NCBI GenBank assembly: GCA_038253185.1
Contig: JBBSHK010000001.1
Span: forward strand, 1-26,558
Reading direction: 5' to 3'
Length of the DNA stretch: 26,558 nt
DNA from: Anaerolineae bacterium
Lineage (GTDB): Bacteria; Chloroflexota; Anaerolineae; UBA4142; SHND01
Both the position numbers and the translations under genes were made by a program. The notes beneath the pieces were generated by a model. It was not told the DNA's origin and made no database searches. It worked only from the letters and a program-made list of their open reading frames with translations. This document shows, piece by piece, positions 1-26,558 of this stretch (position 1 is the first letter of the stretch; every line of letters begins with the position of its first letter).

Positions 1-228
1 ACGGGCGCGGGCGCGAACGCGGTGATCGGGTTGACCATTCGCGGCGCGCTCGCGGATTTGTACGGCGAAGAGATTGCGCAATCGGTACGCGTGCAATACG
101 GCGGCAGCGTCACGGCAAAGAACGCATCCGAGTTTTTTGTGCAGCCGGAAATCGACGGTGCGCTGGTCGGCGGTGCGAGTCTCAAGGCAGAAGAGTTTAT
201 TGGGATTTGCAAAGCGTTGAAAAATTAG
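1..228 (+). CDS. tpiA: Triosephosphate isomerase, 3' end (runs off the window start)
   Basis: Frame open from base 1; [14 protein letters not shown] and [16 protein letters not shown] are conserved TIM C-terminal motifs. Confidence 0.95.
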
Positions 229-303
229 GTGATTTGGTGATTAGGTCATTCGGTCATTCCGTCAAATCATCTTTTGTTGATATCCTAATGACCTGTTGAC
301 CCA
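226..303. repeat. 8-nt-period imperfect palindromic intergenic element
   Basis: Left arm TAGGTGAT TTGGTGAT TAGGTCAT TCGGTCAT TCCGTCAA (226-265); minus-strand arm TGGGTCAA CAGGTCAT TAGGATAT (303-280). Confidence 0.7.
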
Positions 304-309
304 GCGTTT

Positions 310-1044
310 ATGGAAATCCTGCTCTTTATCATCGCCTTCGCCCTTACACTTTTTCTCCAACGCTGGCTGCATCAACACATTCAAGGTTTGACCTTCGCGG
401 TCACCGGCGATCCCGGCTGCGCGATGCGTTTGCTTTTTATTCTGCTGCTCCCCGGCGTGATCTTGCATGAAGGCAGCCACTGGCTCACCGCGAACATGAT
501 CGGCGTGCGTACGGGCAAGGTAAGTCTGGGTCTCTCGAAAGCGCGGGGCAAGCAGTTTTCACTCGGCTCCGTCAATGTCGAACGCACCGACTCGCTGCGC
601 GAATCGCTGATCGGACTCGCGCCGTTCGTCGTTGGACTGGGCGCGATTCTCCTCATTGCGGGTTATGGCTTTGATCTCTGGCCCAACTCCGGGCTTTCGT
701 TCAATCAGATGCTCGATCGCGTGCTCGCGAGCTCGAACGATTGGCTCACGTGGTTTGATTTGTATCTCGTCTTTGCGGTGTCCACCGCGATGATTCCGAG
801 TGAATCGGACCGCGAGCCGTGGGGCGCATTGATTGTGACCTTCGGTGTGATCGGCGCGCTGTCGATTCTGTTCGGCTGGGCGCCGCGCATTCCCGGCGAA
901 TTATTTTCCTTCGCGCACAATGCCCTCAATGCGCTCACCTTCGCGTTCGGCGTGAGTGTGGTGGTGAACGGTGTGGTCGCGTTCGTGTTATGGATTTTAG
1001 AGTGGACGATTGGAAGTGTGACACAACGGAGAGTGAGGTACTAA
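310..1044 (+). CDS. Membrane protein with HExxH motif, probable M50/M50B-like zinc metallopeptidase
   Basis: Several hydrophobic segments; ILHEGSH zinc motif in a TM context; downstream GLAP and MIPSESD (possible third ligand Asp). Confidence 0.7.
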   Translation: MEILLFIIAFALTLFLQRWLHQHIQGLTFAVTGDPGCAMRLLFILLLPGVILHEGSHWLTANMIGVRTGKVSLGLSKARGKQFSLGSVNVERTDSLRESLIGLAPFVVGLGAILLIAGYGFDLWPNSGLSFNQMLDRVLASSNDWLTWFDLYLVFAVSTAMIPSESDREPWGALIVTFGVIGALSILFGWAPRIPGELFSFAHNALNALTFAFGVSVVVNGVVAFVLWILEWTIGSVTQRRVRY

Positions 1045-1103
1045 TTCACCACTGACGCGTGTTGCGCCAGACGTGGCGATTGCCGCGAGGTGCAATCACG
1101 CGT

Positions 1104-1186
1104 CAACAGAGACACAGAGAACGCGGAGGAAAAGATTTCAAAAATCCGGAATTAAAACCTTTTTAGTTCTCTGCATCTCTGTGGTT
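1104..1186. repeat. 9-nt-period imperfect inverted repeat between convergent genes
   Basis: CAACAGAGA CACAGAGAA CGCGGAG (1104-1128) and CTCTGCATCTCTGTGG (1169-1184). Confidence 0.65.
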
Positions 1187-2204
1187 AGATTCCATTCCGT
1201 CTTAGCCGCACCAACACCGCCAGCGCGCCGACGCCAATCACGATCAGCGCGATGAGTTTATAAATCCCGCTCGGCAAAATCAACGCCAGCGCGCCGAACA
1301 ACGCGGTGAGTGCATAGTACAGCAAAACAATTTTTCGCGGCGATTGTCCGAGATCGAAGAGGCGATGATGCAGATGACCGCGATCCGCTTGGAACGGTGA
1401 ACGCCCCGCGCGCACACGATTGAGAATCTGCCACGCCACGTCGAGAATCGGAATCGCCAGCACCAACAGCGCGGTCGCCACTTTCGCCCCGCCGATGATC
1501 GAGAGCACCGCCAGCGCGAATCCTAAAATGTACGCGCCCGAGCCGAGAAAAATTTTCGCGGGCGGGAAATTGAAAATCAAAAAGCCCAGCGCCGCGCCGA
1601 GTAACGCGAGCGGCAGCAGCGCGAGACTAAATTGCATCAGGCGATAAGTGTGGATGAACAACACCGCGCTCGCAATCGCCGTCACGCCCGCCGCGAGTCC
1701 ATCCAATCCATCGAGCCAATTGATCGTATTCATCATCCCGACGATCCAGAAGAGCGTGAACGCGACGGCAATGACTTCAGGCAGCGGAATGTCGCCACCC
1801 AGCGGATTTGGAATTTTCCAAATCACCACGCCCGACGCGACCGCGACGCCCGCCGCAATAAATTGAATCGCGAACTGCGGCAGCGCTTTCAATTCGCGCG
1901 CATCATCGTACGCGCCAAACAGCGCGATCAAAATTAATCCCAGCATCAAGGCAAGAACTTTTAGCGGCTCGTACGGATCGGCGCGCGGTGAGAGAAAGGT
2001 GAGCGCAATCGTTATCACCAGCGCGAGCGCGAGCGGGACACCACCGTGGCGCGGCATCGGTGTACGGTGCAAGCGCCGTGGCGCGGGCTGGTCGAGAAAA
2101 CCAAAACGAGCGGCAGTTCGGGCGGTGAGTGGCGTCAAAAAAAACGCGAGGACGAACGCAATGGCGAGGACGACGATGTATTCCAAAACCGATTGTTCCG
2201 GCAT
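1185..2204 (-). CDS. WecA/TagO/MraY-family polyprenyl-phosphate HexNAc-1-phosphate transferase
   Basis: PRHGG, GAYDD, MNTINWLDGLDGLA, FNFPPAKIF and DRGHLHHRL motifs; multi-TM. The Asp of the usual F-M-G-D motif is absent. Confidence 0.9.
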   Translation of the reverse strand: MPEQSVLEYIVVLAIAFVLAFFLTPLTARTAARFGFLDQPAPRRLHRTPMPRHGGVPLALALVITIALTFLSPRADPYEPLKVLALMLGLILIALFGAYDDARELKALPQFAIQFIAAGVAVASGVVIWKIPNPLGGDIPLPEVIAVAFTLFWIVGMMNTINWLDGLDGLAAGVTAIASAVLFIHTYRLMQFSLALLPLALLGAALGFLIFNFPPAKIFLGSGAYILGFALAVLSIIGGAKVATALLVLAIPILDVAWQILNRVRAGRSPFQADRGHLHHRLFDLGQSPRKIVLLYYALTALFGALALILPSGIYKLIALIVIGVGALAVLVRLRRNGI

Positions 2205-2217
2205 CGGCGCTCGCTAT

Positions 2218-2246
2218 ACTTTAGAAGAGCTAGGTTGTGTTGACAA
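2218..2246 (-). promoter_or_regulatory. Hybrid sigma70-type promoter for the wecA-like gene
   Basis: Minus strand TTGTCA (2246-2241, inside the MITE end) - 17 nt - TAAAGT (2223-2218). Confidence 0.55.
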
Positions 2247-2334
2247 ATCTTCAGAGTCTCGCCCGACCAATTTCATTTCTGGCTCTGTAGATATGGGAAT
2301 CACGCGGCTTTCGCCTTTTGTCAACCCAACCTAG
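2230..2334. mobile_element. About 100-bp MITE with terminal inverted repeats, bounded by CTAG
   Basis: CTAGGTTGTGTTGACAAA (2230-2247) and TTTGTCAACCCAACCTAG (2317-2334) are inverted repeats at 17/18; no ORF inside; CTAG (or TA) could be the target duplication. Confidence 0.75.
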
Positions 2335-2443
2335 AGTGCAATTGAAGAGTTGCGAAACCGGCGACGTTCTCACCGCGTGCCCGTTCGCAGACCCACTTGG
2401 CATTCTATGTGAATCGCTGCGGACTGTCAATCACCATCGCATT

Positions 2444-2472
2444 TTGCTCACGCGTCTCTTCGCGAATATAAT
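2444..2472 (+). promoter_or_regulatory. sigma70-type promoter of the DUF5107-TPR-nfeD operon
   Basis: TTGCTC (2444-2449) - 17 nt - TATAAT (2467-2472), 25 nt before ATG 2498. Confidence 0.6.
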
Positions 2473-2497
2473 TGAGTGGCTCGCGCGGAACGAATTG

Positions 2498-4174
2498 ATG
2501 AAGCAACGCAATACCAATAATTGGCTGGCTCGCTGTTTTTTTTCGGCGTGCCTTTTTATTTCCATCAATGGAAGCATTATTCTGACAGGTTGTGCAAGTT
2601 CCAGCCTCGCACCGACGCTCATCCCACCAACGCTCACGGTGGAAAACACGCCAGTGACCACACCCACCGCTATCGAAACGCCCGCGATCAATCCGAGCGC
2701 AGCGCCCGCCGCGATGATTCCATCCGCAACAATGCCTTTGCCGGCTTCGCCCACACTGACGCGAGTCGCGCTCGCGTTCACGCCGACGGCTCGTCCCACC
2801 ATTGCTGCGTTGAATGTTCCCACCGCGCGCACTGCTCCACCCGGCGTAAGCTCTGACATCAAGGTGAGCGAAGGCAGCGTTACTTTTGCGGCGTACCCCT
2901 TTGAAAAATTTTTGCAACCGCGCAGCGACCCCGCGCGCAATTTCACATTCGACGCGCTCGACCGCGACGCGTACGACCGCGCGGCGACCGGCGCGACTCT
3001 GACGAAAACTTTTCGCTCGGTCATTCTCGAAAATGAATTCTTGCGCCTGACCTTTTTGCCCGAACTGGGCGGAAGACTTTTCCAGATCACCTACAAGCCG
3101 ACGAACCAAAATCTTTTTTATAATAATCGCGTGCTCAAACCGACGCATTGGGGTCCGGCGAATCAGGGTGGTTGGCTCGCGGTCGGCGGGATGGAATGGA
3201 CGCTGCCGGTGAACGAGCACGGCTACGAGTGGGGCACGCCGTGGCAATACGCGGTAACACAGAACGCGAGCGGCGCGACAATTACACTCAGTGATTCTCA
3301 ATTAATTAATCGCGTGCGCGCGCAAATTCAAGTGACGCTGCCCGCGCACGCGGCGTACGTCGTTGTCCATCCGCGCGTTGAGAATCCGACTGCCAGCGCG
3401 ACGCGGTTGCAGTTTTGGATCAACGCGCAGCTTACGCTCGGCGCGTCGAAAAATGTTTCTCCGAACACCGAATTTATTTTGCCGACGCAATCCGTTTTCA
3501 TTCACAGCAGCGGCGATCAATTTATCCCCGAGGCGAATGTGCCTGCGGACGAGGCGACTGCCGCCGCGGCGCCGCTGAGTTGGCCCACCATCGGCGGACA
3601 CAATCTCGCGCGCTATAGCAATTGGGAAGATTATCTCGGCGTGTTCGCGACGAATCTCACGCAATCTTTTGTCGGCGCGTACAATCACGATGCCGAGTTG
3701 GGCATTGCGCGGATTTTTGCGCCACAGCAAACGCCAGGGGCGAAACTATTCGCGTTCGGTCCGAAATTTTGCTGCCGCTCAGAATTCAGCGACGACGGCT
3801 CGGATTATTTTGAATTGTGGGGCGGACTGCCGCGCACTTTTTTCGCGAATGACGACGTGACGATTCCCGCGGGCGCGTCGCGTGAATGGAGTGAGTCTTG
3901 GATTCCGTTCGCCGGAACGGGCGGGCTGTCCGCCGCCGCGCGCGACGCAGTGCTGCATCTCTCCTCCGCGAATGGCAGCGCGCAGGTGAGCGCGTATTCT
4001 GCGGTTGCGCGCGGTGGCACGTTGATGCTTTTGCAAGCGGGACGTGAGGTCAAACGTTGGTCGGTTTCGCTGTCGCCCGCCGCGCCCTTTCGCGCGAGCA
4101 TACCCATCGCCGATGGACCGGTGCAACTGCAATTGCTCGACACTGATCAGAATGTAATTGTGCGCACTGAATAA
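2498..4174 (+). CDS. Probable lipoprotein with Pro/Thr-rich linker and DUF5107-like domain
   Basis: Start moved from 2318 to ATG 2498 (promoter, signal peptide ending in lipobox LTGC); ILENEFLRLTFLPELGGRL...FYNNRVLKP...GGMEW recalls DUF5107. Confidence 0.75.
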   Translation: MKQRNTNNWLARCFFSACLFISINGSIILTGCASSSLAPTLIPPTLTVENTPVTTPTAIETPAINPSAAPAAMIPSATMPLPASPTLTRVALAFTPTARPTIAALNVPTARTAPPGVSSDIKVSEGSVTFAAYPFEKFLQPRSDPARNFTFDALDRDAYDRAATGATLTKTFRSVILENEFLRLTFLPELGGRLFQITYKPTNQNLFYNNRVLKPTHWGPANQGGWLAVGGMEWTLPVNEHGYEWGTPWQYAVTQNASGATITLSDSQLINRVRAQIQVTLPAHAAYVVVHPRVENPTASATRLQFWINAQLTLGASKNVSPNTEFILPTQSVFIHSSGDQFIPEANVPADEATAAAAPLSWPTIGGHNLARYSNWEDYLGVFATNLTQSFVGAYNHDAELGIARIFAPQQTPGAKLFAFGPKFCCRSEFSDDGSDYFELWGGLPRTFFANDDVTIPAGASREWSESWIPFAGTGGLSAAARDAVLHLSSANGSAQVSAYSAVARGGTLMLLQAGREVKRWSVSLSPAAPFRASIPIADGPVQLQLLDTDQNVIVRTE

Positions 4175-4183
4175 TTTTTACCA

Positions 4184-5527
4184 ATGAGCTATCCGTATTC
4201 CGAAGGACCTGAGCCAATGACCCCACGCCGCCAGCGCGAGCGCGGACGTAAACGCGCGGCGTCACAAAAGAGACCATCACCGCAGCTACGAGCTGCGCCG
4301 CGCCGTTCTTGGGGAGGCTGGATATTGTTTGCGGCGTTGGTGTCGTTCGCGGGCGCGGTGCTGATCCCTGGCGCGCTCGGGCTTTATTTCGGCAGCCAAG
4401 AGCGCGCCGCGTACTTGCACCAACAGGCAGTTCAGCATTATCAACAGGCGCTCACGTACGAGTCCGAAAATTACACCGAGCTTGCCATCGCCGAGATTCA
4501 GACCGCGTTGAAATATGATCCGGGTTATCAGGAGGCGGCGGATAAATTGCGGGTGCTGCAGGAAAAGGGCAAAGCCAGCGTGACCGCCGTGCCCACCGCG
4601 CTGCCGCTCGCGGAGCAATTGTTTCAGAACGCGCAGAGCGCGATTGCGCGACAGCAGTGGGCTGAGGCGCTGGATGCTTTGGAAGAACTCGTACGTATCA
4701 AGCCGGACTTGCGCGCGAGCGAAGTGAAAGCACTGCTGATTCAATCCTACCTGAACGCCGGCAAGGAATCGGTTGCGGCGGGACAGGTCGAACAAGCGCG
4801 CACGCGTTTCGATTCCGCGCTGTCGCTGGATCCCACCAACGCGGAGGCGAAATTGTTGCGCGCGCGCGCGATCTTGTATCTCAAAGGGGCGGAGGTGGTG
4901 AATTTGGATTGGCAGAGCGCGGTCTCGAATTTTCAGCAGCTGTATGGGCTCGATCCAAATTTTTACGATGTAAAAAATCAACTGCTAAATGCCTCGATCA
5001 ACTATGGCGATTTCGCTTCCGCGCAAAATGCCTACTGCCTCGCCTCGCGCGAGTACGAGCGCGCGGTCAGCTTGGGCGCGAATAGCACAGTCGAGAGCAA
5101 AATGGATTTCGCCAACGAGCATTGTATGCAGGCAGTCACCGCGCCGACGTTGACGCCCGCGCCGATTGTTATTGCGACAGCCATCCCGCGCCCGCGCGCG
5201 AATTTTTTTGTGCCAACGGGGCGCGTGGACAGCGCTGCCCCATGCGAAGGGAATGGCGGCGTGAGCGGTATGGTGCGCGACGCGCGCAGCAAGCCGATTG
5301 TCAATGTGGCGGTCCAGATTTATGATGACGCGGGTTATCATCCCGCGCCGTCGTTCAGCGGCACCGATGGCATTTACATTATTTCACTCGGAGTGAACGC
5401 CGGGTTCTATCACCTCGTGGTGCTGAATCCAAACGGGACGCCGGCGAGCGGTGTCTTTAATTTGAATTATCCGGGCGGCAACGTGAGTGGTTGTCACTGG
5501 CTCGTCGATTGGACCAAAACAGAATGA
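4184..5527 (+). CDS. Membrane-anchored TPR protein with C-terminal Cna-B/carboxypeptidase-regulatory-like beta domain
   Basis: Basic N-terminus, one TM helix, TPR-like repeats (ALKYDPGY, ALSLDPTNAEA), Pro/Thr linker, VSGMVRDARSKPIVNVAVQI...GTDGIYII. Confidence 0.75.
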   Translation: MSYPYSEGPEPMTPRRQRERGRKRAASQKRPSPQLRAAPRRSWGGWILFAALVSFAGAVLIPGALGLYFGSQERAAYLHQQAVQHYQQALTYESENYTELAIAEIQTALKYDPGYQEAADKLRVLQEKGKASVTAVPTALPLAEQLFQNAQSAIARQQWAEALDALEELVRIKPDLRASEVKALLIQSYLNAGKESVAAGQVEQARTRFDSALSLDPTNAEAKLLRARAILYLKGAEVVNLDWQSAVSNFQQLYGLDPNFYDVKNQLLNASINYGDFASAQNAYCLASREYERAVSLGANSTVESKMDFANEHCMQAVTAPTLTPAPIVIATAIPRPRANFFVPTGRVDSAAPCEGNGGVSGMVRDARSKPIVNVAVQIYDDAGYHPAPSFSGTDGIYIISLGVNAGFYHLVVLNPNGTPASGVFNLNYPGGNVSGCHWLVDWTKTE

Positions 5528-6912
5528 AAACACAACGAACTCTGCCAAGCCAAGACGTTTCACCGCAACGTCTCTACCGCACAGCGCAACGCGAAATTTT
5601 TTGGTGGAGCATGGTCGCGCTCGTCTGGATTGCGACCGCGCTGCATTTCGCCTTGCCTGCGCCCGTTTCGGCTCAAGCCGCAGCGCGCGTCGACGTCGCG
5701 AAAATCGACAGCAGCATTGATATGTTCACTCAGGGCTATGTCGAACGGGTGCTCGGCGTGGCGCGTGACGATGGCGCGCAGGCGCTCGTAATTCAACTCG
5801 ACACTCCGGGCGGCGGCTTGGAGGCGACCTACGAAATCATCAAAGATATTCTCGCGTCGAATGTGCCAGTGGTGGTCTATGTTTCACCTTCCGGCGCGCG
5901 GGCGGGTTCAGCCGGAGTGTTCATCACGTACGCCGCGCATATTGCCGCGATGGCGCCGGGGACGAATATTGGCGCGGCGCATCCGGTAGGCTTGGGTGGC
6001 GAAGAGATCACCGGCACGATTGGCTCAAAGGTGACGAACGATGCCGTCGCGCACATTCGCGGTTACGCCGGCACGCGCGGGCGCAATAGCGATTGGGCGG
6101 AGAAGGCGGTGCGCGAAAGCGTTTCCATCACGGAGAAGGAAGCGCTCAACATTCATGTGGTGGACCTGGTGGCTGCGGATATGAATGACCTGTTGAATCA
6201 ACTCGACGGGCGCGCGCTGACGGTGAACGATCGACAGGTCACGCTCGCCACGCGCGGCGCGACAGTACACAATCTGGATATGAATTTCTTTGAAGAATTT
6301 TTCCACCGCTTGCTCGATCCGAATATCGCGCTGATCCTATTGAACATTGGTTCGCTCGCGATTCTGGTCGAGTTGTATCATCCGGGCGTGACCTTGCCGG
6401 CGGTCATCGGCGTGATTTGTCTCACGCTCGCCGCGGTCGCGCTGTTTAATCTGCCGACGAATTGGGCGGCGGTGATTTTGATCGTTGCCGCCATTATTAT
6501 GTTTGTGCTCGACCTCAAGGTGACCAGTTTGGTGCTGACGGCAGGAGCGATTATTGCGTTTGTGCTCGGCGCGTTTTTTCTCTTCCGTCCATTCACTCCG
6601 CCCGAGCCGACCGCGCCGGATATTTCGGCATCGCCCTTTGTGATTGGTGGACTCGCGGCGCTGACCGCTTCCTTCTTTATTTTTGTTTTGGGCGCGGCAG
6701 TACGCAGCCGCCGTGCGCCGGTGGTCAGTGGCACCGCGCCATTATGGGGGGCGAGCGGCATCGCGACGACGGACTTGAACCCATTCGGGACGGTGCTGGT
6801 AAAGAGCGAGCATTGGAGCGCCACCACAGACCAGCCTCCGATTCACAAAGGCGAGCGGGTGAGAGTCACTGCGGTAGAGGGTTTGAAATTACGCGTGGTC
6901 AAGACCGAGTAA
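5524..6912 (+). CDS. nfeD: NfeD-family membrane-bound ClpP-class serine protease
   Basis: QLDTPGG, RAGSAG (Ser), APGTNIGAAHPV, KVTND (Lys), TM domain and C-terminal OB-fold; start at ATG 5524 overlaps the upstream TGA (ATGA). Confidence 0.9.
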   Translation: MKTQRTLPSQDVSPQRLYRTAQREIFWWSMVALVWIATALHFALPAPVSAQAAARVDVAKIDSSIDMFTQGYVERVLGVARDDGAQALVIQLDTPGGGLEATYEIIKDILASNVPVVVYVSPSGARAGSAGVFITYAAHIAAMAPGTNIGAAHPVGLGGEEITGTIGSKVTNDAVAHIRGYAGTRGRNSDWAEKAVRESVSITEKEALNIHVVDLVAADMNDLLNQLDGRALTVNDRQVTLATRGATVHNLDMNFFEEFFHRLLDPNIALILLNIGSLAILVELYHPGVTLPAVIGVICLTLAAVALFNLPTNWAAVILIVAAIIMFVLDLKVTSLVLTAGAIIAFVLGAFFLFRPFTPPEPTAPDISASPFVIGGLAALTASFFIFVLGAAVRSRRAPVVSGTAPLWGASGIATTDLNPFGTVLVKSEHWSATTDQPPIHKGERVRVTAVEGLKLRVVKTE

Positions 6913-7027
6913 TTCAGATGGACGGGTGTGCACAATCAAGCTCACTTTTTTCGAACGTGTGGAATACGTTCGAGTGCGGAACCTTTATGCCGAAAGCAAC
7001 GTTATGGTATCAAGTTGCGTCGGGGTC

Positions 7028-7056
7028 TTGACGCTGCTATCGAATTGTGTTATACA
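7028..7056 (+). promoter_or_regulatory. Candidate promoter upstream of the DksA/TraR gene
   Basis: TTGACG (7028-7033) - 17 nt - TATACA (7051-7056) with TG at the extended -10 position; last -10 base is non-consensus. Confidence 0.45.
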
Positions 7057-7236
7057 GGCGCACACTTGTACCAGACCTGTCCAGACGTAAGACATTGCTG
7101 TTTTTCGTCCCTATTTATGTAACCGAAGGCATCGCCGAGGCGGTGCTAATTTTGGAAAGCTTCTAACAGAACACGGACCCAACCGAATATTTGTCGCCGG
7201 TCCTTCATTTTGTTACAAGCTTTAAGGTAGGAAAGA

Positions 7237-7698
7237 ATGCCAACCGTTCGTAAAACAGTCCGCAAGCGCGCGCCGTTAATTAAGAAAGCCACCAACGGCA
7301 AGCGCGAAGCGGTCAAATCAAAGGTAAAAAGGAATGGGAGTGAGCAACCCGTGGTTGCATTAACTCAGCAGCAACAGTTGGAGCGAGAGCGCGCCCAAGT
7401 TGTTGAAGAACTGGCGCGCCTGCGCGCCGAATTGCAAGAAGCGCCGGAACCGACCGGCGATGAAGTGGACCTGAGCGTTTACGACCGTGAGCGGACGTTA
7501 TCGCTGGTCGCATCCTTTCAGCGGCGTCTGGAAAAAATCGACCTGGCATTGCGCGCGGCAGAAAAGGGTGAGTACGGCAAGTGTCATCGCTGCGGCAAGC
7601 CCATCGATCCCGAGCGACTCCGCATCTTTCCCGAAACGCGACACTGCATCACCTGCAAGACAGAGCTTGAACAAATCGCCAGACGCAGTAAGGTGTAA
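7237..7698 (+). CDS. DksA/TraR C4 zinc-finger protein with Lys/Arg-rich N-terminal tail
   Basis: Coiled coil with tip DEVDLS; YGKCHRCGKPIDPERL...RHCITC zinc finger; SD-like AGGTAGGA. Confidence 0.9.
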   Translation: MPTVRKTVRKRAPLIKKATNGKREAVKSKVKRNGSEQPVVALTQQQQLERERAQVVEELARLRAELQEAPEPTGDEVDLSVYDRERTLSLVASFQRRLEKIDLALRAAEKGEYGKCHRCGKPIDPERLRIFPETRHCITCKTELEQIARRSKV

Positions 7699-7705
7699 GG
7701 TTAAG

Positions 7706-7742
7706 AGAACGTGGGATTCTGAATCCCACGTTCTTCTTTTTA
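7706..7742 (+). terminator. Intrinsic terminator after the DksA/TraR gene
   Basis: Perfect 12-bp stem AGAACGTGGGAT / ATCCCACGTTCT followed by TCTTTTT. Confidence 0.85.
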
Positions 7743-7758
7743 AGAACATAGGTTTAGT

Positions 7759-8268
7759 ATGAACAAACTTTATTCAGTGTTCGCAATGTTTTTAACGCTT
7801 GTGCTCGCTTTGCTCTCCGACCGGTTTCTACAAAGTTTGCGGGAAACAATCAAGCAATCGCTTCGATTCGATCAATTCATTCAGTTGTCATGGGTCACAA
7901 TTCTGGTGACCTTCTTTTTTTCCGCATTGCTCCTTCTACTCGCTTGGTTCGTCCTCTTGCGCGGCGAGAGGAGCAGAATTATCTATGTGCTTTTCATCAT
8001 CGTTGGTCTGTCACTTGTAATGACAATTGCTTTTGTTGGCTTCACGCCTGACTCTATTCTTCCAACAGGTGAACTTCGCAATACATTAATGGTTCTCTTT
8101 TTTGATTCAGTGGACTCGTTCCTCTTTCGCGCCAGTGCTTTCGTCGCGCTCATCGCCATAGCCGGTCTAATTAACTCAAGTTGCTACCATGTCATTCTGA
8201 GCGACCCCTTCGACGTTGCTCAGGGTAAACTCCGGGAGCGAAGAATCTCTAGAAATGACAAATGTTGA
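7759..8268 (+). CDS. Hypothetical multi-pass membrane protein; C-terminus derived from an inserted MITE
   Basis: Several hydrophobic segments; after LIAIAGLI the frame reads into the element at 8174. Confidence 0.7.
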   Translation: MNKLYSVFAMFLTLVLALLSDRFLQSLRETIKQSLRFDQFIQLSWVTILVTFFFSALLLLLAWFVLLRGERSRIIYVLFIIVGLSLVMTIAFVGFTPDSILPTGELRNTLMVLFFDSVDSFLFRASAFVALIAIAGLINSSCYHVILSDPFDVAQGKLRERRISRNDKC

Positions 8269-8339
8269 GTGAGTGGTACTCAGAGATTCTTCACTTCGTT
8301 CAGAATGACAGGCTTTTGTCATGAGGTCGCAACTTGGGT
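8174..8339. mobile_element. 166-bp MITE with IS982-like ends, TAATTA target duplication and internal REP-like palindrome
   Basis: ACTCAAGTTGCTACC (8174-8188) and GGTCGCAACTTGGGT (8325-8339) are inverted repeats at 13/15; TAATTA at 8168-8173 and 8340-8345; ACCC terminus is typical of IS982. Confidence 0.8.
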
Positions 8340-8394
8340 TAATTATGCGGCGAGACCGGCGGATTGCTTGAATGAAAATGGAATTGAAGTAAAT

Positions 8395-8428
8395 AAAAAA
8401 GAGCGACGGATTCTAAATCCATCGCGCT
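8395..8428 (-). terminator. Probable intrinsic terminator of metG
   Basis: Stem GCGACGGATT / AATCCATCGC (9/10) with plus-strand A6 at 8395-8400, which is a U-tract on the minus strand. Confidence 0.7.
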
Positions 8429-8441
8429 TGCCTTGATAACT

Positions 8442-10253
8442 CTACGCTTGCCCACTCTTTCCTAACTTGCTCACTTCTTTTTCTACCACACTCTCGTCCA
8501 ATTTTTTGAAGAGCGCTTTCGGCTCGCCGAGTTTTTGCCCCGGCGCGAGTTGGCTCGGCGACCAACGCGCATTCGCGGTCGGTGGTGAATACACCAATAC
8601 TTCGTGCGAACGCGTCTCTTCTTCAAATGTCTTGATGTCGAACGTCCCCGCGAGATCACCGTCATAGCCAAGTTGCCGATGCAGGTCGGCGGACGAATGC
8701 GGCAGGTACGGATAGAGCAGCGTCTTGAGATTGTCAATGACGCGCAGCGCGACATAGATGCTCGTGGCGGCGCGGGCGCGATCTTGTTTGATCGTCTTCC
8801 ACGGCTCGGTCGCGTTGAGATAAACATTCGCCTCGCGCGCGACCTCGAACGCGAGTTGAATCCCTTCCTTGAAACGCGTGTGCACCAACGCGTCGCCGAT
8901 GGTGGTAAACACGCGTTCGCTTTTTTCGAGCAGCGCGCGATCTTGATCCGATAACTCACCCGGCGTCGGCACTTGCTTGTCAAAATTTTTGTAGGCGAAG
9001 GTCAGCGCGCGGTTCGCGAGATTGCCCCACGTCGCGACCAGCTCGTCGTTATTGCGCCGCACAAACTCGCGCCAACTGAAATCGGTGTCGGCATATTCGG
9101 GCATATTGGTCGAGAGCAGATAGCGCAGCGGGTCGGGATCATAGTCCGCGAGATAGTCGTTGATCCACACCGCCCAATGCGCGGACTTGCTGAACTTGCG
9201 CCCTTCGAGATTCAAGAATTCATTCGCGGGCACATCGTACGGCAATGGCAGGGGCAGGTCTCGTGCCTGCCCATATCCCAAAATAATCGCGGGCCAGATC
9301 ACGGTGTGAAACGGAATATTGTCCTTGCCAATAAAATAATATGGCTTGACGTTCTCCGCGACCGTCCACCATTCGCGCCACTTGTCTCCCAATTCATTGT
9401 TGCGCGCCCATTCGACCGACGCGGAATAATAGCCGATCACTGCTTCGAACCAGACATAGATGCGTTTGCTCGGAAACTTCCCGACCGCTTCGGGGATGGG
9501 AATGCCCCAATCGAGATCGCGCGTGATGGCGCGCCCGTGCAAGCCGGTTGGATTTTCGTCCGTGCCATCGCCGCGCAAATAATTTAAGGTGAACGCGCGC
9601 ACGTTCGATTTCCAATGCGCTTGGGTGCGCGCCCAATCGAGCAGCGGCTGATTGAATTGCGCGAGGTCGAGATAAAAATGTTCGGTGTCGCGCACCTCGA
9701 GCGTGTGCGCCGCGCCATCTTTCGCGAGACGACAGCGCGGGTTGATGAGCTGCAGCGCGTCGAGCACATTGCCGCAGTTTTCGCACTGGTCGCCGCGAGC
9801 GCGTGGGTAGCCGCAGATGGGACATTGACCCTCGATGTAGCGATCGGGCAAAAAGCGCGCGTCGTCTACACAGTAGAGTTGTTTCTCGGTCGCGCGATAA
9901 ATTTCTTCATTCTGATAAAGCTTCAGAAAAAAATCCTGCGAAATGCGATAGTGATTCTCCGTATCGGTGTGCGTGAAGAGATCGAATGAAATGCCGAGAC
10001 GCGCGAACGATTCAAGAAAAATATGATGATAATGCTCAAAGACTTGGCGCGGCGATTTGCCTTCTTCGTCCGCGGTGATGGTCACCGGCGTGCCGTGTGA
10101 ATCGGAACCGGAGACGACGAGCACCTCATTTCCAAGCAGACGATGATAGCGCGCGAAAATATCGGCGGGGAGATATGCGCCCGCGATGTGTCCGAGATGT
10201 AGAGGTCCATTGGCGTAGGGCCAGGCGACGAATACTCCAATTTTGTCGGTCAT
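8442..10253 (-). CDS. metG: Methionine--tRNA ligase without C-terminal tRNA-binding dimerisation domain
   Basis: PYANGPLHLGH (HIGH), GSDSHGTP, CPICG...CENCG zinc knuckle, YVWFEA, GKDNIPFH, KFSKS (KMSKS). Confidence 0.97.
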   Translation of the reverse strand: MTDKIGVFVAWPYANGPLHLGHIAGAYLPADIFARYHRLLGNEVLVVSGSDSHGTPVTITADEEGKSPRQVFEHYHHIFLESFARLGISFDLFTHTDTENHYRISQDFFLKLYQNEEIYRATEKQLYCVDDARFLPDRYIEGQCPICGYPRARGDQCENCGNVLDALQLINPRCRLAKDGAAHTLEVRDTEHFYLDLAQFNQPLLDWARTQAHWKSNVRAFTLNYLRGDGTDENPTGLHGRAITRDLDWGIPIPEAVGKFPSKRIYVWFEAVIGYYSASVEWARNNELGDKWREWWTVAENVKPYYFIGKDNIPFHTVIWPAIILGYGQARDLPLPLPYDVPANEFLNLEGRKFSKSAHWAVWINDYLADYDPDPLRYLLSTNMPEYADTDFSWREFVRRNNDELVATWGNLANRALTFAYKNFDKQVPTPGELSDQDRALLEKSERVFTTIGDALVHTRFKEGIQLAFEVAREANVYLNATEPWKTIKQDRARAATSIYVALRVIDNLKTLLYPYLPHSSADLHRQLGYDGDLAGTFDIKTFEEETRSHEVLVYSPPTANARWSPSQLAPGQKLGEPKALFKKLDESVVEKEVSKLGKSGQA

Positions 10254-10271
10254 AGTAATAACTCCGGTCGA

Positions 10272-10299
10272 AGGTTACAGGTTAAAAGTTGAAAATTGA
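10272..10299. repeat. 7-nt-period tract in the metG leader
   Basis: AGGTTAC AGGTTAA AAGTTGA AAATTGA. Confidence 0.55.
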
Positions 10300-10373
10300 A
10301 CCCCACCTAACCTCCCTCCTCTACGCTTCGCTCCGAGGGTCTTCGACTTAGTAGGGGGAGGAAGGGAGGGGTA
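10299..10373. repeat. REP-like C-rich/G-rich palindrome in the metG leader
   Basis: ACCCCACCTAACCTCCCTCCTCTAC ... GTAGGGGGAGGAAGGGAGGGGT with an internal CTTCGAC module. Confidence 0.6.
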
Positions 10374-10378
10374 GAAAT

Positions 10379-10412
10379 AAAAAAGCCGCAGTCCGAATTT
10401 CGAACTCGCGGC
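10379..10412 (-). terminator. Attenuator terminator in the metG 5' leader
   Basis: Minus strand GCCGC-G-AGT-TCGA-aat-TCGG-ACT-GCGGC then TTTTTTATTT, about 125 nt before the metG start. Confidence 0.8.
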
Positions 10413-10452
10413 GTGGCGCACCGTACGTCAACTCGCTGTTTGAGTTGGCACT

Positions 10453-10500
10453 TTACGGCACGCCGCTATGCATTCCCATTGAGAAAAGATGAATGAACAT
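10453..10500 (-). CDS. Putative metG leader peptide MFIHLFSMGMHSGVP
   Basis: ATG TTC ATT CAT CTT TTC TCA ATG GGA ATG CAT AGC GGC GTG CCG TAA; internal Met codons 8 and 10; 3' end overlaps the antiterminator 5' arm. No clear SD. Confidence 0.6.
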   Translation of the reverse strand: MFIHLFSMGMHSGVP

Positions 10501-10529
10501 TTTCAAATCGATTCGTGCGAACGGATGAG

Positions 10530-10556
10530 AAAGGGCGGAATTGACTCCGCCCTTTT
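10530..10556. terminator. Hairpin between the 84-aa gene and the metG leader
   Basis: Perfect 10-bp stem AAAGGGCGGA / TCCGCCCTTT; T-rich tails on both strands (weaker on minus). Confidence 0.65.
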
Positions 10557-10586
10557 ATTTTACCACAGACGTTCGAGAAATAGCAA
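10557..10586 (-). promoter_or_regulatory. metG leader promoter (extended -10)
   Basis: Minus strand TTGCTA (10586-10581) - 18 nt - TAAAAT (10562-10557) with TGg directly upstream of the -10. Confidence 0.6.
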
Positions 10587-10603
10587 TTGTCACGCCGTGC
10601 GAG

Positions 10604-10858
10604 TTACGTCGCAGGCGCGAGGTGCAGGACCAGGCGCGTGTAAGCGAACCACACGCCATAGCACACGATGCCGACGACCAGCGCTTCGACCAAACTTGGC
10701 ACCAGCGCGATGCTGATCCAATCCAGATGCAGACCGTTGCTCAAGAGGAACAGCGGCGCAAATGCCACCGCCCACGCGATCGGCGGAATGCTCAATAGTC
10801 CAAAGCGGAAAATATTCGCGCGGCGCTCTTCTCGCGACTCTATCTCAGTTTGTCTCAT
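10604..10858 (-). CDS. Small two-TM hypothetical membrane protein (84 aa)
   Basis: Start moved to ATG 10858 because of a strong SD AGGAGGTG 6 nt upstream; two hydrophobic segments. Confidence 0.7.
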   Translation of the reverse strand: MRQTEIESREERRANIFRFGLLSIPPIAWAVAFAPLFLLSNGLHLDWISIALVPSLVEALVVGIVCYGVWFAYTRLVLHLAPAT

Positions 10859-10949
10859 TTCATTCACCTCCTCTTGAGTCAAGTCTGACCGGGATTTTTG
10901 ACTCGTGCCCCCAATTGCGACAGCAGTTTACTCTGGAGTACTAACGCTG

Positions 10950-11753
10950 TCAATCGCGACGCGTTGTCCGAGCCGCACGCGTGCCGTAAATGCCGCGCGC
11001 ATCGTTCCAGCGCACCGCGAGCACATCGCGAAAATTGCGCCACGAGTCTTTCAGCGGATTCACTTTGGTCTCCGTCCCATAGCGCCACTGCACCGGCACC
11101 TCTTTGATGCGATAGCCGGATTTCGTCGCGATGAATAACACCTCGACATCGAACGCAGTGACCATTCCGTTTTTGATACGCTGCGCGGCTTCGCCGTACA
11201 ATTGCACTCGCGAAAAAATATCGTGCGCCACTTCGTCGCGGAATGCTTTGAATCCGCACTGCGTATCCTCAATCCCGCGCACGGTGAGCAAACGCACAAT
11301 AAAATTGAACACGCGCCCCATCAAGTGACGATAAAAGGGTTCTTTGATACGCTGCGCACCGCTGCCCTCGCGCGAGCCGATGACGATGTCATAGCCGCGC
11401 TCGAACCACGGCAATAATTTTTCCACATCCTCGATCGGCGTCGAGAGATCGGCATCTGAAAAAAGCACGATGTGCCCGCGCGCCGCGAGCATCCCCGTGC
11501 GCACGGTGTACCCCTTGCCGCGATGATCGTTGCGAATCAGGCGCACGGTCGGGTGTGTCTCCGCAAACGCGTCCACCACTTCGCCGGTCTGATCGGTCGA
11601 ACCGTCGTCAACGATCAAAATTTCGGTCGGGTAATTCAGTTTGGCGAAATACGCGTGGACGCGCGCGAGAGTTTGCGGCAAGCGCCGCTCTTCATTGTAG
11701 GCGGGGACGACGACCGAGAGAAAGGGGCGATTCGATTCTTGGGTAATGGACAA
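10950..11753 (-). CDS. GT2 polyprenol-phosphate glycosyltransferase (ALG5/DPM1-like)
   Basis: LSVVVPAYNEERRL, DDGSTD, GKGYTVRTG, FSDADLSTP, DTQCGFK, FDVEVL; TTG start with SD GGAGGG. Confidence 0.9.
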   Translation of the reverse strand: MSITQESNRPFLSVVVPAYNEERRLPQTLARVHAYFAKLNYPTEILIVDDGSTDQTGEVVDAFAETHPTVRLIRNDHRGKGYTVRTGMLAARGHIVLFSDADLSTPIEDVEKLLPWFERGYDIVIGSREGSGAQRIKEPFYRHLMGRVFNFIVRLLTVRGIEDTQCGFKAFRDEVAHDIFSRVQLYGEAAQRIKNGMVTAFDVEVLFIATKSGYRIKEVPVQWRYGTETKVNPLKDSWRNFRDVLAVRWNDARGIYGTRAARTTRRD

Positions 11754-11779
11754 TTCCCTCCAGCTTGCAAACGCGTGCT

Positions 11780-11808
11780 ATTCTAATGTAAATAAAACGA
11801 AATGACAA
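11780..11808 (-). promoter_or_regulatory. Internal promoter for the ALG5-like gene
   Basis: Minus strand TTGTCA (11808-11803) - 17 nt - TAGAAT (11785-11780). Confidence 0.6.
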
Positions 11809-11810
11809 CA

Positions 11811-11884
11811 GGACGGCAGACGGACGACGTAAGACGGCATAAAAGGAAGTTTCATCGGTCGTCCATCGTCGGTCACCGGTCGTT
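11811..11884. repeat. 7-nt-period imperfect palindromic element
   Basis: GGACGGC AGACGGA CGACGTA AGACGGC, with an opposed CGTC/GGTC arm at about 11850-11884. Confidence 0.6.
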
Positions 11885-12878
11885 ACCTCGCCAGCACTCG
11901 TTCGATCTCTTCGTCGCGCACCCGTTTCAATTGCTGCGCCTGTTTTCTTTTTTTCAAAAACGCGGGGATCGCGAGAATGCCCGCGAGCTGCCCGCGCAAG
12001 CGCGCCCGCGCCGCCTCACCGCGCCAGTGTCGTAGCGCGTCGAAGGTGATCCTTAATTGCGCGCGCAAAATTTTCGTCCAATATTTTTTCCAGAGCGCGG
12101 CGGGATAATTTTTCACCAGCACGAGGATAAAATTGCGTCCGACGAAATAACTCGCGCGTGCGCCGCCACCCGTCGCGCTGACCATATGATACACAATCGC
12201 GCGCGGCGCATACACACTTTCAAATCCCGCGAGCCGCGCCCGCCAGTTCAAGTCCACATCTTCGCAATAGCTGCCGAGTGATTCATCGAATAGTCCCACC
12301 GCGTCAAATAATTCGCGCCGGTACGCCGCCGCACCCGCGCACGGACCAAACACCGGCGGCGCGTTGCTGTCGTCGTACTGCCCGCGATCAACTTCCCACA
12401 CGCCGCGATTGCCCGGAATTCCATCGACGCGAAAATAATCGCCCGCGCTGTGCAATTTCTCACGTGCATTAAACAGGCGCAGCTTGCTCGCCGCCATTGC
12501 CGCGGGCTTGTTTGCCTCCAGCGCGTGCACGAGTTCTTCCAGCCAGTTCGGTTCGGCTTCGGTGTCGTTATTCAGCAGCACGATGATCTCGCCGCGCGCC
12601 GCGCGAATGCCTGCGTTCACGCCGCCCGCAAATCCGCGATTGGTGTCGAGTGTGAGCACGCGTACTTCGGGATAATTTCGCGCGAGCAGTTCGCGCGAAT
12701 TGTCGCGCGAGGCATTATCCACGACGATGATTTCAAAATCGGTAAAGGTTTGTTTTTTCAAACTGTCGAGGCAGGTGGGGAGCAGATGCGCGCCATTCCA
12801 GTTGGGGATGATGAGCGATGCAAAAGGATGAAGGATAAGGGATGAAGGATGAATAAGATTTTTTACTTCCGCCTTCAT
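11883..12878 (-). CDS. GT2 glycosyltransferase, WbbL/RfbF (rhamnosyltransferase)-like
   Basis: IIPNWNG, VVDNASRD, NRGFAGGVN, LLNNDT, AAYRRELF, YCEDVDL; translationally coupled to rmlD (ATGA). Confidence 0.85.
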   Translation of the reverse strand: MKAEVKNLIHPSSLILHPFASLIIPNWNGAHLLPTCLDSLKKQTFTDFEIIVVDNASRDNSRELLARNYPEVRVLTLDTNRGFAGGVNAGIRAARGEIIVLLNNDTEAEPNWLEELVHALEANKPAAMAASKLRLFNAREKLHSAGDYFRVDGIPGNRGVWEVDRGQYDDSNAPPVFGPCAGAAAYRRELFDAVGLFDESLGSYCEDVDLNWRARLAGFESVYAPRAIVYHMVSATGGGARASYFVGRNFILVLVKNYPAALWKKYWTKILRAQLRITFDALRHWRGEAARARLRGQLAGILAIPAFLKKRKQAQQLKRVRDEEIERVLAR

Positions 12879-12897
12879 ACTTCATCCTTCATCCTTT
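12824..12897. repeat. AAGGATG heptamer palindromic element spanning the rmlD/GT2 junction
   Basis: AAGGATG AAGGATA AGGGATG AAGGATG and the opposed CTTCATACTTCATCCTTCATCCTT arm. Confidence 0.75.
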
Positions 12898-13717
12898 CAA
12901 AGAATTCGCGCAGCGCTTCGTCCCACGTTCGCAGCGTGATGCCGAGCGCATTCGCCGCGACAAAATTTTCGAGCGCGCCATTTTTCGGAGGCGTCGAAGC
13001 GCGGCTGTATTCGCTCAGCTTGATCGGCTTGACCGGACGCGGCAGGTTCGCAAGCTGCAAAATCTGAAGCGCCCATTCATAGCGCGAGCACGCGCCCGCG
13101 TTCACGAGATGATAAATCCCGTACTGCTCGGTCGCAAGCAGTTGGACAATCGCGTTTGCGAGGTCAGGCACATAGGTCGGGCTGCCGATTTCGTCCGTCA
13201 CAACTGAGAGCGCGGTTTGACGCTGCGCGAGATCAAGAATTTTGTCGGGGAATTTACCACCGCCGCGCGCATACAGCCACGCCGTACGCACGATGTAAAA
13301 ACGTTCGAGCAGGTGTTGCGTGAACCATTCGCCCGCGAGTTTGGATTTACCGTAGGCGTTGATCGGATGCGGCGGATCAAATTCCAGGTACGGCGCGGGC
13401 TTTTCGCCGTCGAACACTTCGTTGGTGCTGAGGTAGAGCATCGCCGCGTGGGCGCGCTGGCAGGCGAGCGCGACATTTTGCGTGCCGAGCGCGTTCACGC
13501 GAAACGCGTGCGCGGGATCACGCGCGCACGCGTCCACATTCGTCAGCGCGGCATTGTGGATCACAAGGTCAGGTTTCAAATCCGAGAGTGTTTCTATGAG
13601 GCGCGCGTCCGCGACGTCGGCTCGTGTATGCGAGAGCCCGATCACCTCGTGAGCGGGTTCCAGTTGGCGCAGCAGTTCGCTGCCGAGCTGACCGTGCGCG
13701 GTGAGAACAATTTTCAT
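12875..13717 (-). CDS. rfbD: dTDP-4-dehydrorhamnose reductase
   Basis: GQLG, HNAALTNVDAC, NALGT, LSTNEVFDG, YGKSK (YxxxK), RTAWLY, GSPTY; the first Gly of the Rossmann motif is missing. Confidence 0.9.
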   Translation of the reverse strand: MKIVLTAHGQLGSELLRQLEPAHEVIGLSHTRADVADARLIETLSDLKPDLVIHNAALTNVDACARDPAHAFRVNALGTQNVALACQRAHAAMLYLSTNEVFDGEKPAPYLEFDPPHPINAYGKSKLAGEWFTQHLLERFYIVRTAWLYARGGGKFPDKILDLAQRQTALSVVTDEIGSPTYVPDLANAIVQLLATEQYGIYHLVNAGACSRYEWALQILQLANLPRPVKPIKLSEYSRASTPPKNGALENFVAANALGITLRTWDEALREFFERMKDEV

Positions 13718-13724
13718 ATGGATT

Positions 13725-13756
13725 GTAGGGGACTCGATGGCAATGCTTCGCCCTAC
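13725..13756. repeat. GTAG-type REP-like palindrome directly upstream of rmlD
   Basis: GTAGGGG ... GGCAATGCTTCGCCCTAC (minus strand GTAGGGCGAAGCATTGCC). Confidence 0.55.
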
Positions 13757-13819
13757 TCCAAGCGGGCTTGGTATTCGCGCAAATAATGCGCGAGCGCGAT
13801 GCCGGAAAGAAATCGCCGC

Positions 13820-15034
13820 TCAGCCATTGACCGACGGTTGAACCTGGATGTTAGAAGTTGGAAGCGGGAGATTGGAGGGCGCGTTTATTTCCGGCTCGAC
13901 TGTCGCGTCGAGCGTATAGACATTCAGTTCGCCGGTGTCGCCTTTGAGCGCGATGGAATCCGTCCGGCTTACACTCAGGCGCGGCGCGAGCGCTTGATAA
14001 ATATTCTCCGTGATGTAAATCGTATCCGCCGGCGCGAGTCCCGCGAGAAAGTACGCCGTGTTCACTGGCGCGCCAATCGCGGTGTACTCGAGTCGTCGCG
14101 GCGAGCCGATGTTGCCGACCACGACTTCGCCCGAATCAATCGCGATGCCGATGTGCAGCGGCGGCTGCCTGCGCGCCTCGTGCGTGCGATTCATCTCTTG
14201 CACTTCGCGCTGCATCGCGCGTGCGGTCTGAATCGCGCGCCACGTTTCATCGCCAATCGCCAGCGGCGCGCCGTACAAGACCACAATCGCGTCGCCAATA
14301 AATTTATTCACTGTGCCGTCGTACGTGAAAATGATGTCGATCATCCGCGCGAAATATTGGTTGAGTGTGTGCACGACTTCTTCCGCGCCGCGCTCTTGAA
14401 TCATCCGCGTAAAGCCGCGAATGTCAGAGATGAGCACGGTCGCCTGCCGCTTTTCACCTTCGAGCGAAATGGACGGATACGAGTCGAGGATGCGGCGCGC
14501 GATGGACTTGCTGACGTACTTGCCGAAAATTTCTTTGGTGCGCTGCTGCTCTTGACGTTGCTCCTGCAAATAATCGGCAAAGAGTCCGACGATGGGAAAA
14601 AGTCCGGCGACGCCGAGCGGATACAACGCGAGCTTCAAATTCGGCTCGACATAATTCGGCACCGCGAGCGCGACCATACACAAGCCCGCGAGCGCGCCGG
14701 CGAGGTAATACATCAAGTAGCTGACCGGGCGATTCGCTTCCGCGCGTCCGCGCCAAAGGTGATAGATTCTGCGAATCGCGATGAGAAAGAGTGGCGTCGT
14801 CGCGCCGCCGATTGCGGCGAGGGTGGTTTCTTTGACGAGGTAGTATTGGAAATCGTTCGCGAGTGCGCCGAGCGCGAGTCCGAGACCGAGTCCGAGAATA
14901 ATTGCGACGCCGAAGGTGATCGACGAGAGCAGACGCAGCGGCGCATAAACCGTTTCGCGCAAGAGGAATGCCAAGCGCGCGTCGCTTTCGAGATTAACCC
15001 GCGCGGGGAAATTGGGTCGGGTCGAATTTTTCAT
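13820..15034 (-). CDS. Membrane-anchored class III adenylate/guanylate cyclase-domain protein, probably catalytically impaired
   Basis: Hydrophobic N-terminal helices; SDIRGFT, NKFIGDAI, GIAIDSGEVVVGNIG, YTAIGAPVNTAYFL. Confidence 0.88.
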   Translation of the reverse strand: MKNSTRPNFPARVNLESDARLAFLLRETVYAPLRLLSSITFGVAIILGLGLGLALGALANDFQYYLVKETTLAAIGGATTPLFLIAIRRIYHLWRGRAEANRPVSYLMYYLAGALAGLCMVALAVPNYVEPNLKLALYPLGVAGLFPIVGLFADYLQEQRQEQQRTKEIFGKYVSKSIARRILDSYPSISLEGEKRQATVLISDIRGFTRMIQERGAEEVVHTLNQYFARMIDIIFTYDGTVNKFIGDAIVVLYGAPLAIGDETWRAIQTARAMQREVQEMNRTHEARRQPPLHIGIAIDSGEVVVGNIGSPRRLEYTAIGAPVNTAYFLAGLAPADTIYITENIYQALAPRLSVSRTDSIALKGDTGELNVYTLDATVEPEINAPSNLPLPTSNIQVQPSVNG

Positions 15035-15045
15035 CTGCCGACAAA

Positions 15046-15054
15046 ATTATAGCA
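15046..15054 (-). promoter_or_regulatory. Extended -10 promoter of the cyclase gene
   Basis: Minus strand TGcTATAAT ending 11 nt upstream of the ATG; no SD. Confidence 0.55.
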
Positions 15055-15091
15055 GGGTTTATGCGAAATGGCGCGACCGAAAAAAATTTAT

Positions 15092-15150
15092 CCACGAAAG
15101 ACACGAATGAACACGAAAAAATCTTTCATGCAGATCGGCGGGATTCGTGA
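15092..15150. repeat. 9-nt-period CACGAA element in the divergent promoter region
   Basis: CCACGAAAG ACACGAATG AACACGAAA, with a degenerate opposed arm ending GATTCGTG. Confidence 0.55.
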
Positions 15151-15175
15151 ATTATTTTTCCAAATTAGGAGGTCG

Positions 15176-15204
15176 TTGACTTGGGCGAAATACAAATCTA
15201 TAAT
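15176..15204 (+). promoter_or_regulatory. Near-consensus sigma70 promoter for the small-protein/NLR operon
   Basis: TTGACT (15176-15181) - 17 nt - TATAAT (15199-15204). Confidence 0.75.
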
Positions 15205-15259
15205 TCACTTGTGGTTCCTAAAACAAGATTGGAAGAATTTAGAAAGCTAGGAGGCTTTT

Positions 15260-15556
15260 ATGGACACGCTCACCTTTGCAGCGATCGTGATTCTTGCCCT
15301 CGTTCTGCTTGCCATCATCATTCAGTACGGCAGACGCGGCAAAATCAACGGTCGTATGAAAATCGGACCATTGGATTCGAGTGTTTCTGCTGGAGTGCCT
15401 GAAGAGACCCGCCCCGAATTGGATCAGGCAGCCACAGAAGGAGGTGAGATTTATCGATCTCCGCCCACACTTTCCGCCGCGTCAGCTGGAAAACTAACGC
15501 AAGCATCAAAGGGGCAAGGTAGCAAGATCGATGAAAGCGGGCCCTCGATAGTCTGA
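15260..15556 (+). CDS. Small protein with N-terminal hydrophobic helix and two C-terminal pseudo-repeats
   Basis: SD AGGAGG then ATG; TLTFAAIVILALVLLAIIIQY followed by RRGK; repeats LDQAATEGGEIYRSPPTL and LTQASKGQGSKIDESGPSIV. Confidence 0.8.
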   Translation: MDTLTFAAIVILALVLLAIIIQYGRRGKINGRMKIGPLDSSVSAGVPEETRPELDQAATEGGEIYRSPPTLSAASAGKLTQASKGQGSKIDESGPSIV

Positions 15557-15572
15557 ACTTTAGAGAACGTCA

Positions 15573-17366
15573 ATGAACCTCCCCGACCATCTTCGTCATT
15601 TCACTGATCGTGACGAGCAACTCGCCGCCTTCGACGCGCTGTGGGACGACGCGCGTTGGGCGTTGACTTTTAGCGGCGTATCGGGCGCAGGCAAATCGCA
15701 TCTCATCGAGTACCTCATCGAGACGCGCTGCAAGCCGCGTGCTCTCAAGTTTGTCAAAGTGGATTTTGACGCGGGTCCCGAAATTGACGCGGTGCCGGTG
15801 GCGCTCGCTTCGCTCGTCTCCGGGGAGGGGCGCGCGGATTTTGAGCAAGCCGCCCAAAAAATTTATCAAGAACATCAGGCGGCGATGCTTGAATTGGCAA
15901 AGCAAACACCTCGGCAGGTTACACTTGAACAGCGCGCGGAGGGCGGCGGTCAGATTCAGGGCAGCCCCGCCACTATTGATGTTCAATATCTGGAACGCCG
16001 CCGTGATTTAACGATCACTTTGCGCGACCGCATAACGATTGCCGCGCTCGATGCAATACACGCGGAGGACACTCCCGCCGCTGTTTTGTTCCTCGACACT
16101 TACGAAAAATTCGCGGATAACAACGAAGAAAAATTCGTAGCGTGGCTCTGGAGTTTCTTGGCGCAAGCGACGGAAAAGATGCGTGGTCTGCGCGTCGTCG
16201 TTGCGGGACGCGAGCAACTGCCGTATGCGCCGATCAAGTCCAGTACGCGCGTCTCGCCGCTTTCCGATTTCGATCCCCCAATGTGCGACAGGTTTCTGGG
16301 TGCTTGGGGTATAGACGACGCAGCACTGCGGCACGCCGCGTTTCAAATTTGGCGTGGACATGCTTTGACGACGCGGATGTTTGCCGAAGCCTACGACGAT
16401 GCGCGGAAAGCAAGACGCCCCATCACGCTGGCTGAATTGAGAAGCGGCACGATGGGGCGCGCCGCGAACGAGTGGATTTACGATTTAATGTTGTCGCGTT
16501 TACCTGAACCGCAGCGAACTGCCGCGAACTATGGTCCACTCCTGCGCCATTTCAATCAAGGCGCGTTGATGAACGCGCTGGATCTCAAAATGGACGACGC
16601 AACCTTTCATCAGTTTGTTGGTCGCTCTTTTGTCAAGCGCGTTGGCGTCGGCGACTACAAATTCCATGAAACGGTCCGTCAAGTTCAACGTGCCACACTG
16701 TACGCTTCGGGCGATCCAAAAGTAATCGAGGTTCACCAGCGCGCCGCGCAATTCTATGATAACTCTGACGGAGAAGGCAGGCGTGACCGACTCTATCATC
16801 TGTCCATCGCCGAGTCCTCTTCGACATTGGAGATGTGGAAAGGAGCGTTAGGGCAAGCCGCGTTTGATTTCGAGCACGAATGGTGGAACGAACTGTTGGA
16901 AGCAATGGAGACGCCGAGCGCACAAAAAAATCTGACGATAGAGCAACGCGCGAATGTGTTGCTCTATCGTATGCAGTGGCATTACTACCATCTAGAAGAG
17001 TTGGATGAGGGTTTGAGGAAAGGCAAAATCGCGTTGGAATTATTCCGTGCAGTGGGTGATCGCTTGGGCGAAGCCAACACGCTGCGAGCGATAGGCGATG
17101 TGCAGCGATTCCGAAAAGAGAACGACGCCGCGCTGGAGAGTTATCGGCAAGCGTTGGAATTATTCCGTGCGGTGGGTGATCGCGTGGGTCCGACAAACAT
17201 CTACTGGCGGCTGGGACGAATGTTGGCGGACAATGGGAATGTGCAACAGGCGATTCCGTTGATCGAGCAAGCCGTCGCTTTTGTGGAAGAGATTCAACAT
17301 CCCATCGCGCCCGCGTGGCGCGGTTACTTGGAGGAATTAAAGGTACGGAGTTTGAATTCCGTATAA
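15573..17366 (+). CDS. STAND/NLR-like P-loop NTPase with C-terminal TPRs and no N-terminal effector domain
   Basis: FTDRDEQL pre-P-loop motif at residue 10; GVSGAGKS (Walker A); VLFLDTYE (Walker B); VVAGR; GHAL (GxP-like); FHE (MHD-like); 40-aa TPR repeats. Confidence 0.85.
   Translation: MNLPDHLRHFTDRDEQLAAFDALWDDARWALTFSGVSGAGKSHLIEYLIETRCKPRALKFVKVDFDAGPEIDAVPVALASLVSGEGRADFEQAAQKIYQEHQAAMLELAKQTPRQVTLEQRAEGGGQIQGSPATIDVQYLERRRDLTITLRDRITIAALDAIHAEDTPAAVLFLDTYEKFADNNEEKFVAWLWSFLAQATEKMRGLRVVVAGREQLPYAPIKSSTRVSPLSDFDPPMCDRFLGAWGIDDAALRHAAFQIWRGHALTTRMFAEAYDDARKARRPITLAELRSGTMGRAANEWIYDLMLSRLPEPQRTAANYGPLLRHFNQGALMNALDLKMDDATFHQFVGRSFVKRVGVGDYKFHETVRQVQRATLYASGDPKVIEVHQRAAQFYDNSDGEGRRDRLYHLSIAESSSTLEMWKGALGQAAFDFEHEWWNELLEAMETPSAQKNLTIEQRANVLLYRMQWHYYHLEELDEGLRKGKIALELFRAVGDRLGEANTLRAIGDVQRFRKENDAALESYRQALELFRAVGDRVGPTNIYWRLGRMLADNGNVQQAIPLIEQAVAFVEEIQHPIAPAWRGYLEELKVRSLNSV
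17031..17188 (+). repeat. Direct repeat of 38 nt at 120-nt spacing in the TPR region
   Basis: GCGTTGGAATTATTCCGTGC(A/G)GTGGGTGATCGC(T/G)TGGG at 17031 and 17151, 36/38 identical. Confidence 0.9.
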
Positions 17367-17411
17367 AAATTCCAGAGCCATCTGGTACGACCCCGAAAGT
17401 GAAACGCGACT

Positions 17412-19070
17412 CTACGCGCGTCGCCGGACGAAGCGGAAAAAGACGACGAGCAAAATGATCGCGGCGACGAGCGCGACGAGAAGCAAGCCGACAGGACCCG
17501 CGAGCGATTTGTACAAATCCGACACATTGTTTACTTCGGGCTGGCGCTGCGATTCAGGAATCTGCGGCGGCGGCACCACACTAACGGGTCCATTCGGTCG
17601 CAGCGCCAGCTGCGCGCCCTCTTTGTAAATGCGCCAGATGTTGCCGGTGAGCGGCACGAGTTTCAGTCCCTCGGGTCCAATCGTCGACGCGCCCCAGTCA
17701 ACGACATATAGACTCTGATCCGGCGCGAACACCACATCCGACGGTCGGTCAAAGCCTCCGGCGCGATTGATGTAATCGGGACCGGGCAATTTGTTCGCGG
17801 CGAAGGTATCAACCTTGCCCGTCTTTATATCCACGCGCAAAATATTAAAGCCCTCGGGGATAATGTTAATACCGGTTGTAACCGGCAGAAATGATCCATA
17901 GCCCGCGACCAAGGCATCGCCGTCGAAACCAAAATTGCCGCCGGGCGAAAAGGCAAAGCCATTCGTGCCGGTGTGAGACTTGAAAGTCGCAAAAGCTTTC
18001 GTGAGCGGTGGATGATCTTTCCACAAAAATTGCGGCTGCTCTTTGGTCGGCTCTTTGAAACGACCGTCGGTCACCGGCGCGCCGTCAAAAAATTCGGGCC
18101 AGCCGTACCACGCATCCTGTTTGATCGGCGCGAAATAATCGGGGTCGTTGAAAATGTTGCGGCTGCCGCGGACGTCCGCGCCGTGCCACGTCGCCCAGAG
18201 CTGTCCGCTTTTATCAAAGTGCACGCCGAACGGATTGCGCAAGCCCCACGCGTACGTTTCAAAACCGGAACCGTCGGGATTGAAACGCGCGATCGAGCCG
18301 CCGCATTTCGGATCGCCTTTGATCACCTCACCCGGTTGACTCGGCGTGCCGAATGGTTTGTAGGCGCCGGTCTTTACTTTTTCGTTCGACCCCTGCTTGA
18401 CGACATTTTCCGTTTCAAAATTTTGTCCGACCAGAAGAATATCTTTGCACGGAATTTCGTGCAGCTCGGGATGTTTATCCAGCCAACCAAAGATGTGACT
18501 GTCGACGCCGACGACGCCCGAGTTCGTGACCGTGCCCTGTCCCATATAAATTTTTCCGTCGGGTCCGAGCGCGAGTTGATTGTTTTCGTGATCGCCGTCC
18601 GAGGGCAGTCCGGTCACAATATCTTTCAAAGTTTTATCCGTCTGAACGATAGAGACCTTGCCCTTGTGTGAGACATAGAGTTGACCGTTCACCATCGACA
18701 AGCCGTTCACCGGACCTTCGAGTCCCGCGCTCGCGACTTCGCTCACGCTCCAGTCCGGCTTGATGCGGAGGACGCGCGGCGGCGCGGTGTTGGCGAAACC
18801 GGATTCCGCGACGAGCAAATCGCTGCCGTCAAAGATTGCGGTGGTCGGAATGCTCAAGTTTGCGACGACCGCTTCGATCTTGTAGCCCGGTTGCAAATTG
18901 ATTGCGTCGACGTTAAAGTTGCGCGCCTGTTTTTCTTGCGCGAATGAAGTGGGAGTGGCGACGATGAGCAGTGTGAGTGTCGCGAGCGCGAGGAGTACGA
19001 GCCGCGCGCCGCGGAACAACATTCTCCAGAGCCATTGCCTTGACCAATACGCCCGTGTTCTAATTTTCAA
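17412..19070 (-). CDS. PQQ-dependent sugar (glucose/sorbosone) dehydrogenase-family beta-propeller, exported, with C-terminal TM anchor
   Basis: Signal peptide ending SFA; GLPSDGDHENNQLALGPDGKIYMGQG, AWGLRNPFG, YGWP, RPSDVVFAPD; hydrophobic tail then RFVRRRA. Start codon uncertain. Confidence 0.8.
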   Translation of the reverse strand: MKIRTRAYWSRQWLWRMLFRGARLVLLALATLTLLIVATPTSFAQEKQARNFNVDAINLQPGYKIEAVVANLSIPTTAIFDGSDLLVAESGFANTAPPRVLRIKPDWSVSEVASAGLEGPVNGLSMVNGQLYVSHKGKVSIVQTDKTLKDIVTGLPSDGDHENNQLALGPDGKIYMGQGTVTNSGVVGVDSHIFGWLDKHPELHEIPCKDILLVGQNFETENVVKQGSNEKVKTGAYKPFGTPSQPGEVIKGDPKCGGSIARFNPDGSGFETYAWGLRNPFGVHFDKSGQLWATWHGADVRGSRNIFNDPDYFAPIKQDAWYGWPEFFDGAPVTDGRFKEPTKEQPQFLWKDHPPLTKAFATFKSHTGTNGFAFSPGGNFGFDGDALVAGYGSFLPVTTGINIIPEGFNILRVDIKTGKVDTFAANKLPGPDYINRAGGFDRPSDVVFAPDQSLYVVDWGASTIGPEGLKLVPLTGNIWRIYKEGAQLALRPNGPVSVVPPPQIPESQRQPEVNNVSDLYKSLAGPVGLLLVALVAAIILLVVFFRFVRRRA

Positions 19071-19276
19071 TTCTCCCCTCTATTTTCGATTCTTACCTAA
19101 ATAAACGACAAAAACTTTGGATAGGCTACGATTTTTCCAAGCGATTGCCTACTACGCCTCCCCAAACACCGATCAAGCGCGAGCCCAGACAGATTTTTGT
19201 TCACGCCGCCAAGAGCAGAGGCTCAAGCATCAGTTTGGCGAGGCGTTGCAAATCCGCGCTGACCGACGCGCGCGTG

Positions 19277-19305
19277 TTGCTTGTTTAATTTGAGTATTGT
19301 ATAAT
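19277..19305 (+). promoter_or_regulatory. sigma70 promoter for the 19352-24443 gene run
   Basis: TTGCTT (19277-19282) - 17 nt - TATAAT (19300-19305). Confidence 0.65.
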
Positions 19306-19351
19306 CGCGCGCGAGTCGAGATCTTGTGCTGTCGAAAAGGAAAAAGAAAGA

Positions 19352-19675
19352 ATGGCTGATGAAATGGGTCAAGCGCCTACTCCAAACCTAACCGGAACAA
19401 CCGAACCTGCCCTGCTGCCTGCCGAACCCAAAATGCTGCCCGCGCCGAGGACGGGACTTGCGCGCGTCCGCGCGGGCTTGCACGGTCCGGTCTTGATCGG
19501 CGTTGTCGCCGCGCTCATCGCCATCGGACTCTCACTCTACGGCATGCTGACCAATCCGAATGCCACGCCACTCACATTGCGCTCCTTCCTTCTCGTCGTG
19601 CTCATCGCGGGCGGCTCGTGGGGTCTCATCGCCTGGGCAATCGCGATGGCGGCGGTGGAAGCGGGGAAAGACTAA
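19352..19675 (+). CDS. Small two-TM hypothetical membrane protein
   Basis: Pro-rich N-terminus, two hydrophobic helices, purine-rich SD region. Confidence 0.7.
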   Translation: MADEMGQAPTPNLTGTTEPALLPAEPKMLPAPRTGLARVRAGLHGPVLIGVVAALIAIGLSLYGMLTNPNATPLTLRSFLLVVLIAGGSWGLIAWAIAMAAVEAGKD

Positions 19676-19678
19676 ATC

Positions 19679-19754
19679 AATTGCGAATTGCGGATTGCGG
19701 AATGCGAATCCATAAATCTCCCAATCCGCAATCTGCGATCCGCAATCCGAAATC
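19679..19754. repeat. ATTGCGG/CAATCCG heptamer palindromic element
   Basis: AATTGCG AATTGCG GATTGCG GAATGCG ... CAATCCG CAATCTG CGATCCG CAATCCG. Confidence 0.8.
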
Positions 19755-19756
19755 GT

Positions 19757-22261
19757 ATGAAAGCTATCGTCATGGCGGGCGGCGAGGGGTCTCGTCTCCG
19801 ACCGCTTACAATCAATCGCCCCAAACCAATAGTGCCGCTGGTCAATCGTCCGGTGATGGGACACATTGTCGAATTATTAAAGCGACACCAGCTCACCGAC
19901 ATCGTGGCCACACTGCAATATCGCGCAGAAGATATTCAGAATTATTTCGGTGACGGCTCCAGCTTTGGCGCCAATATGAATTATTCGATCGAGCAGCATC
20001 CGCTCGGCACCGCCGGCTCGGTCAAGTACGCCGAAAAATTCCTCGGGCGCGACGAACCCTTTCTCATCATCAGCGGCGACGCGCTCACCGATATTAATCT
20101 CACCGAAATTATTGAATTCCACAAACGCGTCGGCGCGGCGGTCACGATCACGCTCTATCGCGTGCCCAATCCGCTCGAGTACGGCGTCATCATCGCGGAC
20201 GAACGCGGACGGATCGAGCGCTTTCTCGAAAAACCGTCGTGGGGCGAAGTCATATCCGATACGGTGAACACCGGCATCTATGTGATCTCGCCTGAGGTCC
20301 TCGATGAAATTGATCCTGAGCAGCCGTTCGACTTTAGCAAAGATTTATTTCCATTGCTGATGGCAAAAGGCGCGCCGCTCTACGGCTTTGTCGCGAATGG
20401 CTACTGGACCGACGTTGGCAACTTGGCGGAATATCATCGCGCCGCCGGCGATTTATTGAACCGCAAAGTGGACGTCGGCGAGATCGGCGACGACCTCGGC
20501 AATACTATTTACGCGGAAGAGGATGTCGAGATCGCCGAGGACGCGCAATTGTACGGTCCCGTTTTTCTCGGGCGCGGCGCGCGCGTCAAGAGCGGCGCGG
20601 TGATTCACGGACCCGCGTCGGTGGGTCGTTTCAGCATCGTCGATAATCGCGCGCACATTGATCGCAGCATCATCTGGCAAAATGTTTATCTCGGCGAAGG
20701 GGTCGAACTGCGCGGCGCGATTATTGCCTCGCGCTGCAGCTTGAATACGCGCGCGGTGGTGTTTGAAGGCGCGGTGATCGGCGACGAATGCAACATCGGC
20801 GAAGGCGCGGTCATTCATCCCAACGTAAAAATTTGGCCCCAAAAACAAATTGAGGTTGGCGCGACGCTGCGCTCGTCGCTTATCTGGGGCTCGCAAGCGC
20901 GCCGCACCCTCTTTGGTCGCTACGGCATCACCGGCTTGGTGAATGTGGACCTCACGCCTGAATTCGCGGCGCGGCTCGGCGCGGCAGTCGGCGCGACACT
21001 GCCCAAAGGCGCGACCGTGATTATGAATCGCGATCCGCACCGCAGCCCGCGTATGGTCAAGCGCGCGATGATCGCGGGTCTGCCTTCCGCGGGCATCAAC
21101 GTGGTGGACATCAAGACCGCGCCGATTCCGGTGGCGCGCTATTACACCCGCGCGATGAAAGCGGTCGGCGGAATTCACGTGCGCCTCTCCCCTTACGACC
21201 CGCGCACGGTGGACATTCGCATCTTTGCGTCCGATGGACAGAACCTGAGCAAGGCGAAAGAACGCGCAATCGAAAATATTTTTTTCCGCGAAGATTTTCG
21301 CCGCGTGTATCTCGACGAGATCGGCAGGATCGAAGACAATCCGTTTGCCGCCGGCAAACGCTACAGCGATGACTTTGAGAAAAAGGTCAACCTCGACGCG
21401 ATCAGCAACGCCAAATTCAACATCGTGGTCGATTATGCCAACGCGCCGAGCGCGCAGGTGCTGCCCCAATTGCTCGATACGCTTGGCGTCACGGTGGTCG
21501 CGCTGAACGAACGGATCGACGAAGACAAGATGTCGTTGGGACAAGAGGAGTTTCAACGCGCGCTCGACCGGCTCGCCGCGATCACTTCTGCCGTGAGCGC
21601 GAGCCTGGGCGCGCGCGTGGACGTGGGGGGCGAACGCATCTGGCTGGTCGATCAGACCGGACAGAAAATTGCGGGACCGAGCGCGGCGGCAGCGTTTGTA
21701 GAATTGTTACTGCGCGCTAATGGCGGCGGCGCGATCGCGGTGCCGGTGAATCAGCCGGATATTTTTGAAACCATCGCGCAGCGGCACGGCGCGCGTGTGT
21801 TGCGCGTGAAAAATGATCCGCAAGCTTTGATGGAAGCCGCCACCGATCCGGACGTCAAGTTGGCGGTGAGTGGCGCGGGTGATTTTATCTTGCCCGACTT
21901 TCAACCGGCGGTCGATGGCATGATGGCTCTGGCGAAATTGCTGGAGCTGTTGGCTCAGCACCAAACGACCCTGACCGAAGTTGTCTCAAGTCTGCCTGCC
22001 TATAACATAGCGCAGCGCCGTGTGTATTGCGCGTGGGAGCAAAAGGGCACTGTGATGCGGATGTTGAATGAGCAGTACAAGGACAATATCGTCAGCAACA
22101 TCGACGGTGTGAAGCTTAGTCTCGACAGTCGCGGCTGGGTGCTGATCTCGCCGAACCCCGATGAGCCAGTGTTTCACGTCTATGCCGAAGCGGCGACACG
22201 CGAAGCCGCCAATACGATTGCCGATCGTTACGCGCGCATTGTGGAAGGGCTTAGAGGTTAG
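19757..22261 (+). CDS. Mannose-1-phosphate guanylyltransferase-like NTP transferase + left-handed beta-helix + phosphomannomutase-like fusion
   Basis: Start moved to [18 protein letters not shown]...PKP; [26 protein letters not shown]; hexapeptide repeats; LFGRYGITG; degenerate PMM motifs. Confidence 0.9.
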
Positions 22262-22321
22262 AAGTTTGAAGTTAGACGTTAGAGATAGGATGTCTTCCAA
22301 CTCCAACCTCCCATTTCCAAT
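22253..22321. repeat. AGAAGTT heptamer palindromic element
   Basis: AGAGGTT AGAAGTT TGAAGTT AGACGTT AGAGATA ... CTTCCAA CTCCAAC CTCCCAT TTCCAAT; includes the upstream TAG stop. Confidence 0.7.
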
Positions 22322-22326
22322 TTTGA

Positions 22327-23280
22327 ATGACTGTTGATCTAGTTGACCTTGCCAATGCGCTGCGTTGGGTCTTGATTGGGGCGGCGGTAGGCTGGATTAT
22401 TTATGCGTGGGTGCGGCGGATTGAATATCGTCGCGCGGTGCTGGTGCTGGTTGCTTTTATTATTTTCGATTTGCTCGCACACCTCTTTGCCACCTGGGCG
22501 GAGCAACCCGGCTCTAACCTCCCGACAGACTTTCCCATCTTCACAGTCGCCATTCTGCTCGCCGCGGCAAGTGGACTCGCGATCGCGTTTTTCTACGCGC
22601 GGCGCATAGGTCTTGCTCCAGCCAACATGCTGGATGCTGCGCTGCTCGCGCTCATCGCCGGTGGCGTCGGCGCGCGCGCGTATCACGTCGCGCTGCAGTG
22701 GGATTACTATTCGCAAAATACGGATGACATTACGAATTTCGCGCAGGGTGGAATGGGCTTGCGCGGCGGGCTGATGCTTGGCGTAATCGCGGTGTTGATG
22801 GTGGCGCTGATGCGTTGCGTCTCGATTTCAAAATTGCTGGATGCGGGCGCGTTGGGTCTCGCCCTCGCGCAAAGTCTCGGCTGGTACGGCGCGCATCTCG
22901 TTGGTGTATATAACGGGGTGGAGAGCGACGCCTCGTTCGCGCAGGACTTGCCGGATGCGTATGGCATTCTCGCGCCGCGCCTGCCACTGCAATTGATCGC
23001 GAGCATTTTCTTTTTTGTTTTGTTCCTCGCGCTCGCGCGGATGGCGTGGCGACGTGAGGTGAGAATGGGTTCGCTCTTCGCAACGTATTTATTTGTTTCA
23101 GCCGCGGGCATGTTCGTCTTGGGATTTTTTCGCGCGGATGAAACGCTGCATTGGGGCGCGCTGCGCGTCGATCAACTCTTCGACATGACGTTCTTCCTGA
23201 TCGGACTTGGACTGATTGTCGCACCCAGAATTCATTTGCCCGCGCGTGGTGTGACGCGCACGGCGATGGAGCGATCGTGA
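22327..23280 (+). CDS. Lgt-like membrane protein with degenerate catalytic motifs
   Basis: GGVGARAYHV, QGGMGLRGG, LDAGALGLALAQSLG, LQL, FFRAD follow the Lgt layout; extra N-terminal TM helices. Confidence 0.75.
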   Translation: MTVDLVDLANALRWVLIGAAVGWIIYAWVRRIEYRRAVLVLVAFIIFDLLAHLFATWAEQPGSNLPTDFPIFTVAILLAAASGLAIAFFYARRIGLAPANMLDAALLALIAGGVGARAYHVALQWDYYSQNTDDITNFAQGGMGLRGGLMLGVIAVLMVALMRCVSISKLLDAGALGLALAQSLGWYGAHLVGVYNGVESDASFAQDLPDAYGILAPRLPLQLIASIFFFVLFLALARMAWRREVRMGSLFATYLFVSAAGMFVLGFFRADETLHWGALRVDQLFDMTFFLIGLGLIVAPRIHLPARGVTRTAMERS

Positions 23281-24443
23281 AACGCGCCGAGCCGATTCTC
23301 GTCGAGACGCCAGAAGCTTTTCAGCAAATGGTCGCGCGCCTTTCCGCCGAGCCGCTCGTCGCGGTGGACAGCGAATCGGACAGTCTCTACTCGTACTTTG
23401 AAAAGGTTTGCCTCGTCCAATTTTCGATTCAGGGAGCGGACTATGTGTTGGACACACTGGCGGTCAAAGAGGTCCAGCCATTGGGTGAACTGTTTGCCGA
23501 CGCGCGGATCGAAAAAGTTTTTCACGCTGCCGAATACGACATTATGGCGATGAAGCGCGATTTTGCTTTCACCTTTGAAAATATTTTCGATACGATGGTG
23601 GGCGCGCGTATCCTCGGATGGAAGGAAGTGGGACTCGGCGCGATCCTGCAGACGCGCTTTCACGTGATCCTTGACAAGCGTTTTCAACGCGCTGACTGGG
23701 GACGCCGACCGCTCACGCCGGAACAGATCGCGTACGCGCGCGATGACACTCATCACTTGCTCGCGCTGCGCGAGATGCAAAAAGCGGAATTGGAAGCCTT
23801 AGGTCGTCTCGACGAAGCACGCGAAGAATTCGCGCGGCTGACGCGCATGGCGTGGGGTGAGCGTCTGTTCGATCCGAACCGTTATTGGACGATTGAAGGC
23901 GCGCGGGCGCTCGATCCCGTCGGGTTGGGCATTCTGCGCGAATTATTTCAATTCCGAGAAATGCAGGCGCGCAAGGAAGATCGTCCCCCGTTCAAGGTGA
24001 TCGCGAATCCGGCGCTGGTCCAGTTGGCGCAGGTGCGTCCCTCGACCGTCGAGGAACTCGCGCGCGTGTCGGGCGTGGGCGATTGGCTGCTGCGCCGTTA
24101 CGGACGCGGCATCTTGCAGGCGATTGAAAAAGGACGCGCGACCCCGCAGCGACATCCGCCGCGTCCGGCAGGAAAAAATTACCGGCGTCTGCCGGACAAT
24201 GCCACGCGCGATTGTTACGCGCGGCTGAAGGAATGGCGACGGGCGCGCGCGCTCGCGCGCGGCGTGGATCCCGACGTGATCGTTTCGAACGACATCTTGC
24301 TGGCGATCGCAGATCAACATCCGAAAACGCGCGAAGCGTTGATGCAGGTCAGCGGCTTGGGCGCATGGAAATTCCAAGAGTACGGCGATGAACTCTTCCG
24401 CGTGTTGAACGGTTCAACGGATGCAAAACGGATAAACGGATAA
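23277..24443 (+). CDS. rnd: Ribonuclease D family (3'-5' exonuclease + two HRDC domains)
   Basis: VAVDSES, KVFHAAEYDI, FDT, ADWGRRPLTPEQIAYARDD; HRDC repeats; start moved to GTG 23277 overlapping the upstream TGA. Confidence 0.88.
   Translation: MKRAEPILVETPEAFQQMVARLSAEPLVAVDSESDSLYSYFEKVCLVQFSIQGADYVLDTLAVKEVQPLGELFADARIEKVFHAAEYDIMAMKRDFAFTFENIFDTMVGARILGWKEVGLGAILQTRFHVILDKRFQRADWGRRPLTPEQIAYARDDTHHLLALREMQKAELEALGRLDEAREEFARLTRMAWGERLFDPNRYWTIEGARALDPVGLGILRELFQFREMQARKEDRPPFKVIANPALVQLAQVRPSTVEELARVSGVGDWLLRRYGRGILQAIEKGRATPQRHPPRPAGKNYRRLPDNATRDCYARLKEWRRARALARGVDPDVIVSNDILLAIADQHPKTREALMQVSGLGAWKFQEYGDELFRVLNGSTDAKRING
24408..24443 (+). repeat. AACGGAT quasi-periodic tract encoding the RNase D C-terminus
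   Basis: AACGG at 24408, 24416, 24426 and 24434; encodes NGSTDAKRING*. Confidence 0.55.
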
Positions 24444-24498
24444 AGGTCAGTGACGAACGATGGTTGACGGCAGCAAATTCGAAATGATTGAAGAAAAT

Positions 24499-24530
24499 AA
24501 AAAGAGACGATCAGATTCGTCTCTTTTTTT
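24499..24530. terminator. Bidirectional intrinsic terminator between rnd and dnaN
   Basis: AAAAAGAGACGA / TCGTCTCTTTTT stem with A and T runs on either side. Confidence 0.88.
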
Positions 24531-24569
24531 CTTTCGTCCTCGGTCGGCGGTTGTCCGCGTTGGTCGCTT

Positions 24570-25700
24570 TTATCTTCCGATGTGCATCGGCATTATGACG
24601 TGAGTGAAATCGTCGCGCCCGACCGGTTTGAGTACGCCCGGACTCGCCGAAGAAGTTGTTTCGAGCGCGACCTGCGGCGCGTGCAGCACGTTCAGCACAT
24701 CGCCCAAAAAGCGCGCGTTGAACGCAATCTCGATCGGATCCCCCGCGACCTGCGCGTCGATTTCGCCGACATTGTCGCCGGTCTCCGCGCTCGTCGCCGC
24801 AACCACCACTTTGCCCGCGCCGTCTTCATTCGGCGAGATATTCAGCCGCACGATATTCGAGGCATCGCGCGCAAAGACCGACGCCGCGCGCACCGCGCTC
24901 TGTAATTCACCGGTATTCATAATCGTGCGCGTGGAATATGTTTTCGGCAGGATCTGATTGTAATCGGGAAAGTTGCCGTCGATCAATTGCGACACCACGT
25001 CGGTGCTGGCGAGATGAAACAGAATCTGCGAGCGATTGTCGGTGATCGCGATCCCGACCGGCTCTTCTTGATCGCCGGTGATACGACTGGCTTCGGTAAG
25101 CACACGCGCGGGGATGATAACGCTGACCGGCGTGTCCAGCGTCGAGCTCAAGACCGCATTGCGCACCGAGAGACGAAAGCCATCCGCCGCCGCAAACGTG
25201 ACCGCATCTTTATCGAACTTGGCAAAGACGCCGGTCAACACGGGACGAGAGTCGTCGCTCGCTGCGGCGAAAGTTGCCTGCTCGATCATTTCGCGCAGCG
25301 CGTCCGGCTCGATCGTAATCTTTTTCTCTTCGCCGATCGTGGGAATGATGGGGAACTCGCTCGCGTCCACGCCTTTGATATTCGCGTCGTAGCGGGCGCA
25401 TTTCAGGTGCAGCGTTTGCGTCCGCACATTCAATTCCATATCGATACGGTCGGGCGGCAGCGAATTGACATAGTCGGTGAGCTGGCGCGCGGGGACTGTG
25501 ATCGCGCCTTCGGTTTCAACTTTCGCGCCGATCCAATGCGTGATGCCGATTTCTAAATTCGTCGCGGCGAGTTTCAATTGTCCGCCATCGGTGGCGATGA
25601 GAATATTGCCGAGCACGGGCAAGGTCGAGCGCGCGGCGACGGCGCGTCCGACGATGGACAGACCTTTGGCGAGATTTTCTTGCAAGCAGCTGGCTTTCAT
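24570..25700 (-). CDS. dnaN: DNA polymerase III subunit beta (sliding clamp)
   Basis: TLPVLGNILI, LAATNLEI, RPVLTG, AADGFRL, LIDGNFPDY, IAFNARFL, HVIMPM. Confidence 0.97.
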   Translation of the reverse strand: MKASCLQENLAKGLSIVGRAVAARSTLPVLGNILIATDGGQLKLAATNLEIGITHWIGAKVETEGAITVPARQLTDYVNSLPPDRIDMELNVRTQTLHLKCARYDANIKGVDASEFPIIPTIGEEKKITIEPDALREMIEQATFAAASDDSRPVLTGVFAKFDKDAVTFAAADGFRLSVRNAVLSSTLDTPVSVIIPARVLTEASRITGDQEEPVGIAITDNRSQILFHLASTDVVSQLIDGNFPDYNQILPKTYSTRTIMNTGELQSAVRAASVFARDASNIVRLNISPNEDGAGKVVVAATSAETGDNVGEIDAQVAGDPIEIAFNARFLGDVLNVLHAPQVALETTSSASPGVLKPVGRDDFTHVIMPMHIGR

Positions 25701-25725
25701 AGGAACCCCTTGGGAAAATTTCGGA

Positions 25726-25772
25726 TTGCGGATTGCGAATTTGAGATGGATGATTTTCAGATTGTGGATGGC
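25726..25772. repeat. GATTGCG heptamer tract in the dnaN leader
   Basis: GATTGCG GATTGCG AATTTGA GATGGAT GATTTTC; same family as 19679-19754. Confidence 0.6.
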
Positions 25773-25806
25773 AAAATATTTTGCTCATCGCTCACTTGCG
25801 CGCGGT

Positions 25807-25834
25807 ATTTTACTACAGCAAGTGCGAAAGTCAA
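25807..25834 (-). promoter_or_regulatory. dnaN promoter
   Basis: Minus strand TTGACT (25834-25829) - 16 nt - TAAAAT (25812-25807). Confidence 0.65.
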
Positions 25835-25842
25835 CAGCGTGA

Positions 25843-25871
25843 TTGACGCTGCTCAGCCCGAATGTTACAAT
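25843..25871 (+). promoter_or_regulatory. Divergent promoter for the DUF6398-like gene
   Basis: TTGACG (25843-25848) - 17 nt - TACAAT (25866-25871) with extended TG. Confidence 0.65.
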
Positions 25872-26404
25872 GCAGGAACGCCTTTGCAGGTCAGCTCAGA
25901 CATAAAAGTGGTAAAGAGCATTTGGAACGCGAGAGGCGCGAAGAGCGTTCGAACGCGAATCAATACAAACAATTGTCAGAGAAACTCGGTCGCAAAATGG
26001 CGCGCAAGCGCGAAGTACCGTTCGTGCGCGGCAAATTGGAGATATGGGCGGCGGCAGTAATTTATGCCATCGGGCAAATCAATTTTCTCTTTGACAAAAG
26101 TTTCCAGCCCTATGCTTCGACCGACGACCTCGCGAAATATTTCGGCGTCTCGAAAAGCACCGTCGGACAGAAAGCGCAAAAAATTCGCGAGCTGTTCAAG
26201 CTGGAATATTTCGATGAAGAGTTTTCGACGCGGAAAATGCGCGACAGCAATCCCTTTGCGAATCTGGTGATGGTCAACGGCATTCCTATGGATAAGAGCA
26301 TGTTGCCGCCAGAGATTCAGGAGGCACTGCGTGCCCCGCGCGTCAAGCGGCTCGAATTTGTCGAGCGGGTCGAAGAGGAAGCCTACGACGAAAGCGCAGA
26401 CTGA
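25862..26404 (+). CDS. DUF6398-like protein; 5' end uncertain, possibly truncated
   Basis: KMARKR..PFVRGKLEIWAAAVIYAIGQINFLFDKSF.PY...DDLAKYFGVSKST...KA..IR recalls DUF6398; ATG 25862 lies inside the predicted promoter. Confidence 0.6.
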   Translation: MLQCRNAFAGQLRHKSGKEHLERERREERSNANQYKQLSEKLGRKMARKREVPFVRGKLEIWAAAVIYAIGQINFLFDKSFQPYASTDDLAKYFGVSKSTVGQKAQKIRELFKLEYFDEEFSTRKMRDSNPFANLVMVNGIPMDKSMLPPEIQEALRAPRVKRLEFVERVEEEAYDESAD

Positions 26405-26486
26405 ATCACAACCCGCGCTCATTCTCGTTCAGCTTTGCAAGCAGCTATGACTCTACCGGTGCTCGGACAATATTCTTTTGACGAGT

Positions 26487-26558
26487 TGTCATTTCGACGA
26501 GCACCGCGTGCGAGGAGAAATCTCAATCCACGCGGGACGAGATTTCTCGCTCCGCTCG
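26487..26558. repeat. TGTCATT-type REP-like palindrome, cut off by the window end
   Basis: TGTCATTTCGA...GAGGAGAAATCTC ... GAGATTTCTCGCTCCGCTCG; same architecture as 8190-8310. Confidence 0.75.

Follow-up and report, generated by a model that had tools for sequence, protein, structure and literature searches.

A putative methionine-codon leader-peptide attenuator upstream of metG in Chloroflexota

Introduction

Leader-peptide attenuation is familiar from textbooks, but to our knowledge the cases known or in print concern Trp, His, Phe, Leu, Thr, Ile/Val and Cys, and most come from Proteobacteria and Actinobacteria. Control of methionine genes is ascribed to SAM riboswitches, T-boxes or repressors, and the T-box is the usual RNA control of synthetase genes in Firmicutes. 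In E. coli pheM-pheST and in the attenuators predicted for Streptomyces trpS and leuS (PMC1262725), a leader ORF with cognate codons precedes an intrinsic terminator and a synthetase gene, and more synthetase is proposed to be made when ribosomes stall at hungry codons. The comparative study of Actinobacteria that found the classical attenuators before trpS and leuS, and that cites pheST, found no RNA control of methionine genes (PMC1262725). Full-text literature searches returned no paper describing a Met-codon leader or a metG attenuator, in agreement with an earlier note on the DNA studied here, which had named no characterized example.

That note read a short region upstream of metG, the methionyl-tRNA synthetase (MetRS) gene, as a leader-peptide attenuator controlled by Met codons. 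The region lies in a 26,558-nt stretch of DNA from an Anaerolineae bacterium (GCA_038253185.1, contig JBBSHK010000001.1; hereafter the window), whose source organism is represented by a metagenome-assembled genome (MAG) only. Among sequencing runs, the window occurs only in DNA runs of a soil metagenome, and in no RNA run. Here we describe the leader, its relatives and the pairings that could make it a switch. Our analysis makes it likely that the leader is a ribosome-mediated transcription attenuator of metG that senses Met-tRNA through its Met codons.

The metG leader can be read with the four-segment logic of the trp, his, leu, thr and phe attenuators: a stem that we call P1 would correspond to 1:2, the candidate pairing CGGUG:CGCCG to 2:3 and the terminator to 3:4, with the stop codon at the end of region 1. 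It also departs from these operon attenuators. Regions 1 and 2 are separated by a variable hairpin, P2, which keeps a terminating ribosome from covering region 2. At only 5 bp the 2:3 pairing is short, and it is accompanied by an extra, register-shifted pairing of region 1 with region 3. The target is a synthetase gene, not a biosynthetic operon, and there is no match to an Rfam leader. The sensor codons number two or three, fewer than in the his, phe and thr leaders and equal to trp. Compared with pheM-pheST and trpS/leuS, which share the proposed response, the metG leader reads methionine, has only 2–3 alternating sensor codons, is found in Chloroflexota and has no sequence or Rfam relationship to them; its Met codons lie upstream of region 1, not inside it, and most members are without an evident strong antiterminator.

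Results

Layout of the leader

The leader unit sits on the minus strand in a 350-nt gap between a small ORF (stop at 10604) and metG (8442–10253), which encodes a 603-aa MetRS (Pfam PF09334, E = 2.5e-140, with the MetRS anticodon-binding domain PF19303). The promoter, the 15-aa ORF with Met codons at positions 8 and 10, the pairings and the terminator listed in the earlier note are all present on the minus strand where it placed them. The extended −10 promoter (10557–10586; 9/12 match with TG in a promoter scan) consists of the −35 element TTGCTA (10586–10581), an 18-nt spacer and TG-n-TAAAAT (10565–10557). The leader ORF (10453–10500, 15 codons plus TAA, MFIHLFSMGMHSGVP) starts with the ATG at 10500 and ends with the TAA at 10455–10453. 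Met codons 8 and 10, the putative sensor, occupy 10479–10477 and 10473–10471.

The end of the ORF is also part of an RNA structure. Its last four sense codons and the first two bases of its stop codon overlap the P1 5′ arm (region 1, GGCGTGCCGTA, 10454–10464), whose partner is the P1 3′ arm (region 2, TACGGTGCGCC, 10415–10425). The inner hairpin P2 is AACTC/GAGTT (10430–10446). The intrinsic terminator (10379–10412, −18.2 kcal/mol) has the stem GCCGC-G-AGTTCG / CGGACT-GCGGC (10412–10385) followed by T6 (10384–10379). Its distance to metG is 125 nt. Between the terminator and the metG start (10253) there is a 70-nt CT/GA-rich inverted repeat.

Two further pairings would compete with the terminator. 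Region 3, CACGCCGC (10408–10415), which provides the terminator 5′ arm, is the partner common to both. In the first candidate antiterminator, A:B′, it pairs with GCGGCGTG (10459–10466), a near-copy of the terminator 3′ arm. This stem is a shifted register of the P1 hairpin: it captures the terminator 5′ arm and bulges out TGCGC, and CCGTA/TACGG and AACTC/GAGTT pair inside it. The second candidate, B:B′, is a mini-hairpin of CGGTG (10423–10419) with CGCCG (10413–10409). The mini-hairpin, the conserved P1 register GGCGTGCCGTA/TACGGTGCGCC and the 5′ extension described below were absent from the earlier note.

Relation to known RNA families

The leader matches no T-box, SAM or other relevant Rfam family at E up to 10 between 9800 and 11200, and no family reaches its gathering score anywhere in the window. 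Nothing relevant, and no T-box in the leaders, was found over the loci of seven relatives. The T-box or SAM element that would have spoken against the attenuator reading thus does not fit the leader.

T-boxes do occur in this organism. The RF00230 model places four above its cut-off elsewhere in the same genome, none of them before metG; the genes after the three readable ones are a class I synthetase (Ile/Leu/Val type), a proline-racemase-like gene and an aspartokinase. The metG leader would share with the T-box the terminator-based leader control of a synthetase gene and the response to tRNA charging. Unlike the T-box, it is without Stem I, specifier loop and T-box sequence, and sensing would proceed via a translated ORF.

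Distribution across the order

We searched for the MetRS protein in 40 related genomes and inspected the DNA upstream of each match. Homologous leaders from 27 genomes, which represent two families of one order (MAGs labeled Anaerolineae, Anaerolineales or Chloroflexota), were aligned, and a covariance model of the leader core, R1, was built from them. R1 finds the leader in 30 of the 34 genomes of the order at 72–111 bits, always directly upstream of metG. The other four are MAGs of 69–85% completeness in which metG was not found either. Each genome has one real copy, apart from a broken second copy in G002 that lies at a contig start and is interrupted by an insertion with inverted ends. The next-best R1 match in the genome of the window (20.7 bits) is in coding DNA. 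Apart from that broken copy, the R1 search across the order placed no leader at a gene other than metG, and the remaining weak matches lie in apparent coding DNA. Chance does not account for a unit that the model finds once per genome, always directly before metG, in 30 of 34 genomes.

The order of parts before metG is common to the 27 genomes: a promoter, GGAG or GAGG, ATG-TTC and a short ORF with ATG-NNN-ATG, then (A)GCGGCGCACCGTAA, a GC-rich hairpin, CGGTGCGCCACGCCGC and a terminator ending in GCGGCG-T5. The promoter motif TGnTAnAAT is found at the homologous place, complete in 24 leaders and as the TATAAT core only in three. The gap from terminator to metG ATG is only ~22 nt in some relatives, which leaves the leader promoter as the only promoter available to metG. 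Promoter, Shine-Dalgarno sequence (SD), in-frame ORF, Met codons, P1 and terminator are conserved, and their association with metG is exclusive.

A crude genome-wide scan for further leader-peptide attenuators (terminator, SD-preceded ORF, codon runs) gave nothing convincing; its SD requirement misses even the metG leader.

The Met codons are conserved as codons

An SD (GGAG or GAGG) lies 6–9 nt before ATG-TTC in 24 of the 27 leaders. In 26 leaders the aligned start codon and the Met codons share one frame, at spacers of 21, 24, 27, 30 or 33 nt, all multiples of 3. These 26 frames contain no in-frame stop; the +1 frame contains 19. The encoded peptides are 15–27 aa long and otherwise poorly conserved.

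The Met codons stand out from this variable background. The second ATG is kept in 27/27 leaders and the first in 26/27, with CTG in its place in G001, which has only one of the two Met codons; together with the covariation of the P1 stem described below, these counts support the earlier note's reading in the 27-leader alignment. The codon between the two ATGs takes at least seven forms. In genus g3 a third Met codon is often present (M-L-M-P-M) or the sequence is ATG-ATG-ATG. Judged from the alignment, the conservation is one of codons, not of a contiguous RNA motif.

A second conserved stretch is found at the end of the ORF in family f2, where the peptides end in (P/S)-(S/N)-G-A-P-stop. TnaC, an arrest peptide, senses tryptophan, and a Pro codon before a stop slows termination; the f2 ending would suit a leader peptide that senses free methionine or SAM in the exit tunnel and arrests at S-G-A-P-stop. 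We regard such an arrest peptide as highly improbable. The third codon positions of S-G-A-P-stop are also invariant and its nucleotides are those of the P1 5′ arm, which argues that the constraint falls on the RNA; moreover, the remaining peptide is not conserved. The reading was rejected on the evidence of genus g3, in which a 1-nt deletion shifts the frame, so that the ORF ends 4–9 codons later with a changed peptide end, and the RNA motif is retained.

P1 is the best-supported helix

P1 (GGCGYRCCG / CGGTRCGCC) comprises nine core base pairs. Every position is paired in 27/27 leaders, and compensatory changes are found at three positions (RNAalifold and direct counts). P1 starts 9 nt after the first base of the second ATG in every leader. 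P2 is a GC-rich hairpin of variable sequence and length in the relatives. The terminator (GC stem plus T5–T7) is likewise kept in 27/27, with a compensatory G-C to A-U change in G005–G007. The gap between P1 and the terminator is 0–1 nt in family f2, in the window's copy and in G001, and 3–4 nt in genus g3.

The sequence of P1 is conserved far beyond what pairing alone needs. This excess, the covariation and the position of P1, whose start abuts a ribosome of the usual dimensions with the second ATG in its A site, are what one would expect if P1-P2 were functional in itself, as a polymerase pause or antitermination signal or as an element that binds a protein or tRNA, with the ribosome gating its folding and no competition between base pairs. 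The 0–1 nt gap in family f2, the window's copy and G001 would suit an element that acts on the adjoining terminator, but the 3–4 nt gap in genus g3 would not. P2 also varies freely in sequence and length, unlike known polymerase-binding RNAs, and the high conservation is explained equally well if each segment has two pairing partners. A self-sufficient P1-P2 element is thus an unlikely explanation. We hold it similarly doubtful that P1-P2, left folded by a stalled ribosome, is an antitermination signal that prevents the polymerase from completing the terminator hairpin or from responding to it, acting sterically or on the polymerase in the manner of phage put RNA, so that unwinding by a translating ribosome would restore termination. 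Such a signal would be a new coupling of leader peptide to termination; we know of no precedent for the steric inhibition of a terminator by an adjoining helix. For a Met-tRNA attenuator based on competing pairings, the strong conservation of all four segments fits two pairing partners for each.

The sequence GGCGCAC...GUGCGCC-A in this region resembles a tRNA acceptor stem with its discriminator base. The MAG contains no tRNA-Met gene for comparison. Acceptor-stem mimicry was dropped, as matches in a degenerate pattern search equaled those of the control and genus g3 does not retain the 'discriminator' A.

The window's copy is divergent

The window's copy carries a segment of ~37 nt unique to it, which contains the 5′ hairpin GGGCGGA/TCCGCCC (10533–10552). 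The distance from the −10 element to the ATG is 65 nt, versus ~28 nt in the relatives, and the hairpin segment occupies the place of the relatives' SD. As the earlier note had cautioned, the leader ATG has no adjacent SD. Because of the missing SD, the 5′ hairpin and the 37 extra nt, translation of the leader is less certain in the window's copy than in the relatives. The stretch just before the ATG is AU-rich and predicted by folding to be unpaired, which would make initiation possible.

A second peculiarity of this copy is a CA-to-TG change in the stem, which turns two P1 pairs into G-U pairs and lengthens A:B′ to 8 bp. Because of this change, the A:B′ model fits this copy better than the leaders of its relatives.

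These features raise the question of whether the window's copy is a decayed or rewired member of a real family, its SD lost through the insertion, its leader untranslated and its terminator constitutive and partial. The missing SD, the 37 extra nt, the stable 5′ hairpin and a score of 76 bits, among the lowest in the covariance-model search, point in this direction. Against it, this copy retains an intact ORF with its two Met codons as well as P1 and the terminator, folding predicts that the AU-rich stretch before the ATG is open, and the strengthening of A:B′ to 8 bp suggests continued selection on the switch. Decay of the window's copy therefore seems very unlikely to us.

Proposed mechanism and candidate antiterminators

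Transcription from the extended −10 promoter would have to cross the strong terminator (10412–10379) to reach metG. The leader ORF would be translated during leader synthesis, with Met-x-Met directly upstream of P1. When Met-tRNA(Met) is ample, the ribosome would cross the P1 5′ arm to the stop codon, CGCCGC would be free and termination would follow. When Met-tRNA(Met) is scarce, owing to low methionine or low MetRS activity, the ribosome would linger at the Met codons, CGCCGC would be held in an alternative pairing until polymerase passes the U-tract, and more MetRS would be made. That the device responds to Met-tRNA is an inference, and so is the pairing that serves as antiterminator, for which there are two candidates.

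A scan for conserved complementarity identified five pairings: P1, the terminator, A:B′, B:B′ and GCGCC/GGCGU. A:B′, in which (C)GGCG of the A segment pairs with CGCCG of the terminator 5′ arm, is complete in 24/27 leaders, as is B:B′ (CGGUG with CGCCG); GCGCC/GGCGU is found in 22/27.

In A:B′, AGCGGCG at the end of the ORF would pair with CGCCGC(U). This is the antiterminator that the earlier note had proposed as GCGGCGTG/CACGCCGC, and it is favored in the window's sequence. In the window's transcript before the terminator 3′ arm is made, A:B′ is the minimum-energy fold (−39.8 versus −33.2 kcal/mol). Once the transcript is complete, it is 4.9 kcal/mol less stable than the terminator fold and is separated from it by a barrier estimated at 11.6 kcal/mol, which makes it a plausible kinetic trap in these calculations. 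The proposal does not carry over to the family as a whole. The core pairs of A:B′ form in 84% of the alignment cells, but in 26/27 leaders A:B′ is 1–14 kcal/mol less stable than the P1 register, which leaves the terminator free. A:B′ is weakened by the AAC or CGC variants of the Ser codon, and in three genomes (G005–G007) it is broken by a G-to-A change, the terminator there being ACCGC/GCGGU. The position of the ribosome restricts it further. The footprint of a ribosome is taken to reach ~12 nt past the A-site codon, and a stall at Met10 would cover GCGGCG, as the earlier note had rightly warned; A:B′ would be free only with the ribosome at the first Met codon, Met8.

B:B′ would correspond to the classical 2:3 hairpin and would form when a ribosome at the second Met codon covers GGCG of P1. 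With GGCG masked as by such a ribosome, pairing of CGCCGC is favorable in 25/27 leaders. B:B′ survives in G005–G007, where U-G becomes U-A. It is weakened in G001 and G002 by the same changes that keep P1, and with only 5 bp its stability is −3 to −6.5 kcal/mol. According to the folding model, coverage of the P1 5′ arm by a ribosome at any position, even at the stop codon, would let B:B′ form; correct regulation therefore needs the ribosome to be released and P1 to re-form before polymerase reaches the U-tract.

When the footprint of a ribosome at Met1, at Met2 or at the stop codon is masked, equilibrium folding predicts the terminator in practically all 27 leaders, a result that does not tell the models apart. 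A switch would therefore have to work kinetically, as classical attenuators do. In truncated transcripts, the probability that the terminator 5′ arm is paired followed no consistent pattern across the 27-leader family. A:B′ and B:B′ are both candidates, and both may act.

A different leader before metG in Aggregatilineales

MetRS loci of Aggregatilineales/Phototrophicaceae gave weak full-length R1 matches (15–19 bits) and revealed a leader of another design. Its −10 element lies closely before the ATG, and the start looks leaderless. The ORF contains an invariant ATG-CCT-ATG-CGG-ATG (M-P-M-R-M-P) with three Met codons. Inside the ORF, GACAGACGG follows the last Met codon at a distance of 15–18 nt. 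Its complement CCGTCTGTC forms the terminator 5′ arm, after which come GACAGGCGG and a T-run. Here the in-ORF copy of the terminator 3′ arm is unambiguous as an antiterminator of 9 bp, and this segment would stay accessible during a ribosome stall at the Met codons.

The two leaders have in common metG, the putative Met sensor with alternating Met codons, the intrinsic terminator and an in-ORF segment resembling the terminator 3′ arm. They differ in that the Aggregatilineales leader belongs to a separate sequence family, has three Met codons and a clear 9-bp antiterminator, and has no equivalent of the P1 register. An independent design with the same sensor codons before the same gene is the strongest argument that Met-tRNA is the sensed signal. 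MetRS loci at 55–58% identity, and loci of Actinomycetota and Dormibacterota, had no such leader upstream.

The comparison also bears on what the ribosome would report. A leader ORF could be translated and sense translation in general: any ribosome would modulate a leaky terminator, metG would be tied to ribosome availability or growth rate, and the Met codons would be kept for another reason. The folding results leave room for this, as equilibrium folding gives no stable antiterminator that depends on a ribosome halted at the Met codons and the 2:3 hairpin can form with any ribosome on the P1 5′ arm, including one at the stop codon. A general sensor would, however, leave unexplained why two ATGs alone are kept at the codon level and the codons between and before them vary freely, why genus g3 has a third Met codon, why an unrelated-looking metG leader in Aggregatilineales has three, and why the device is restricted to metG. 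We therefore consider sensing of general translation improbable. The ORF with its SD, the pair of ATGs with their constant spacing to the stem, and the terminator are all conserved across the order and support the earlier note's reading of the leader as a Met-tRNA attenuator of metG, which is probably correct.

Discussion

On the reading that we favor, the metG device is an attenuator of the classical kind, new in its amino-acid specificity and in its phylum. If it is a Met-codon attenuator, the ribosome itself can read the charging of tRNA-Met, and classical attenuation would extend to Chloroflexota, in a genome that uses T-boxes for other genes. How so few sensor codons, two or three, can be enough would then call for an explanation. 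The antiterminator is not obvious, which makes the leader a useful test case for kinetic models of attenuation, and the family could serve synthetic biology as a compact, orthogonal sensor of methionine or MetRS.

T-box leaders and tRNA genes in the same genome

Four T-box leaders exceed the Rfam cut-off in the genome that carries the window. Those at C303:3133-3414, C47:8571-8840 and C115:7426-7657 precede a class I synthetase gene (Ile/Leu/Val type), a proline-racemase-like gene and an aspartokinase gene; the gene behind the fourth (C618:1837-2153) lies beyond the contig end. Two weaker matches are located on C107 and C63. With T-boxes at other genes and a candidate leader-peptide device at metG, the organism would therefore use both. 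ARAGORN identified 36 tRNA genes in this 88% complete MAG and found no tRNA-Met in it, initiator or elongator; the missing tRNA-Met probably reflects an assembly gap.

Met-codon leaders elsewhere

In Aggregatilineales and Phototrophicaceae, metG is preceded at a distance of ~100-200 nt by a Met-codon leader of another kind (L085-L109 and L129). Its start is apparently leaderless and M-P-M-R-M-P is invariant. Within the ORF, GACAGACGG is complementary to the terminator 5' arm CCGTCTGTC, which allows the two to pair.

A second leader copy in the related genome G002 (L168; G002:C122:79-181, minus strand, 50 bits) belongs to the type found in G005-G007. Inside its terminator, this copy is split by an insert whose ends are inverted relative to each other (CCTACTTGGTAG...CCAACCAAGTAGG), and no downstream gene can be read because the contig stops first.

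Sequences flanking and within the metG leader

On its upstream side, the metG promoter adjoins a 92-aa ORF (10604-10882, minus strand) that gave no match in a Pfam search and is preceded by two genes for GT2 glycosyltransferases (10950-11753 and 11883-12878).

Among the leader copies, only that of the window contains a hairpin, GGGCGGA/TCCGCCC, at 10530-10556. Read on the plus strand, it makes a good terminator followed by TTTTATTTT, and a permissive Rfam scan of the leader returned a weak plus-strand match to L20_leader here. Near-identical copies occur at other places in the genomes of relatives. The element looks like a generic terminator hairpin that was inserted between promoter and leader ORF, displacing the SD.

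Between the attenuator terminator and the metG SD lies a long inverted repeat with CT-rich and GA-rich arms (10300-10372, minus strand). Part of it recurs in the same genome at C10:10461-10511 (90% identity), and a second partial recurrence is found at C129:4696-4739. The repeat could be a REP-like element of a kind that lodges behind terminators; alternatively, it may stabilize the read-through mRNA. Comparison of the DNA upstream of metG revealed that many relatives have analogous hairpins at this position, assembled from repeats resembling GAAGGATG.

Follow-up and report, generated by a model that had tools for sequence, protein, structure and literature searches.

The stretch of DNA analysed here (the window, 26,558 nucleotides of contig JBBSHK010000001.1 from a member of the Anaerolineae) carries a two-gene unit that encodes a small membrane protein and a STAND NTPase. 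The two open reading frames lie on the same strand behind one promoter, with a gap of 16 nt between the stop codon of the first and the start of the second, and neither promoter-like nor terminator-like sites were found between them on the forward strand. Both reading frames and their coordinates, as given in an earlier note made from the sequence alone, agree with the sequence as re-read. The surroundings in the window consist of housekeeping envelope genes and contain no defence island. The features of the unit are as follows:

15176..15204, forward strand: sigma-70-like promoter of the two-gene unit (TTGACT, 17 nt, TATAAT), with 11 of 12 matches to the consensus
15249..15254, forward strand: Shine-Dalgarno sequence AGGAGG, 5 nt before the ATG of the small reading frame, read from the sequence
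15260..15556, forward strand: small partner protein, 98 aa, with a transmembrane helix, a linker and two pseudo-repeats
15269..15328, forward strand: hydrophobic transmembrane helix, aa 4-23, followed by RRGK, from the sequence and alignment A3
15419..15472, forward strand: partner repeat 1, LDQAATEGGEIYRSPPTL
15494..15553, forward strand: partner repeat 2, LTQASKGQGSKIDESGPSIV, with a start-to-start period of 25 aa from repeat 1
15573..17366, forward strand: effector-less STAND NTPase with a C-terminal TPR array, 597 aa
15675..15698, forward strand: Walker A, GVSGAGKS, aa 35-42; G35, G38, G40 and K41 are invariant; it follows a modelled strand (E30-34)
15822..16055, forward strand: helical hairpin inserted between the two Walker motifs, with helices at aa 84-111 and aa 137-161 and the motif loop at its tip
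15924..15977, forward strand: NTPase-internal motif copy, LEQRAEGGGQIQGSPATI, aa 118-135, conserved in the family and co-varying with the partner repeats
16080..16106, forward strand: Walker B strand, AAVLFLDTY; D175 is invariant; modelled strand E170-175
16938..17363, forward strand: TPR sensor region of near-identical 40-aa units (ALELFRAVGDR.G...), TPR_12, E 3e-14

Pfam matches to the NTPase are weak (AAA_22, AAA_16, nSTAND6). Walker A (GVSGAGKS) and Walker B (VLFLDTYE) are invariant across the family, and the AlphaFold2 (AF2) model has a pLDDT of 88 and a pTM of 0.80. Foldseek searches with this model returned the STAND-TPR structure 6mfv (E 8e-11), MalT 8bob (2e-8) and CED-4 2a5y (7e-6), and also matched Avs3 and NOD2. 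With its Walker motifs, an NBD-helical-winged-helix fold like that of solved STAND proteins and a repeat sensor behind it, the protein belongs among the STANDs. The TPR region includes a 38-nt direct repeat, 95% identical, whose copies at 17031 and 17151 are 120 nt apart. In every homologue conservation starts at residue 1; the NTPase therefore lacks an N-terminal effector domain, as the earlier note had proposed.

Where in the NTPase does the motif lie? It occupies aa 118-135, the position first reported, and so falls between the two Walker motifs. Residues 112-136 form the sole low-confidence loop of the model (pLDDT 45-54), and the long helices on either side have pLDDT values above 84. The model thus depicts the motif copy as an unstructured, exposed loop of the monomer, held at the tip of a hairpin of about 40 Å. 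A structural NTPase element at this place, which the earlier note had named as an outcome that would count against its reading, was considered and rejected, since all of the model outside the loop is confident and the loop co-varies with the neighbouring protein. Among the more distant STAND relatives, many have a beta-like segment where the motif lies.

The small partner protein begins with the hydrophobic helix and ends with the second pseudo-repeat that the earlier note had described, and both can be read directly from the sequence. By the positive-inside rule, its C-terminal repeats would be cytoplasmic. The repeats are 17-20 residues long and follow the form h-x-Q-x-A-x3-G-x-I-x2-S-x-h-x-h; their period is constant at 24-25 aa across partners, and Q56 and Q81 of the window protein are invariant (alignment A3). 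In composition the motif is partly BASS-like, being enriched in Q, G, I and S and depleted in L. High charge and the presence of proline mark the partner repeats, and the NTPase copy is less charged than they are. In the window protein, no HeLo, Hell, Bell-type or other effector domain precedes the motif; there is only the transmembrane helix and a linker.

Pfam, NCBIfam and PADLOC families gave no match for the small protein, a search of a protein atlas gave no useful match, and a word-indexed homologue search returned only the protein itself. Its relatives were identified through the gene neighbourhoods of homologous NTPases, upstream of which proteins of 93-145 aa with the same architecture are encoded.

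How widely is the pair conserved? The earlier note had asked whether homologous NTPases have motif-sharing neighbours, and a partner gene adjoins the NTPase gene in about 25 of 27 evaluable loci. These loci all belong to Chloroflexota except for one in Streptomyces. The partner gene lies upstream on the same strand, and the Streptomyces locus is divergent. Such adjacent and usually collinear genes for an NLR and its partner, found here at about 25 loci, are a feature of amyloid-signalling pairs. Most partners carry two or three C-terminal repeats of the motif variant of their own NTPase, and the layout of a one-repeat receptor with a two-repeat partner, first suggested for the window pair, is kept across the family. 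No conserved third gene was found beside the pair among the homologous loci. Locus L042 has no partner upstream, where its contig contains a run of N, and at locus L003 the neighbour is a 108-aa transmembrane protein with no evident motif match. Distant relatives that lack the partner gene (L004, L015-L020) also lack the motif.

Some partners carry additional domains. The partner at locus L035 consists of EAD1 (PF19955, E 2e-17), a transmembrane helix and repeats. The partners of some other relatives have a helical domain weakly like the SesA-type domain of NLR N-termini (AFDB E 5e-3, TM about 0.5), and two beta-arches are predicted by AF2 in the repeat region of this helical partner. A Foldseek search of the PDB with it found nothing (best E 0.4). 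The label "Bell domain" was considered for these helical partners and dropped, as there was no PDB match and the AFDB matches are only suggestive. A tblastn search of a plasmid collection with three family members gave no match.

The NTPase copy LEQRAEGGGQIQGSPATI and partner repeat 1 LDQAATEGGEIYRSPPTL share nine of 18 residues without a gap, which reproduces the original observation; compared with composition-preserving shuffles, the similarity of the window pair has a z of 5.3 (p=0.001). When an HMM was built from the NTPase motif only, the small reading frame was the best non-self match among 42,808 six-frame reading frames of the genome, and nine partners from clade A, the clade of the window, outranked all 42,808. 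An HMM of clade B likewise singled out the clade-B partners. As DNA, the motif copies are only about 59% identical and form no repeat, so it is on the protein that selection maintains the likeness. Recent gene conversion was rejected on the same grounds.

Do the two motifs change together? The permutation p-values that follow are optimistic, the sequences being related and not independent: own partners reach a Smith-Waterman local score of 34.2 versus 23.1±1.6 for permuted partners (p≤1e-5), and in-register identities number 185 versus 154±7 (p=1.5e-4). Clade A alone gives 39.7 for own and 31.6 for swapped partners (p=0.002), whereas in clade B own partners do not score significantly better than swapped ones (p=0.25). 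Taken pair by pair, motif similarity is not significant for L011, L013, L030, L034 and the Streptomyces locus L036 (p=0.12). Switches between variants occur jointly in both partners (SPxTI and AEINI, QTM-type, VEAxxxSxIxxIxMD-type). At core position 14 the two repeats have the same residue (P, I or N), which the NTPase shares in nine of 13 pairs. As judged from these alignments, the motif is common to both proteins and co-evolves within pairs, as the earlier note had expected; a short motif that both proteins carry and that co-varies within pairs is a mark of amyloid-signalling pairs.

The two repeats of the partner also appear to be matched to each other. With repeats 1 and 2 aligned in register, 31 pairs of opposite charge are found versus three of like charge, and shifts of the register abolish this complementarity. 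Permuted partners give 2.8±5.5, compared with 28 observed (p=5e-5, optimistic in the same way, given the relatedness of the sequences). Nine representatives have 18 opposite-charge and no like-charge pairs, and clade B has 16 and none. This suggests that the two repeats stack in register as a pair of beta-solenoid rungs. Such a salt-bridge ladder would be expected if the tail folded like HET-s, a beta-solenoid in which three salt bridges hold two rungs together (PMC5485727). At the level of sequence, the family has two partner repeats as candidate rungs and one copy on the NLR, as do HRAM, BASS1 and BASS6.

[quoted passage not shown] The bacterial pair resembles it in its adjacent genes, the single NLR copy, the two C-terminal partner repeats and their in-register charge compensation. 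There are several differences from the fungal system. The NWD2 motif is at the extreme N-terminus, whereas here it forms a loop between the two Walker motifs. The HeLo domain of HET-S is globular and releases its transmembrane helix on activation, whereas the partner described here has a constitutive transmembrane helix only. The repeat period is 25 aa, compared with 36 in HET-S (21-aa repeats plus a 15-aa loop). Pfam HET-s_218-289, Ses_B and RHIM gave no match to the proteins of the pair at E≤0.1.

In multicellular or filamentous bacteria, including Chloroflexi, pairs of Bell-domain proteins and NLRs share the motifs BASS1-10 (Dyrka et al., bioRxiv 10.1101/2020.01.06.895854). The present genes resemble these in being collinear and tightly spaced with the effector first, in encoding a STAND-TPR protein with highly similar TPR units, and in placing the partner motif at the C-terminus. 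BASS1 and BASS6 likewise occur once on the NLR and as two or three pseudo-repeats on its partner. By the published descriptions, the window pair differs in that its partner has no Bell domain and its repeats are more charged and contain proline. BASS motifs were defined and sought solely in NLR N-termini beside Bell-domain proteins (bioRxiv 10.1101/2020.01.06.895854), and a class with an internal motif was therefore beyond the reach of that screen.

Two other systems show partial likeness. Bab and Agp (BASS11) form an antiphage Abi system of E. coli, for which abortive infection and membrane alterations have been demonstrated experimentally (Ibarlosa et al., bioRxiv 10.1101/2024.11.07.622273). 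As in the window, a partner of about 100 aa that has a hydrophobic helix at its N-terminus and the motif at its C-terminus adjoins a TPR-containing sensor with the same motif. [quoted passage not shown] In STAND conflict systems, coupling can also be provided by EADs, which are folded, alpha-helical, death-like adaptors (Kaur et al., eLife 2021, PMC8195603). There too, sensor and effector are separate polypeptides joined by a common small module, and the partner at L035 has an EAD1. The module described here, in contrast, is a peptide of about 18 residues of the beta-arch type, and the NTPase itself has no EAD.

Receptor-side amyloid signalling motifs described so far are N-terminal (PMC5485727; bioRxiv 10.1101/2020.01.06.895854; bioRxiv 10.1101/2024.11.07.622273). 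The receptor motif of the present pair, at aa 118-135, is not, and this is its main departure from the known families. To our knowledge, the templating motif lies at a free terminus in all described systems, namely NWD2/HET-S, fungal sigma and PP, BASS1-11 and RHIM, and published screens of genomes have searched at the termini only. Both traits that the earlier note had singled out as unusual have held up: the motif is inside the NTPase domain, between the Walker motifs, and the candidate effector is minimal, with a transmembrane helix only.

What might such a pair do? On balance, it would seem to be a self-contained sensor/effector module of the HET-S/NWD2 or BASS kind, with a receptor motif internal to the NTPase, a minimal membrane-helix effector and cell death as its output. 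Binding of a ligand to the TPR array would lead to NTP-dependent oligomerisation of the NTPase, which would bring the hairpin tips together. The clustered single rungs could then nucleate a cross-beta stack, and this would recruit and template the two-rung tails of the membrane partner. Clustering or polymerisation of the partner transmembrane helices would damage the membrane, resulting in regulated cell death of the abortive-infection type. Against this reading, a loop that is tethered to the NTPase at both ends may sterically fail to stack at 4.8 Å; the partner without a Bell or HeLo domain, its charged, proline-containing repeats (unusual for BASS), the lack of a defence island and the N-terminal place of the motif on all receptors described so far also speak against it.

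A different arrangement, which is rather unlikely, is a stoichiometric beta-sheet complex that does not propagate. The NTPase loop would add a third rung or strand to the partner tail in a 1:1 complex, and there would be neither an amyloid-like polymer nor prion-like templating. The small protein would then be a membrane anchor, an adaptor or an inhibitor that localises or restrains the NTPase, and the output would come from plain clustering of the anchors or from a third component. All of the evidence for co-variation and in-register stacking fits such a complex equally well; a loop held at both of its ends would sooner form a closed complex than a fibril with open ends, and the EAD1 adaptor domain of the L035 partner suggests a scaffold role. 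However, the layout of a one-copy receptor and a two-copy partner is a hallmark of HET-s-type polymers, as is charge complementarity that would also hold between subunits, with R2 stacking onto the next R1. Moreover, the NTPase has no other effector, and the pair lacks the conserved third gene from which an output might come.

Short peptides in extended form are bound by TPR arrays. The loop of the NTPase and the repeats of the partner could be alternative ligands of a single site, in the TPR groove or on a third protein, so that the loop auto-inhibits the NTPase as an intramolecular pseudo-ligand with which the partner competes. An exposed, flexible loop and a motif present in both proteins would suit this arrangement, which is nevertheless distinctly improbable. 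Clades A and B have almost identical TPR units, yet their motifs are completely different, and this disfavours the TPR array as the receptor of the motif. Nor does competition for one site predict the in-register charge compensation of R1 and R2 or their identical core position 14.

That the resemblance has no function, and reflects a structural element similar to a low-complexity tail or an old, drifting duplication, is hardly credible: the beta-like segment in distant STAND relatives and the pairs without significant similarity of their own are in its favour, but an old duplication predicts no excess likeness within loci, where an excess was found, the motif is the one disordered part of the NTPase model, relatives without the partner gene are also without the motif, and the genome-wide profile search was specific.

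If the module proposed above, in which the loop templates the membrane partner, is real, amyloid signalling also works from a loop embedded in a nucleotide-binding domain, and an executioner can be reduced to one transmembrane helix and two beta-rungs. Such modules would then exist in Chloroflexota and probably in Streptomyces, and would represent a structurally new way of passing on an amyloid-type signal, which screens based on N-termini have missed. The finding could also extend the search for functional amyloids and for the effectors of NLRs in bacteria. An unusually clean structural prediction follows from the pair, as the register of the predicted stack is fixed by the charges that compensate each other and by the core residue common to both repeats. 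With 98 aa and 597 aa, the two proteins are small enough for reconstitution to be feasible.

More tentatively, the pair may represent a large, overlooked class of STAND proteins that signal through one cross-beta rung on an intra-NTPase hairpin arm; on oligomerisation, these rungs would come together as a template on which membrane-anchored partners with two- or three-rung tails polymerise. The NTPase class comprises 265 representative clusters at E≤1e-30, from Chloroflexota and Actinobacteria, and thousands more at lower stringency.

Two genes are arranged in tandem in the window, behind a promoter:

15176-15204, + strand: strong sigma-70-like promoter (TTGACT, 17 nt, TATAAT; 11/12 match)
15260-15556, + strand: small ORF of 98 aa, with AGGAGG 5 nt 5' of its ATG
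15573-17366, + strand: NTPase ORF of 597 aa, beginning 16 nt past the stop of the small ORF

Because the promoter lies upstream and no promoter-like or terminator-like site was found between the ORFs on the + strand, the two genes are likely to be co-transcribed. In the small protein, RRGK comes directly after a hydrophobic helix of 20 residues, an order that by the positive-inside rule would place its tail in the cytoplasm; this tail carries two pseudo-repeats, LDQAATEGGEIYRSPPTL (R1) and LTQASKGQGSKIDESGPSIV (R2). The NTPase polypeptide opens directly at its NTPase domain and has no effector domain. Its domain matches are weak for AAA_22/AAA_16 and strong for TPR_12, and PADLOC assigned it no system, only generic NTPase and TPR models. 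Walker A (aa 35-42) precedes the motif LEQRAEGGGQIQGSPATI (aa 118-135), and Walker B (D175) follows it. The earlier note had reported a motif common to the NTPase and the neighbouring small membrane protein, and this observation is confirmed, with the same 9/18 identity to R1.

A class III nucleotide cyclase homologue with a membrane anchor (Guanylate_cyc, E 4e-20; 13820-15034, - strand) is transcribed divergently from the unit; it is probably unrelated, since it is not conserved beside homologous pairs. Within the NTPase gene, a 38-nt direct repeat (17031-17068 and 17151-17188; 95% identical, 120 nt spacing) encodes ALELFRAVGDR.G in successive TPR units. Such high internal TPR conservation is a described trait of NLRs whose sensors reshuffle rapidly.

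Do homologous NTPases have a motif-sharing neighbour, as the earlier note anticipated? At most loci they do: about 25 of 27 evaluable loci have a partner gene, upstream on the same strand except in Streptomyces, where it is divergent. The partners (loci in other genomes, L-numbers) are of several types:

L021, L022, L024, L026, L002, L007, L008, L009, L010, L012, L014, L028, L031, L032, L034, L039, L040, L041: commonest type, 91-145 aa, one or two TM helices and two C-terminal repeats
L035, 686-1417: N-terminal EAD1 adaptor domain (PF19955, E 2e-17), two TM helices, two repeats
L006: TM protein with a weak holin-like match
L011, L013, L029, L043: helical proteins of 150-160 aa
L030, L071 (one clade): 242 aa
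Two more loci, gene tables without DNA: neighbouring ORFs of 107 and 108 aa

The L035 NTPase (P0019) itself lacks EAD1, which suggests that its partner recruits further EAD1-tagged proteins. In the Streptomyces member, the divergently transcribed 111-aa TM protein has three S-x-h-x-x-S-P repeats; their resemblance to SRISNSP of its NTPase is only suggestive (p=0.12). Distant STAND relatives from Ktedonobacteria (L004, L015-L020) have neither partner gene nor motif.

About 20 full-length NTPase homologues, 30-58% identical and drawn from Chloroflexota MAGs and metagenomes, all share the position of the N-terminus and keep a motif at the same place. AlphaFold2, run on the homologue alignment, gave a confident STAND-TPR model (pLDDT 88, pTM 0.80), and Foldseek confirmed the STAND fold (6mfv, MalT 8bob, CED-4, Avs3, NOD2). 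The sole low-confidence stretch of the model, aa 112-136 (pLDDT 45-54), tops two long helices (84-111, 137-161) that form an insertion separating the Walker A strand from the Walker B strand, so that in the modelled NTPase the motif is a flexible loop exposed at the end of a helical arm. The possibility that the insert is a conserved structural element of the NTPase is rejected on this model: the motif is conserved in sequence yet unmodelled in the monomer, and therefore behaves like an interaction motif.

An HMM built solely from 18 motifs, all NTPase-internal and from the window's clade (clade A), was searched against 42,808 six-frame genome ORFs and 20 partner proteins. It ranked the NTPase itself first, then nine clade-A partners ahead of every other ORF, and the small ORF was the top non-self match in the window's genome. 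A second clade (clade B) has a quite different motif (NTPase SQVIDSSPESQQTMTA; partner repeats IQETLDSPDSEQTMEG and QKQKSLHSPRSKQKMK), and its HMM is equivalently specific for its own partners. The co-variation within pairs that the earlier note proposed to look for was found. In local alignments of NTPase motif and partner tail, own partners scored a mean of 34.2 against 23.1±1.6 when permuted (p≤1e-5), and 39.7 against 31.6 within the window's clade alone (p=0.002); in-register identities numbered 185 against 154±7 (p=1.5e-4). Motif variants switch jointly in NTPase and partner, as at L032 (GQIHGAEINI with GQIEKAEINT), L035 (ARIEQHVADGSSVAASPNSI with ARIEQSATDGSAIVRSPNRI, 13/20), and L071 (VEARDSSSISHIQMD with VEADNKSTIEAIKMD, z 4.9). 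As judged from these alignments, the motif common to both proteins co-evolves. Mere descent from an old duplication predicts equal likeness within and between loci, whereas likeness within loci is higher. The DNA of the motif copies is only about 59% identical, with no DNA repeat in common; the likeness is therefore maintained at the protein level.

The partner repeats carry an in-register contact signature of their own. R1 and R2 start a constant 24-25 residues apart, and charged outward positions alternate with conserved inward ones around a Gly turn. When 15 clade-A partners were aligned on the invariant Q, I, and S, equivalent positions of R1 and R2 formed 31 opposite-charge and 3 like-charge pairs (18 and 0 in nine non-redundant representatives; 16 and 0 in clade B). 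The effect is gone when the register is shifted by 1-3 residues, and when R1 was matched to R2 repeats from other proteins the figure was 2.8±5.5 against 28 observed (p=5e-5). The charges are swapped between lineages, K/E in some and E/K in others, which reads as compensatory change. R1 and R2 always agree at one core position (P/P, I/I, or N/N), and in 9 of 13 pairs the NTPase copy agrees with them. The pattern is the one expected if two beta-arch rungs stack in parallel and in register. For the helical partner of relatives, AlphaFold2 models the tail with two strands in each repeat, four in all. The NTPase copy is about half as charged as the partner repeats (2.3 against 4.2-4.4 charged residues per 17) and could therefore stack on either. 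The TPR array is disfavoured as the receptor of the motif, because its units are near-identical between clades with differing motifs.

How might such a pair act? A cue sensed by the TPR array would cause the NTPase to oligomerise, gathering the arm tips, and the gathered single rungs would nucleate cross-beta stacking; the stack would recruit or template the partners' two-rung tails. Their TM helices, the partner's membrane anchor, would then cluster or polymerise, perturbing the membrane and leading to regulated cell death. That the loop and repeats bind by in-register beta stacking is the broader claim, and a highly probable one; amyloid-type templating of the tails by the loop is moderately likely. 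The main rival is a closed 1:1 beta-sheet complex, with the small protein as anchor or regulator, a possible if rather unlikely arrangement that is taken seriously on account of the loop geometry, tethered at both ends. As far as computation reaches, it supports the earlier reading of a one-repeat receptor with a two-repeat membrane partner.

The same logic is found in NWD2/HET-S and in Bell/BASS/NLR pairs (Dyrka et al.). In HET-s, three salt bridges hold two 21-residue rungs together (PMC5485727), and the R1/R2 charge pairing parallels them at the level of sequence. The Bab/Agp partner, which executes abortive infection, is similar in size (~100 aa) and layout, an N-terminal hydrophobic helix followed by a C-terminal amyloid motif. 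Two features set the window's pair apart from these families: its receptor motif lies away from the N-terminus, and its partner protein lacks a Bell/HeLo domain. The motif matched no family described in Pfam, and a literature search found no description of an NLR-internal amyloid-type motif. Published screens covered only NLR N-termini beside Bell proteins (Dyrka et al.), where an internal-motif class would be undetectable. The internal receptor motif and minimal effector should be notable to specialists in bacterial NLRs and functional amyloids, as should a stack register that is explicit and testable.

A profile search of 1.84 billion representatives returned 265 clusters at E≤1e-30, a number that rises to 3,575 at E≤1e-10. 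Most of the best 150 matches, Streptomyces and Egibacteraceae proteins among them, have 125-145 residues separating Walker A from Walker B and a variable beta-like h-x-h-x-Q...G..I..S..h-x-h segment at the place of the motif. The module occurs rarely and patchily: a single-protein query found it in 4 of 401 sampled genomes of the phylum, and about 7 full-length members were found among 401 genomes of the class. It is single-copy in the window's genome. Because its surroundings vary (HicAB, XisHI, an integrase with ArdC-N, a Y1 transposase, or, in the window, housekeeping genes), the module behaves as a two-gene unit complete in itself. Mobile or conflict genes lie beside some pairs, a tyrosine integrase and ArdC-N or a Y1 transposase and HicAB (L031, 5162-6088 and 564-1349; L024, 5992-6492 and 2967-3412), which fits horizontal movement.

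At L041, the full-length NTPase gene at 1495 is preceded by two truncated copies of its first 44 codons (reverse-complement coordinates 931-1101 and 1213-1383). Each copy continues into an alternative tail of 12 residues, which makes it a 56-aa ORF, and the arrangement amounts to a tandem repeat, about 282 nt long, that takes in the 5' end of the gene and Walker A. On contig C34 of genome G839 (310-326 kb; L068, L071, L072, L073), three to four paralogous family NTPases, one split in two, lie in about 17 kb, with a 242-aa motif-bearing partner directly upstream of L071 only; the cluster may represent several sensors with one common effector. At L043 (G407 C168, 1119-2328), the helical partner gene (P0197) is intact, but the NTPase is broken into two frames at about residue 130, near the motif; it may be a pseudogene, or the frameshift may come from sequencing.
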